A stretch of DNA of 64,000 bases. Origin: a virus. Its lineage: Duplodnaviria; Caudoviricetes. The position numbers and the translations under genes are program-made. The notes beneath the pieces are model-generated. The model was not told the DNA's origin. It searched no databases and saw nothing but the letters and a program-made list of their open reading frames with translations. Below are positions 1 to 64,000 of the stretch, piece after piece; the first letter of the stretch is position 1, and every line of letters begins with the position of its first letter. The DNA lies in the IMG/VR virus record IMGVR_UViG_3300032332_002377; one strand, given 5' to 3'.

Positions 1-116
1 GTGGGAGTAATGGTAGGCGTGGGCGTGGGTGTTCTTGTGGGTGCATTTGTTGGTGTAGGTGTTGGTGTTAAAGTGGGTGTGGGTGTTAAAGTAGGAGTAA
101 CTGTGGGAGTAGGTGT
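1..116 (-). repeat. Pro-Thr coding repeat tract
   Basis: Degenerate ACN-CCN repeats encoding [14 protein letters not shown]... Confidence 0.9.
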
Positions 117-287
117 CCAAGGAGCATTTATAATATTGACTGTATTAGATGTTTTGGTATCTAATTGATCGTTTGACAATTCAACTAAAGTTTTTTGAAG
201 TTTAAAGAGTTTTGAAAAACATCTGTTAATAACTGTGTTAGATACAACTTCATTCTGACCTAAAAAGTTTTGAAAATCGTAGTTCAT
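1..287 (-). CDS. Virion protein, truncated by window edge: MNYDFQNFLGQNEVVSNTVINRCFSKL... then Pro-Thr linker
   Basis: Hand-translated, not in ORF track. ATG at 287-285 overlaps the upstream TGA (ATGA); frame is open to base 1. Confidence 0.8.
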   Translation of the reverse strand, partial: MNYDFQNFLGQNEVVSNTVINRCFSKLFKLQKTLVELSNDQLDTKTSNTVNIINAPWTPTPTVTPTLTPTPTLTPTPTPTNAPTRTPTPTPTITP

Positions 288-1762
288 CGTAATATATTAA
301 GAGTCTGTTCAGAGAGCTGATTCTTTTCCTCCACAGTTAAATATCTGGTAAAACAGAATACTGAGTTGCCTCGGGAGTCATATTTAAATTGAAACTTACC
401 TATAATTTGATCTATGAAACGCAAATGATTTGCAATAAGCTTTGAAACAGCTTTGTTGATAACCCAACTTTGCACATATTCTTCTGGTTTTATTAAAATT
501 TCATCTAACGAGTATATATCAAAATCTGGTTCTGTTAAATTATCATACAGATTTTTGTTATCTAAAAATGCACCTATTATGCCTGCATTTTTAACTGGAT
601 TCTTAGAGGCTAAAAAGTTCTTATCATTCAACCCGCTAGGCATAGTAGCAAAAGCAGATATGTTTTGGGTGTTATTATATTTCTGCAAATAGAGCAAATA
701 CTTGCCTATGGTGTTGTTGAGATCATTTGTTAAGCCTTTGTATACATTTTCTGTTGTTACTAAATAATAAATATCATAGTCAGTTTTAGAAAATACAATA
801 TCAATGGCCTGTTCTGTAGTATTGAGATAGTCAATTATAACTTCTTGTTTATTTTCAAAATTATTTGTGTATAAATTTATTTTATTGCCAGATAGCAAGC
901 AATAAAAAGTACCGTTGTGGTCAACTTTTAATTTGAGAGGTTCAGTATATAGAAAATCTTTATTTAACAAATATGTATTGAGCCAGTTTAAATTGTTATC
1001 ATATCTCTTAACACAAACATTACCTGCATCTAGCACATACACTTCATTGTTATAGGTTGTTACATCTGTGGGTGCATTAAATGATAATTTTTCACTAGCA
1101 GAGCCAAATTCACCTAATAGATTTCTTAAACGTAATTTATTACTAAACATATTATCACTTGTGTATAAACCACGGGCATCATATTGGTACAGTGTGTTGT
1201 TACCTTTATCAAGAATTAAGAAAGAATTGTCAGGCCCTTCTGTAATGGCAACTACATCACTAAAAAATACATTATTATATAATCCAGGATTGAAAGCAGA
1301 AAACATGTATGTATAAGTAGTTACCGGTGTATCATCATTGTAATTAAAAAACATGAGAACACTTTTGCCATCTGAAGTTAATAATGTATATTGGGGCAAT
1401 TCTTTATTAGCAGCAGCAAAAAGAACTTTTGTATTATTAACAGGGTAATAATATTGTGTTGCAGCAGATTCAAATTGTGAAGATGAAAGCCCATAGCACC
1501 ATGCTAAATTAACTGCACCGGTGCTGACACCTAAAATGGCAGTAGAGCTAACAGGTATGATATTAGATGCTATTTTTGCTTTTGAATAAAGATATAAGAA
1601 ATTATCATATATGTGTTTGAGCTTAAGGTTGATAACATCTACTGTTACAGTATCGTTGGGTTGAATAGTCACCTCTTCAATATCATAAGGCAATTTTAAT
1701 ATTTCAGTAGGAAATCTATTAAAAGTAATACCATTATCATTAATTGCATCTAAAATATTCAT
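284..1762 (-). CDS. Virion structural protein with NHL/beta-propeller repeats
   Basis: LILDKGNNTLYQYD, FNAPTDV...VYVLDAGNVCVKRYD are NHL-like; lies in the structural cluster. Confidence 0.65.
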   Translation of the reverse strand: MNILDAINDNGITFNRFPTEILKLPYDIEEVTIQPNDTVTVDVINLKLKHIYDNFLYLYSKAKIASNIIPVSSTAILGVSTGAVNLAWCYGLSSSQFESAATQYYYPVNNTKVLFAAANKELPQYTLLTSDGKSVLMFFNYNDDTPVTTYTYMFSAFNPGLYNNVFFSDVVAITEGPDNSFLILDKGNNTLYQYDARGLYTSDNMFSNKLRLRNLLGEFGSASEKLSFNAPTDVTTYNNEVYVLDAGNVCVKRYDNNLNWLNTYLLNKDFLYTEPLKLKVDHNGTFYCLLSGNKINLYTNNFENKQEVIIDYLNTTEQAIDIVFSKTDYDIYYLVTTENVYKGLTNDLNNTIGKYLLYLQKYNNTQNISAFATMPSGLNDKNFLASKNPVKNAGIIGAFLDNKNLYDNLTEPDFDIYSLDEILIKPEEYVQSWVINKAVSKLIANHLRFIDQIIGKFQFKYDSRGNSVFCFTRYLTVEEKNQLSEQTLNILR

Positions 1763-4700
1763 TATTCACTCCACTTTATCTTATTTACCCTGGTGTAAGC
1801 TGGTGCTGTTGTGGCCAAAAGGTTATATACCCGTTTTTCAATTTCATTTTTTAATACTGCATTACTTATTCCACTATTTTTAAATACAATATTAAACATT
1901 GTAGACTTGCTGCCAGGTGTTCTGAATTTAAAATATCTTTCTATTTCTTCTATGTAATTTCTTCTGCCACAAGGCAAGTCTAAAACCATGTCTTCTACAG
2001 TCTTATTAGCCCTTATATGAAACATTATGTCAAAATAGTTTAATGCCTGGTTGTACAAGTAAAAATTCTTTATTTGTATATTCTTACAGTTGAATGAATT
2101 GTCTTTAAGGTACTCAAAAATTGGAATTGAATTGCTATATGTTGCAGTACCAACAAAGAATGGTCTGTCAATTATATTAGAGAATTTATATTTTTTAGGT
2201 GTAAATGTTGCTTCTGAGACTATCTGCCCGTCAATAATAATATGGAATGTACCACCATTGCTATTATACCTAAACACAAAATTGTGATAACCTGGGGTTA
2301 GAGCAGAAAGACCATATATAAAATTCAAACTAACTTGATCATCGGTATCAGAATTTAAATAGTTTTTTAGTTTTAATTTTGTATTTAAAACATTACCATA
2401 ATAAAGATCAGAGAAATAATATCTTAAAAATGTTGATTGAGTAATGGATGTGTAGCTGGGGCCAATTTGCTTGGAACAAAGCGTATCAAGCAATGTGCCT
2501 TCATTATTTAATTTATATACTATGCTTCTATTATCTGATGATACACCGGTAATAAACGTATACTTGCCAAGACCATAATCAGCAATATTATAACCAAAGT
2601 CAATATTAGTGGAACGAACGGATGACAATGGAAGAGTGCCAGAAAGAGCCACTATGTTGTTACTGTCTAAAACTGTGAATTTGTAGCTATCATGTAAGAC
2701 CCATAAATTACCATCTATATCTAAATCATAATCTTCTAGAGAATTATACGCTGATACAGTCAATCTAATGCTCCCGGGATCAGTAGCATTATTTTTAATA
2801 TCCCAATTATATATGGAATACCCACTTGGATTAGTTATTTTAAAATAGATATTATCTAAATATCTTTCTGCTTTATCACCAACTGTAAGATAAATGCTAT
2901 TGCCTTTTACATTAACAGTAGTAGCTAGCGTAATATAATTAAAGGGTACGTTTAGGAAGTAGAAATTATATTCAGTACTGCTTGTAGTAATTTCAAGTAA
3001 TTCTCCATTTACAAACTTAACACGGAATAATTTTACATCTGCAGTAGCAGGATCTCTACCCAATATAAATGCAAATTTATCATTATAGTCGTAATCTAAT
3101 ATGTCTTTAAAATAATCATTAGTTACTCTGTATAGTTTACTGTATCGATTATTATATCTCTCAAATGTTCCGCTTTTTGTAATTAAATAGAAATCATCAA
3201 AGCCATCTAAGCGCAAAATAGCTACAGCAGAGCTGGGTGTTTCAATTGTGTTTAATTTTTTAAAGTTCAAGTTTCTTACTTCAATAGAGCTTAAGCCATT
3301 TAAAAACAACGCTGGGGTAACTTTGTTTGTGTTGAATACACCAAACCCATCAGCTGCATAATTTCCTAAAAACTGGTATCCAAATGGTCTTGTCCAATCA
3401 TCATTATAGCAGTCGAATATAACAGTAAACTCATTTGTAGATTGAATTGTAGATAAATTATCAGTAGAGCAATATGTGCTACCATTAAACACATATAATG
3501 GATCGATGTCTTGACTAACTGTTGAGAAGTTTGAATCTTGATATATATCAAAATTTTGTTGTATTAAATGGTTTTTTAAATATTGAATATAATTTTTACT
3601 ATAATCTTCACCTATATGATAGTAGGCAAAGTATGTCCCAGGTTCAAATATTGAATCTGATATTTTATCGACCACATATGTATTTTGAGGTACAATGCCC
3701 TGCAAGCAATCGTAATAAGGAATATATTCAATTGCATTAAAATTTGATGCAGTTAGAGCTGGTAGAAACCCTATTCTAGAAGGAAAATAATATCTATCAA
3801 CCCAAATAGGTCTGGAAAATGCATTTGCATTTCCTGATAACCAAGAACATAAAAAGCTTCCATTATTTTCAAGCTTTGTATTACCATAAAAACTAGTAAA
3901 TTTGTAATCTGCTTTTTTCTTAAAAATTTTATCGCTCTTCATTGGGTGATCGCCTGCAATAGCTCCAGATTCTGCTAATTTTGAATCATTTATATTAAGT
4001 GCTTGAAGAGGGTAAAAAATTTGAGGTACATGAAAATATGTTATTTTATCTTTTTTAAATATTGTATTGGAGGTATAGGCTTCGTAATTTAACAAAATGT
4101 TATCATTGCCTAATTCTTGATTAGATCCAGTAAACATTTTTTTATAATCACGCATGAACACATCATCTTCTTGAAAGAAAGGATTGGCTCTGGATTGATA
4201 ATTTTCAGGTGTATTGGTATTTTTTAAAGACAATGCATTCACATCAAGTGATTTTGATGAAATATTATAATACTGTGAATTCAAAAGCATATTTGAAGGT
4301 ACATTTTGAAAGCTTAAATCTTTATTGATAAGTATTTTGCTATTAACAGTCTTCTCGTAACTGACCCAAGGGTCATCTAGTGGAGTTATATTTGATGTGT
4401 CTTGTCTTGGCATGCATCTAAAAACAGTTTGAGCGCTAAAGTTTAAGGATGTACCAGTAACAGGCGCAACAAAAGACAAGTCCTTTGTTACACTATTAAA
4501 AGATATATAAAAAATTATATCATTTATATTTTTAAAGAAAGCTATTAAGTCATTGGGTCTGTCGTACAAGTATAAAAATATTTGAGGGCTATATTCACCT
4601 AAGTTATCTAATTTTGCATCAGGATTAAAACTTAAATTACCAGTTACATCGCATGTCAAATAACGCTTAATACCATCGTTTTCATGGGCTACTTTGCATT

Positions 4701-5121
4701 TAAAATCATCAAGAAAGGTTACTTCAAAATAATATCTATTATCCATCTTTCCGGCAACACCTGAAACTGCTACAGCAGCAGTATTAACATTAATGCCTGG
4801 TTCTTCAGCTACCCAATAAAATGATTTGTCTGATAAGCCATACAAAGAATTGGCTGCTAAGTAAGTTGAAAACCCTTCATCATCTAAATACTCTAGCGGT
4901 TTGATCTCTAGAACATCATTAATAATTTTTGGACTGGTTAAATGAAGATTGGAATAATTGTTTAGTGTAGAATCATTAGGTATTTGCAATACCTTCTCTA
5001 GGTTTAAAAATATATTATTTTCTGTATAAAATACATTTTTCGAAAAATTTACATCTGGGTCAAAGTTGTAATTAGAAGAAAGCGGTGTAATATTGTTAGT
5101 ATTAAGTGAAAAGACTTGCAT
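1762..5121 (-). CDS. Large virion structural protein with LamG/ConA-like elements
   Basis: GYHNFVFRYN...HIIIDG...FFVGT...IKNFYLYNQALN is LamG-like; TAAATA box 6 nt upstream. Confidence 0.6.
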   Translation of the reverse strand: MQVFSLNTNNITPLSSNYNFDPDVNFSKNVFYTENNIFLNLEKVLQIPNDSTLNNYSNLHLTSPKIINDVLEIKPLEYLDDEGFSTYLAANSLYGLSDKSFYWVAEEPGINVNTAAVAVSGVAGKMDNRYYFEVTFLDDFKCKVAHENDGIKRYLTCDVTGNLSFNPDAKLDNLGEYSPQIFLYLYDRPNDLIAFFKNINDIIFYISFNSVTKDLSFVAPVTGTSLNFSAQTVFRCMPRQDTSNITPLDDPWVSYEKTVNSKILINKDLSFQNVPSNMLLNSQYYNISSKSLDVNALSLKNTNTPENYQSRANPFFQEDDVFMRDYKKMFTGSNQELGNDNILLNYEAYTSNTIFKKDKITYFHVPQIFYPLQALNINDSKLAESGAIAGDHPMKSDKIFKKKADYKFTSFYGNTKLENNGSFLCSWLSGNANAFSRPIWVDRYYFPSRIGFLPALTASNFNAIEYIPYYDCLQGIVPQNTYVVDKISDSIFEPGTYFAYYHIGEDYSKNYIQYLKNHLIQQNFDIYQDSNFSTVSQDIDPLYVFNGSTYCSTDNLSTIQSTNEFTVIFDCYNDDWTRPFGYQFLGNYAADGFGVFNTNKVTPALFLNGLSSIEVRNLNFKKLNTIETPSSAVAILRLDGFDDFYLITKSGTFERYNNRYSKLYRVTNDYFKDILDYDYNDKFAFILGRDPATADVKLFRVKFVNGELLEITTSSTEYNFYFLNVPFNYITLATTVNVKGNSIYLTVGDKAERYLDNIYFKITNPSGYSIYNWDIKNNATDPGSIRLTVSAYNSLEDYDLDIDGNLWVLHDSYKFTVLDSNNIVALSGTLPLSSVRSTNIDFGYNIADYGLGKYTFITGVSSDNRSIVYKLNNEGTLLDTLCSKQIGPSYTSITQSTFLRYYFSDLYYGNVLNTKLKLKNYLNSDTDDQVSLNFIYGLSALTPGYHNFVFRYNSNGGTFHIIIDGQIVSEATFTPKKYKFSNIIDRPFFVGTATYSNSIPIFEYLKDNSFNCKNIQIKNFYLYNQALNYFDIMFHIRANKTVEDMVLDLPCGRRNYIEEIERYFKFRTPGSKSTMFNIVFKNSGISNAVLKNEIEKRVYNLLATTAPAYTRVNKIKWSE

Positions 5122-5176
5122 CTTAATTATTTACTTTAAAAACACATTTATAAATAGCAATATTATAGTATTAGAG

Positions 5177-5728
5177 TTATCTAATGCCTAATAATACATA
5201 ATTACCACCGTCAAAATTATTATTAGCAGCAGATGTATATAACATTATGTCTTTGCTAGCTGGTGTATAGTTATGAGATTTCATAAATATATAGCTACCA
5301 CCAGCATCTTGAATAGTGCTATTATTTTCACTAGCCGAAATGAGAGTACCGCCTATTAAATCTATTGTGCAATGTACCCATATACCTGTAGAAGCTGACG
5401 AATTGTTATGACTAATACAACTACCGTTAGTACCGTTTGCATAATCGCTTATGCCTATTCTTGTATTAGCTGCTGTAAATCCTACATTTTTAAGTATTAA
5501 TTTTAATAACTTATATTGAGTTAAGTCCCCTGCGTTTTGGAGTAAAGAACAAAAAGGAAAGTTAATAAAACCACCAGCAGAAGGTATTGTGCCGGTTTTT
5601 ATTGTGTCGACACTATTACGTAATTGAGATGCAGTAACCTTCCCTGTTGTAGATCCATTAGAAGCTGGTAGGACTAAACTATCTGCAAGAGCAATTGAAT
5701 TTAATTGAGATATTTTAACTGTTGCCAT
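5177..5728 (-). CDS. Small tail-fibre-associated protein
   Basis: N-terminal VKISQL motif seen in phage fibre proteins; ends GGNYVLLGIR; late box upstream. Confidence 0.55.
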   Translation of the reverse strand: MATVKISQLNSIALADSLVLPASNGSTTGKVTASQLRNSVDTIKTGTIPSAGGFINFPFCSLLQNAGDLTQYKLLKLILKNVGFTAANTRIGISDYANGTNGSCISHNNSSASTGIWVHCTIDLIGGTLISASENNSTIQDAGGSYIFMKSHNYTPASKDIMLYTSAANNNFDGGNYVLLGIR

Positions 5729-5748
5729 AATATTATTTATCTAAAGTT

Positions 5749-7077
5749 TTACGTAATAATATAATAATTACAGAAATCGTCTGTCAGAATATCTATATTA
5801 TCGTCTGTTATCAGATAAGTCAATGTGCCAGGTGGAGTTGCAATTTCTGCGCCTTCACCATGAACACGGCCACTGCCTATGTTGTTTATTTGTGCGCAAT
5901 AGCCGTTGAGATTAATAGCTTTGCCTGCATTATTATAACCTACAACACAAGGTGCATTAGACTGGTAAATGTTAACAATATCGCCATTGCCCTTTTGACC
6001 TAAATTACCACCTCCAGTTGTGTATCTATTGCCTTGGAATGCATCATTTATAAAGCTCTGTGTGCCAGACAAATAGGTTGATTCTGTTGCAGGTAGCACA
6101 GAACTGCCTTTATCTATACCAGCGCCTCCACCACCTGCATATTTAACATATGTAGTATTCATGGCACTAATAATGGCGCCTCCACCACCGCCACCAATTA
6201 TTCCAGCATTATTAATAGTTAAATTGCAATTAAGCTTGATTGCATCTCCGCCGGGTCCACCTGCAGACCATAGATAGTGAGTACTATTAACTACACCACA
6301 CTCCAATATGGTTTCATTTGCATTGCCACCTTTGCCAGCAACAACACCATTCAATGGCGAATTAGTAGAATCAGATACAGCAGGTATGGTCAAGGTTATT
6401 TCAGACCCAACAGGCCATGTGCCAGTATCTATTGCAGGTAGTAGACGAGATTTACTGCCAATATTGCCTGCTACAGTAAACTCTACTATAGTAGGATTAG
6501 AAGAATAGTCTCCTGAAACATCTTGGTAGAATTTTCTTAAATTAATGTTGTATGTGTTTGTATTTGCTACACCTATAGTTAGATATCTGTAATTAGGTGT
6601 TGGGGAAGGTGTGGGTGTGGCAGTAGGTGTCACAGTAGGTGTGGGTGTTGGTGTTGATCCAGGAACAGGTGTAGATGTAACAGTTGGCGTGGGAGTAATG
6701 GTAGGTGTAGGCGTGATGGTGGGTGTGGGTGTAGGTGTGTTAGTGGGCGTAGGAGTAATGGTAGGTGTGGGAGTAATGGTAGGTGTAGGTGTAGGAGTTG
6801 GAGTATTAGTTCTTGTTGGTGTTGGAGTGGGTGTAGGAGTTGGAGGAAAAAAGCTGAATGGATATGTATTTGAATCAAAAAGATACACAGTACCAGGATA
6901 CAGTTTATCGAGAGAATTTAAATTACTTTCTGTAGAACTGAATTGTTCCAGGTATTTACCGTCAGTTGAAACACCTAAAATAGTATTAATATAGTCTTTT
7001 TTATCCCAAGAATTTAAATCTAAAGCATAAGACTCATTAAATTCTACAAACTGAAGCTTTTGAGTTATAGAAATCAT
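5749..7077 (-). CDS. Putative fibre/adhesin: N-domain, Pro-Thr linker, glycine-rich domain (paralog of 7103..8383)
   Basis: Shares NINLR...[11 protein letters not shown]...DTG.WP.GS.ITL...SPLNG.VAGKGG with its neighbour. Confidence 0.7.
6595..6846 (-). repeat. Pro-Thr coding repeat tract
   Basis: About 84 codons of [12 protein letters not shown]. Confidence 0.9.
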
Positions 7078-7102
7078 TTTTTAATATTTAACTCCTTTAT
7101 TA

Positions 7103-8383
7103 TCATGAAGATATACCATGTATTACCCCTTCATTCATTACAGTTACATTCACATTGTACCCGTTCATGTCAATTGCTTTTCCTGCTGCGCCACCAAAAG
7201 ATGTTGTGGTTGAGTTACCATCCTGACCAAGACTGCCACCAGAAGCACCATATAATGAATCACCTCCGTAGACAGGGCTGTAAACATCATATACGTACAC
7301 AAATCCAGGATATGTACCACCAGGATAAGCAGCAGTACCTGGATAAGAGCTACCAGTATTAACTTTATAACTGCTGCCTTCACCGCCATAACGGTGGGTA
7401 CTGTTTCTGCCTATGCCTCCGAAATTACCTACAGGGCCACCAGTACCAATAGAAATACCTGCACCACCTCCACCACCTGCGCCATAAATCCAAGTAGAGT
7501 TTGTGATGTAACCTGCTCCTCCACCGCCACCGCCACCGCCAATAATGCCATAATTGATAATATTTAAATTGTAGTTTAGCTTAACGGCTGTGCCTCCTGC
7601 TCCTCCATAGTTGAGACCAGCATCTGTTTTAATACCAGTTCTTCCAGTTCCACCTTTGCCAGCCACCATGCCATTAAGCGGTGAGCTTGTATTATCAGAT
7701 ATAGGAGGTACAATTAAGGTTATTGTGGATCCAGCAGGCCATGATCCAGTATCAACAGCAGGTAAATTAACATCAACACTGCCTATGTTTCCAGCAACAG
7801 TAAATTCTACACGAAATGGATCTAAGTTCAAAATACCTGTTTGCTTCTTAAACTCTTCTCTTAAATTGATATTTAAAGTGTTAGTATCAGGAGCACCTAT
7901 GGTGAGTTGATACAGAGGAAAAGGAGTTGGAGTTGGGGTGAATGTAGGTGCATTAGTAGCAGTAGGGGTGGGAGTTGGAGTTGAAGTGGGCCCAGGTGTG
8001 CCGGTGGGAGTTGGGGTGGGAGTGTTAGTTACAGTTGGGGTGGGAGTAATGGTAGGTGTAGGTGTGATGGTAGGCGTTGGAGTAATGGTTGGTGTGGGTG
8101 TGATGGTAGGCGTTGGAGTTGGGGTAGGATCTGGAATAAAAATAGGTAAAGTATAAGGGGTGGATTTAGATATAATTAAAAAGTAGGACTGGTTTTTTAG
8201 TATAGTTAAAGTGTTTGTTACATCTTGTGTTGGGTCATAGTAAATACGCTCTAACCCATCATCAGAAACACCTATAATTCTGCTAATTAAATCTTTATTG
8301 GTTAAATCATTACAATTAAAATCGCTACCAGAATTTTGATAAAAAATTTGATATTGAGAATTAATTTCTAACAAGCTGCTCAT
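7103..8383 (-). CDS. Putative fibre/adhesin: N-domain, Pro-Thr linker, glycine-rich domain
   Basis: Paralog of 5749..7077; [13 protein letters not shown] motifs. Confidence 0.7.
7922..8128 (-). repeat. Pro-Thr coding repeat tract
   Basis: (ITPTPT)n repeats. Confidence 0.9.
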
Positions 8384-11300
8384 AGATAATTTGCTCCTGT
8401 TATGAATGTACTGTACGTTGCTTGACCATTGATATCATTTTGTATGGCAAAATCCTTATTTAAATATATAGGGTCAAATAACACATTAGCTAAGAAAATA
8501 CCGCGGACAAAGATATCCATAGTATATGGCACTCCAATTGGTGTCTCTGCATTGTAGAAGAAGGAATAATCGTAATCAGATGTGTAGGTAATACCATTTT
8601 CACCATATTCTCCCGGACCATTAAAGTAATTTGTAAACAAATCATAAGGTGAAACAATATATTCTTTATCAAAATAATTTAAATTAAAGTTTTTAATTTT
8701 AAATGTTGGGGTTGTTTTCCCGGAACTGTATCCTAGTGAAACATTTGTTATACCAGGCAAAGATTTAGGCAAATCATACTGCAAATAATTTTCATATTTG
8801 CTAGAAGATAATGGTTTCATGTCAACTATAATTTTTTTTCCAAGGTTTGCTAATCTGACTCTTACGCTTGTATACACAGGTTCCCCTGTGGTGGATTGAT
8901 ATAATGTAACTGGTGTCTTGAATGCAGTTGATGTTAATGTCTCAGTTCTATAAAGAGTATTGTAAGCGCTAAGATAACTGTCCCTTATGCAAATACTGTT
9001 GGGTACTTTATTTGCATATCCTGGAACATCTATTCCAGTGAGTGCAAAATTACCAGAAGCATCAAACCCTACACCTAGCCATCCTTTGAATCTACCAGCA
9101 AAAGACTTGGTTACAAATGTATTATTTGTAGCTGATAATAGAGTCAAGTTTGTATAATTAAGAGCTTTTCCTGGACCACCTCCAGTAATAGGTACTTTAT
9201 AAGTAGAAGTATCAGTAAATGCTACACAGAACCCTTCTTCTCCTTGTTCTTCTTGGCCATAGAATGCATAATCAAATGTAACTACTATGTCTTTGGTTGT
9301 ATCACAATTTTTAGGAAAATATATAAATGAGCTTGTAGCAGAAGTGGGTATTGTGTAAAAATCGTTCACATTTATAACACTGAGTGTGTTGATGGCAGTA
9401 CCATAATAATCTTTTTCTGAAACAACAGCGCTTACTGTGTAATACCCTGCAGCTAGGGGTGTAGCAGAAACACCATCTTGATAGTAAGATAGTTGAGCTG
9501 ATAGTGAGTAGGTTGGCACTGAGGCAGATGCTTCCACAACGTTGCTTGTATAAATTTTGTTTAATCCAGTGAATGTAATGAGAGGTGATACATCATATCT
9601 TACTGCTTGTATGTGATATATAGTATATGCTGGCTTGTAGTAGAATGTATCTCTGGAGCATACAGCTATGGTAATTGTGCCAGAACTATCAGTAGCAGAA
9701 AGAGTAGTGCCACTGCCTGTTATTACTCCTGGTCCACTCAAGACTGTAACATATGTAGGAACTGAAGAGCCCAAATAGCTTGCTGTTGAAAGAATGTTGG
9801 TGGTTTTAGATATTTGTAATGTTTGTGGAACAGGATCAATGTGTAGATCAGGTGTTGCTTGAATAGCACCAATAGATATACCAGACCAATATTTTGCAAG
9901 AAGATGAGATCTTGCAGCATTGGAAACACGAGATCTTAAGGTTGCATTATCTCCAGGGTATACATATTTTGTACCAACAGGTATAACTGGATTGTTATCT
10001 AATGCAATTAATAATGAATCTATTTGTTGTGATGAAAGCTTATTGTATCTTAAATCAATATAGTTTAAATTGAGCGCACTAAAAGGTGTAGTATCAAGTG
10101 TTTTTAAATTGTTAAAAGATAAATTAAGTTTTCTGCATTTTGGTGTTAGGTTCTGTATGAATGTATCAGCTGAAGTCAAGGTATTTATGTAATTGATAGT
10201 GACAGATTGAATACCTGCAGGGTTGTTGTATGAATCCAGATTTACAAGCGGTGCAGGGCTAGTAACTCCCCAAATATTTGCTATAGATACCGTTGTCAAG
10301 CTTGGCATATAGTTCAATGCATCAAGAGAGGTCAAGGGCAATGATTCTGAAACAAGCTTTTTTAAATTAGTAGCTGGTTTAATTGAATCTAAGTTTCTTA
10401 AGTTTGCACCTTCAAGAGTAATGCTTGAAAGTGAATAACAATTAGAAAAATTAAAACCAGAAACACTAGATGCTATAGTACCAAACACATCATCAGAGCC
10501 ATAAACAAACTCTCTTAAATTAAAATTATTGCTACAATCTATAAAAGGAAGTATTGAATACCTTGGATCATAGATAGTAATATTGCATAACCTAGGATTG
10601 TTTTTAATATTGATAGTAGATGCATAACTATACTGAGCTCTTACATAAGTTAAGTAAGTATAATTTTGAATATCAATGGATGATAATACATAATTGTCGA
10701 CAAGATCAATAATTTGCAGTGTATTGAGGCTGGGAGGAAAATTTATATTGTTTAAGTATTGGTTATTATAACAAGTGATATCATTGCAACCACTCAATTC
10801 AGAAAAATCCATATTAATGGTATTGGTGTCGTTGATATAAATTGAATACAATGCTGAACACCCAGTGAATTGTAAATTGGATGGCACACTGGCAACGTTT
10901 ATAACTTTTAATCTATAATTGTGATCTAATACCAATCCAGTTAGTGCAGGGCAGTGTTGTACTCCAAGATAATAACCAAGGGGAGTTGGTACAATTAAAT
11001 CTGTTAGATAAGTTGCACCTCTGACAGTAACAGCAGCAATTGCATCAGAAGTTAGTGGTAAAGTTAATGTTCTTAGCTCAGTGGCGCCTGGATAGTAAAG
11101 ATCATACAATCCACTCAATGCTGAGATATCCAAAGCAGAAATAGAAGTACAGCTTTCTAAATTGAGTGTTGGGCTTCTGTACTCTGGTACATAAGGGTTT
11201 GATATGGATCTGCGTTCAAATGTCTGATTGCCAAAATTAATGCCAGTTATGGAAGGATTTTGTGTTGCGCTAACCCACTGCAAATTTTGACCAGGTATAA

Positions 11301-12402
11301 TGGAAAGATCCAGATCTTTCATGGCCACACCGTTTAATGTTGGATTATTGTCTACGTACAAATAAACTAAGCTAGAAAGCCTGTTCATGCCAGTAATACT
11401 GTTCAATCCACTTATTGGACCAATTCCTGCCATGTGAAGGTACTGCAGTGCAGTTAAAGCATTGAGTTCAACTCTATTAGCTGAGAGAGTTCTTTGAGGA
11501 GTGTCGCTAGAAGATTCAAATTGCCTGGCATACTGACCAATAAACAGATTTTTGAGTGTTGGTATGAATGGTACATACAAAGAAGATAAATTATTTTGTG
11601 AGACGTCTAAAGAAACAAGTGAGCTTAATGGTCCACCTATAGTAATACTTTTTAATTTATATGGCTCTTCATTTCCACTTTGAACCCCATTTGAGTAATT
11701 ATTCCATCTACTAAATTTAAGTTCTTGTACAGTAGATAAAAGCCGTGTATCACAATTATTAAAATTGATTGTAAAGTTTTTAAATGGATTGCGCCCTACA
11801 GAAACATTACGCGCTTCTGCGGCTTTATTATCATTACCCAGTTTGAAATCAAAAGCAGAAAGTTGATTATCAGAGAAATTCATGTTGTTGACCCTGCAAC
11901 CAGATATATTAACAGTGCTTAGTGAAGACTGTCTCATGTCTATAAAACCATAACCTCCGCCATTCCACCATTGAATATTGGTAATATAGAAAGCGCTTAA
12001 TGGACCAGCGCCCCACATGCCTATACCCTTCATGGGAAGGCCACGCAAATCCATGGTATTTAAATTATTATTACTTTCGTAATTTATTGATGATAGGTTA
12101 GGAAAAAGAGCAAAATTTATGGTTGTTGCTTTGGATTCACCGGTAGCCCAAGGAAACCAATCACTGTATCCTGCTCCACCTATAATCCATCTAACATTGT
12201 TTAGTTTTGATGATGCATTATTTATTTTTAATTCATTATTAGAAGTATATTGATTACCTTCAACATAATAATCAGAGCCAGAAACAAAGTTAACTATACT
12301 ATAAGGTTGACCTGCATATTGTGTGCTATCAACAGGTATAAAATAAGATGATAGAGCTGTTAAGCCTGTTGTTGTGGTGGTTGCTAGTGTTACAAATGCC
12401 AT
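8380..12402 (-). CDS. Leucine-rich-repeat protein with Ig/MBG-like and L-type lectin-like C-terminal domains (putative receptor-binding protein)
   Basis: LRR motifs [34 protein letters not shown]; [11 protein letters not shown] (MBG-like); EGFCVAF...WLGVGFD (L-lectin-like). Confidence 0.65.
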
Positions 12403-12403
12403 G

Positions 12404-15400
12404 TTATGCGCCGAAAGTGAATTCGCCTCCTATAACTGTGCCTGCACTGCTTCCTACAGTGGTATAAGTTCGGAAACTCCAATCTTCAGGCAAATCATTA
12501 AAATTATTATGAAGAACATCCACATCAGGCTTGTACATAAGAGTTGTTATGTTACTTAATACACCGTTTAGATATTTAAATGATGTGACAAACACATAAA
12601 ATAAGTCAGAAGTATCTCTTGCCAAATATGTTAAGCTATAAAAGCCAGTTTCACTGCTGTATGTCATTAAAGGCTTATCAATGGAAACTATTTCAATATT
12701 GAGATTGGCCGATATGAGTGAAAAATCATACAAGTCAAATTCAGTAACAACATTCACAGGATAGATTTGTGTAATTTTTGGTTGGTTTAAGTTGAGAGAG
12801 TATATGGTAGGATATATTATTTTCTTATTAGATGTACTAACCAAAGGAGCAAGAGTGGTAGCAGCAAAAACAAGCTCATTTTCTTTTTCATTAAACCATA
12901 CAGTTGAAATTTTTTCAAAATTCTTGTGTTCACCTCTTTTAATAAACAGCTCATTAGTAGAAGAACCTCTTATGAGTTCGGTTGCATAATTGTATTCAAT
13001 TTTATCAAAAATTAAATAATTTTCTGTTTCAAATTGTATAAAATCGTAATACAAATCAAAGTTAATTAATTTATTACCTATTTCATTTATAATATCATTA
13101 GAAAATTTAATTAAAATACCAGACAAGGCAGTAGAAACAGGCGCAATTATGGTTGAGTTAGCATTTCTATAATAGAAATCACCATAAGTTTCAAATTTTG
13201 TTTCATATATTGTTTTTCTTTCTGCATTTTCATATTGTGTGGTATCAGCAGTAGTTTTACCAACTGGCTGCAGTACATCATAGTAATAATTGTTGAGGAA
13301 CAATCCTGATTGATTTTCAACAACATCCACACAAGGTTCAGTTAAATCAGAGAAACTACTCACCACAAAGAAACTTCCATTATACTGGGCAGATGAGAGA
13401 GGTGGCGCAAATAAGAAAGTACCTTGATATGCAAAGGTAGCTCGGTACCCTGGTCCTAATGGATTGACACCACCATCAACTAAAATATCATAATAAACTT
13501 GTGAAGTTTCTGGATTAAAATCAGAATTATCAGAAGGGTAATCTACAAGTAATGTAGAATTAGGAGCAACAAAAGTGAACCCATCTCTGATATTACAATC
13601 AAATGCGGTTTTTGAATAGTCTGAGCAAAAATTATCTGGTTGAAATCTATAAGAGTCTACATATGCAGGCAGTATATTAAGATTAAATTCTGGTATTCCA
13701 TTATTATATGCAGATGCACTCAAAGGTGATGTTGCAGATAGTGCAGGACCAGGTGTATAATAGCCAGAACCTGGAGGAATATTGTTTACTGTTTTGAGTA
13801 TTACTCCTGAGTAAGTATAACCTGATTCTGGAATATTTGTTTCATAATTAAAATTGTATCCCTGCTCATTATCATAAAACAAATAACCATCTAAAATTTT
13901 ACAATCTCTAGATACTTTAGATCTTTCCAAGGCTCTGATACTATCTGCTGTATCCTTGGGTGGTCCTATTATTTTGTATAATCCATAGCCGTTTCCATAC
14001 ACATCAGACTTGTATTGCACAACAGTTTTGTTATTAAATGTGAGAAGAGATGCTACTCTCTTATCTATTGGAAATTCTATTGCTGGTATTAATGGGTAAG
14101 TGTCTTGATTTGCCCAAATGTCTTTTTTAAAACTTGCAAAAAATTCTTGAGGATCTATGTATCTAGATAATCCTTGATCAGAGTAGTTTAATGTCTGTTC
14201 ACGGCTTTGATAACCTCGCATGGTGGGTACTAAAGGATCATTAAATACTTCACCAAATTTAAAACTGTTTGTGTAATCGGTTTTTATTATATCAGAATTT
14301 TCAGTGAACGTTAATGGTGAGTATTGTTCTTGCTTTGTATTGCCGGATACCTTACCATACAAATCAGGGTCTGGAAATATATAAAGACTATTAGAAGAAA
14401 GATTTACTGTGCATAATGAATGTGTGAAACTAAAATTTACAAATGTTAGAAGACCAATTTTATCTGGCTTAAAAAACAATCCTAAGTTTTTTGCAGTTGC
14501 AAGAAAATCAAGACTAGGAACTGCAGCAACTGTGGGTGTGTTTTTGTTCAAATAATTTGCAAATGGGCTGTCAACAGCAAATAACACACCTGAAACATAA
14601 TTAGTACCAGTACTGCCTGTTGAAATATAGTAGTAGTCAGTGCCTATAAACTTCTTTGTTAATGAAGCTTCTGTATTTAAATTTAAATTACTATCTGAAG
14701 CATCGTTTATTAAATTTACAAAATCTCTATCTTTTAAGAAGTTTAAATTGTTATTATTTACATTATAGTTTATTGAAAAGTTATCACCTAATTGAATTAG
14801 ATAAAAAGGATAACTTTTAATTGCATCTATTATGGCTTGGTCAAAATCTAAATACAGTTTGGGATTTATTTGAGAGGTATTGAAATCAAAATATTCTCCT
14901 CTAAACCCTGTACCGGCATCATATGCAGAAGCTGGTAGTGTACCCACATCTAAGTAATTTCTATATTGGTCATATATGTCTTCAATTTCTACTATGATAC
15001 TATTACGCACAGAAGAAACTGAAAGATTAATGGTCTTGATGAGATCTACTATGTCTTGAGCTTCTAATGTTTTGGAAATTTCATTATAAATCAAACTCTC
15101 AAGACCATAGTTACTGCCTTTTAAATTATACTCTACTACTGTATTGGGTAGCTTGTCTCTTAATGTTGCATAGTACAAGCAAATATCTTTTACTTTGCCA
15201 GCAAAAAATGGCACAGCAATGGCCAAGTCTCTAGGATTAGTTGGATCAATGTTTTTTAAGAATCGTTTCTCATCAGAAGTAGTATAATTTATAATAACTT
15301 CATTTATAAGATTTAAATACAAATCTTTAATTGTTATTGATTCAACAACAGGTTTTTCATTCTTTTTTTCATACCAAGTAGTTACATAATTTTGATATCT

Positions 15401-15559
15401 TTGTAATAAGTCAGAAATGTTAGTGAATAATATTTTGTTGTATTCAACCCACCTAACAAAAGAAAACGGATGACTACTGTCTAGTACAACTGTTTCTTGA
15501 TTTTTTGAAGTTATAGAATTGGGTATATTCTCTTCTATAAATCTATTGGTACTAGCCAT
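12404..15559 (-). CDS. Large virion structural protein (baseplate-associated)
   Basis: 1051 aa ORF in the baseplate cluster; TAAATA box 5 nt upstream. Confidence 0.55.
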   Translation of the reverse strand: MASTNRFIEENIPNSITSKNQETVVLDSSHPFSFVRWVEYNKILFTNISDLLQRYQNYVTTWYEKKNEKPVVESITIKDLYLNLINEVIINYTTSDEKRFLKNIDPTNPRDLAIAVPFFAGKVKDICLYYATLRDKLPNTVVEYNLKGSNYGLESLIYNEISKTLEAQDIVDLIKTINLSVSSVRNSIIVEIEDIYDQYRNYLDVGTLPASAYDAGTGFRGEYFDFNTSQINPKLYLDFDQAIIDAIKSYPFYLIQLGDNFSINYNVNNNNLNFLKDRDFVNLINDASDSNLNLNTEASLTKKFIGTDYYYISTGSTGTNYVSGVLFAVDSPFANYLNKNTPTVAAVPSLDFLATAKNLGLFFKPDKIGLLTFVNFSFTHSLCTVNLSSNSLYIFPDPDLYGKVSGNTKQEQYSPLTFTENSDIIKTDYTNSFKFGEVFNDPLVPTMRGYQSREQTLNYSDQGLSRYIDPQEFFASFKKDIWANQDTYPLIPAIEFPIDKRVASLLTFNNKTVVQYKSDVYGNGYGLYKIIGPPKDTADSIRALERSKVSRDCKILDGYLFYDNEQGYNFNYETNIPESGYTYSGVILKTVNNIPPGSGYYTPGPALSATSPLSASAYNNGIPEFNLNILPAYVDSYRFQPDNFCSDYSKTAFDCNIRDGFTFVAPNSTLLVDYPSDNSDFNPETSQVYYDILVDGGVNPLGPGYRATFAYQGTFLFAPPLSSAQYNGSFFVVSSFSDLTEPCVDVVENQSGLFLNNYYYDVLQPVGKTTADTTQYENAERKTIYETKFETYGDFYYRNANSTIIAPVSTALSGILIKFSNDIINEIGNKLINFDLYYDFIQFETENYLIFDKIEYNYATELIRGSSTNELFIKRGEHKNFEKISTVWFNEKENELVFAATTLAPLVSTSNKKIIYPTIYSLNLNQPKITQIYPVNVVTEFDLYDFSLISANLNIEIVSIDKPLMTYSSETGFYSLTYLARDTSDLFYVFVTSFKYLNGVLSNITTLMYKPDVDVLHNNFNDLPEDWSFRTYTTVGSSAGTVIGGEFTFGA

Positions 15560-15567
15560 TAAATTAT

Positions 15568-15876
15568 TTAATTGTTGTATTGTATATTAGCTGCACTCGT
15601 AAATAGTTTTAATCCTTTGGTGAGCTCATAACTAAGCAGATTCTGCATTATTCCATCTCTATTAGCCCATAGCCCATAAGATGACAAGGTGGGTGATAAG
15701 AAAGTCATGGGATTATCCCAATCTATTATATTATTATAGAAAGACCCTTCTTGTTTGTCCACATATTCATAAAAATCATAGTAATTAGATATTTCTACAC
15801 CAGACACACCTTTTGGAGCAACCAATCCCCATCCCCAATCGTAACTGTATGTGCTTAATGGTGCTGGGGCATTCAT
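15568..15876 (-). CDS. Small structural protein, possibly the detached C-terminus of 15905..21169
   Basis: Own TATAAATA 10 nt upstream; DWGWGLV...IIDWDNP. Confidence 0.6.
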   Translation of the reverse strand: MNAPAPLSTYSYDWGWGLVAPKGVSGVEISNYYDFYEYVDKQEGSFYNNIIDWDNPMTFLSPTLSSYGLWANRDGIMQNLLSYELTKGLKLFTSAANIQYNN

Positions 15877-15904
15877 GTGGTAATAATATTTATAATATAA
15901 TTCA

Positions 15905-18900
15905 TTAGTATGTTACTACGTATGTGCTAAGAATACCTAAAAGAGTACATGCGCTGGGGTAAATTTGGTTCAAAGAGTAAGGTATAGCTGACAATACATA
16001 TATAGAGGTATACAGAGGACTGCCGTTACTAAACTGACCGCGATCATTATTTCCTGCTATATAAATAGCTGTTGAACCAGTGCCGGAGGTGCCTGCACTT
16101 AAAGCGACTATACTAGAATAGCTACAAGGATACATTTGGACAAAATCACCTGGTATAGCAGAAAATGCATAGCTGATAATTGATGCATTTGCAAATCCTC
16201 TGCCCATTTGCCCGTTGGTATTGTATCCTGTTGCAAACCATTTTGTTAATGGTGCACCTGTTACATCATTTGCACTTTGAGCTATTGTTGTAAAAGTAGT
16301 AGAATATATGGTATACCAGTTGCCAGGTATAGCTGTAAAAGTTTGAGAATTAGTAGCGCTGCCATTTCCAAATACACCGAAAGTAGTATTATAACCAACT
16401 GCATACCACTTGGTTGAACCTGTGCCTAGAGGTCCTGCACTTTGCGCAAAAGTACATGCATAAGTAGAAGAGCCTCTGTTTGGTATCATATTAACCCAGT
16501 CGCCGGTAATGCGTGTATAAGATGTATAATTGCCTCCACCTCCTTGAGAGAAACCAAATATATTATTTGCTGTGTTTCTGCCTGCTGCATACCATTTAGT
16601 AGACGGAGTTCCATTTGGATTAGCGCTTTGAGCTATGCTATAACCATCACCAATTTTTATACTAGACCACAGACCAGTAAGAGGTACAAATGAATTGTAT
16701 TGAGTTCCTACAGTATAAAGTGGGTCTCCAAATTGACCAAAAGCATTGGGACCTGTAGCAAACCATTTATATGTTTTGTTTCTTAATGAATTAGCGCTAT
16801 GAGCAACAGTATAAGAATTACTATAGGAACAGCCAGTTGTTATATCTATCCAATCACCTGGTATTGCTGTTAACTGAACGCTAAATGTATTTCCTATTCC
16901 TAGCAAACCAAAATCATTAGCACCTACACCAAACCATTTAGTTGTGTTAGCAGAAAGGGCAAAATGTGCAGGTGATATACCATCATCAGAAAGAGAAAAG
17001 TTACTATACTGCGGTACAGAGCTTGCAACTGTAGATAAAGCTGTTAGAGTAGTCACAGTAGAACTCTGTATACCAAACATTTGATTACTGTTAGTACCGC
17101 CAAAGAAAGCAAGACGCCCAGCAACTGGTGCAGGTAATGGTGTTGGAGTAATAGTTGGTGTTGGCGTCGGTGTAGAAGTCGGTGTTGGTGTGGGTGTAAT
17201 AGTCGGTGTTGGTGTGGGTGTATTGGTTATAGTCGGTGTGGGCGTAGGTGTATTGGTTAAAGTAGGAGTGGGTGTGATAGTTGGTGTATTAGTTGCAGTT
17301 GGGGTAGGTGTAGGGGTATTAGTAATAGTTGGCGTTGGAGTTGGAGTGAAAGTAGGTGCGCCTGTAGTTGTAGGTGTCGGCGTTGGGGTAGGTGTTCTAG
17401 TAATAGTTGGTGTTGGCGTCGGTGTAGAAGTTGGTGTGGGTGTAATAGTAGGCGTTGGTGTAATAGTTGGCGTAGGAGTAACTGTAGGTGTGACTGTTGG
17501 TGTTGGTGTTACTGTAGGTGTATTAGTTATGGTAGGCGTAGGTGTAATAGTTGGTGTTGGTGTTATGGTGGGCGTAGGTGTGATAGTAGGTGTAGGGGTA
17601 GGAGTAGGTGTAACTGTTGGGGTAGGTGTGGGGGTGGGTGATGATGTTAAATATTGTAAGGCTATTAAAGCTGATCCTGTGTTATAATAGTAAATAGTGA
17701 AATAATTGTTAGGCAGAGCAGAAAGTGTGCCAGTGAAACCAATGTAAATTGGGTTGGTATCTAAATATGTGTTTGCAAAATTGTATCCAGAAAGATAACA
17801 GTTGCTAAAATTATTGATGTCCAGATTGTTTAGAATAGAACAGCTGGCAGTTGGGCTAAACTGCAGATCAAAAGATGATACTGAGGTGGATACAATAACG
17901 TTAAAGTTGCTGTATGTATTGTAATCTGGTTGAACAATTTGATTATTAACAGTAACATTAATTACTGGTACAGGTGTTGGTGTTGGTGTTACAGTAGGCG
18001 TAGGAGTGGGTGTTGGTGTCGGTGTTGGCTCTTGTATATGATTGTTGACCAAAGTATATTTGTTTGAAAACCGCTCGTATGCTACTATTGGAGTACCGGG
18101 ATATATTATTCCAGAAACAGGTGATATTTTATTGCCCAAATTTCTCCCTATGTTGGGGTTTACTGTGTAGCGTTTGTTGAAATCTAAACCATATTTGTTT
18201 GTATCACCAAATAGATATTTGTGTTTAATACTCAAAAGATCTACCAAGCGTCTAAACTGAGGTGGGTAGGGGTAATTGTATTGTTCAAACTGCACACCAA
18301 GTTCATAACAAAAAGATATTAAACTATCTATATTACATTTACCTACATCAGAAATATTGCTTGTAAAGTTTGCTATTTTTTCATAAACTGTTTTACCAAG
18401 TTCATAAGGCTGTGCACATAAGCCACCTACTATTGTTCCTAAAAATTTATTAAAAAACACATCTCTATCTATTAGAATTTCTTGATATCTTAAATCATTA
18501 TAAAATTCATTAGCATTAAAATCTTCATTTATTTTTTGAATATTGACAACACCACTGTCTTGATAAATGTCAAATGTTGCTGATTCCCCAGAAATATAAC
18601 GAGTTACAGTGTAAGGGATCATGTACTTGTTTATCCATCTAGATCCATTCCAGTCACCATATGCTTGAAAGCTCTTTTCTTCGTATGCAGATGTTAAGTA
18701 TGCAGGGACGAATGGAAAATCTATGTCCAAATAATCTACTGAAGTAATAGGCTGTGTATTTAAAAATGCATCAAAGTAATAAATTTTCTTATCAAAATTA
18801 TTGAGAACCCAAATAAAGTTTGAGGTATCTCCCGCTATTCCGCCTATACTACAAATATAGTTGGTAGTATTTTGACCGGTGCCTGCATTGAAGTTAGTAA

Positions 18901-21169
18901 ATGCTCCAGTATTTTTATCAATTCTAGTAAGCGTTTCTGTTGAATGGGCTATGTAAGCATTTTGATTGCCATCCAGAGCAATGTTACCAGCAAGCTTAAC
19001 GCCTGAAACAGGAAAGTTGTTTGCTGGTACTCCATCCAGATTAAATTTGTAAACCAAATCATTTCTGTCTTTAATGCTAGGAGGATTGTATGCGTTGTTT
19101 AAAGCTGTTAGCCAGACATACCTGTCTCTATCTACCACAACTTCAACTGGTGATATTAATGGAGGGAATGGAATTGTAGTGAGAATACTTCCATATGTAT
19201 TGTATTTTATAAGAAAATTGGATACAGGGTGTGTATAAGCTACCCAAACATTATCATCACCATCAGTATCTAAGGAAGAAGGCAGTAATGTATCTTCACC
19301 AGCATAACCGGATAATAATTCTATATTGTAATCAGATCCGAGATAATAGACGAGATTGGTTAAATTTGGATAAGCATAGTTCTTTAACACACCATCTGCA
19401 AAATTTATTTTAATACAAGAAACTGCATCAAAGAGAGATACCCACAAATCACCTTTACTATCAAGTGCTATACTATTAGGAGCTGCACTAGATAGAACTT
19501 CAGATCTAAGGTCCATGTAGTCCACACCAATTATGGAAGATACCGGGTAGGATGACAAGTTAAAAGAAGACAATATATTACCATATACGTCAAGCTTATA
19601 CAGAGCATTAGCTACTGCATCACCAATCCAAGCTTGATAATCACCGTTTGTACCTGCGCCAGATGGAGCAACTGCCACACAATATGAATTGCCAACACTT
19701 TGTAATGTTGAAAATTGCTGACCTGTGCCAGAAAGGATAATTGAAAGGCTACCTGCACAATAATTAAAAATGTTGGTTTTAAAGATACGTTGCACATACC
19801 TGTAGTTTGGTTCACATATCCAAGCTAATAAACTATCTTTTGGAAAGTTGACAGGATCAATTACTGTCATTCCTGCAGTTATTTTACAGTTAATAGTGCT
19901 TTCAGTAGGTAAAAAATATCCTTTATAGAAAGAACCAACAGAACGTGGAATGTCTTCTGTAAAATCACTGTAAAATTTAGCTGTAGTTATTCTTTCAACA
20001 TTATTTTTTACTAAATCTAATTGCAAATTAAATGTTGTAAGTAGGTTGCTTGTGGTATCATATCCTGTGTCTATTTTTAAACAAGATAATGCTGGATACG
20101 TTCTTGTTGTATAATTTTCAATGTCTTTCATTCTAACTACAAAAGGTATTTCTGTATTTTGCCAACTTATTTTAGGTATGTTAAAGTTAGTGGCTGAGAG
20201 TGATCCTTCTCCATCTATGCCATTAGATGTAATTGAAAGAACAGCTACTGGATTGTGTCTAACTTTAATAATTGGCTGCACAGCTGTTTGAAGTGTTTCA
20301 AATCCTTCAGGTGGGTATGGTATATAATCAAAAAGTTTATTCTTAAATGTGAAACTGTCATTAAAGTCAGCATTGTCTACTGTAGCAAATACAAATATAG
20401 GCGATTCTCTGGTAGAAAAGTTTTTAGTTCTGTCGTCAACATAATAAATTTCTGCATATCCTGTTGTTCCCGCAAAAATAGAACCAGTGTCTTCTTTGCT
20501 GCATCTTTCTAATATACCGTTGTTTAACCTGGCATAAATTTCTGTATCAATAGTAGAAATGGAAGTCACAATATTATAAGACTCTACATCACCTATTCTA
20601 ACTTTTTCATAAAATCTTGATAATGAGCGCAAATGACTCCATTTATCCCTATTATATGCATTAATGTCAATGTAGCTTCCTAAAGCACCAGAAGCATATA
20701 AGTTGATTGTGAATTTATTGCCAGTTAAAGAATTAAAAGTTTGAAAACTATTTCTTCTTTGAATAATTAATGGATCAATAATTTTGCTAGCTGGTACGTC
20801 ATAAATAAACCTGCCGTAATCTTTAAATTTTAAATCATCTGCAACAAAATTGAAAATAGAAACTGTAGGCTTGTAAAAATTTTCATATACAAATCCATTG
20901 TTATCAAAAACATTTAAAACTATTTTATAATTGCCTGGCCATTTATAGATATGTGTAGCTGTCAAATCAGCAGATGTAGTACCATCACCAAAATCCCATT
21001 GTAAAGTTTTGTTTGAGAGATAAGCATCTGTTGATAACAAGGTAGCAGTTGTAAAATCAGGAATACAGGTAAGAGGCGTGATGTCTAGCGTGTATGAAGA
21101 AAGAGAATTTTGACCTGTGTAATCTTTTATGTCAAAATAAACGTACGTGTAGTTTTTCTGCTCGGACAT
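15905..21169 (-). CDS. Giant baseplate-associated protein: PKD domain, beta-propeller, baseplate-like segment, Pro-Thr stalk, RCC1-like repeats
   Basis: WDFGDG (PKD); repeated [11 protein letters not shown] / [11 protein letters not shown]; C-terminal KWFATG.N..GQ repeats; coupled to the gp6-like gene. Confidence 0.65.
17138..17640 (-). repeat. Long Pro-Thr coding repeat tract (about 165 aa)
   Basis: [12 protein letters not shown]... repeats. Confidence 0.9.
17966..18029 (-). repeat. Short Pro-Thr coding tract
   Basis: [21 protein letters not shown]. Confidence 0.85.
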
Positions 21170-23025
21170 TAGAATTCTCTCTCAAGTAGTTGAATAGAGG
21201 GTGTAATTACTTTCACCTTATCAATAAAAGAGGAAGAATTGTTAAGGTAGGGGAATTTAAAATAAGGAAGCTGTGTATCCTGTGCTACTATGCTAATGTC
21301 AGTGTAAGGATATACAGGGTTGTATGCCAGAAAACTTATGCCTGGTGTGGAGTAAGTCTGGTCTGCTTGTATTCTTATGGTCTTTATACCTATTACGCCT
21401 TCTATTTTGTTTATGCTGTTGGATAAATCTGTTAAAGAAACTAGCTTACCTAGATTGTTTTGTGTAGTTGAGAAATAATTGGTAAATATTTCTGCTACTT
21501 GTTTTTTAATTGCTTCAGGGTTTCTTTTTGATGTAATTTCTCTTGTAACTTCAAGATAGCAATTGTTGGATATATCAGGAGTCAGGCTTTCATTAACTAT
21601 TCTTACACCTAGATCAAACTGTACATAGACAGGATCGTTAAAAACAATCTCTGCAGTAGCCAGTTTGGTCTTGTTTATGTCATTAATAATGAGATTCTTT
21701 TGTGCAGCGTTTAGATAGTTAGTTCTTGTAGTAATGGAGGTAATTTTTTCTAACTTTGGTACTGCATATATATAGATATTATTAAAATTACAAGAATCAG
21801 AGAATTTTACTTGATTAAACAATATTCTTGATTCTAGGTTAGGCTTGGTAATACCCAAATCAAAGTAATACTTGACATGCTGACTTAAATAATCCCAATT
21901 GTTGACAACTTGTACTGAAGCTAGCAAGTTTCCATAATTTTTTAATATGTAACTAGTAAAATCTTCAGTAGTGATTAATCTAAACTGGCTCTTGAATGTA
22001 TTTGTGGCATTGGCTTTAATATTTGCAACTGATTCTGCAGGTACAAACTGTGTAGAAGGATCAGGGTTTTCAAAGCTTAAAAGATTTAACTCAGCTTGAG
22101 TAAGTACTCTCAAGTTAGTTGGTGTGGTATCAACTTTAATAGCATTAAATTTGGTTGTCCCATAATTAAAGAGTGTGTTACCATTGAGAACATTAGGCCC
22201 AATTTGACCAGTTGTGCCATTAGAAGAAATAAAATAAATTGCTACTTCATCGCCAGCATTGAGTTGCTTGCCGTTTACATTATTACCAAACTTAATTTCA
22301 TACCTTCCATCTTCATTTAATCTGATTTCATATTTTGTTGAGTTTGGTCTTTCTAAGAATAATGACTGTGAAGGCGACCACTTTACCCAAGTTGGTTTTG
22401 TAGCAGTATTGTCTTTTACATAAACGTCAATATTAAAATTATCTATAACTGTATTAACGTTGTTATTATCTACAGAAGTTATTGTCAATATCTCAAATGG
22501 CTCGCCAATTGCAAAATAAGAAGGATACTCTGTGTAGCTTCCTTGATACAGTAAATTTTGATCACTAAAGTCAGAAAGATATTCTGTACCAGAAATTGAT
22601 TTAGTAAAAGTGAGGTCATTGTTAAAACTATAAACTGTACCATTAACAGTAAAATAAGAATACCGTTGAATAGTGTATGTCTCAGGTGCTAGTTGATTGT
22701 TAGCATAAGCTTTAAACGGTAACAAAGCTGTCTGATATCCAACTGGATTGTATCCAATTAGTTTTACAATTTTGTTTATATTTTCGTAAATAGTTGCAGT
22801 ATTAAAATTACTTTCAGAAGCAGTTTGATTGAGATAGAAAAGCAGCACATTGTATGCATAAGCAATAATATCTATAATGGCTGAAATATTACTGCCTTCA
22901 AAATTTTGATCAGTGAATGTGGTATTGCTGTTTAGCCTCTTGATAATTAAACTCTTTAAAGACAACGCATCAAATGCTGCATAATTGTCTGTGTTTATCT
23001 GATAATTGTTATTGAGGGTTGCCAT
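21169..23025 (-). CDS. gp6: Baseplate wedge subunit (T4 gp6-like)
   Basis: [50 protein letters not shown]. Confidence 0.9.
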
Positions 23026-23027
23026 AT

Positions 23028-23507
23028 TTAATTATTTAAAAAGAAACCTGAGTTACTCAAGGTTCCTACAAGCTGAAAAGATTGATTGTTGATTTGTGGT
23101 ACACCTATTTCCATCAATATTTGATAGTACTGACCTTCAATACTGAACCCTACAACAAGATTTTTTATCTTAATTCTAGGTTCATAAGTTGCTATCCCTG
23201 TAGTTATATCAGTAGCAATATTTGATGCTATGTCTTCATTGACAGGTTCAAACAGGTATTTTACTAGATTCAACCCAAAATAAGGGTTTAAAAGCTTTTG
23301 ACCTGGTATAGTTGTGAATAAGCTAACAATACTATTCTTTATAGCATCATAGTCTAAGCTATTGACTGCATCTTTAATCTGCTTTTTGCGTAAAAGTTCA
23401 TTGTTTATCAGGTAATCGAACATTAAATCTAGTTTTATGTCAGAATACGTGAATCCACGGCTAACTACAGGTTTTTGATTCAAGGATCTAATGGTTATGT
23501 TAGCCAT
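23028..23507 (-). CDS. gp25: Baseplate wedge subunit (T4 gp25-like)
   Basis: AIKNSI..LFTTIPGQKLLNPYFG...LFEP...YEPRI. Confidence 0.9.
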   Translation of the reverse strand: MANITIRSLNQKPVVSRGFTYSDIKLDLMFDYLINNELLRKKQIKDAVNSLDYDAIKNSIVSLFTTIPGQKLLNPYFGLNLVKYLFEPVNEDIASNIATDITTGIATYEPRIKIKNLVVGFSIEGQYYQILMEIGVPQINNQSFQLVGTLSNSGFFLNN

Positions 23508-23567
23508 ATTATTATTTATAAAAAAAATAAAGAAGGAATAATAAGCTTGTTGAAATAAATAATTTAA
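23508..23567. promoter_or_regulatory. Divergent pair of late-type TAAATA boxes
   Basis: Minus-strand box at 23513-23518 (5 nt to ATG); plus-strand box at 23556-23561 (6 nt to ATG). Confidence 0.65.
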
Positions 23568-24170
23568 ATGGAGAAGAGATTTAAAAGGCTTTACGAAGCT
23601 ACCCTTTCAAGATATACGCGTGGTGGCTTCCTAACAAGTGATAGAGTGAAGTTCGCTGATAATGCATTGAAGAATGATTTCTTTAAGAATCAGCCTGATT
23701 CTGTTAAGCAAGCAGTGCAAGAGCTTATTAATTCAGGTTTAAATCTGAGAGTAAGAAATGTCAAGTCTGCTATGCCAGCAGTTATGGGTGCTGGTAATCC
23801 TGATGACTATGGTTATAGTTTTTCTATTGAAATAGTGCCTGAAATTGCTCCTGGTACCTATGATGTCAATAAATCAGTTACTGTTCCTGCCAATTTATTA
23901 GTTCATCAGAACGATGGTATCAACTTACCACCAATTCCTGATAAATTAAAATATGATAATAAAGTTCAGATTAAACCAGAAGAGGTAGAAGTAAATGATG
24001 ATAAAACTCTATTAACACCCAGATCTAAGACGCATACGTCTGATGTTGGTGGTAAGCTTGAAAAAGGTGACAGAGAGTTACAGAATGTAAATACTCAGAT
24101 TCCTTCTAAACCAGCAGAAGGTCAGAAAGACCCTGCTGCTTATACTGCACAATACTTGCCTAAGAGCTGA
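23568..24170 (+). CDS. Hypothetical late protein (possible head-internal protein)
   Basis: TAAATA box 6 nt before ATG; N-terminus MEKRFKRLYE. Confidence 0.6.
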   Translation: MEKRFKRLYEATLSRYTRGGFLTSDRVKFADNALKNDFFKNQPDSVKQAVQELINSGLNLRVRNVKSAMPAVMGAGNPDDYGYSFSIEIVPEIAPGTYDVNKSVTVPANLLVHQNDGINLPPIPDKLKYDNKVQIKPEEVEVNDDKTLLTPRSKTHTSDVGGKLEKGDRELQNVNTQIPSKPAEGQKDPAAYTAQYLPKS

Positions 24171-25096
24171 GTATCTGATAGTAAGATTACACACGCAAAA
24201 AAGTTAATTTCTTGATCTATTACAAATGCTGATCTGTACAAATGTTCAGCAACAATTAACAATGCTTTCTTCTTGTATTCTAAATCAGATTCATTCTCAT
24301 CTATGAAGTTGAATAAATTTCTCAAAAGCGATACATAATCTGAATTAAAGGATTGTTCATTTTCAATTAATGCTTTTCTAAGAGAATTAATATTTTTGTC
24401 TTTTATTTCTTTGTAGATTAAGGAAAGTAGATCATTAGGGTTAAATTCATTAATCTTAAGCTTTTTGGATACAGAAAATTTCTGCAATTCATTAATACAT
24501 AAACGAATATCGGGATAAAATTTTTTAACAAGTTCTAATAATTTTGCTTTTTGTCCATTTTCTATTTCAATTTTTTCTTTTTTGAGAACAGATGCGCATC
24601 TCTTAACAACTAAGTCCAGCGGGGGTGTTAGGTCAAGACTTTGGCATCTGCTTTGTAATGCAGGGATAATTTTATATTTGTAATTAGCAGTAAGAATAAA
24701 GCGTGTAAAACCAGCTAATTCTTCCATTGTATTGCGCAATGCACGTTGACCATCCATGGTAAGACCATCACATTCATCAAGAATAATGGTCTTTAAATTA
24801 CCATCAAAGCTTTTAGTCTGAGCAAATCCGGTCACCTTGGTACGTATAGTATCAATACCGTTCTCATCACTTGCGTTAATATAAAGATATTGACACCCTA
24901 ATAAATCATTTACTATGATTTTAGCGAGAGTTGTCTTACCAATACCTGGTGTACCTAGGAAAAGCAAATTAGGTATTTGTTTGTTCTGAGCAAAAGATTG
25001 AATAATCTCCAGATTTCTTTCCGATACAACAAAATCTTCCAGCTTATGTGGCCTATACTTTTCACACCAAAGGTTATTAAAGTCGTTTATTGTCAT
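24140..25096 (-). CDS. gp44: Sliding clamp loader ATPase (T4 gp44 / RFC-like)
   Basis: LWCEKYRP, GTPGIGKTT, INASDE, ILDECD, LQSRC. Confidence 0.93.
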   Translation of the reverse strand: MTINDFNNLWCEKYRPHKLEDFVVSERNLEIIQSFAQNKQIPNLLFLGTPGIGKTTLAKIIVNDLLGCQYLYINASDENGIDTIRTKVTGFAQTKSFDGNLKTIILDECDGLTMDGQRALRNTMEELAGFTRFILTANYKYKIIPALQSRCQSLDLTPPLDLVVKRCASVLKKEKIEIENGQKAKLLELVKKFYPDIRLCINELQKFSVSKKLKINEFNPNDLLSLIYKEIKDKNINSLRKALIENEQSFNSDYVSLLRNLFNFIDENESDLEYKKKALLIVAEHLYRSAFVIDQEINFFACVILLSDTQLLGKYCAV

Positions 25097-25545
25097 TTGC
25101 CTGAAGATCCAAACCCTTTTTCACCTCTTGCAGATTCTTGAACTGTGCCCCATTCAACATGCATTCCTAAGTTCATATAAACAACAAATTGAGCAATTCT
25201 GTCTCCTGATTTAATTTGATAATCTGTATCTGTTAAGTTATAGAGCTTGATACCAGCGTCACCACGGTAGCCATTATCTATAATACCAGGGTGAGCAGTT
25301 ATACCATACTTGAACCCTAAGCCGCTTCTGCTCTCCACTTTAACCCAATAGCCTTCTGGAATATCAGCAAATTTCAATCCAACACCTACTACAGCACTTC
25401 CACGAGCAAGAATTGTTTTATCTTCAACACTATACACATCATAACCTGTATCAGATTCATGATTTTTTGTGGGTAGTTTAGCTAAATCATGTGTTTTTTC
25501 AAACTTTAAAACAGGGATATACTGTAAATTAGGATCCATACTCAT
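25093..25545 (-). CDS. dut: Trimeric dUTPase
   Basis: GYDVYS, SRSGLG, GIIDNGYRG, GDRIAQ, RGEKGFGSSG. Confidence 0.96.
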   Translation of the reverse strand: MSMDPNLQYIPVLKFEKTHDLAKLPTKNHESDTGYDVYSVEDKTILARGSAVVGVGLKFADIPEGYWVKVESRSGLGFKYGITAHPGIIDNGYRGDAGIKLYNLTDTDYQIKSGDRIAQFVVYMNLGMHVEWGTVQESARGEKGFGSSGK

Positions 25546-25598
25546 ATTTGTATTATAGTATAAGCTTTAATAATTCAACTTCAACAGTAAATATTATT

Positions 25599-26054
25599 AT
25601 GAGCGATGAGCTAAATGAAATGGTAGGTGACTTGCTGAGTCAACTATCTGAAGCACAAACCAAAGCTAAAGAAGCAGAAAAAGAACAAAACCCTCTAAAG
25701 AAAGAAGAAATAGAAAAATTTGTAGTAGAGAAGGGTGGCAAGCTAGTTGAAGATAGTCTTGAAATGATAAAAAATGTTAAGGATTATATTATTTCTTCTC
25801 CAGAAGCAAAAGATGTAGATGCTTTTGCAGGGTTAGTTGCTGCAGCTAGCTCAGCTATTGATACGTTAAATAAAATTGTAGTAAATGACAAGAGAGCAGA
25901 CACCATAGTTAAAACCAAGCAGATGGACATTGATGCTAAAAGAGAATTAAAACAAGATGATAATGCTACTAAACTCTTAGCTACAAGAGAGCAAATATTT
26001 AAAGCATTAATAGCAGATAATAGTAAGATTATTGACGCTGAAATAGTTAATTAA
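25599..26054 (+). CDS. Probable terminase small subunit (T4 gp16-like)
   Basis: Helical; SSPEAKDVDAFAGLV and LLATREQIFKAL loosely match the gp16 pattern; start moved to the ATG 5 nt after TAAATA. Confidence 0.45.
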   Translation: MSDELNEMVGDLLSQLSEAQTKAKEAEKEQNPLKKEEIEKFVVEKGGKLVEDSLEMIKNVKDYIISSPEAKDVDAFAGLVAAASSAIDTLNKIVVNDKRADTIVKTKQMDIDAKRELKQDDNATKLLATREQIFKALIADNSKIIDAEIVN

Positions 26055-26548
26055 AACTTTTTAATACAATTGCTTATGTTTTTCAAGTAACCTGATATAG
26101 GACCTAATTGACTATTTAATGCAGACTGTGCTATGCTTGTAATAGACCCAACAATATCTGTAAGAGCAAAAGCACCTACCTTTGGAAGCACGCTGAGCTT
26201 TTTAAGAGCAAAATCAAAAATGTTAATATTCAAAAGACTTGCTATGCTAGTAGGTGTAGGAAGTAGTTGACTGAAATTAGGTAATGATGGAAACTCACAG
26301 TTCATGAGCTGTTGCTTAGCTGTTTCTAGATAATTGTTGAAGGGGCTTGTGTATTGATCTGTATTGAATACTCTATTAGAATAACCATTAAAATAAGAAG
26401 TATCAGATGGTAACTCTTTTGGTGTTTCAAAGTAATCAGAAAAATTAGGCAAAATTGAACTTGACTGAGTAGATTTTTTGTTAATTTCTAAAATTTGACT
26501 GTTTAGTATCTGGCTGTAAGATGTTAATTCGTCTGCTGGTATTGCCAT
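26051..26548 (-). CDS. Hypothetical late protein
   Basis: 165 aa ORF with TAAATA box. Confidence 0.55.
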   Translation of the reverse strand: MAIPADELTSYSQILNSQILEINKKSTQSSSILPNFSDYFETPKELPSDTSYFNGYSNRVFNTDQYTSPFNNYLETAKQQLMNCEFPSLPNFSQLLPTPTSIASLLNINIFDFALKKLSVLPKVGAFALTDIVGSITSIAQSALNSQLGPISGYLKNISNCIKKF

Positions 26549-26559
26549 AAAAGTATTTA

Positions 26560-27933
26560 TTATGCAACGTTAAGGTTGTTTGTAATGTTAAAGAAGTTAG
26601 TTACGCCTGTATTAAAAACACCTGTATTAACACGTGGGTTAGAAAGCGTATTTTCATTGGTTTTATAGCTTAACAGATACTTGAACTTGCGTTGCAAGAT
26701 ATCCATGCTAACAGTGAATTTCTCTACATTTAGACCAAATAATATATCAGTTATGATTTGCTGATTTGTACCTGTTGCAGCAGTATCTCTAGGATTATAC
26801 CCGTTAATATTGTTAATGTTGCTAACGTACTGCACGTAATTAAAAATTCTGCTGTAGCTAGATTTTAATCTATCAAAATATGTAGATAAATTGTTCTTTA
26901 TAATATCAAATGTGTGTATATCGGTTATTAGATTAATACCATGCGCAGGATTAGAAGTAGGGTTGGTGTATGGATTTACATTTTTAGTTGTTAAATTTAT
27001 TTTAGCTAAATTATTTCTCATTAAAATAGTATTCATTTCACTCAAATCTGTTGCTACTTCTAGAGTTGTTTTAGATACTTTGTTTCTTAACTGTACCGGT
27101 AATACATTTGGCGCTGTGTATAATCCTGTTGTATAGTCTGTAAAGGGAATAGTTGAATCATCTAATAAGCAGTTGCTGTTAACAAGTATGCCTATTGAGT
27201 CGCTCAATTCAGTAAAGAAAGATTGGTTGGATGTATCTATGTTGAAGGTGATTAATGTTTTTAATGGTTGAGCTGTTATCTGATATCTTTTGACCCAAAA
27301 ATCAACAAAATCATTCCTTAGAATGGGCATTTTTTCTGAATTAAGTTTGCTGTAAAAATCACCTAAACTGCCTACAACATCATTATTTTGTAATGCAGTA
27401 TAATAATCGAGACTTATTTGTATTTCTTTTTCAAGTTGGGGAAATAGATTAACGTAATTTGAAATTTTCTTTAATATATCAACAGTAGTTGTATAGTTTA
27501 TATCTGCTAATTTTGGATCTATGGTTTTAGCAATGTAAGGGTAAGATGCAGGTAACGATGTTTTTTTAGCAGTAAATTCGGGTATACTTATAGTGTTGTC
27601 GGTAAGTGTGGGTGTTAAAGCTCTGCTAATTGTAGGTATAGTTGTGGTAGTAGTGGGAGTAGTAGCCGTTGATGAAGATGTATTACTAGTTGGTGTGTTT
27701 GATGTTACAGTTGTGTTGGGTGTTGTTGTTAAGCCTGCAAGTGCCCATGATGTATCAACTTCTGGAAGTGGTCCCCATGCAGTATTTGCAGTTTTGTTTT
27801 TACTAGGATCATATGTAGATGGCCCAGTTAAATCTAAAGGCTTTTTTTCAGTCTTTTTAAATTCTTGGTATTGTTTTCCATACTTTGTAGTTGGATCATT
27901 AAGCTCAGCAAAAGTATCATTTGTAAATTTCAT
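26560..27933 (-). CDS. Hypothetical baseplate-region protein with Thr-rich linker
   Basis: 457 aa, overlaps the hub gene stop; TTTPNTTVTSNTPTS tract. Confidence 0.55.
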   Translation of the reverse strand: MKFTNDTFAELNDPTTKYGKQYQEFKKTEKKPLDLTGPSTYDPSKNKTANTAWGPLPEVDTSWALAGLTTTPNTTVTSNTPTSNTSSSTATTPTTTTTIPTISRALTPTLTDNTISIPEFTAKKTSLPASYPYIAKTIDPKLADINYTTTVDILKKISNYVNLFPQLEKEIQISLDYYTALQNNDVVGSLGDFYSKLNSEKMPILRNDFVDFWVKRYQITAQPLKTLITFNIDTSNQSFFTELSDSIGILVNSNCLLDDSTIPFTDYTTGLYTAPNVLPVQLRNKVSKTTLEVATDLSEMNTILMRNNLAKINLTTKNVNPYTNPTSNPAHGINLITDIHTFDIIKNNLSTYFDRLKSSYSRIFNYVQYVSNINNINGYNPRDTAATGTNQQIITDILFGLNVEKFTVSMDILQRKFKYLLSYKTNENTLSNPRVNTGVFNTGVTNFFNITNNLNVA

Positions 27934-29510
27934 AATACATTTTTATTTAAGAAGATATCAGTTGGAAGATATGTTTTAACACATACTAATTCATTTGTAT
28001 ATTTTGCATCTTCAAAAATATGGTTAACCTTAACTATAAAATATACACCTAAAAACTTGTTGTCAAAAGAAGTAGGCTGTTTATTATTTTCTCTATTTAT
28101 GCCAATAAATTTGCCAGACTGTCTATGAGTTCCGCCTTGTATTTTGAATGTTACAAAATTGTTTAAATAAACATAATTTTTTAAATTTTTAGCTAAACCT
28201 AACGCTAGTCTTTGATTTTTGTCCAATTCTACAACTGCAAATTCATTTGTAGTATTTTTATTTTGTTTTCTAAAGCTACCAAACTGAAATGTAGATTTGC
28301 CTTGTGTGGTAAAGGGAGTAATATAGTTGAGTTTAGAAACACGTTCTAATTCATCTGTGCTGTTTCTGTAAGATTCAACATCAAATTCTTTATTATTGTA
28401 ATTGTAAGAATGAATAATTTTACTGTTAAGTTCAGATTGTGAATAAAGACCTGCTATAAAATCAAAGCTATAGGTATCTAAACTGCCTTCAGACATAAAA
28501 TATGGTGCGTAAGGTGGTGTAAACTCTACATTAAACACTGGTAGACTATTTGTACCAGTGTTTGTATAGCCTGCAACCTTAAATGTTTCAAGATAATCAT
28601 TCCCTGGTACCATTACTCCTTCATTAAATGCAACAGCATTTTGAAAAACATCATAGAAACTTCTTAATGAATAAGTTTTAGGATATCTTTCTAATTGTAA
28701 AATGCATGGGCTATAATTTGAAGCAGGTGAACTTACATGCCTATCCCAAAGATAATTAATAGTGTCTATGCATTTAAAATTGCCTGGGGCTGAAAAGAAA
28801 ATAGTTGTTGCTCCTTGATCAAAAGTACTAAAAGTTGGGTTGAATCCCTCATTTTTATCTAGCCCTTCTACTAGAGCAGCAGATAATGCAGCACCTGTGG
28901 GTATTCTTCTTTCTTCATTACTAAAATCTTGTATATCACCTTTATCTTTAACGTTTAAATAATTTGCAGTAGAGAAATAAGAATTTTTTTCACGTAATAT
29001 TTCATAATCAAGATCCCAAAAATAGAGTTTCTTTAATTTACCATCTAATGAGCCATCATCAATTTCTTCTGTATTGTAAATAGCAAAATTGAAAGATAAT
29101 AAAAAATATTTTTCTACTTCTTTATCAGTAGTATTTGCACCTGTTTGTGTGAGCTTGGGCATTATTTGAACTACAAGAACATCTCTTGAGTCACCATTAA
29201 AAACATAACTACCTTTAGTATTTTCTTTTGGTGAACCAGGTATGTAATACTGTGGGTTAGATGCATCTATTTCTGGTGTGTAATCGCTTTCAATGTTATC
29301 TTGTCTGTTGTCAAGTACTACGTAACCACTGTGATAAGGGTTATCAATACTATCTTCTATATTGAGAGTTTTTATGGAAGAAGGTGGTAGTAATTTTAAT
29401 CTGCCATCAAAAGAACCAATAAACACTTTAAAATCATAAAAATTATTGTTTATTAGATAGGAAAAATCGCTGAAATTTGCATTACCAGCTACAGGTAGAA
29501 ATTCACTCAT
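27930..29510 (-). CDS. Baseplate hub protein (gp27-like)
   Basis: LNIEDSI...SGYVVL near N-terminus; KFLGVYFIVKVNHIF...YTNELVCVK at C-terminus. Confidence 0.7.
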   Translation of the reverse strand: MSEFLPVAGNANFSDFSYLINNNFYDFKVFIGSFDGRLKLLPPSSIKTLNIEDSIDNPYHSGYVVLDNRQDNIESDYTPEIDASNPQYYIPGSPKENTKGSYVFNGDSRDVLVVQIMPKLTQTGANTTDKEVEKYFLLSFNFAIYNTEEIDDGSLDGKLKKLYFWDLDYEILREKNSYFSTANYLNVKDKGDIQDFSNEERRIPTGAALSAALVEGLDKNEGFNPTFSTFDQGATTIFFSAPGNFKCIDTINYLWDRHVSSPASNYSPCILQLERYPKTYSLRSFYDVFQNAVAFNEGVMVPGNDYLETFKVAGYTNTGTNSLPVFNVEFTPPYAPYFMSEGSLDTYSFDFIAGLYSQSELNSKIIHSYNYNNKEFDVESYRNSTDELERVSKLNYITPFTTQGKSTFQFGSFRKQNKNTTNEFAVVELDKNQRLALGLAKNLKNYVYLNNFVTFKIQGGTHRQSGKFIGINRENNKQPTSFDNKFLGVYFIVKVNHIFEDAKYTNELVCVKTYLPTDIFLNKNVL

Positions 29511-29511
29511 A

Positions 29512-29877
29512 TTATTTCAATTGTGATTTTATATTATTAATAATAGGTACAATAAGGTTTGATTTAATTGCTCTTATAGTTGTTCCTGATTTAGGCTGTA
29601 ATACGGGGTTATTAATATTATTAACCAAGCATATTAACCACCAAAGTTCAATAGTATTATATAGATTAAAACTAATTAATGTCCAAGGCATTTTTTTAGG
29701 CACAGCATAGTAGAAGAATTGAGATGGATCTAGATTTGGAAGAAGGTTAATTTTTTTAATTATATTGTAGAAATAATAATTATCCGTATTTTTATACACT
29801 TTAAAAATATTTTCATATCTATAGTTGTTGAGAGGTATGAGCTCAGGTATATTATTTTGATAATTACCTAGGTCCAT
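29512..29877 (-). CDS. gp53: Baseplate wedge protein (T4 gp53-like)
   Basis: WTLISFNLYNTIELWWLICLVNNINNP. Confidence 0.8.
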   Translation of the reverse strand: MDLGNYQNNIPELIPLNNYRYENIFKVYKNTDNYYFYNIIKKINLLPNLDPSQFFYYAVPKKMPWTLISFNLYNTIELWWLICLVNNINNPVLQPKSGTTIRAIKSNLIVPIINNIKSQLK

Positions 29878-29878
29878 A

Positions 29879-31393
29879 TTATCTGCCTCCTAAACCAGTT
29901 TGACTGCTTGGAGCCTGTATATCAGGCCATCCGCCAACGGTATAATTAACTGGAGTATTTGCACCAGATTGATTGCCTATGTTGTTGCCGCCTATATTTG
30001 AATTGCCATAAATACTATTACTGCTTTGAATTGTTTTATCAATATCAACAACTTGTGCATTTGCAGTATTGGTTTTGCCTAAAACAGTATAAGCCATAAA
30101 GTTTCTAGTTTCTGTTACAAGAGATTTTAAATTAATTTTAATCATATAAGCATCAGGTATGATTGCAAAAAATTCTTTAGTTTTGGCAGATGAACCTACA
30201 CTTTTAATAATACCTCCAACATTGTTTGCATCACCAGGCAAATTCGCAGTTGTAGGGTCTACAGCGCTATTAATTGACTCTAGCTCAACTGTTTCTTGAA
30301 CATTTAAATCAAATTTTAATTCTCTACGAGAGCCTTTAAAATCAACGCTAATACCAGTTATATAACAAAATGGAAGAAACTTTTGACCTGGTATTGTAAC
30401 TTCGTACAATACAGGTGGTTCAACAAGATTTCTATTTATTCTGGCTGGTTTGTTTTGGTATAATAATAGAAATATAAATTGCCAATTTCTAACAACTTGA
30501 TTAAAATCAATATTACCAGTATTAATTAGAGGGAATGTAAATGAGAATTCTTCACCTTCAGATGGAAAATTATAAAATTTTGCTTTTTCTTGAAAAGAAA
30601 AACCAAATGGGTGAGATATAGCGCCTGCTAGCCCTGCTATACTTTGTACCTGCTGAGCGCCTTCTTTTATAAAATTTAAAACATTAATATTACTATCATC
30701 ACCAAAAATATTCTGTGATGAGCTGTAATAGTCTTCAAAATAAGGTAGAATATATTGCCACCCTGTGTTAACAGTGGGATAAAGGTTTTTATAAGCTTGT
30801 AATAGCGGTTGATCTAATACTGGATTGTTATCTATAACACGGCTTTTAAAAAAATCTCCAACAGATTGTGTTACTTGTTGACCTGTTGTGACGTTTTCTT
30901 GTACAGATGTTAAAGTTTTTAGAGAAGGGTTGTTTATAAAATTATATGCAGTTCCAAGTGCTCCTTCACCTACAGTTGCTGCAGTATTTGCAAGTTTTTC
31001 TAACAATTGAGCAAAATTTTGGCCTGTGGATCCTAAGCTTTTCAAATAATTAATTGATTCGTTTATACCTAATTTTGCATTAGCAAAAGAATAAGCTACT
31101 GAAGCAATAAAAGCATTTGTGTTGAGTCTTTTTTCTGTTAAAGTAATTTTTGGTGTTTCAGCACGTGCAGTTTCTCCTGGTTTTGAATACGTCCAAGGAT
31201 AATCTCTAGCAACATTTACTGTAGTAATTTTTGGGTTTTTTGAATTAACAGGTACATTAAATAGATTGATATTTTCTGATGCAGGTACAAGTCTTGGGGC
31301 ATCACTTTCAAATGATACAGAATTCTCGCTTGTACCTTTGTCGCTTTTGTTTAAGGTAGCATTATAATCAAAAGACCATAGCCTGTTAGCCAT
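29879..31393 (-). CDS. Baseplate/tail tube initiator (gp48-like)
   Basis: FSFTFPLIN, PPVLYEV, CYITGISVDF; gene position. Confidence 0.55.
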   Translation of the reverse strand: MANRLWSFDYNATLNKSDKGTSENSVSFESDAPRLVPASENINLFNVPVNSKNPKITTVNVARDYPWTYSKPGETARAETPKITLTEKRLNTNAFIASVAYSFANAKLGINESINYLKSLGSTGQNFAQLLEKLANTAATVGEGALGTAYNFINNPSLKTLTSVQENVTTGQQVTQSVGDFFKSRVIDNNPVLDQPLLQAYKNLYPTVNTGWQYILPYFEDYYSSSQNIFGDDSNINVLNFIKEGAQQVQSIAGLAGAISHPFGFSFQEKAKFYNFPSEGEEFSFTFPLINTGNIDFNQVVRNWQFIFLLLYQNKPARINRNLVEPPVLYEVTIPGQKFLPFCYITGISVDFKGSRRELKFDLNVQETVELESINSAVDPTTANLPGDANNVGGIIKSVGSSAKTKEFFAIIPDAYMIKINLKSLVTETRNFMAYTVLGKTNTANAQVVDIDKTIQSSNSIYGNSNIGGNNIGNQSGANTPVNYTVGGWPDIQAPSSQTGLGGR

Positions 31394-31401
31394 AATAATA
31401 C

Positions 31402-33450
31402 TTATGAATACATTCTGCTATCTCTGTAGCTTCTAGAAGTGGTAGGTGTTAAGGTAAGGTTTGTTAAGTTTTTACTGTTATTAACAAAATTAGAACCCTT
31501 CTTACCTTGTTCAGCTACTGATTTAGTGTAATTGCTAAGTTCATTCATCATTTGTTGTGTTATAACTTTGTTTTCAGCTAGTTGTTTGCCCATGCTTCTG
31601 CCTGTATTTTCTACTACAGTCATGAGCTCTTTGATTGCACCTACTGTTTCTTCAGATCCAACACCTAATGTTCTTAAATCTTTAACACCAATGATGTTAT
31701 CATTGGGGCTAAATGGTATGGGTCTTTGACCAGGTCGTGACAAGAAATCTTGTTGCATATTTTCCCAAGGGCTTGGAATGCCCTTTTCATAGCTTTCTTG
31801 AATTTGCTCACCTATGATTTCTCCCATGGTATCATTAAGTTCAAAGACCTGTTCAGTTAAATCAGCATTGAACCGTTCTTTGAGCCTATCTGCAGCTGCA
31901 GGGTCTTTTATAAATGGTGTGTACCTGGCTAAATGCTCAGCAGAACCAAAGATAAATTTATTAGTAGCATCAGGTATTTGTAGAATTAGATTAGCATAAG
32001 TTTTAAGTGTTTCTTCAAGAGTTTTATCTTCTTTATAATATAAATCTTGCCATTTTTTGAGTTGTTTAGCTACTGTATTTTGAGCATCTTCTGTACCCAA
32101 AATACCAAAAGAATAAAAATTAGTAACACCTTCACCCAAAGCTTCCATGCCTTTTTCATATTTGTTTTTTGCAGTAATTTCACCCTTTTCTTCTTGTCTT
32201 TGATTTGCTTTGTAAGTTTCATATGAAATTCCTAATTGTGCTAATGAATGCATAGCTCCTTCTATAATAGGAATTGCTTTAGATGCTGTGCCTGCAATAT
32301 TTCTAGCGCCTTTGCTTTCTTGCAGGACTCCTTTTAAATTTTCTACCCTGCCTAGAGTGTTTTCTTTTAACCAAGCTGTTGCTTTAGACCATTGCTCTTC
32401 AAACTTTACGCCTTCTTCCATTCCAACAGGGCCAACCATGTCTCTAATAATTTCTTTACCGCTGCTCTTTAGGTACTCAGGTAATTCTTTGGTTGCTTGT
32501 ATAATATCTTCTATAATGGATGTCTTTACTTTTACTAACTCTTTAATATCTTCTGGTCTATAACCACGTTCTTTTAAATCTTTCAATGTAGCAGTTAGCT
32601 GCTTATACATGCTATCAGGTTTATCAATATTTTCTATTATGCCATCGAGTTCTGTTATGCTTTTACTTAAAAATTCATCTTCACTTTTTGCTAGTACTTC
32701 AATTTTCTTTGCATAGTCAAGCTCTTTCATGCTTCCTAACATTTCATCTACATTTATTTTTTTTCCATTTATAGCTTCATCAAATGCTTCTTTAAAGCCT
32801 AAAGCTTTAGGATCTGTTGTTGCACCTCTTATAACTAGGTTCTCTATAGTTACTTCAATAGGCTCACCATTCCGAAGAGCTTCAGTTAGAGGGTCTGTTA
32901 CTCTAGTTACAGGTTTTTTTGGTACTATTTCTGCTACATTTTCTGATGCTTTTGCAGCAGCTTCACCTGCTTTTTCTGCAGCCTGTGCAGCATCTTTTAC
33001 AGCTTCTATTATTTTGCCTTTTTCTCCACCTGCAATTAAATCTTTTAACAATTCAAATACACCCAATCCAGTTGCTAGAGTTCCTAACACTTTCAATAAA
33101 TCAGGTACCCATCCAAAAGAAGCTTCTTTTTTAACTGCTTTTGCCTGCACTTGCATGGTTTTAGGTAAAGCGGATTGAAATATACCTTTTAGTTTGTTTA
33201 ATGACTCTTCACTAAGACTGTCTATATTGATTGGAACAGCTTGATAAATTCTTTGTTTACGTCTTAATCTACTATAGCTACTTTTTTCGCGTTTTTCATC
33301 GTCCATATTCTCTTGAAATAAAGATGAAAACTGTTTTGTATTATTATCACTAGCTTTTGATTGAGAAGTGCTAAGAAAATTAAGAATACTGCTTACTTTT
33401 TGATCTAAAGTAGCGATATTATCAGTTATTAAACTTTCTGACTCAGTCAT
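31402..33450 (-). CDS. Probable tape-measure-like protein
   Basis: 682 aa helical Ala/Glu/Lys-rich protein between hub genes. Confidence 0.45.
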   Translation of the reverse strand: MTESESLITDNIATLDQKVSSILNFLSTSQSKASDNNTKQFSSLFQENMDDEKREKSSYSRLRRKQRIYQAVPINIDSLSEESLNKLKGIFQSALPKTMQVQAKAVKKEASFGWVPDLLKVLGTLATGLGVFELLKDLIAGGEKGKIIEAVKDAAQAAEKAGEAAAKASENVAEIVPKKPVTRVTDPLTEALRNGEPIEVTIENLVIRGATTDPKALGFKEAFDEAINGKKINVDEMLGSMKELDYAKKIEVLAKSEDEFLSKSITELDGIIENIDKPDSMYKQLTATLKDLKERGYRPEDIKELVKVKTSIIEDIIQATKELPEYLKSSGKEIIRDMVGPVGMEEGVKFEEQWSKATAWLKENTLGRVENLKGVLQESKGARNIAGTASKAIPIIEGAMHSLAQLGISYETYKANQRQEEKGEITAKNKYEKGMEALGEGVTNFYSFGILGTEDAQNTVAKQLKKWQDLYYKEDKTLEETLKTYANLILQIPDATNKFIFGSAEHLARYTPFIKDPAAADRLKERFNADLTEQVFELNDTMGEIIGEQIQESYEKGIPSPWENMQQDFLSRPGQRPIPFSPNDNIIGVKDLRTLGVGSEETVGAIKELMTVVENTGRSMGKQLAENKVITQQMMNELSNYTKSVAEQGKKGSNFVNNSKNLTNLTLTPTTSRSYRDSRMYS

Positions 33451-33476
33451 TTAAAATATTTAATGAATATTATAAA

Positions 33477-34202
33477 TTAGAGTGTGAAAAGTGTTGGATC
33501 AATGCTTATATTATAGTATTTGTTGTTAACTGTAAACAATGTTCTATCAAAATCTTTTAACTTGTTAATATGATCTACTACTTTGGAAGATATAACAATA
33601 GGCAGTTTTTCTGCTACTTGAAGTTTTTGATTAAACGTCAATTCATCAAAATTAATAGTGGCTTTGGGTGTTTTAACTGTTTTTATATATTTTATAATTT
33701 CATTTAAATACAAACTACCGAGATAATTAGCTTGATCATTTAAAATAATTTTTTTTGACTCAAAATTTATATTTTTATCTTTTATTAAGGTGGGTATCTC
33801 AATGTTAACAGTTATATCACTGTCTTCTAATTGTGTGGATTTTAATTCATTAGGTAAAGCAATATTATTTGAAAGAATGGGTGTAATGTCAAAAGATTCA
33901 GAGCCAAGTGTTCTATAATTCTTTGATAAAGATTGTGCTCTTAAGCAAGTTAATATATAATTTTTATCGCTAGCAAGTAAATTCAAATTTTTTTCTATTA
34001 AATTAGTTTGAATATACTCTGTTGTGAGTATGGAAAAACCAATACCTGCATTTTCTTTTTCTAAAGCACTTTGAATTGCTTCTTTTTGTTGTTTTGCAGT
34101 AAATCCTGTGAATTTAGTTTTAACGTTTAATGATGGTATGAATATTTCATACTGTCTTGTGACTTCATTTAAAGAGTTGAGTATGTCGCTAAAATTATTC
34201 AC
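33477..34202 (-). CDS. Baseplate hub assembly protein (gp26-like)
   Basis: IFIPSL...FTGFTAKQQK...DKNYIL..LRAQS. Confidence 0.6.
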   Translation of the reverse strand: MNNFSDILNSLNEVTRQYEIFIPSLNVKTKFTGFTAKQQKEAIQSALEKENAGIGFSILTTEYIQTNLIEKNLNLLASDKNYILTCLRAQSLSKNYRTLGSESFDITPILSNNIALPNELKSTQLEDSDITVNIEIPTLIKDKNINFESKKIILNDQANYLGSLYLNEIIKYIKTVKTPKATINFDELTFNQKLQVAEKLPIVISSKVVDHINKLKDFDRTLFTVNNKYYNISIDPTLFTL

Positions 34203-35063
34203 TTAACTACTTATAGGTTTTTTGGAGTTATCCATGGCTTTGCGTGTTTCTTGTGTTTTTTTAGTCATCTCTTCTGTAAAGTTATTAATTAAAATGATAT
34301 TTTCTGTTAGTGTGTTGTTATCCGCATAAAAAGCATCAAAATTTAATTTGTTTACTAGTGCGTATTGAATATCGTAAAGATTCTTTAGGTCAACAGTAAG
34401 AAGTAACTTCAAAGTTTCAAATAATGACAAGTTGAATGGGTTGATACGTATTTTATTGTTATCATCAATGGATAGAACAATATTATTAAATGAATTTTCA
34501 ATGTGTTGTTTGGTTTTGTTGATATCGTTTATTACATCAGCAGGCAATTTCTCAAAAACTGTGCGTTTTTCTTCTACTGTAAATGCATTAAAATCAATTA
34601 TTTTATTTTCAGTAGATGTTTTGATAATAACCTCATCAATACTGTTTAGTAGTATATCAAAAATATTATTAAATAGTAATGATTTAGGTAACGACAATTT
34701 AATATTAAAAGTATCTGTATCAATTTCGTAATTGCTATCAAGTTTAACATTAAAAAAAGAATTGTAAACAGGCAGTAAGTTAACTTTTGTTACTAAGTTT
34801 TGTTGCTTGAGTTCAATTTCAGGAGAAACAGAAGCTAAGCGCAATAAAAACAGCAAGCAAAATTTATCATAATTTGTTAATATATTAGTAGCATCAAAAT
34901 TTTTAATATTTTCTTTTAAAATGTTTTCAAAACATAAATTAATTGCTTCATCATCTTTATTCTGTATAAATTTATTAAGAGTTCTGAGTTGTTTAAAGGT
35001 AAGTTCTTTTATAAACACCTTTTTTTTACTTAAAATTGTGGTGTAGCTTAGGAAAAAATCCAT
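34203..35063 (-). CDS. Baseplate hub assembly protein (gp26/gp51-like)
   Basis: IKELTFKQL, DKFCLLFLLRLASV; gene position. Confidence 0.5.
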   Translation of the reverse strand: MDFFLSYTTILSKKKVFIKELTFKQLRTLNKFIQNKDDEAINLCFENILKENIKNFDATNILTNYDKFCLLFLLRLASVSPEIELKQQNLVTKVNLLPVYNSFFNVKLDSNYEIDTDTFNIKLSLPKSLLFNNIFDILLNSIDEVIIKTSTENKIIDFNAFTVEEKRTVFEKLPADVINDINKTKQHIENSFNNIVLSIDDNNKIRINPFNLSLFETLKLLLTVDLKNLYDIQYALVNKLNFDAFYADNNTLTENIILINNFTEEMTKKTQETRKAMDNSKKPISS

Positions 35064-35971
35064 TATAAGAAACCTAGAGGATTAATACTACCAATACCAT
35101 TTTGAAACGATGTAATTCTGGGTATATCGCCATTTGAAACTCTGTTTACTATATCTTGAACAGGTAGATATAGACTGTTCTCAATAGTATAATTAGAGTA
35201 AGTCCATCGGGTTGCAAAATTATTAACTGTTTCTGTCTCGTAATTAAAGCTCTGCTCACCTATATTATAGGGCATACAATTATAAAACGTCCAAACTTTA
35301 CGAGGTATCATGGATATACTATTTAAAGTGCGTCCATATTGAAGCAACGTCATGTTGCATTTCATATTTTTAAAGTCTCTAGTTCCATTTACATCAGCTG
35401 GTCTGGAAACCATGCCAAAATGTGACCCCAGAATTACCCAAGGTCTTATTACATGATCAATAAATGATGTGTTTGTGTCTCTAAATTCTATGGTTAATGA
35501 GTGCGGTTCAGTTTGTCTATTACTTCCTAAAATTCCTGGTAGAAAGCCTCTATTGTTTGGTACAGAAGCTGAATCTATGTTGTATTGTTCTGCAGGTATT
35601 GATATTGAATTAGCAAATAAACATCCAATTATTCTTTGCAAAGGAAAACTTTTTAAAATAGAAACAGAGGTAGAAATATCCCAGCCTTTTTTGCTTCCAT
35701 CTACAATTTCTAATCCTTGTATAATATCTGATCTAAGCGCAACAGGATAGTTATCTATAACAATAATCCATTGTGTTGACATGGGAATCGAGGTAAACCA
35801 CGATTCCATTTGAAATAAAAAATAGTCCCTTGGACTTATTAACGGTACACCAGGTATGTTAAATCCAAATAACTCAGATATTTGAGGTGCAAAAGAAGGA
35901 TTTGTACCTTTAAAGAGACCTGTAAAGTTTTCTTGGAGACCTTGGAGTGCTGAGGTGAACGGATTATTCAC
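35063..35971 (-). CDS. Tail tube-like baseplate protein (gp54-like)
   Basis: SISIPAE, LTIEFRDT, WTFYNCMP; next to the tube gene. Confidence 0.6.
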   Translation of the reverse strand: MNNPFTSALQGLQENFTGLFKGTNPSFAPQISELFGFNIPGVPLISPRDYFLFQMESWFTSIPMSTQWIIVIDNYPVALRSDIIQGLEIVDGSKKGWDISTSVSILKSFPLQRIIGCLFANSISIPAEQYNIDSASVPNNRGFLPGILGSNRQTEPHSLTIEFRDTNTSFIDHVIRPWVILGSHFGMVSRPADVNGTRDFKNMKCNMTLLQYGRTLNSISMIPRKVWTFYNCMPYNIGEQSFNYETETVNNFATRWTYSNYTIENSLYLPVQDIVNRVSNGDIPRITSFQNGIGSINPLGFL

Positions 35972-35983
35972 CTAATTATTTAA

Positions 35984-36532
35984 TTAACTTAGTTTTCTCC
36001 AGTAGTGAAATGAGATGGTAGAAGTAAATTCAATTGTATTACCTGTACCTTCAGATATGTTATACTGTAGAGGACCAACGCTTCTTACTGAAACACCAAC
36101 CAATTGATATTGAGCTGTTTTGTTCATCTGATTATCAAGCTGAACAAGATCAATAATGGCTGTCTGCTTGGGAGCAAAATAATTTCCTGTGGAATTTGCA
36201 TCATTAAAAATGTCCTGTGACCACTGTTCAAATTTTTGACGAATTTTGGACTGTGAATCTGCGTAGAAAGTCAAAGGCCAAGCATCAGAACCAGGATATG
36301 TAGCATTTCCAGGTATATTAAAATTTAATCCCATGTAAGGAACTGTAACATTGCTAATTGCACGCTCAGGCAGAGTAGCAGTCTTTACATACACTAAATC
36401 ATCCTGATCAAACTCTACGCTTGAAGCACCACCAGTATTAATGGATAGTACACGGAAGTTATAATCGCGAGCAAATTCTCTATTTTGCGCTACTCTATAA
36501 AAGTCAGTAATTAATTGATTTACATCAGCCAT
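35984..36532 (-). CDS. gp19: Tail tube protein (T4 gp19-like)
   Basis: ATLPER, VPYMG, IRQKFEQW, LVQLD, IEFTSTISFHYW; follows the sheath gene. Confidence 0.88.
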   Translation of the reverse strand: MADVNQLITDFYRVAQNREFARDYNFRVLSINTGGASSVEFDQDDLVYVKTATLPERAISNVTVPYMGLNFNIPGNATYPGSDAWPLTFYADSQSKIRQKFEQWSQDIFNDANSTGNYFAPKQTAIIDLVQLDNQMNKTAQYQLVGVSVRSVGPLQYNISEGTGNTIEFTSTISFHYWRKLS

Positions 36533-36556
36533 AAAATTATTTATTCCCCTTCATGT

Positions 36557-38911
36557 TTATGAGACTATCTCCTGGAAGCTCACACCTGTGCGTGTGGCAT
36601 AGAAGTTAGCTAGAATAAATTCTGCTGATCTTGTAGGCTTGACATAGATGTCAATTACAAGTGTGTTGTTATCAATTACATCGGGTGTATTGTTTCTTTC
36701 GTCACAAATGATTAGGTAGTCATATATACCCTGTGTATTTTTAGCATTATCAAAAATAGGTGTTAGTGTATTAATTACTTGTGTTCTTGTGAAGAGTGTA
36801 TTAGGCTCAAACACAAAGTATTTAACAGTGTTCTTTGTGGCTGTCTCCAGGCTCAAGAATAATCTACGTACATTAATTCTATCAAAGGCGCTTGGCTTCT
36901 TTTGCAAGGTCTTCTGACCATATACTACAAAGCCTTCACCTGGGAAGAATGCAACAGGATTCATGTTAATCTTGTAAAGCTGGTCGCGTTGCTTTTGCTT
37001 GGGGAACAATCCGAGATCTGTAACACCAGTTACAACACCTCTTGTGAAACCAGCAGGAGCATACCAAGGCTGATAATTGCTATCTGTATTGCCCATTAGA
37101 GCAGCTGCAAATCCTGAGAAAGGAACCCAAACTTCTTGAGCAGAAGCTATATCAGATACCTTAACACAATTTGCATAAGCACAAACATAGCTAGAATTGA
37201 TTGCTGCAAATTGATTTCTCAATGCCCAGTAGATGTCAGTAGAGAATGTCTTGGTGGGATCATCAAGTGTCTTGATATTCTGACCTTCAACAAATATGTT
37301 TGTGAGAGGATCTGCAATATAGATCAAGTCTTTTCTCTTAGTTTCTGCAAAAGATACAAACTCTTGTGAAACTGCATTGTAATGATTAATTACATCAGAA
37401 GTTGCACCAGCATTTTGTGAAGTTAATCCAGCTAGAATTGAGGAGTAACCTACAGTATCATCAAAATATCCGCTGGTTGCAGGATTAAAGGAATTGACAT
37501 AAATGGTTCCAAGGCCTGCTTCAACTGAAATATTGAATGCATAAATGTCAGAGTTTTCAACTTTATCAAATAGTGAGTTAAGCTTGGAAGGCACATTGCC
37601 AATTACTTTGGTGTCTATATCTTGTGATGTATAATCACCTAGAGCAACTAGAGCATCAGTTGTGCCAATAGTAGTATTAAATGCTAATACAGCAGCACTT
37701 GGAGCTCCAACACGTGTTGCATATCCATCAGCTGTTTCACCAGGTAGTGAAGTGGCTAGATGTGAGCCAAGGAAACGTACTTTCTTAGTAGGTATACCGG
37801 CATCATTTAGCCAGCTATTACCAAGCTTATTAGAAATAAATGGATTGATTAGTGTGGTGATTTGTGAAGAATTGTTGTCTAGTGCTTCAATGAAGAAGCT
37901 CTTAGCAGGTCCACCATTAGTATCATTTATTTGACGGTATGTATCAAATGATCCTAGATAGCTTTCTTCTAGAACATAATCCAAAGCAATTGTATCTGGT
38001 GAAAATACAGACTGGCGTAACTTAAAGATACCAAATACTGCAGTATCATCAAATTGATTGCTGTAAATGTCAAAGGATGGTATGTTTTCTAATGCTTCAG
38101 ATACACTAGAACCAACACCTGTTTGTCCAGCAGAGAGAGGAAATGCTAATCTTGCATCAGGCAATGTTACATAATCACCACCAGAAATTATATTGGCTTC
38201 TGTATTGATTGAAAGTATTCTGTTGACATCATCAAAAGGTGTTGCAGGGTTGAGGTTAGTGTTGTCAATAACACCAACATAATAACCTTCATAGCGGCTA
38301 TTGATGGAAGATTGAGACTTATTTAAAATAATAAGACCTGCATTGCCTAAATCACTGATAGAACCGAATGATGATTTGAATCCATTTGATGCACTGCTAT
38401 TGGGGCTCCAAGTAAATGCTGTGCCACGCAAAATATCAAGATAATCTTCTTTTGAAAGCTTTACGTGTGTGGGTTTACCGAAAAGATATGTGGCACTAGC
38501 ACCTGCTAGGTTAGTATTATTGTAAGCACCAGCTGTTAGTGGTGTATAGTCTGTGGACGCTGCAGCACTTGTGCCAGGATAATATGCGGCAACAGGATAA
38601 ACTAATGCTGTATAATTGTCTGTTGCTGTGATGCCTGAACCTGTACCATATGGTAAGCGGTAAACAATAACATCAGAAGGGCTTTGAAAAGCTGCTTTTA
38701 CTGTGTGGTAAAAATATCTTTCAGCGGCATTTGTTGGTGTACCGTAAATTTGTTCAAATTCTGAGAGACTTGCTACAGCAATAGTTTCTGCAACAGGTCC
38801 TTTTGGTGCAAAACCAGGAATTAATATTGAGGTTGTTCCTGTTGGTGCTTGTCTTAATGAAAGATCTACTTCTTGAATTTGAACGCCGGGGCTTTGAATC
38901 GTACGTGCCAT
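36557..38911 (-). CDS. gp18: Contractile tail sheath protein (T4 gp18-like)
   Basis: SPGVQIQEVD, PWYAPAGFTRG, SAFDRINVRRLF, FVFEPN, VKPTRSAEFI. Confidence 0.96.
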   Translation of the reverse strand: MARTIQSPGVQIQEVDLSLRQAPTGTTSILIPGFAPKGPVAETIAVASLSEFEQIYGTPTNAAERYFYHTVKAAFQSPSDVIVYRLPYGTGSGITATDNYTALVYPVAAYYPGTSAAASTDYTPLTAGAYNNTNLAGASATYLFGKPTHVKLSKEDYLDILRGTAFTWSPNSSASNGFKSSFGSISDLGNAGLIILNKSQSSINSRYEGYYVGVIDNTNLNPATPFDDVNRILSINTEANIISGGDYVTLPDARLAFPLSAGQTGVGSSVSEALENIPSFDIYSNQFDDTAVFGIFKLRQSVFSPDTIALDYVLEESYLGSFDTYRQINDTNGGPAKSFFIEALDNNSSQITTLINPFISNKLGNSWLNDAGIPTKKVRFLGSHLATSLPGETADGYATRVGAPSAAVLAFNTTIGTTDALVALGDYTSQDIDTKVIGNVPSKLNSLFDKVENSDIYAFNISVEAGLGTIYVNSFNPATSGYFDDTVGYSSILAGLTSQNAGATSDVINHYNAVSQEFVSFAETKRKDLIYIADPLTNIFVEGQNIKTLDDPTKTFSTDIYWALRNQFAAINSSYVCAYANCVKVSDIASAQEVWVPFSGFAAALMGNTDSNYQPWYAPAGFTRGVVTGVTDLGLFPKQKQRDQLYKINMNPVAFFPGEGFVVYGQKTLQKKPSAFDRINVRRLFLSLETATKNTVKYFVFEPNTLFTRTQVINTLTPIFDNAKNTQGIYDYLIICDERNNTPDVIDNNTLVIDIYVKPTRSAEFILANFYATRTGVSFQEIVS

Positions 38912-38955
38912 ATAAAGTATTTATTTATTTTGTGATAAAGTTTTTGAAAAAAAGA

Positions 38956-39582
38956 TCAAAGATTATCAACATTTTCTACAAGCTTCACAATAAACTGTGA
39001 ATATGCAAAGGTAAATGAGGTTTCTATCTCTTCTGAAGTGCGATAATTTAAATTCATTCCGCCTAAAGACGTGGGAAATGATTTTTTAAACAAAAATTCT
39101 ACAACGCGTTTATCATATTCATCTAGAAGAAATATAGAAATGTCAGTTGAATACTCGGCTATTGAATCAATAGAAGGTTTTATGTTTCTCAATTCAGCAG
39201 GTCTGTTGGTAAGATTTTTAAAGTCATATAAGCCTGTTTCAGCATCATTTAAAAGATTTAGCCAAGAATATAATACCCAATAATTGTTCATTCTATTATC
39301 TACAGTAAAATTAACTGTGACTGGTTCCCACAGAGGCCTGTGAAAGCTTGATTGCACATAGCTTTGTCCACCATATATTATGTCAACTTGAGGTATGACA
39401 ATTTCAGGTATAGTAGCACCATAAACTGAAAATTGCATAGTGGGCAAATTAACATTATCTTCACCTCTTATAAATTTAGAATTAATTTTTTTAAGAGAAT
39501 CAGGTAAATTCAAGACAAGTAGAAACCTATCTTTACGTAATTTATTAAAAGGGCTTTGTTTATAATCTTGTTGATTAGCCAT
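38956..39582 (-). CDS. gp3: Tail completion/terminator (T4 gp3-like)
   Basis: ATIPEI, WEPVTVNFTVDNRMNNY..LYSW, FPTSLGG...FAYSQF. Confidence 0.7.
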   Translation of the reverse strand: MANQQDYKQSPFNKLRKDRFLLVLNLPDSLKKINSKFIRGEDNVNLPTMQFSVYGATIPEIVIPQVDIIYGGQSYVQSSFHRPLWEPVTVNFTVDNRMNNYWVLYSWLNLLNDAETGLYDFKNLTNRPAELRNIKPSIDSIAEYSTDISIFLLDEYDKRVVEFLFKKSFPTSLGGMNLNYRTSEEIETSFTFAYSQFIVKLVENVDNL

Positions 39583-41275
39583 TTAAAAGAGTCCAACCTC
39601 CTTGCTGCAGTTCATCAATATCATTGTTCTGTTCTTCATTATTGCCCTTAATGATAACTGGCGATGGCACATAATCTGTTTTATTTTTTTCATTGTTGTA
39701 TATGCTGTTGGGGTTTATGAAATATTTAATACCATAGTCTAGTGATTTTATCTTTAATGGCTTCTTATTATCATCATATTCTTGAACTTCAAAATATTTC
39801 TCTGCTAATTCATTTTCAAGAATTACTAGAGCCCATACTAACGACATTACTCTGTCATCCCAGTTATCAGCTCCTGGTCTTGCACCCCATGTACCATTGG
39901 AGTAGCGAATAAAGTTTTTTAACTCTATAAGAGTGTTGATATCACGAATTTTTATAGCGCGCAACTCATTTAACCAGTAACGCATATTAGTCACACCTTT
40001 ATACTTGGTATTTGTATGTGCTTGAACACCTATTTTATCAGTAGATTGTTTTGTACCATATGATACTATATTTTCATAATGCAGTGTATTTTTTAATTGA
40101 TCAACAACTTGTGCACCACAGTTGTTTCTTTCAATCATAGCTAATGGTGATCCCCAGTGCTGAAGAATTTCATAAAGCTTAGATGTAAAATTATAAGGAG
40201 AAATATTTCTATTGTGGTAACAAGCAACTTGTTCTATGTTTCTTAAATTTGTAATATCAAATATTTGAATAACACTAGCTGCAGCTCCAACACCTTCACT
40301 TATATCAACACCAGCTACATATATTCTATCTTGTTTGTATGAATCCCAGAGGTGATACTTGCCATCATCATAAACAAAATCTGGCTCCCTAATATCAATC
40401 TTCATTTCCTCAAACATTTTTTCATTTACAGAGCTTTCCCCAGTTTGGATAAACACATTACCAAATTCTTGATCAAAAGCTTCTACACTGCCTAAAGATC
40501 TAATTGTTTTTTCTTTCCATTCTTCATCACGGCCTGGAACCTCCCACCAATCTACTCTTTCTGCTCTCCAGTCATTTTTATTTTCAATTGCACCTTGATA
40601 AAGTTCATAAAACAAATTATCTGTACCATTAGGCGTACTAGCTATAAAGATTTTAGATTTTTTAGAGCTAGATATAATAGGGTATACGGAACGCCAGAAT
40701 TGCTCAACTAGATGATTGTCGATAAATGCTAACTCGTCTAAGATTAAGCAGTTAACAGATGAGCCTCTACCTGCATCAGATGATGTTGTTGAAATGCCAA
40801 TGCTACTCCCATTTCCTAACGTCATGGATGTTTTACCATACTCTACAGCACCAGGTTTGAGATAGTTGGGTAACTGCTCATAAGCCAGTCTAACGCGTTT
40901 AAAGATATTGATAGCTGTACTTTCTTTATTAGCCACAATCAGTATATTTTGGTCTTCATTAAAGCATGCTATCCAAAGGGCATATATGGTGAGTAGTGTA
41001 GATTTACCAATTTGTCTGCTAGCTAATAAAATACAAAATCTGTTATCTCTTAAAGATCGTAAAATTTTTCTCTGATAGTTATATAATTGTATCTGTTCTT
41101 TACCTCGATCTAAATTTACAATATAAAAAAAGTTTTCTGCAAAATATAATATGTTCTTTCTACATTTTTGAATGTCTGCTATCCACTGAGGGTTAGAAGC
41201 ATAATCAAACTCTGCATTTATTGTAGGTAGATTCTTATTACCTAAGTAAAATTGTTTAGAGTTCTTTTCGTTCAT
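39575..41275 (-). CDS. gp17: Terminase large subunit (T4 gp17-like)
   Basis: YLGNKNLP, SRQIGKST, LILDELAF, STPNG, FDQEFG, GVDISEG, DDRVMS. Confidence 0.96.
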   Translation of the reverse strand: MNEKNSKQFYLGNKNLPTINAEFDYASNPQWIADIQKCRKNILYFAENFFYIVNLDRGKEQIQLYNYQRKILRSLRDNRFCILLASRQIGKSTLLTIYALWIACFNEDQNILIVANKESTAINIFKRVRLAYEQLPNYLKPGAVEYGKTSMTLGNGSSIGISTTSSDAGRGSSVNCLILDELAFIDNHLVEQFWRSVYPIISSSKKSKIFIASTPNGTDNLFYELYQGAIENKNDWRAERVDWWEVPGRDEEWKEKTIRSLGSVEAFDQEFGNVFIQTGESSVNEKMFEEMKIDIREPDFVYDDGKYHLWDSYKQDRIYVAGVDISEGVGAAASVIQIFDITNLRNIEQVACYHNRNISPYNFTSKLYEILQHWGSPLAMIERNNCGAQVVDQLKNTLHYENIVSYGTKQSTDKIGVQAHTNTKYKGVTNMRYWLNELRAIKIRDINTLIELKNFIRYSNGTWGARPGADNWDDRVMSLVWALVILENELAEKYFEVQEYDDNKKPLKIKSLDYGIKYFINPNSIYNNEKNKTDYVPSPVIIKGNNEEQNNDIDELQQGGWTLLNG

Positions 41276-41280
41276 TTATA

Positions 41281-41290
41281 TAAATATTTA
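41281..41290. promoter_or_regulatory. Palindromic TAAATATTTA: putative bidirectional late promoter
   Basis: Reads TAAATA on both strands within the 18 nt between divergent ATGs at 41275 and 41294. Confidence 0.6.
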
Positions 41291-41293
41291 CAC

Positions 41294-42166
41294 ATGAATC
41301 TAACACGTACAATGAAAGATATGGAAAAAGTATATTCGGAAAAAGTTAATTTTCCACCTAAAGGCACTTTTGAGCTAGCTAAGACAGCAAAAGAGAAGAA
41401 GAAACCTTTTATAGGCAAGCCTACAGGGCCTGAAGCTTCTGTTGGTTTCAATAAAACAATATCTGACCCCAAAGACTTAAAAGGCAAAGAAACATTTCAA
41501 GGAACAGAAAAATTTTCTTCACAAAATTTTAATGAAAATAATGAAAAAATTGAGCAGAAGAATATAAATAATTTTATGAGCAAATCAATTTTTGATAAAC
41601 TATTTGAAGATGTAATGGGTGTTGACGGCGCTGATACAGACGCCAAAGACGCCATGGACCTCGGCGTTGGTGCCGAAGCTGATAAAGCTGAAGGAGGTGA
41701 TGTAACCTTTACATTGCCTCGTGATCTTGCTCAGAAACTTTGCGATGTACTTCATGAAGTACTAGAGACTGGTGCAGAAGAGACAATGGAGCATGAAGCT
41801 GAAGCCGAAGGTGAAGCTGAAGATGCAGAAGCTCCTGTTGCTGGTAGCGAAGATGCAGAAGAAAAAGAAGAAGAGAAAAAAGAAGAAGTTGCTGGTGAAG
41901 CAACTGAAATGACAGAGCTCAAGCCTTCCGCTGGTCAAACTTTGCAGGGCAAGAGCAATAAGGTTGGTGGAACAGTAGATAGCCTTGTTGCCAAGGGTGG
42001 TGGAGATGGTAAAGTTAAGAGTGAAGTTGATGGCAAAGGTAAGGATGAAGGACATGCCCTAGTTGGTAGCGGTGTTAAAGGTGGTGCTCCAACATCTCCT
42101 AAGGGAAAAGCCAATGTAGTAGCTGGTAAAGCTTCCAATGTTGGTCATTATCTTTTTCAAAAATAA
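41294..42166 (+). CDS. Acidic late protein (prohead core/scaffold-like or internal protein)
   Basis: Glu/Ala-rich; start reassigned to ATG 41294; second in-frame start at 41576. Confidence 0.6.
   Translation: MNLTRTMKDMEKVYSEKVNFPPKGTFELAKTAKEKKKPFIGKPTGPEASVGFNKTISDPKDLKGKETFQGTEKFSSQNFNENNEKIEQKNINNFMSKSIFDKLFEDVMGVDGADTDAKDAMDLGVGAEADKAEGGDVTFTLPRDLAQKLCDVLHEVLETGAEETMEHEAEAEGEAEDAEAPVAGSEDAEEKEEEKKEEVAGEATEMTELKPSAGQTLQGKSNKVGGTVDSLVAKGGGDGKVKSEVDGKGKDEGHALVGSGVKGGAPTSPKGKANVVAGKASNVGHYLFQK
41563..41570 (+). promoter_or_regulatory. Intragenic T4-type late promoter TATAAATA
   Basis: 5 nt before the in-frame ATG at 41576. Confidence 0.6.
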
Positions 42167-42183
42167 TTGATTAACTTAAAAAT

Positions 42184-42217
42184 AAAAAAAGCCTAACGTA
42201 AGTTAGGCTTTTTTTTT
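42184..42217. terminator. Intrinsic terminator, potentially bidirectional
   Basis: A7-GCCTAAC-GTAA-GTTAGGC-T9. Confidence 0.9.
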
Positions 42218-42231
42218 GATTAAATAATATT

Positions 42232-42546
42232 ATGACCTTTAGAGAATATTTTGATATTAATAAGATAGGTCCAAGACATCTTAAGAATGATGGTTTACTA
42301 AATACGTCAGTTCCTCATAAGCCCATAGCTGATATGCATAAAGTTAAGAAAGCAGATGGTACAGAAGAATTAAAAAACAATAATAAAAAGACTGTTATTT
42401 TAAACAATAGGGAAAAAATAAAAGAACTTTTACGTAAACATAATTATATTGCTACTCTTAAACCTGGTGAAACAAAGAAATTAATAGGTACTAGTATCTC
42501 AGTATCATTAAACCCTCAAGGAGGTTATATTCTAACTAATGACTAA
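42232..42546 (+). CDS. Hypothetical late protein (possible internal head protein)
   Basis: TAAATA box; N-terminus MTFREYF resembles T4 internal-protein N-termini. Confidence 0.55.
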   Translation: MTFREYFDINKIGPRHLKNDGLLNTSVPHKPIADMHKVKKADGTEELKNNNKKTVILNNREKIKELLRKHNYIATLKPGETKKLIGTSISVSLNPQGGYILTND

Positions 42547-43276
42547 TGCTGATTGTACAAATTTTTTTACTGGCAGCATAGAGATTAAAACATATCCTAA
42601 TGTTAATCAGAATGTAAATGAATGTTTTTCTCTAACTGATAAAGACAATAATTCTGGGGACATTATGCTTCAGAATAATTACTGGCTAGAACAAATTAAT
42701 TTATATGGTCAAAAAGTAGGATATATAGTCAATAATTTCAGTCTTCTTTCTGCAGATTACATATATGGAGAACAACCTACACAACAATATTCACCACCAG
42801 TACAAGTGAAAATGTTAATTGATTTGAATGAAAATGCATTAATGCTTTCCAAATATGGTTTGCAATCAGATGATGAGGTAACGGCTTATATACACATTTC
42901 TTCGTTCTATGAATCATTTGGCGCAGGTGCCGAACCAAAGTCAGGTGATCTATTTCAACTCACTCAATATGGTAGTGATAGACCTGGTGGCAGAAATGGT
43001 AAGATTTTTGAAATAACAGAAAGATTGGATGAAGATGTTGCAAGAATTAATCCGCTTGGTGGTCATTATGTTTGGCTTCTCAAGGCTAAGCGGTTTGAAT
43101 ATTCATTTGAGCCTGGTGTTTCAGGTGAAGCAGTAAACCAGCAAGTGTTTGATGATTTAAAAAACCCAGCAGTTTCAGGTGCTGATAAGCCTTATAATCA
43201 AAATGTTACTGATTCTAGTAAGAAAATCTTTGATTATAGTAAGACAGATTATGGTGGTGTGTATGGTGGTTATTAA
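42539..43276 (+). CDS. gp14: Neck protein (T4 gp14-like)
   Basis: EQINLYGQKVGYI, DYIYGE, LSKYGL.SDDE, EPKSGDL, KIFEIT. Confidence 0.75.
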   Translation: MTNADCTNFFTGSIEIKTYPNVNQNVNECFSLTDKDNNSGDIMLQNNYWLEQINLYGQKVGYIVNNFSLLSADYIYGEQPTQQYSPPVQVKMLIDLNENALMLSKYGLQSDDEVTAYIHISSFYESFGAGAEPKSGDLFQLTQYGSDRPGGRNGKIFEITERLDEDVARINPLGGHYVWLLKAKRFEYSFEPGVSGEAVNQQVFDDLKNPAVSGADKPYNQNVTDSSKKIFDYSKTDYGGVYGGY

Positions 43277-43542
43277 AGAGAAATATCGTTGTCGTTATAC
43301 ACAGGTTCTTTAAACATTTCATTCCTACAAAAAGCTATAATTTTATCAAACTCAAAACATGCATTACAACTGAGCGAAATGCGTTGTGTGTTATGAATAA
43401 ACGTATAAACAGTTTTATCTGAATTTTTGCGTATGCTGGCTACTGTATAATAGCCATCATTAAATAAAAACTTGTAAGGTAATCTGGAACTACCTAGTTT
43501 TGTTTTATTTACTTGGAAGCTAGTTCCTGATGGGTATTGCAT
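43273..43542 (-). CDS. Hypothetical protein
   Basis: 89 aa ORF in a tightly packed operon. Confidence 0.5.
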   Translation of the reverse strand: MQYPSGTSFQVNKTKLGSSRLPYKFLFNDGYYTVASIRKNSDKTVYTFIHNTQRISLSCNACFEFDKIIAFCRNEMFKEPVYNDNDISL

Positions 43543-43823
43543 AATTTTGCAGTAGGTTGAGCACTTAAATCTTCTTGTTTCTCGTACATCTCAATTTCAT
43601 CTACCATAGATTCATGTCTCTCATCAATATATTTCTGAAAAGCTAAAGGCTTAATCCAATCAATATTGTTTGCTGTATCAATCTTCATTTGTTTTGCTTT
43701 ATTGCATACCAATTCAATAGCCTCAATTAAGCACAACCAACGTGAATAGGTTTCAATTGGCAGTGTTTCGGACTTATCTTTTAGTTTAACTTCTATAGTT
43801 CTTTTTGAGGTTGTTGATTGCAT
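43509..43823 (-). CDS. Hypothetical protein
   Basis: 104 aa ORF in a tightly packed operon. Confidence 0.55.
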   Translation of the reverse strand: MQSTTSKRTIEVKLKDKSETLPIETYSRWLCLIEAIELVCNKAKQMKIDTANNIDWIKPLAFQKYIDERHESMVDEIEMYEKQEDLSAQPTAKLCNTHQELASK

Positions 43824-44235
43824 ATCCTGTAATTATCATGAAAAGCTTATTTGAGTCAAATACATTTTTTGTAATTTTCAAAGTATTGATAGAATTTTCA
43901 AAAATTGTGAAGAGAATTTCAATATTTTTGAGAATAAGGTTTAAATTGTCAATAACTGCTTCTTGTTTTTCTATATCTAAATTACTCTCCCTAATAACTT
44001 GCTTAAAATAATCATTAAAAAGAAAAAAGAAACTTTTCAAGAAACTAAGACTGTCATTACCAGAGATTTTAAAATAATTGTGTCCTTGATCATAATATTT
44101 TTTGAGCTCTGTGGGTAGTGCTGACTCAATGCATTGGCTAAAATAATCTATATCTAGCTTCTTCTCTTTAATAGTGTCTAGAGAAGTTGCAGGTACTGAT
44201 TTAGCTAGTTTGTCTATAGAATCAAAATTATCCAT
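43786..44235 (-). CDS. Hypothetical protein
   Basis: 149 aa ORF coupled to the upstream gene. Confidence 0.55.
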   Translation of the reverse strand: MDNFDSIDKLAKSVPATSLDTIKEKKLDIDYFSQCIESALPTELKKYYDQGHNYFKISGNDSLSFLKSFFFLFNDYFKQVIRESNLDIEKQEAVIDNLNLILKNIEILFTIFENSINTLKITKNVFDSNKLFMIITGYAINNLKKNYRS

Positions 44236-44641
44236 TGGAGAGAATATTAGGGTTTCCGGTGTCTGTATCTAATATAGGCTCAGTTGAGAGCGCTGTAGAC
44301 GGTGTTACATATACGCTTATTAGCTTCATGCATTCTTTACATTTGTATTTGTTGGTAGTATTGAGTTTAATGGGCACAAAATCGCGAATTTTTCTACTGC
44401 AGGGACATTCAACTTCAAGACCTTGCATAGAAAATTCTTTAATGCGTTCATTCTCAAGCTTTTTGTTTTTCAATGCTATGAAAGCGTTAAAGATGGAGAG
44501 GTAGATATAATTAAAGACAAATTGAAATGTACCTCCAACTATAAAACCTACAATAAAGCTTAAGTTGTTCTTACTGAAGATGTATCCGGTAGTATAACAT
44601 ATAGACAGGAATACTACTACCTGAACAAATAATCTGTACAT
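44228..44641 (-). CDS. Membrane protein with C-terminal zinc-ribbon-like motif
   Basis: Two hydrophobic N-terminal segments; CPC...CKEC. Confidence 0.55.
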   Translation of the reverse strand: MYRLFVQVVVFLSICYTTGYIFSKNNLSFIVGFIVGGTFQFVFNYIYLSIFNAFIALKNKKLENERIKEFSMQGLEVECPCSRKIRDFVPIKLNTTNKYKCKECMKLISVYVTPSTALSTEPILDTDTGNPNILSNG

Positions 44642-44650
44642 CTATTTATA

Positions 44651-45031
44651 TTATATGGAACTTTCGATATTATCAACACTTTTAGCGGCTTTATATACTA
44701 ATTCTGCAGCACTAGTGATATCTTTTATAGACTGTTCAATATGAACAGAATTGCTTTCTTTTTTAACAAGAGGGTTGTTTTTTAAAGACCCCATGATATT
44801 GAGAGAATTCTGAAGATTAACAATAGCGTTGCCTAGGGTGGATACCAGATTAGATAACGGAAACGGCAGAACATTGTTGTGTTGTTTGGCATTAGGGTTT
44901 TGATCTTGGTTTTTATTGTTAAAAAGATCATTTACCATCATTTTCTGTGCATTAAACTCTCTATTTGCTATGCCTTTAACCCATTTATTATAATTCATTA
45001 CACTACCATCTTCAGACACGATGTTTTTCAC
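44651..45031 (-). CDS. Hypothetical late protein
   Basis: GTG start 5 nt after TAAATA. Confidence 0.55.
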   Translation of the reverse strand: MKNIVSEDGSVMNYNKWVKGIANREFNAQKMMVNDLFNNKNQDQNPNAKQHNNVLPFPLSNLVSTLGNAIVNLQNSLNIMGSLKNNPLVKKESNSVHIEQSIKDITSAAELVYKAAKSVDNIESSI

Positions 45032-45063
45032 AAAATTATTTAATCTATTTGATAAATAATTGT
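45032..45063. promoter_or_regulatory. Divergent pair of late-type TAAATA boxes
   Basis: Boxes at 45037-45042 (-) and 45053-45058 (+), each 5 nt from a start codon. Confidence 0.65.
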
Positions 45064-45468
45064 ATGGAACTATTCAAAAAAGCTTTTACTTCTATACTAG
45101 AACAAGATGAAGAGAAAGGTGTAGCACAAGCACCAGCCACTGATAGAGATGCAATGAAAGCTAAGCTGGATTCTGCAAAACCTGAAGATTTTGATGTTCA
45201 AGCACCAGTTATAACAGACACTGAAAAGATGAAGCAAGAACAACTTCAAACATTAAAAGAATGGATAGGGAAGATCGATCAATTTATTGAATTTTTAAAT
45301 GGTACCACAGGTGAATCAGTACAATCCAAATTACATGCTGCAGCATGTGAGACAGTGTTTCAAGATATAGCCAGAAGTGAAAAGAAAAAGATTGCAAGAT
45401 TAGCAGCTGAATTAAGCTCTCTATCTGAAAGCTTTAAAGGCTATCTCATCTCTTCCGGTACCGATTAA
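45064..45468 (+). CDS. Hypothetical late protein (possible head-internal protein)
   Basis: TAAATA-5nt-ATG at 45064; MELFKKAFTSILEQ. Confidence 0.6.
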   Translation: MELFKKAFTSILEQDEEKGVAQAPATDRDAMKAKLDSAKPEDFDVQAPVITDTEKMKQEQLQTLKEWIGKIDQFIEFLNGTTGESVQSKLHAAACETVFQDIARSEKKKIARLAAELSSLSESFKGYLISSGTD

Positions 45469-46495
45469 TTTCAATCATTAGCATTTCTGCTTTTAAGCCT
45501 GCATAAGAATTGTTTATAAAATAATTATAATCTATCTCATTCTTATTATGTGTTGTGCAAATTTCATTTATATCTTTAAATGTAGTTCCTAGTTTTTCAG
45601 GCCATATAAAAACACGCTCTCCTTGTTTGATGAGCTTATCAGTTTTACTTCTACTAGCCATGTCCAACCACTGACTGTCTAATACCCATATTTTCTCTTG
45701 AAGCCTGACTCCGAGTAGTTGTGTTTGCTGAAGATTGGTAAACATGTTATTGCTATTCTCTTGTATACCTGCAACTGCAACCCCATTTTTAACAAAAAAT
45801 GCATCAATGGGTCCTTCAAAGATAAAAATAAAATCTATGGCTGATGATATCTTATTCATACCATATAGAGACTTTTCGCTATTTACTTTTGACAGGTATT
45901 TAGGATAGAGTCTTGAATCTTTATCGAGTATTGTTCTTGATTGATAAAATATAATTTCATTTTGATCATTATAGAAGGGAATAATAAGCCTATTTTTATG
46001 AACCCTGTCTGTAAGGGATATCCAAAGACTGTCAGGTCTATTGACTGCAGTATCTAGACGTCGCTTTTTTATCAGAGATAGAGCATTTTGAACCATTGAG
46101 TTGTTTTGATAATATTCAACTTGATTGCTATCAAATAAATTAATAGAGTCTTTAGGCAACTTAGAAGCAATAACGGGTTTATATACTGGCTTGTCATCAT
46201 CTTTAAGAAGATCTAATGGTAATATATCATAGTTTTTTGATTCTTTTATTATTTCATCGTAAGACATGTTACCAGCAGTTTCAATCCATTTAAAAGGCGC
46301 GCTATACCAGCCACAATTGTGACAACAAATAACATTTTCATCTAAAATAAAATAACAGCGTTTTTTTCTACCCCAGGATTTACCTTCTCTACATATAGGG
46401 CAACAGCCCTGATGTGTGCGTGTAAGTCTGTTGTACTTTGGTAAACCAGCGTACTGATAGAACTTCTGTATGGAGTAGTCTAATGGTATAACCAT
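45446..46495 (-). CDS. gp61: DNA primase (T4 gp61-like)
   Basis: CPIC...CHNCG zinc finger, RLIIPF, PKYL, IFEGPIDA (TOPRIM), KDINE; start placed at the ATG after TATAAT. Confidence 0.92.
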   Translation of the reverse strand: MVIPLDYSIQKFYQYAGLPKYNRLTRTHQGCCPICREGKSWGRKKRCYFILDENVICCHNCGWYSAPFKWIETAGNMSYDEIIKESKNYDILPLDLLKDDDKPVYKPVIASKLPKDSINLFDSNQVEYYQNNSMVQNALSLIKKRRLDTAVNRPDSLWISLTDRVHKNRLIIPFYNDQNEIIFYQSRTILDKDSRLYPKYLSKVNSEKSLYGMNKISSAIDFIFIFEGPIDAFFVKNGVAVAGIQENSNNMFTNLQQTQLLGVRLQEKIWVLDSQWLDMASRSKTDKLIKQGERVFIWPEKLGTTFKDINEICTTHNKNEIDYNYFINNSYAGLKAEMLMIEINRYRKR

Positions 46496-46531
46496 TAGTA
46501 TCATTATAATGTATTTTCTAAAGAAATAAAC

Positions 46532-46729
46532 TTACTTGTTATCTTTATTGGGTGCTGGTGGGATGTCTTTGACTGAAACAACACCTTTGCGGATAAATGT
46601 ACCGCTAGCTGGGTCAACATAGTGCGCTTCAACAATTTCTTTATCACCACGGATATATGTATGCAGGCGTGGTTTTACCGGTTGTCCGCTTATTGGTGAT
46701 GTAATGATTCTTGGTGTAATAAAGTCCAT
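46532..46729 (-). CDS. Hypothetical protein
   Basis: TAAATA-5nt-ATG at 46729. Confidence 0.55.
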   Translation of the reverse strand: MDFITPRIITSPISGQPVKPRLHTYIRGDKEIVEAHYVDPASGTFIRKGVVSVKDIPPAPNKDNK

Positions 46730-46733
46730 ATAG

Positions 46734-47006
46734 TTATTTATCAAGTGTTAAATTTTTTCTATACTGTTTAATGCATGTTGTGTAGATGTTTTTAGGTAGT
46801 CTTTCTACTATATCGATTATCTTATTTTTTAAGCCAAAATCAAACTTATCAGTTGGAACAGCTTTGACAGACATCTCTGGAAGAGCAAGAAAATTGTATT
46901 CATTTTGCTTAGTCTTCTCCATAAAAACAAAAAGTTGACCAGCGTAGATACCAGTTGTAACAGCATATACAAAGCCTTTTTGAGGGTGTTTTTTGTTAAA
47001 GAACAT
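46734..47006 (-). CDS. Hypothetical protein
   Basis: 90 aa ORF overlapping the upstream gene. Confidence 0.55.
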   Translation of the reverse strand: MFFNKKHPQKGFVYAVTTGIYAGQLFVFMEKTKQNEYNFLALPEMSVKAVPTDKFDFGLKNKIIDIVERLPKNIYTTCIKQYRKNLTLDK

Positions 47007-47865
47007 TTTTATAATTTTCTACAAATCTTGCAACAGCATCTTTTAATGATTTAGAGAGACTGGGTAGCTGTAGTCCTAGTTTTTTTATTTTTTTATCTGA
47101 AAGAACACAGTTTGACCGCTGTGCAACAATATCAAGCTCTGAAATATTTACTACTTTCCAATCATGATTTACTAGCTCATGAAATGATAAGTAGTCTGCA
47201 ATTAATTTTCCTGTTATTACTCCTGGGTTTACTACATTCAAAGGACCAGATATATCTAAAAAGTTTTTATGCTTCAATAGCTTTTCTATGAAAATATTAA
47301 AATCATCTGTATTAGTGCCGCTATTTTTTAATTCTATGATATTATTATATTTTAAAATTTTATAAATTAAGTTTTTTGGTACAACCTTTGCATTAAATGG
47401 CATTCTTACTCTTAAAGTAATCGCGTTAGATTTTCTTAATATTACTTCACACATATGTTTTGTTAATGAGTAATAACTGCTATTAGTATTATGTAGTCCA
47501 AAATTAGGTTCATCTTTTTCAGTAAATTCTTTTTCATATCCAGTGTATATGCATCCTGAAGAAACATTAATAAATTTTATCTTTAATTGATTACATATAT
47601 TGTTTATCTGTGCTGGGACTGATACATTATAAAAGAGGCATTTTTCGCGTTCAATTTCACATTGATCGACATTAGGTGATCCAGTAAAGCCTGAGCAATT
47701 TATAATTGTATTGTAAATATTGCTTGTCAAATACTCAGAAAGCTTTTTTCTATCTGTATAATCAATGTCTTTTTTATCTATCAATGTAACATTGGTTTTA
47801 ACTGACTGCAGATGACTAAAAAGGCTGGTACCGATAAAGCCTTTACCAAGAATAAGAACTTTCAC
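46996..47865 (-). CDS. NDP-4-keto-6-deoxyglucose 3,5-epimerase/4-reductase (RmlD/UER1-type SDR)
   Basis: GKGFIG, GFTGSPNVDQCE, SSGCIY, YSLTK (YxxxK), LRVRMP. Confidence 0.82.
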   Translation of the reverse strand: MKVLILGKGFIGTSLFSHLQSVKTNVTLIDKKDIDYTDRKKLSEYLTSNIYNTIINCSGFTGSPNVDQCEIEREKCLFYNVSVPAQINNICNQLKIKFINVSSGCIYTGYEKEFTEKDEPNFGLHNTNSSYYSLTKHMCEVILRKSNAITLRVRMPFNAKVVPKNLIYKILKYNNIIELKNSGTNTDDFNIFIEKLLKHKNFLDISGPLNVVNPGVITGKLIADYLSFHELVNHDWKVVNISELDIVAQRSNCVLSDKKIKKLGLQLPSLSKSLKDAVARFVENYKNVL

Positions 47866-47897
47866 TAATTAAAAATATAAATTAATTATTCAGAAGA

Positions 47898-48230
47898 TCA
47901 ACTATTATCTCTATTAGAGTTTTGGTTGACAAAAAGTTTATTTACTAGAGTAGCTAAAGAATCTGCTTCTTGTTGACTATGGGCAGAAATAAAGTTAACT
48001 GGTTCACCATCAAAATTATAGCCCAAAACTATAAAACATGTTAAAAATTCTTGAATAGTATTTACAAGCGCATCAATATCACGCTTCTTACTAATTTTAT
48101 CGTTAAGTTTATTAACAAGAAATTCTTGAACAGCTTTATTGGTTAAAGAAGCTTCAGTTTTAAATTTTGATGGGTCAAAATTTGTAATACCCTGATCTTT
48201 GCCATTATGCTTGTTCGAGTTTCTTTTCAT
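47898..48230 (-). CDS. Hypothetical protein
   Basis: 110 aa ORF in operon. Confidence 0.55.
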   Translation of the reverse strand: MKRNSNKHNGKDQGITNFDPSKFKTEASLTNKAVQEFLVNKLNDKISKKRDIDALVNTIQEFLTCFIVLGYNFDGEPVNFISAHSQQEADSLATLVNKLFVNQNSNRDNS

Positions 48231-48591
48231 CTACATTATTATTTAGTCTCTTGACAAAATATCTCGACTTTCCAGGGTAATCAGTGTTTGTAATACCGTT
48301 CTTAATTAAGAAGTCAATAACTACTTCAATGCTTTCTGTCTTTAAGTAGAAGTTCTTAGGTATTTTTGCACCACCATCATCTAATTCAAATAATACTTCA
48401 CCCATTTCATTTTTATTAATGTAGCATGTACAGAAAACTGAATTACCTGTTGGATTAATAATTGCCATCCATCTCCTAGGGTCATGCTTTCCAAACACAG
48501 AAAAAACTCTGAGAACAACAAACCCATTATCTCTGAGTCTTTTGATAAAATAACTAGGTGTACGTAATTTATTTTTTGAGGATTTATTCAT
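48205..48591 (-). CDS. Hypothetical protein
   Basis: 128 aa ORF in operon. Confidence 0.55.
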   Translation of the reverse strand: MNKSSKNKLRTPSYFIKRLRDNGFVVLRVFSVFGKHDPRRWMAIINPTGNSVFCTCYINKNEMGEVLFELDDGGAKIPKNFYLKTESIEVVIDFLIKNGITNTDYPGKSRYFVKRLNNNVDEKKLEQA

Positions 48592-48592
48592 A

Positions 48593-49324
48593 TTAATTTG
48601 CTAATGCTGAGACAATAAACTTCATTGTAATATTGCCTACGGTTGCATCAAAAACATAGACTCCAGTTTTACTAGAAAAGGAGCAATCGAGCTCTTTGAA
48701 CTTCATAGAAGAAATTATTCTAAAGACTTCAAAATTCAACGGTATAGCTGAACTTAACTGTATTCCTTCATAATCTTCAGAAATAATAAGCCCGTAAGAA
48801 TCTACATTTGGTCTGGCTTTATCAGTGAGCTCACCTAGAACTGTATTATCTTTATATGATAAATAGATTTTATTGGAATCGGTTGCTATGCTACTGCCTT
48901 TAATAAGATTCTGTAGATTGTTGTGTGTGAAGGTAAACTTACCATCAAAAACAAGTGATGTGAGTTTCTCTACATTTAATTTAGGGGAAATAATTATACC
49001 GTCTTCGAATAAATGATATTTAAATCTAATGCTATTTGAAGAATAAGAAATATTATTTTTATTAACATTTAAATCAATAGAAGATGAGTCAATAACTGTA
49101 AGAATTCTAATGAGCTTGTTTAAGTCTGGTATGTTGAGACATTGGTCTTCAGCTTTAGTGTGATTTTTAAATGTCGCATTTAAAATTATGGTATTATCGT
49201 TAGTAGCAATAAGTGAACTAAACGTATCACCCTCTGCTTTAATAACAGCACTATTCGTTACCTTGCTTATAGGGGTAAGAAAACTATTAACAAAAGCATT
49301 CTTATCTTGAATGGAGAGGTTCAT
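48593..49324 (-). CDS. gp45: Sliding clamp (T4 gp45-like)
   Basis: 243 aa, LNIPDLNKLI..L, alternating beta/alpha pattern; near ssb in the replication cluster. Confidence 0.65.
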   Translation of the reverse strand: MNLSIQDKNAFVNSFLTPISKVTNSAVIKAEGDTFSSLIATNDNTIILNATFKNHTKAEDQCLNIPDLNKLIRILTVIDSSSIDLNVNKNNISYSSNSIRFKYHLFEDGIIISPKLNVEKLTSLVFDGKFTFTHNNLQNLIKGSSIATDSNKIYLSYKDNTVLGELTDKARPNVDSYGLIISEDYEGIQLSSAIPLNFEVFRIISSMKFKELDCSFSSKTGVYVFDATVGNITMKFIVSALAN

Positions 49325-49352
49325 TCTATATCTCTATTGTAGAGATAGATTC

Positions 49353-49700
49353 TTATTTATCAAGCAATTTTATAATTGTATTAAGCTGAGAAGATATTTT
49401 ATCTAGAGCTTCTTGTACTACATTGGTAGTAATGGGTGGTGCAGCAGAGAATTGTGGAGCAGCTACAGGTGCATTAATTTGAGGTTGCTGTGGTCTGGGA
49501 GCTGGTTGTTGCTGCGCAGGAGCTTGTTGTACCGGTATAGAGTTTAAAATATTTTGTACATTGAGAATATTACCTTTGAGAGTATTAGTCTTACCTATAA
49601 TATTTTTATCTAGTTCTTTTATTTCTCCTAGATTCTGTCCCATAAACTGAAGAGCCAGCATTTTAGCTTCTTCAGGTGTAGGTTCTCTAAATGTATTCAT
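49353..49700 (-). CDS. Hypothetical protein with Gln/Pro-rich linker
   Basis: PVQQAPAQQQPAPRPQQPQ. Confidence 0.55.
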   Translation of the reverse strand: MNTFREPTPEEAKMLALQFMGQNLGEIKELDKNIIGKTNTLKGNILNVQNILNSIPVQQAPAQQQPAPRPQQPQINAPVAAPQFSAAPPITTNVVQEALDKISSQLNTIIKLLDK

Positions 49701-49703
49701 TAA

Positions 49704-50549
49704 TTATAGATCTTCTAGAAGTTTTTCCAAGCTCTCGTCAGTTGCTGTCTTAACAGGCTTGGCTGTAGTTTCAACTTTAGCCACTACAGGCAGTTCAGTC
49801 TTTGGTTTGACTTCAACAACTGCATCTTCTTCTACATCTGACTTGCAATGATAATGTTTGTCCAGCATATCCTTTAGCTCATCATAGGACTTAACAGTAA
49901 TATACGATTCGAGATCAAAAGCACTCTTTAGAATCTTATCGTAATTATCTTCATCAAGACCTTCAACTTCTTTGGGAGTTGTAAACTTTGAAGATACATA
50001 TGTCGGATAATCTCCTTGCTTTTCTACCTTAATCTTTAAATTAACTCCTTTGGGAGAAAGATCGAAAATACGAGGGCCAAGCTCTTCTGCATCTTCGCCT
50101 TGAATACCATCCATAATAATCTTGTTTAACTGGCGACCAAAGCGAAGAATCTTCACCTTGTTATTGTTGTCACTATTAACTGGGTCATTAATAACATAAC
50201 AGTTAACAAGCCAACGCTCTGTTCTCACAATACTCTTAGCTTTTTCTTTATCCTGCTCAGTCCCATTTCTAAGAACACGGTAACGCTCTTCAGCAATAGG
50301 ATCACGCTCATTCCATGTAGTTGGGCTTGTGAGTGTAATTAATTGGCCAGTAGAAAAGCTGTTCCAGCCATGAGAATAATAATGCAAAAATGTCTTAGCG
50401 GGGTCCTTAATATTAGGCAGAAGTCGTACTGTATATGTATTGCCAGGTTCAGTACGCAAAAAATCTTTTTGCTTATTTGCTCCGCTAGAAGTCTCTTTAG
50501 TTAATGCGCTCTTGATACTTTCAAACATTGAAGAAGTTAGTGAATTCAT
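49704..50549 (-). CDS. gp32: Single-stranded DNA-binding protein (T4 gp32-like)
   Basis: VRLLP, YVINDP, KVKILRFG, FDL...G.NLKIK, YVSSKF, KSYDELK, acidic tail SLEKLLEDL. Confidence 0.9.
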   Translation of the reverse strand: MNSLTSSMFESIKSALTKETSSGANKQKDFLRTEPGNTYTVRLLPNIKDPAKTFLHYYSHGWNSFSTGQLITLTSPTTWNERDPIAEERYRVLRNGTEQDKEKAKSIVRTERWLVNCYVINDPVNSDNNNKVKILRFGRQLNKIIMDGIQGEDAEELGPRIFDLSPKGVNLKIKVEKQGDYPTYVSSKFTTPKEVEGLDEDNYDKILKSAFDLESYITVKSYDELKDMLDKHYHCKSDVEEDAVVEVKPKTELPVVAKVETTAKPVKTATDESLEKLLEDL

Positions 50550-50555
50550 ATAAAA

Positions 50556-51233
50556 CTATGATATATGAGATTTAGAGATGTTCAACTCTTTTTTTAAATT
50601 ATTTTTAAGTTTATCTAAACCATTAATAACAAGATGCTTACATTTAGAAGAATTTAGAAATTTTATTTTTTTAAGATTTAATTTTTCTAAAAAATCAGAT
50701 TCAAACATAAAGCGCAAAACTTCTGTATCAGATTTTGATAAAACATTATTTAAATTGTCAAAACTTAAGATTGAGTATAGGTTAATGTCTCTATTTTTTA
50801 AGTGTAAAAGGAAGGAAAACATATTGTTTGTCTTGTGTGACAAATATTCTGTTAAATGTAAGTTGTTGTCTTTGCAAAAGTTGTAAATATATATGAGTGA
50901 TTTTTTAGTAAAAGCTAATTGTTCTTCAGAATCGGGATCTAGATTACTTAAATTTTTGCAATGTATGGTATATGCTTTTACTGCTTTGAGTGAATTAAAA
51001 TAGCATAGATCAAAAAATTGCTCATCATTATATAGTTTATAGGAAGCAGTAAAAAACGCTAGCGGGTCAATATCCTTATGCTTGTTAAAAAAGAAGCTTA
51101 ATTTCTTGAGACAAGCACCTGCCTTTTCATCCAAGTCATTAAAGTTTTTTCTTACTGTATATGGCTTGTTTTGCGTTGTTCTTGAGGCTTTGAGATGTAG
51201 GTTGTAAAGGTATTTTTCGTAATCAGAAATCAT
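50556..51233 (-). CDS. Hypothetical replication protein (possibly gp59-like helicase loader)
   Basis: Basic 225 aa protein beside ssb; assignment from position and size only. Confidence 0.4.
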   Translation of the reverse strand: MISDYEKYLYNLHLKASRTTQNKPYTVRKNFNDLDEKAGACLKKLSFFFNKHKDIDPLAFFTASYKLYNDEQFFDLCYFNSLKAVKAYTIHCKNLSNLDPDSEEQLAFTKKSLIYIYNFCKDNNLHLTEYLSHKTNNMFSFLLHLKNRDINLYSILSFDNLNNVLSKSDTEVLRFMFESDFLEKLNLKKIKFLNSSKCKHLVINGLDKLKNNLKKELNISKSHIS

Positions 51234-51436
51234 TTATAATTACGCCATTTTAATCTAGCAAACTCTTTTTTCAACTTTTTACGTTTGCTTGGCTTATTAA
51301 AATATCTTCTGTATCTAAGCTCTTCTATAATTAAAGATTTTTGTACTTCTCTGCTAAATTTATTATACATCTTGTCGAAATACGGCTTTTCAACACTCTT
51401 GCTTTTGTTTAATATTACTTCAGATTTAATAATCAT
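51230..51436 (-). CDS. rpsU: Phage-encoded ribosomal protein bS21 homolog
   Basis: FDKMYNKFSREVQKSLIIEELRYRRYFNKPSKRKKLKK matches the bS21 pattern (F.R.V....I..E.R.R.Y/F.KPS..R..K); 68 aa, very basic. Confidence 0.85.
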   Translation of the reverse strand: MIIKSEVILNKSKSVEKPYFDKMYNKFSREVQKSLIIEELRYRRYFNKPSKRKKLKKEFARLKWRNYK

Positions 51437-51714
51437 AGTCTGTTAAAGTTCTTAGAATTTAAAAATTTCATTATATATTTACTCTTATAAAGCGTAGAAT
51501 CAAAAAATAAAAAATATTTTAACGCGTCGTAGTTATTTTTAAAATCACAATAGTCTACTAATAAATCTCTAAACCGCTGTTCTTTTAATACTATTAAAAA
51601 TACATTAGCTAAATTTATTTTTTTAGGCTCAAGCAGAGCGCAAAATGTACAAAATGATAAAAATAAATGGTTTATTTCTATTTCTGATATTTTTTCAGCA
51701 GGATTTATGCTCAT
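51433..51714 (-). CDS. Hypothetical protein
   Basis: 93 aa ORF coupled by ATGA overlaps. Confidence 0.55.
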   Translation of the reverse strand: MSINPAEKISEIEINHLFLSFCTFCALLEPKKINLANVFLIVLKEQRFRDLLVDYCDFKNNYDALKYFLFFDSTLYKSKYIMKFLNSKNFNRL

Positions 51715-52601
51715 GTTATTGGGTATAGAAGCTTGCTAAGCTCTAAGAATATTTTTGTTATTTTTCCACCAGCAACAGATGCATCGCCGCCGCCATCAAA
51801 AACTTTCTTAGCAAGAACTCCAAGATCTACAGGACACTCTCTTTTTTTTCTAATGCTTACGCTCGATGATGCTAAGTTGACACTAATAGCAATATCACAG
51901 TCATATGTTTTTATAATCTTATCACAAATTTCAGATGGATATATGTTATTGAACGTACTACACACTACAGTATTATTACTACTAATCTTCAAATTGCCCT
52001 TAAAGATTTTAAGGGATTTAAAAGTTAATTCTATTTTATCGGTAATATTGGTTATTAAATTTTCTTGCTGCTCAGTAAACCCTGCAAACCCATCTTTAAA
52101 TGTATTAAAAAATGTTGTAAGCTTGTCGTTATTAAATGAGCTAAAAAGATAATGCAATTTTAAAGATTCGGAAAATTTAAGCTGATAACTATCGTAATCA
52201 TCTATTAGCGAAATTAAAATTTTTTCTTCTCTAGTAAAAGGCGTCTTTAGTTTTTCTTTAAGTTTTTTATAAAGCAATAAAGTACAGCTTGATGCTTCTT
52301 GCGATTCTTGTCTTAAATTTTTGAATAATGTCTGTGTTACATTACGGTGATTAATATACACAACGTTAGGTAGATCAACGATATCACGAATTGCGTCAGT
52401 GATAGCTATGTCGCATATATAAATCTTTTTGTACTGTTCTTTGTTTTTTAAATTTAGAAAGTCGTCCTTAATTGTTTTCTCAGAAGTGCGTGTGTGGCCA
52501 AAATCTAATCCAATATATTTTCTTAATAAGTAATAACAACCAGCGCCGTCAATATCACAATCAGTAAATAAATATAGGTCTTCCCTGATGTTAGAGCTCA
52601 C
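51711..52601 (-). CDS. DHH/DHHA1-family protein with degenerate catalytic motifs
   Basis: DCDIDGAGC, ICDI, INHR at the DHH position, IDDYD, SVSIR, GGGDASVAGG. Confidence 0.75.
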   Translation of the reverse strand: MSSNIREDLYLFTDCDIDGAGCYYLLRKYIGLDFGHTRTSEKTIKDDFLNLKNKEQYKKIYICDIAITDAIRDIVDLPNVVYINHRNVTQTLFKNLRQESQEASSCTLLLYKKLKEKLKTPFTREEKILISLIDDYDSYQLKFSESLKLHYLFSSFNNDKLTTFFNTFKDGFAGFTEQQENLITNITDKIELTFKSLKIFKGNLKISSNNTVVCSTFNNIYPSEICDKIIKTYDCDIAISVNLASSSVSIRKKRECPVDLGVLAKKVFDGGGDASVAGGKITKIFLELSKLLYPIT

Positions 52602-52606
52602 ATTCT

Positions 52607-52634
52607 ATTTTACTAAAAAAAGTTGCTAAATCAA
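52607..52634 (-). promoter_or_regulatory. Sigma70-like promoter of the DHH-hypothetical-bS21 operon
   Basis: TTGATT-16-TAAAAT-5nt-GTG. Confidence 0.65.
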
Positions 52635-53956
52635 CTTAATGTAAGGCTATTCAGAGTAGCAATAGAAGAAGTAGAGGCTTCCGTATCGTTGTTGATCTCG
52701 TCTTCTGTGAGAGTTAGTGTAGAGTAATCAATCTTCATATTACAAACACCATAGTTTTCACCAAATCTATTCTTCATTAGACCCATCTTAATAACGCCTA
52801 ATTCTTTATCTGTGTCTTCTTGCCAAATACTCAATATTACATCTGCAGTGTGTCCAAGTCCCATAGATTCCGATAAAGTATTGAGTCCAGGGTCACTTAT
52901 GTCATAACCAGATCTATTTAGCTGTGTTGCAGAAATGATTGGGAAATCAAAAGAATAACTTATAGCTCTCAATTGTTCAGTTACATTCTTAACTCTTTCA
53001 TATGTGTTTGTTCCAATAGTTGAATGAAGTAAGTTAATATAATCAACTACTAGTGCATCAATCTTAACACCTTGATCTGTAATTTTCTTAATAAACGCTT
53101 TAAGATGATTACATGTAATTGTAGATGGTGGAAATTCTTTAATAATTAGCTTTGCTTTAGAATTTTCATTTTTGTATTCTTGTAGCTGCTGAAATAGCGT
53201 AGATGATTCAGATTTTAATTGATGAAAAGGTATTTTAGTTATATTTGCACAGATACGCTTTGCATATATAAGCTCAGGCATTTCTAAGGAAACCAACAAA
53301 ACAGTTTTGCCTTGAGAAGCAATATTAGCAGCTACGTTACCAAGAAAGATACTCTTTCCAATATTAGTTTCACCAGCAAAAACATATAATGCTCTTCCTT
53401 TCTCTAGAAACCCTCCACCCATCTTTTTATCAAGCCACTTCCATTTAGAAGGAATATATCTCTCTTCTGTATTTAAATCATCGACAATAACAGAAACATC
53501 TTCCAATAAGTCTAACCCTATATTAGTTGCAAGGCAAATATTACATGCCTTTTCAAATTTTTGCAATACAGCTGCTGTGTCAACCTTACCTTTCGTAATA
53601 TCATCAACAGTTTCTAGCATTGTAGTATATACTGCTTTCTCTTTTAAGAAAGATTCTGTATTAGCAGTGAGCTCATCAATGTTATAGCTTTTGTCAAAAT
53701 CCTTGATTACGCCAACAGCTGCTTTGAAGCTAGCTTTGAGTTCATCGGTAACAAGATGTGCTTTGATTTCTGTTACATTGGGCCGTGTACCGCGTGTAGA
53801 ATAAAAGTCTTTAATAACATCAAAAATATTTTTAATATCTTTACTTTTAAAGTATTCTGGCTTGAGATGATCAATAATAGAAGCAAGATATGAGTCGTCG
53901 GTTAGCGATTTATAGAGTATAATATTCTCAAAAAAATCTAAATCTAGCTTCTCCAT
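52631..53956 (-). CDS. gp41: Replicative DNA helicase (T4 gp41 / DnaB-like)
   Basis: GETNIGKS, VSLEM, IIKEFP, VVDYINL, SATQLNRSG, KNRFG; start placed at ATG 53956 after TATAAT. Confidence 0.95.
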   Translation of the reverse strand: MEKLDLDFFENIILYKSLTDDSYLASIIDHLKPEYFKSKDIKNIFDVIKDFYSTRGTRPNVTEIKAHLVTDELKASFKAAVGVIKDFDKSYNIDELTANTESFLKEKAVYTTMLETVDDITKGKVDTAAVLQKFEKACNICLATNIGLDLLEDVSVIVDDLNTEERYIPSKWKWLDKKMGGGFLEKGRALYVFAGETNIGKSIFLGNVAANIASQGKTVLLVSLEMPELIYAKRICANITKIPFHQLKSESSTLFQQLQEYKNENSKAKLIIKEFPPSTITCNHLKAFIKKITDQGVKIDALVVDYINLLHSTIGTNTYERVKNVTEQLRAISYSFDFPIISATQLNRSGYDISDPGLNTLSESMGLGHTADVILSIWQEDTDKELGVIKMGLMKNRFGENYGVCNMKIDYSTLTLTEDEINNDTEASTSSIATLNSLTLS

Positions 53957-53963
53957 AATTCTA

Positions 53964-54638
53964 TTATACACCTACTTTTGAATATTCCCTAATAAATCTT
54001 TCTTCACTATCAACAAACAATTTATTATTAATATCAAGAAGCCCAGGAGAACTATGAATTACCCATATAGGCGCAACACCAAGCTTTAGCTTCATATCAT
54101 TAGCATCAAGTGAGCTTGCAATGTCGTAGTGATGAAAAGTATAGTTTTCATTAAACTTCCAGTTTGTATTTTTTATGCTTGAAGTTTTAATGCTAAGAAA
54201 GAGCCCATCAAGAACAGCTACTCTGCAGGGAGTTACACCAAAGCTCGTCATAGCAATTTCCTTGGGACCTGCAGGGTGTGCGACAGCACCTCTCAGATTG
54301 TCGCTATGAAATCCTCCACACATCAAATGCCACAAAGCAGGTTTTTGAATCTTAGGATTAATGCCACCTGCAAGCCCAACAATATCAAATTTCTCATGAG
54401 CTTCTTCAAGCTTCTCACAAACCGCAAGATCATCAATATAAACATCATCATGAACAAATACAATATATTCATACTTATCTTTACACTTCTCTAGAAAGTC
54501 ATTATAGCGTTTGCTCAGCCCTTCAGTATTGTGCTCGTTAAAGGCCATATATACTTTACTTCCAAGCTTTGCTACTGATTTATAGTATGGTGTGTGTTTA
54601 ATGTCGTCTCTTGTAACACTATAGAATGCTGTTTTCAT
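53964..54638 (-). CDS. GT-A fold glycosyltransferase (GT2-like)
   Basis: VFVHDDVYIDD, DIVGLAG, VAVLDGLF, FNENYTFHHYD. Confidence 0.8.
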   Translation of the reverse strand: MKTAFYSVTRDDIKHTPYYKSVAKLGSKVYMAFNEHNTEGLSKRYNDFLEKCKDKYEYIVFVHDDVYIDDLAVCEKLEEAHEKFDIVGLAGGINPKIQKPALWHLMCGGFHSDNLRGAVAHPAGPKEIAMTSFGVTPCRVAVLDGLFLSIKTSSIKNTNWKFNENYTFHHYDIASSLDANDMKLKLGVAPIWVIHSSPGLLDINNKLFVDSEERFIREYSKVGV

Positions 54639-55321
54639 TATGTAAAAAATGGTGAATTGGATTTGAATGTACCTACAGATGTCAGACCTTCTACAGTTTG
54701 TAAGTAGAGTACACCCTCTTCTAGAGGTTTATAATCGCTATATTTAATAGATGAAAAATTATTGGTAAGGAAGTCAGCATAGAGTGTACTGCCTGAACGA
54801 GCAAGATATACGTGATTGTTCTTAGAATTTAAAATCCAAAGACCGAAGTTACCGCGAAGCATCGAGAGCGCGTTGCAGATAATATTAGTTTCATTTTTTT
54901 CACTTTTACTATAGTGATCTATTAGAGCGGGTATCAATGATGAATCAACATCATTAATTGTTTTATATTTTTTAAGTAGTGCTCTAAGTTCTTTCTCATT
55001 GCTCAAAACACCATTGTGCGCAATATACCATTTGCCTGTATTAAAAGGGTGCGATGTTGCATGTGAGTATGCTCTGGCTGCAGATGTTGGAGCTTGTGAG
55101 TGTCCGAGATAGTTTTTAAAGTCGTTGAAACTCTTTCTTTTATTGTGTTTCAATTCAAGATATAGTTTATCTGTTAGCTTAAAGACGCCTGCAGATTTAA
55201 TAGATGCATGTAAAGATTCATCAATCATTATGGATCCATATGCAAAATCACCGCGAGCCCTGTTTTTAGCATAGAGCTTTACATACGTCTTATATTCACT
55301 AGATCCAAATATTCCGCACAT
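54638..55321 (-). CDS. Class II (Ntn) glutamine amidotransferase
   Basis: N-terminal MCGIFG, RG, LGHSQAPT, SHPF, AHNGVLSN, VDS. Confidence 0.88.
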   Translation of the reverse strand: MCGIFGSSEYKTYVKLYAKNRARGDFAYGSIMIDESLHASIKSAGVFKLTDKLYLELKHNKRKSFNDFKNYLGHSQAPTSAARAYSHATSHPFNTGKWYIAHNGVLSNEKELRALLKKYKTINDVDSSLIPALIDHYSKSEKNETNIICNALSMLRGNFGLWILNSKNNHVYLARSGSTLYADFLTNNFSSIKYSDYKPLEEGVLYLQTVEGLTSVGTFKSNSPFFT

Positions 55322-55329
55322 TACGTAAT

Positions 55330-55358
55330 ATTATAGTATAAAATAATAAATATTTCAA
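55330..55358 (-). promoter_or_regulatory. Sigma70-like promoter of the amidotransferase gene
   Basis: TTGAAA-17-TATAAT-8nt-ATG; overlaps a divergent late box. Confidence 0.65.
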
Positions 55359-55359
55359 C

Positions 55360-56307
55360 ATGAATAACGATTCAAAGCTCATATTTGAGGCTTATTTTAA
55401 TAAACAGTCACTTTTAAATGAATTAGACTATGGTGCTTCTGATTTTGGTGGTGCTTTTGGTGGTGTCATTAAAAAAGCCAAATCCAATGAACTGCCTGGT
55501 AGAGGTTATTTGATAGGAAATATTGCAGACAGTCTTGGAATATCTCAAGAAGAAGCTGCTAATAAATTGACTAGTGCAGTCTTTTCTAATCTTTTTAAAC
55601 AAAATAAATCTACAATAGCTGGACAAGAGGTGGAGTATGTAAATCCTGCCAAAAATAAAGATCAATTTATGGTTGAGGTTAAAAAAGCTATTACAAAAGC
55701 TATTGACAGTCTCAAGAAAGAAAACCCTCAATTAAAAATACCTGGAAGCGATGCAATAAAAGGCTACACGGCTAGAGTTTTAGTTAATTTAGGTACATTT
55801 ATAAGCGATGTAGTACCTACAAAAGTAGGAATAAAAGCTCCAGTTGCTGCTGTAAAAGATTTAAGATCTGCAATAATTAAAACAGATGCAAAATCAGTAG
55901 CATCTGTTGAGTCAACGGAAGACAGATACATAAGAAGTAATGCTAAATTTATTCGCGATTTTCAAAGAGTATATGCTGAGATGCCTGATGAAATAGCAAT
56001 TAAAAAAGGTGATGATTTTTATAAATCTGAAGCTTTGATGGATGCAGTAAAAGATGCTATAGTGCAAGCTTATGATGTAAAAACTTCTAATGATAAAGAA
56101 TTTTTAGCAGATTTTGTTAGCTCATTAGAAGCAAAAAGCGGCTATACTTTATCTACAGAAAAAAAACAAGCTGAAGGTGAAGGTACAGGTGAAATTTCAA
56201 CTATAGAAGATAGCGGTGGGTTAACTCCAGTAGAAATTTTACAAGATCTTGGAACTTGGAGTAGAGATGCAGGCTTTGATCAATTCGATAAATACAGCTC
56301 TTATTAA
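55360..56307 (+). CDS. Hypothetical late protein (possible head-internal protein)
   Basis: TAAATA-7nt-ATG; MNNDSKLIFEAY...LLNE. Confidence 0.6.
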   Translation: MNNDSKLIFEAYFNKQSLLNELDYGASDFGGAFGGVIKKAKSNELPGRGYLIGNIADSLGISQEEAANKLTSAVFSNLFKQNKSTIAGQEVEYVNPAKNKDQFMVEVKKAITKAIDSLKKENPQLKIPGSDAIKGYTARVLVNLGTFISDVVPTKVGIKAPVAAVKDLRSAIIKTDAKSVASVESTEDRYIRSNAKFIRDFQRVYAEMPDEIAIKKGDDFYKSEALMDAVKDAIVQAYDVKTSNDKEFLADFVSSLEAKSGYTLSTEKKQAEGEGTGEISTIEDSGGLTPVEILQDLGTWSRDAGFDQFDKYSSY

Positions 56308-56352
56308 TTTGCTGGCTCTGGTTTATTTTGTTTAATATCATAAGTTAACTAG

Positions 56353-57339
56353 ATGAGAGTAAAGATAGTTGGTTGCGGTCTTTCAGGGGTTACAGCAGCG
56401 ATCCTTTTGCAAGACAAAGGACATGAAGTAGAAATATTCGAATCGAGAACACATATAGGTGGTAACTGTTATGATAGTAATGTAGCAGGTACTTTAATGC
56501 ATAGCTACGGTCCACACTGTTTTCATACAGATGATGAAGATGTAATGAATTTTTTGAGTCGTTATACTGGTTGGTTAGATTTTCACTTAAGACCAAAAGG
56601 CAACACAGAATTAGGCTTGATATCATTGCCTTATAGTAAAACAACTATCGAAGAGTTGAAAAGAGAATTAACACAAGAAGAAATTATCAAATATATTTTT
56701 AAAGGATACTCTGAAAAACAGTGGGGTGTATCGTTTGATCAAATCCCTAAGAGTATTATTAGCAGAATTCCAAAAACAGCAGATAAGGTAAATCCAACTT
56801 GGTTTGAGGGGCAAAAATATCAATGCGTACCTCTCAAGGGATATACTGAAATGTTTAAGAGCATGCTTGAAGACATACCTGTACACCTGGGTGTAAAGCA
56901 GAATGAATGGAAAAAGGTAGAAGCAGATTTAACCATATTTACAGGTAAAATAGATGAGTATTATGATTATATAAATGGCTGGCTGCCCTACAGGTCTTTA
57001 TATTTTGAGCATACTCTAAGCTATAAAAAACAAGAACATTTTATTATAAATCAAAATAAAAAAGAAGTGCCATATACAAGAAGTTATGACCATAGTTACA
57101 CACATTTTAATCATAAGGGTCCAACAATTATAACAAAAGAATTTTCTATAGCTCATGATAAGAATAATATACCATTTTATCCGATGCCTTTTGGTGAAGG
57201 AGCAGAAATTTATAATAAATATGGTGCGCTAGCTAAAAAAGAGAAGAATGTAATTTTTCTTGGGCGTCTTGCTACTTACAAGTATCTAGATATGTGGATG
57301 GCAGTAAGGCAGGCTATGCAAAAAATAGAGCTAGTTTAA
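56353..57339 (+). CDS. glf: UDP-galactopyranose mutase
   Basis: VGCGLSG, HIGGNCYD, HSYGPHCFHT, YSEKQWG, GYTEMF, LPYRSL, PFYP, GRLATYKYLDM. Confidence 0.93.
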   Translation: MRVKIVGCGLSGVTAAILLQDKGHEVEIFESRTHIGGNCYDSNVAGTLMHSYGPHCFHTDDEDVMNFLSRYTGWLDFHLRPKGNTELGLISLPYSKTTIEELKRELTQEEIIKYIFKGYSEKQWGVSFDQIPKSIISRIPKTADKVNPTWFEGQKYQCVPLKGYTEMFKSMLEDIPVHLGVKQNEWKKVEADLTIFTGKIDEYYDYINGWLPYRSLYFEHTLSYKKQEHFIINQNKKEVPYTRSYDHSYTHFNHKGPTIITKEFSIAHDKNNIPFYPMPFGEGAEIYNKYGALAKKEKNVIFLGRLATYKYLDMWMAVRQAMQKIELV

Positions 57340-58071
57340 TTTTTTACAATTATATTTCTTCCAAGGTATCTCAATCTTATAAGAAATAGGGTCTATAAAC
57401 CCTGCATCTAAAAAGCCTTTGATGCGTAAAGAACAGGCTGTACATTCACCGCAAGCTTGTTCTTCTCCCTCATAGCAAGTCCAAGTCTGACTAAATTCAA
57501 CACCAAGCTTAACACCGAGTTTAATGATTTCTTCTTTAGATTTATCAATTAAAGGAGCTATAACTTTAATCCTGTTTCTTCGATTTAAATCACTAACTTT
57601 ATTAATTTGATTGAGAAATTCAACACTGCCATCCCAAAATCCAGCAATACTATCAGCTTGTGCTGCTCCGTGGAAAACAGCAGAAGCTCCAGTGCTTTCT
57701 GCTATACCAAGTGAAATGCTTAAAAGCATTAAATTCCTAAATGGTACGTAATTGACGGTCTGCGGGTCGCCCATTACATCCTTGGCTTTCGCAATAGCAA
57801 TATTACTATTAGTTAGTGCAGATGTTTGACAAATATCTTTAAAAAAAGGAATTTTTATGAATCTGTAGTCAACTGGTTGATCAAGGCTTTCTACCTGAAA
57901 CGAGGCACAGTTAAGTTCTTTCTCACGATGCTTTTGACCATAATCAAAACTTACAGCTACAATACTATCGTATTTACGAGCTGCATAATGTAGCAGGACA
58001 GTACTATCCATGCCACCTGAGATAGGTACAACAGCCTTACTCGACTGGCTCTTCTTCTGTTTGCGCTTCAT
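57331..58071 (-). CDS. queC: 7-cyano-7-deazaguanine synthase QueC
   Basis: SGGMDST, FDYGQKH..E, YVPFRN, APL...K, TWTCY...CGECTAC..R. Confidence 0.92.
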   Translation of the reverse strand: MKRKQKKSQSSKAVVPISGGMDSTVLLHYAARKYDSIVAVSFDYGQKHREKELNCASFQVESLDQPVDYRFIKIPFFKDICQTSALTNSNIAIAKAKDVMGDPQTVNYVPFRNLMLLSISLGIAESTGASAVFHGAAQADSIAGFWDGSVEFLNQINKVSDLNRRNRIKVIAPLIDKSKEEIIKLGVKLGVEFSQTWTCYEGEEQACGECTACSLRIKGFLDAGFIDPISYKIEIPWKKYNCKKLN

Positions 58072-59155
58072 TTGTATTGTATTTGTATTCTTGTTCTAAG
58101 CGCTTGTCGAGTTCTGGAATGATAAATTCCTCGTAGAAAGCGGGGTCTTTAGCAAATGTCTTTGCATAACCTAGTTTATCACCTTTTTTGTATTTTCCAC
58201 TAGTGATACCTACTGTATATGTTGCACCATTTTGTTCAATGATGCCTCTTGCAACTGCCATACCTAGTAAACCACTATATTTGTTGAGCCCTGTTTTAAA
58301 GGAAAGATACATTTCTGTCTCTAAGAACGGTGGAAGAAAGCGATTCTTCACAGTTAATGCTCTCAAGGTTGTACCAGAGTATTTGTTAGCTTCTGCAAGC
58401 TTCTTGTCTTCTGCATCCATGGAATCACCTTCACCCTCCTTCTCGTGACGTTTAGCTAGCTGTACAAGAATACTAGCCATATATACTGGTCCGGAACCAC
58501 CTGCTTGATTCTTAACAAGACTAGGGAACATTGAAGCTGGGTCATCGTATGTATGATTAGTAAATAGAATTGTAACACCAGCTTTGGCAGCTTTGAATGT
58601 TAGGGTACGGAACATGCTCTTAAGAGACTTAGCACGCAGACCCATATCTGATGCAGATTTATCTTTTGCAACGTCGTCAAGTTCTTTCTGTGAAGCTAGG
58701 TTGCCCAAGCTATCAATGCTAATAATAAATTTACCTCTAGCGTTGTTTTCAATTACACTATCAAGAAATGCACTAATTTGATTGCGGCACTGATCAATTG
58801 TATCAACTGGTACATACTTGGTATTTTCAGGATCCAATCCTACACCCTTGGTACTATTTTCATCGATAGCAATTTCTGTATCAAAGATAACAGGGGTAAG
58901 ACCTCTTTTTTGCGCTGTAGCAAGAATCTTATTTACGATAAATGTCTTACCTGTCTGACTGGGTCCAGAGAATCCAGTTATTCTTCCCTTAGGTACACCA
59001 CCACCGCGGCAACTGCCACCGAGAATAGCGTTAAGAGCATAGCATCCTGTATCAAACCACTCATCAACTTTACTAAGTGCATTTTCATTTAACATCGATG
59101 CTTCGCTGTTTAGTTTATCAAGCGAAGCAAAAATCTTGTTCATATCTTTGTTCAT
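58037..59155 (-). CDS. uvsX: RecA-like recombinase (T4 UvsX-like)
   Basis: DTGCYALNA, GPSQTGKT, FDTE, IDSLGNL, DMGLRAK, FTNHTY, KNRF. Confidence 0.93.
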   Translation of the reverse strand: MNKDMNKIFASLDKLNSEASMLNENALSKVDEWFDTGCYALNAILGGSCRGGGVPKGRITGFSGPSQTGKTFIVNKILATAQKRGLTPVIFDTEIAIDENSTKGVGLDPENTKYVPVDTIDQCRNQISAFLDSVIENNARGKFIISIDSLGNLASQKELDDVAKDKSASDMGLRAKSLKSMFRTLTFKAAKAGVTILFTNHTYDDPASMFPSLVKNQAGGSGPVYMASILVQLAKRHEKEGEGDSMDAEDKKLAEANKYSGTTLRALTVKNRFLPPFLETEMYLSFKTGLNKYSGLLGMAVARGIIEQNGATYTVGITSGKYKKGDKLGYAKTFAKDPAFYEEFIIPELDKRLEQEYKYNTNEAQTEEEPVE

Positions 59156-59192
59156 AGGTCTAGTATGAATGATTGAATGGAGATATCAACTA

Positions 59193-59537
59193 TTATTCGT
59201 CAAAAAGTTTAATAACTTTTTGGTCATCAGCAACTGGTGCTGCACCGGAGAACAATCTGTTATACTGCTCTAACAATCTAGTATCGTTCTCAATATCAAC
59301 ACCTACAACAATACTATTCTTGTTAAATCTCCAAGAGGTACCACTGTTCTTATTCTTGTCTGAAACAAACTCTCTAAAATAAAGAGGAATTGTTTGTACA
59401 TTAAGCTGGCCCTGTTGAGTAGGCTGCACGTGAATAATAGCTGGGTTCTTGACAGTGAGAGATGTCTCTGTACTTTCAACTTCTTCAGCTAGGATGGTTC
59501 TACCAATGTGATCAATAAAGGTTGTAATTTTGCTCAT
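59193..59537 (-). CDS. Conserved-type hypothetical phage protein
   Basis: 114 aa beta-rich ORF with its own sigma70-like promoter. Confidence 0.6.
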   Translation of the reverse strand: MSKITTFIDHIGRTILAEEVESTETSLTVKNPAIIHVQPTQQGQLNVQTIPLYFREFVSDKNKNSGTSWRFNKNSIVVGVDIENDTRLLEQYNRLFSGAAPVADDQKVIKLFDE

Positions 59538-59567
59538 GTAAATATATTACTGTATTAATTTAAGAAA

Positions 59568-62153
59568 TCAAGTACTTAAAAGTTCAAAAAGATCAGTCTG
59601 TACTTGCGCACCTGGTGATATTAGCTTCCAGTTAACAGCTTCGTAGAATCTATCCATAACAGAAAAGACAATCTTTTCAAACATCTTTTCTCTATCAGGT
59701 TCAAATATATCAATAAATTCCTTAGGGAAATAATACTTATAGCCTAAAACAGATACACCATATTTGTTTGGTTGACGCACATAAAAGAATTTAACTTTAT
59801 CACCTGAGCCAATTTTCTCATATTTTTTATCTAATTTAAATTTCTCAAGCAATAGATTATGATAATATGCAGCTTTGACGTGTATAGGCATGTGCTTAGC
59901 TGTTGAGAAGTTATCACATTGAGCGGCGTACTTTTCATACCCTTTGCACCCCATAACAAATGCAATTTCATCTACAGAAAGACTTTTAAATAAATCATAC
60001 GTCTCAGAAAATACCTTGTTTGTTTCAGTATGACTTTTTGTCATTAGCATAGTTTCAATAATTTTTTTTACATGAGGTTTAATAGCCTTAGGCATCGTTG
60101 TCCTTACAACTTCAACGCCAGTGTATTTAAATTTATTACAAGGGATACCCTCTTCATCGAGAATATGTAGAACATAGCGTTTTTTCTGTAAGAAGAGACC
60201 AACATCAGCAATAGCTTCACGCTTGAAAAGCAGTCTGCAGTCCTTAGAATTGAGTGCAGAAGCTCCCCATTTTTTTATCTGCACATTGAGATAGTCTTCT
60301 ATCTCCTGTACAATTTTATAATATTCATCAGTAACGGCACCATTTTTGTTGAGCATTTTAATATCAAGGCTTTTTATAAGTTGCTTGATAGAGATGTAGC
60401 TAGAATCTGTATCATTATAAATGATAGGATTGTCGTTGTTAATATCTGCATCTGTAAGGTTTGCTTTGTTTTTAATAAAATCTATTAGAAGTTTATTGGA
60501 CTGCTTAATTACAGCTTGTCCAGTTAATGTAATTGATTCTGCTAATTCATCATCACCCAATGGACTGTGCTTGTTGCCAAAGTAACCATAAATTGTATTA
60601 ATAAGAATCTTAATAGTATGTTGCTGGATATTGAGATTATCAGAAAGATTTTTTGTCTTTGTAAGCTCAGCGTCATCCTCTTTTAACATGGCGAGCTTTC
60701 TCTTGACAGCTTTAAGCTGCTTTTTTAAAGCAACACGCTTCTCATAATAATGATCAACAGTTTCAGGAATAATACCCTTCTCTTTTTGAGAAAAAAGAAC
60801 CTTAGCCTTGGATATAGCTATTTGTTCTTTCTGAACAAATTTAATAAAAGCATCTGTTGTGAGATTAAACGTTTGACCATTAACATGTTTGATAGTAACT
60901 TGTTTATCAGTTTTCTCAGTAATGACGCCTACCTTTGTTTCAGGTGATAAATTAAGAGTAATCATTACGTTGGGGTATAGGCTGTTAGCATCAAAAGAAA
61001 CAACATTCTCTTGAAATCCTTTCTTAGGTTCACCTACATAAGCACCAGCATTTTGTTCTTCACTTTCTCTGCCTTTGTTGAAAGTTGGTATTCTTAAATT
61101 GCGGTGGCGTGCTCTAATTGCACAAAGACCAGTGATGACAGACAATGATCCAAGAGCGCCTTCAAGTGTAGTCAATCCTGCGTATGCTATCATTCTTAAG
61201 AGTTGTAAGTATTGAAGTTTTTCCTCAAGTCTAATCAGAAGATTAACGTCTTGTATGTTATAATCTACGAACAATTCCCAGTTCTCATCTGCTAGGCTAG
61301 CAAGATTTGTATCACCATAGTCAATCTTGTTTTCACCGAGCTCAGTCTCACCAATGGAGTCCAGCTTATATGATTCGCGTAATACAGGGCAAAAACGCTT
61401 ATAAATGTCTAGATAGTCAACGCAAGATACACCCTCAATATGCCAGTGTACTTGCTCTCTACCAAATTTACCAGTAAATGTAATAGGCCTAATAATACCC
61501 ACAGGGGAGAGTCTCTTTGAGGCATCTTCACCTAAAATTCTAGCTATGCGATTAACAATATAAGGAATATCAAAAAATTCAGAATTCCATCCTGAAAGAA
61601 TATCAGGGTAATCAGATTGAAAGTACTTTAAGAACTTTTCTAATAGCTCTTTTTCAGTGCTGCATTTAAAATAAATCCCGTTATCATTCTTCTTGCTGTA
61701 TGATTTTAATCCCCAAGTAATAAACTGCTTTTTAAGCGAGTCATAGACTGTAATAATATTGATAGGATGCTGTGGATCACTAGGGACAGGAAATTCATCA
61801 GGGCTATATGTTTCAATATCAATAAAAAGCACTCTGATAGGGAATTTGCTAAACTCTTCTTTTTCATTATCTTGCCAGTATGTATCAATAAGGAATTGCT
61901 GTTGTACGTTAAGATTCTCAAATACTCTCTCAATTTTATTATCTTTTAAAAATCTATATCGTTCAGCTTGATTTTTAAATCTTTTCTTTTTGAGTTTGGT
62001 ATTAAAAATACTAAAGACATCTTCTTTATTGTTTGTTTCTAGATAAATGTATGGTTCAAAAGTTGTATCATAAGATATGCGGTTCCCGCTATCATCCCAA
62101 GTAAAGACACGTATTACTTGGTCTCTCGGAATATAGGCTACATTTCTAAACAC
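59568..62153 (-). CDS. gp43: Family B DNA polymerase (T4 gp43-like)
   Basis: IDIET, GWNSEFFDIPY, YNIQD, SFDANSLYP, KILINTIYG, YNDTDS, KKRY; no intein. Confidence 0.97.
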   Translation of the reverse strand: MFRNVAYIPRDQVIRVFTWDDSGNRISYDTTFEPYIYLETNNKEDVFSIFNTKLKKKRFKNQAERYRFLKDNKIERVFENLNVQQQFLIDTYWQDNEKEEFSKFPIRVLFIDIETYSPDEFPVPSDPQHPINIITVYDSLKKQFITWGLKSYSKKNDNGIYFKCSTEKELLEKFLKYFQSDYPDILSGWNSEFFDIPYIVNRIARILGEDASKRLSPVGIIRPITFTGKFGREQVHWHIEGVSCVDYLDIYKRFCPVLRESYKLDSIGETELGENKIDYGDTNLASLADENWELFVDYNIQDVNLLIRLEEKLQYLQLLRMIAYAGLTTLEGALGSLSVITGLCAIRARHRNLRIPTFNKGRESEEQNAGAYVGEPKKGFQENVVSFDANSLYPNVMITLNLSPETKVGVITEKTDKQVTIKHVNGQTFNLTTDAFIKFVQKEQIAISKAKVLFSQKEKGIIPETVDHYYEKRVALKKQLKAVKRKLAMLKEDDAELTKTKNLSDNLNIQQHTIKILINTIYGYFGNKHSPLGDDELAESITLTGQAVIKQSNKLLIDFIKNKANLTDADINNDNPIIYNDTDSSYISIKQLIKSLDIKMLNKNGAVTDEYYKIVQEIEDYLNVQIKKWGASALNSKDCRLLFKREAIADVGLFLQKKRYVLHILDEEGIPCNKFKYTGVEVVRTTMPKAIKPHVKKIIETMLMTKSHTETNKVFSETYDLFKSLSVDEIAFVMGCKGYEKYAAQCDNFSTAKHMPIHVKAAYYHNLLLEKFKLDKKYEKIGSGDKVKFFYVRQPNKYGVSVLGYKYYFPKEFIDIFEPDREKMFEKIVFSVMDRFYEAVNWKLISPGAQVQTDLFELLST

Positions 62154-62159
62154 AATAAA

Positions 62160-62187
62160 ATTATAAAAGAACTAAAAAAATTATCAA
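62160..62187 (-). promoter_or_regulatory. Sigma70-like promoter of the DNA polymerase gene
   Basis: TTGATA-16-TATAAT-6nt-GTG. Confidence 0.7.
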
Positions 62188-63395
62188 GGATTAACTGTAT
62201 TGAGATTGACACGTTCTTTAGATTTGTACGGAAAGTTATATAGCTCGTAGTATTTATTGATGTTTTCTTCGTTTTCTAAAAATCTAGATTCAGCAACTTT
62301 TCTTGCTTTAGCACATGTATTCATGTATTTGCCTTTCTTGGAAAGCGTTGTAACAACTTGATCAACCATCTCATCACCCGTCTTGAATTTTATAGGTGCA
62401 TCTTCATACGTACATAAATCCTGACATGCAATTGGAATGCCATAACATGACGCCTCAATATACTTTAAGTCGCTCTTCGCTTTGTTGAAAGTGCTATCCT
62501 GTAGAGGAGCTACCATCATGTTGCATTTTAAATTGTAAATTTTTTCGGGGTAGTTATATAGCTGCGACCATGGGTGGAATTCTATCTTACCTTCGCGTAC
62601 AAAAGGAGTTAATCTAAGAGGAAATGCACCGAGAAATACCCATTGAAACTTATCTACTGTCTTAGCAATTACATCAAATACATGTGCGAAGTCATCATTT
62701 TGATTTACTCTATTATCTACGTCAAAATGTGCGCCTGACCCGGCATACAAAATACGAGGACGCTTTTCATATGCATCATAATTATCAGAGATCTTCTTTT
62801 CATTATAAAAATTACCCATCCACCATTTGGGTGGGTAATTAGGAATCACTGTTACATTCTGATTTTTAGTCTTGGATTTATAATAATCGCGCATAAAATT
62901 ACATGTAACTGTAACTTCATCGCACATTTCCATAATTTCTTGACAATTTTTTCTGATTGACGGATCAGTAAAAGCTGGTTTAAATTTGTTATAGTCAGGA
63001 ATATCCTCACTAAAAACTAAGTCATCTATTTCGTAGATGATCTTAAAGCCCATTTGTTGAGAAATGCGCTTCAAGTGTCTGACAAACTCAAGCTGATGAC
63101 TAGTAGCTTGCCTCTGAATACGTACAGTCTTAACGCCGCGATAATAATTAGGATCAAGCACCATAACAGTGCTGCCATGTACTATCATTTTTTGATGCGC
63201 ATTTAGTAAGTGCTCTGGCCAAATCATACGCCAAAAGCCACAGCCACTATAATCAGCATAATAATTAAGAGAGCGTGTAAGGTTTAATTCAGGTGGCACT
63301 GGTAGATCTTGTTTTGGTGCTACGGGTGCTTGTGGAGCGGCATATGCTGGAGCAAAAGGTGAAGCAAAGGGAGAGACAAATGGGCTTGAAAACAT
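62184..63395 (-). CDS. GT-B fold glycosyltransferase-like protein
   Basis: SGCGFWRM.WP, YEIDD, VIPN, VAPL...FNKAKSDLKYIEA..GIP. Confidence 0.72.
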   Translation of the reverse strand: MFSSPFVSPFASPFAPAYAAPQAPVAPKQDLPVPPELNLTRSLNYYADYSGCGFWRMIWPEHLLNAHQKMIVHGSTVMVLDPNYYRGVKTVRIQRQATSHQLEFVRHLKRISQQMGFKIIYEIDDLVFSEDIPDYNKFKPAFTDPSIRKNCQEIMEMCDEVTVTCNFMRDYYKSKTKNQNVTVIPNYPPKWWMGNFYNEKKISDNYDAYEKRPRILYAGSGAHFDVDNRVNQNDDFAHVFDVIAKTVDKFQWVFLGAFPLRLTPFVREGKIEFHPWSQLYNYPEKIYNLKCNMMVAPLQDSTFNKAKSDLKYIEASCYGIPIACQDLCTYEDAPIKFKTGDEMVDQVVTTLSKKGKYMNTCAKARKVAESRFLENEENINKYYELYNFPYKSKERVNLNTVNP

Positions 63396-63402
63396 GACGT
63401 AT

Positions 63403-63431
63403 ATATTAACTACTATATTCTATATAATCAA
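63403..63431 (-). promoter_or_regulatory. Sigma70-like promoter of the glycosyltransferase gene
   Basis: TTGATT-17-TAATAT-7nt-ATG. Confidence 0.55.
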
Positions 63432-64000
63432 CTTTGCGTGTAATACCGTTGCTCTTCTCTAAGAAGATAATATCACCAGTAGCAGCTTTAATGCTTTCTT
63501 TTCTATGACTTATAACCATTGCACATTCATCAAACTTCTCTACTCTCTCCTTAAGAATATTAATTACTAGCTCAACACCCTTCTCATCAAGGGATGAATC
63601 AAACAACTCATCATATATAGAGAAATTAAAAGATACATTACCTTGAAGCCTGCGAATATCCATGAAAGCAAAAAGACATGCTAAATCAACATTCTTTCTT
63701 TCTGCTCCACTAAAATTGAAATACGAGCAATCTTTGCCTTTATCATCAACAATAGTTTCTTCAAAATACTCATTAAAAGTGCATAAACAATTAGCATCCA
63801 TTTTTTTCAGGTAATATGCTAGCTTGGTGTTGAATAATTGTAAGATTTTTTTAACAATAAAAGATTTAACACCTTCTTCAGACATAATAAATTTAACAGT
63901 ATCTAGTTTATTAAGATTTTGCTTTATTTCATCAATTTGTAATTTAGATTTTTCTTGTTTTTCTTTATTTTCTTTAATAATGTCATCAAAATTTGTAACG
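63406..64000 (-). CDS. gp46: Recombination ATPase (T4 gp46 / SbcC-like), C-terminal part; 5' end lies outside the window
   Basis: FSGAERK, YDELFDSSLD, VISH; frame stays open upstream of 63885 to the window edge. Confidence 0.9.
   Translation of the reverse strand, partial: VTNFDDIIKENKEKQEKSKLQIDEIKQNLNKLDTVKFIMSEEGVKSFIVKKILQLFNTKLAYYLKKMDANCLCTFNEYFEETIVDDKGKDCSYFNFSGAERKNVDLACLFAFMDIRRLQGNVSFNFSIYDELFDSSLDEKGVELVINILKERVEKFDECAMVISHRKESIKAATGDIIFLEKSNGITRKVDYIEYSS

Follow-up and report, generated by a model that had tools for sequence, protein, structure and literature searches.

A distinct viral bS21 subfamily in a family of Shine-Dalgarno-poor, T4-like freshwater phages: gene setting, distribution and possible roles

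What does a ribosomal protein do in a phage whose own genes make little use of Shine-Dalgarno (SD) sequences? Phage bS21 is the commonest viral ribosomal protein, and we know of no study in which its function has been shown. The question is raised by a small gene in a 64,000-nucleotide stretch of viral DNA, referred to here as the window. In bacteria, bS21 is a late, tertiary binder of the 30S subunit that supports or sequesters the anti-SD (PMC7797042; PMC10491246). A preliminary description of the locus, made from the sequence alone, had suggested as a new idea that the phage protein replaces the host bS21 and biases ribosomes away from SD-led host mRNAs and toward leaderless or translationally coupled phage mRNAs. 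Replacement of host bS21 in favour of viral transcripts had, however, been proposed earlier (Mizuno 2019, PMC6375957; Jha 2021, PMC7797042; Chen 2022, PMC9723584), so that the leaderless twist alone is new.

The identification of the gene as a bS21 homologue was borne out by our searches. It corresponds to an exact open reading frame on the minus strand (Table 1), and its product exceeds the cut-offs of both Pfam PF01165 Ribosomal_S21 (34.6 bits; cut-off 27) and the NCBIfam equivalog TIGR00030 S21p (33.6 bits; cut-off 28.95). It also matches PHROG 21469 'ribosomal protein S21' (E 6e-5), and a phmmer search of the PDB retrieved 35 distinct bS21/mitochondrial bS21 chains at E <= 1 and nothing else of note. 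Residues 41-50 (RYRRYFNKPS) fit the R-x-R-R-x-[FY]-x-KPS/T core of the family, and Lys48, Pro49 and Ser50 were invariant among 13 close homologues. The AF2 model, calculated with 25 homologues (pLDDT 89.9), contains helices at residues 11-15, 17-34, 36-44 and 49-67. When the PDB was searched with this model in Foldseek, nothing significant was retrieved, and the highest-ranking ribosomal entry was a chlororibosome chain (E 9, TM 0.54); for a helical protein of 68 residues that folds on rRNA, such a search carries no information. Judged by homology, the open reading frame is a genuine phage-encoded ribosomal protein homologue.

Comparative data indicate that the gene is under purifying selection, with dN/dS values of 0.01-0.23 among seven orthologous genes (0.04 and 0.01 in the two pairs with unsaturated synonymous sites, 0.06-0.23 elsewhere). 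Twelve homologues at 71-97% identity were present in public metagenomes. The gene was intact in contigs from two more runs of the study that produced the source record (X2, at least 99% identity; X3, about 98%) and in a freshwater metagenome from a different study (X4, at least 99%), and none of the contigs covering the locus in these three data sets skips it. The public runs listed as containing the stretch included no RNA run.

The C-terminal tail of 18 residues is very basic (pI 11.2; ten basic residues and one acidic), and the C-terminal domain has a pI of 11.2-11.6 in the four orthologues for which it was computed. Relative to Ser50 the tail aromatics lie at +9 (Phe59), +14 (Trp64) and +17 (Tyr67), the first two being invariant, while the +12 position, found by offset count and not by structural alignment, is occupied by Leu62. 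The anti-SD-sequestering bS21 of the Bacteroidetes, known from F. johnsoniae (PDB 7JIL; Jha 2021, McNutt 2023), resembles the phage case in that bS21 is set in SD-independent translation, and it offers a conceptual model for control of anti-SD availability. The window protein nevertheless has neither the signature Tyr54 of the F. johnsoniae protein (Ser42 + 12) nor its weakly basic tail, and the window gene has no counterpart of the strong SD through which rpsU autoregulation works. The F. johnsoniae chain 7jil_z was not matched by the phage protein at E <= 1, the chain being in the searched PDB set.

The preliminary description had also read the promoter style as a hint at a non-Bacteroidetes host, and our data agree with it, no host being named. 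Early sites take the form TTGAnn-N16-TAnnnT. The -7 motif of Bacteroidetes, TAnnTTTG, shows no enrichment at gene starts (0 against 2.15 expected). Taken together, the promoter motifs, the very basic tail without Tyr at Ser+12 and the missing match to 7jil_z argue against a Bacteroidetes-type system. Profile searches and phylogeny, which had been proposed for host inference, delivered family membership and a viral clade, but bacterial similarity was too weak and scattered for a host call. Among the matches listed in a scan of genome contigs, 15 were bacterial, all weak (30-50% identity over partial segments) and falling in Sumerlaeota, Gemmatimonadota, Cloacimonadota, Ignavibacteria, WOR-3 and others. 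A profile search of 1.84 billion proteins gave 24 hits, which were metagenome proteins, and in a protein atlas only viral S21 clusters lay near the window protein (score 0.87; a lead only).

The phage itself could be placed more closely. PHROG hits in the window include a T4-type sheath (gp18), baseplate wedge, terminase (gp17), primase, gp32, a DnaB-like (gp41-like) helicase and a family-B polymerase (gp43). The polymerase shares about 31% identity with its counterparts in cyano- and pelagimyophages, and the large terminase subunit TerL shares 40% with the one from Sinorhizobium phage phiM9. GC content is 33% across the window, of which ORF tiling assigns 98.7% to coding sequence, and the related phage records, of 128-230 kb, are T4-like. 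Neither blastn of the region nor tblastn of bS21 against 50,697 GenBank phage records gave a match, and no close cultured relative was found there. On this gene content, we assign the source to the T4-like myophages, as a distant, freshwater member.

The setting of the gene between a helicase, a DHH-family gene and a single-stranded DNA-binding protein gene was recovered as first described, all of these being on the minus strand in the order amidotransferase, glycosyltransferase, helicase, DHH phosphoesterase, orf93, bS21, orf225 and gp32 (Table 1). The DHH and orf93 genes overlap by 4 nt by coordinates, and the GTG start of the DHH gene is kept in relatives. The product of orf225 had no family in Pfam or PHROG searches, and orf93 adjoins the orf225 region in relatives with and without bS21 alike. 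Because both junctions of bS21, with orf93 and with orf225, are ATGA overlaps, the gene has no promoter or leader of its own. No SD is found at its start, and since the TGA of orf93 overlaps the bS21 ATG, bS21 is probably translated by coupling to orf93. In T4 the gene order is 33-59-32, and orf93 and orf225 were considered as analogues of gp33 and gp59; this candidate was rejected, as hhalign comparison of the family alignments with gp33 and gp59 of the Pelagibacter phage HTVC008M gave probabilities below 1%. Genes for sugar modification, namely glycosyltransferases, a GlmS-like amidotransferase, a PHROG 9677 protein and an NDP-sugar epimerase-like protein, are interspersed among the replication genes and kept in relatives (Table 1).

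Table 1. Features of the bS21 region and of related loci (window coordinates unless a locus is named)
Feature	Coordinates	Strand	Remarks
Candidate sigma70-like site, TTGAAA-N17-TATAAT	55330..55358	minus	top consensus site of the region; 11/12 matches; 8 nt before amidotransferase ATG
DnaB-like replicative helicase	52631..53971	minus	PF03796 E 4e-30; PHROG 19 E 5e-77
Candidate sigma70-like promoter, TTGATT-N16-TAAAAT	52607..52634	minus	ends 5 nt before DHH GTG; -35 hexamer overlaps helicase stop codon
DHH-family phosphoesterase	51711..52601	minus	GTG start; heads coupled DHH-orf93-bS21-orf225 string; PHROG 4771 E 8e-11
orf93, no assigned function	51433..51714	minus	TGA stop overlaps bS21 ATG (ATGA)
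bS21	51230..51436	minus	68 codons/68 aa, pI 10.35; KPS at residues 48-50; short basic C-terminal domain (KRKKLKKEFARLKWRNYK)
orf225, no assigned function	50556..51233	minus	ATG overlaps bS21 stop (ATGA)
gp32-type single-stranded DNA-binding protein	49704..50549	minus	PF08804 E 5e-17; PHROG 224 E 2e-37
Sugar-modifying genes	53964-54638, 54638-55321, 56353-57339, 62184-63395, 46996-47865		
Examples of starts preceded by TAAATA	5121, 5728, 15559, 23025, 23507, 23568, 36532, 38911, 42232, 45031		motif often TAAATAAT
State B bS21, examples	L082:6004-6207, L087:5998-6201, L107:6001-6204		about 30 more loci

A sigma70-like promoter upstream of bS21 had been claimed as well, and this claim stands in part. 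The candidate before the DHH gene is conserved: in four relatives (L023, L024, L005 and L006) with only some 60-70% identity in the DHH protein, the -35 hexamer does not vary, the -10 hexamer reads TAAAAT, TAAGAT or TAATAT, and the 5-nt spacing is kept. On the other hand, this nearest promoter-like site lies two genes and 1.2 kb upstream of bS21, none stands directly at the gene, and generic sigma70 consensus sites are no more frequent in the region than chance predicts (28, with 32 +/- 5.7 in shuffled sequence). The site of the region that comes closest to consensus precedes the amidotransferase gene, which heads the minus-strand replication gene string. The more restricted arrangement TTGAnn-N15-17-TAnnnT-N4-9-start was found at 9 of the 61 starts in the window, about 30-fold enriched over the 0.28 expected, and TTGAnn-N15-17-TAnnnT lies ahead of 20 of 156 starts in the relative G006. 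Sites of this class mark the starts of replication genes, several of which are GTG, in the window as well as in G006, L023 and L024. The gene for bS21 is probably the third cistron of a translationally coupled message that depends on host RNA polymerase, and for this message we infer early or middle timing.

The reported absence of SD sequences was confirmed for the window in the sense that it is SD-poor. A GGAG/GAGG/AGGA core at -18 to -4 was found at 7 of 61 gene starts, with 3.1 expected by chance. For three of these seven genes the 128-kb relative G006 has a homologue; the SD-like sequence is gone from two of these homologues and persists in one, 17 nt upstream and apparently within the end of the preceding ORF. 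The possibility that the strong SD-like sequences are regulatory, as at rpsU in Flavobacteriia, was rejected on this comparison. The motif TAAATA, in turn, starts at -16 to -11 in 20 of the 61 cases and ends 4-8 nt before the start codon in 15 (0.28 expected), mostly at structural genes. This placement matches the T4-type late promoter and would give leaderless or near-leaderless late mRNAs.

A phage family was assembled from IMG/VR with gp32 and bS21 as probes, and three states of the gene were distinguished in it. In state A, represented by about 35 IMG/VR loci whose gp32 is 50-89% identical to that of the window, bS21 has the same position as in the window, flanked by orf93 and orf225, and is usually ATGA-coupled. 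In state B (35 loci) it lies in the structural module, among portal, gp15-like sheath stabiliser and fibre genes, and looks like a late gene, being preceded by a TAAATA of its own, in most loci at 5 nt from the ATG. By gp32 relationship, state B phages are members of the same family: in the complete 229.7-kb record G007, which is in state B, gp32 is 59% identical to that of the window. In the third state (L026-L040) the order helicase-DHH-orf93-orf225-gp32 is kept without bS21, and orf93 is ATGA-coupled straight to orf225. Likewise, no bS21 was detected by profile search in the 127-kb record G002 (61% complete), which contains site A and the site-B neighbourhood; the positive control gave E 9e-27. 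The orf93/orf225 junction holds bS21 in some phages, is empty in others and is filled in G007 by an unrelated gene of about 240 codons (L122, G007:C1:143000-158000), so that it behaves as a cargo slot within a translationally coupled operon.

The bS21 proteins of states A and B group together in a single clade (SH-like support 0.97), to which neither the bacterial bS21s sampled nor the bS21 of HTVC008M belong. The proteins of this clade make up a distinct viral subfamily, described here for the first time and recognised by a short, very basic tail ending in KW[KR][YN]Y, unlike the Bacteroidetes type. In the gp32 tree a single branch separates the bS21-less loci from all others. A single loss of bS21 is favoured by midpoint rooting and by rooting on a very long outgroup branch, a single gain being the alternative. 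A recent insertion of bS21 private to the close relatives of the window phage was rejected, as the same site is filled in much more distant relatives. Two further observations concern the bS21-less phages: in one subclade (L026-L030, L040) the DHH gene is shrunk to about 75-90 residues with weak similarity (about 8700-9060 in L027), and in the other (L031-L038) a full DHH gene stands behind a late-type TAAATA and not behind a sigma70-like site.

The two positions of bS21 bear on the reading that this small, very basic and helical protein has been taken over to bind RNA or DNA within the replication module and acts off the ribosome. The location of the window gene between helicase/DHH and gp32 would suit such a role, and a non-ribosomal partner of bS21, the OLE RNP, has been reported (PMC12054373). 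The occurrence of the same subfamily in the structural module of related phages implies, however, that the function is not tied to the replication genes, and the residues of the bS21 core, KPS among them, do not vary in a protein that passes a curated equivalog cut-off. We consider an extraribosomal role very improbable.

The family also made it possible to compare the presence of bS21 with the use of SD sequences. In state A, SD cores precede 2% of genes in close relatives (background 4.9%) and 5.7% in distant relatives (background 4.5%); the values are 3.5% in phages without bS21 and 5.9% in state B, each against a background of 5.4%. TAAATA-N4-8-start accounts for 9%, 12%, 15% and 25% of genes, respectively, with a background below 0.7% in all four groups. 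SD cores are thus found at 2-6% of genes in the relatives' loci and at 11% in the window, as compared with 44% of the genes of HTVC008M. The co-occurrence of bS21 with leaderless architecture, put forward as a check of the original idea, did not appear as strict coupling in either direction, because the bS21-less sister phages are equally SD-free and HTVC008M combines a bS21 with 44% SD-led genes. Since the sister clade keeps both the synteny and the SD-free, promoter-at-start layout without bS21 at either of the two known sites, the protein is not required for the SD-free programme. Hence, the stronger reading of the locus as a reprogramming system should not be taken as established, and the family comparison weakens the leaderless twist of the replacement idea. 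The maintenance of bS21 through deep divergence and its move between temporal classes point to a real benefit, though not an indispensable one, and the protein looks like a useful accessory that is not obligatory for the SD-free programme. In HTVC008M (L057-L059, NC_020484), TAAATA occurs exactly 5 nt before the start codon in 10 genes in spite of the 44% SD cores, and promoter-at-start late genes may extend beyond the SD-free family.

The KW[KR][YN]Y-tailed subfamily has so far been found only in SD-free phages. A more specific proposal is that it constitutes a specialised initiation subunit that co-evolved with T4-like phages in which early and late promoters abut start codons, the tail holding the 16S 3' tail off the mRNA exit path so that 5'-terminal or coupled starts gain over SD-led host mRNAs. 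We regard this version as unlikely; if it were true, the tailed bS21 would give a virus-made ribosome variant dedicated to leaderless translation. E. coli ribosomes without bS21 and uS2 have been reported to translate the leaderless cI mRNA better (2023 preprint, PMC10491246), which counts against a simple rule that bS21 promotes leaderless translation, unless the phage tail behaves differently.

Several known systems invite comparison. The bS21 of HTVC008M (PMC6375957) and of pelagimyophages (Zaragoza-Solas 2020, PMC7029224) resembles that of the window in its size (67-68 aa), in belonging to a T4-like aquatic myophage of about 33% GC, in its location outside the structural genes and near replication genes, and in being under purifying selection, and the replacement hypothesis has already been stated for it. 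In contrast, the HTVC008M protein shares only 31% identity over 49 residues with the window bS21 and takes a separate branch of the bS21 tree, and its gene stands alone behind a 150-nt spacer. The huge phages of Chen 2022 (PMC9723584) are likewise low-GC freshwater myoviruses with a conserved bS21 and a proposed substitution favouring phage transcripts, and a position of bS21 near a DNA helicase occurs in that survey. Their genomes, however, are of 293-331 kb, the predicted hosts are Bacteroidetes, and the gene lies on the reverse strand inside a TerL/MCP/protease/portal block, is expressed with late genes and encodes the Bacteroidetes-type aromatic Tyr54. The window phage differs from these clades in being T4-like, in carrying bS21 co-directionally within the helicase-DHH-...-gp32 early/middle operon, and in having a very basic tail with Leu at the offset equivalent to Tyr54. 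The best experimental precedent for bS21-based specialisation comes from Francisella tularensis, in which, according to the abstracts of two reports (PMC9578407, PMC13374519), alternative bS21 paralogues on one ribosome pool change the choice of mRNAs for translation. These proteins are cellular and not viral, and those abstracts claim no connection with leaderless translation.

The homology, selection, operon structure and distribution described above point to a functional phage-encoded bS21, long inherited in one freshwater T4-like myophage family, and its tuning of initiation toward SD-less phage messages as an accessory advantage is a reading to which we give roughly even chances. The DHH-orf93-bS21-orf225 message would start at the host-type (sigma70-like) promoter that abuts the DHH start codon, and bS21 would probably be made early or in mid-infection. 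By analogy with the bS21 of HTVC008M, which enters E. coli 70S ribosomes (PMC6375957), the protein probably takes the exchangeable host site on the 30S platform by the 3' end of 16S rRNA, and it would do so by filling free 30S sites or displacing the host protein. Its short, very basic tail, with Phe59 and Trp64, would presumably reach the vicinity of the anti-SD and the mRNA exit. From there, we infer, it would probably tune initiation toward SD-less phage messages, whose start codon is at or near the 5' end or is reached by coupling.

Two other readings also place the protein on the ribosome. The phage may add bS21 simply to keep host 30S subunits complete and active during infection, raising all translation with no selectivity for phage mRNAs, on the premise that bS21 is loosely bound, is added late during assembly and may be in short supply in lake bacteria that grow slowly. 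Its late, tertiary binding would agree with this premise, and so would the preference of viruses for easily exchangeable ribosomal proteins: of those detected in uncultivated viral genomes, nearly all of aquatic origin, 88% are bS21 (PMC6375957). Presence and absence of the gene among otherwise identical relatives also fits a dispensable booster. A plain substitute would not, however, be expected to have an invariant tail motif of its own, and the phage protein is far from the sampled cellular bS21s (at best 30-45% identity over partial matches, among the matches listed). Moreover, HTVC008M bS21 did not support E. coli ribosomes but strongly impaired them, with about 5% activity in vitro compared with about 75% for tagged E. 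coli bS21 (PMC6375957). We consider a non-selective booster of this kind rather unlikely.

The same in vitro result can be taken as a sign that phage bS21 is dominant-negative on the 30S subunit, blocking SD-anti-SD pairing or otherwise disabling host initiation, while phage messages escape as they need no SD. The background frequency of SD cores in the phage family and the early/middle operon of the window gene would be in line with such a shut-off of host translation. In relatives, however, the same subfamily lies among the structural genes behind a motif of late type, and a shut-off factor would be expected earlier; moreover, the authors themselves cautioned that the low activity with HTVC008M bS21 may reflect mere incompatibility with E. 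coli (PMC6375957). A shut-off role appears quite unlikely, and the tuning of initiation toward SD-less phage messages is the reading that we prefer.

What is new here is modest but concrete and comprises a distinct viral bS21 subfamily, the anatomy of its operon and coupling, and a natural series of presence, absence and position in one SD-free phage family. Close relatives that share an SD-free, promoter-at-start-codon layout have bS21 within an early operon, within a late module or not at all in the sequence searched, and this provides a natural comparison that is missing from the published cases. Such a series would allow a direct test of the effect of a viral bS21 on the choice of mRNA starts.
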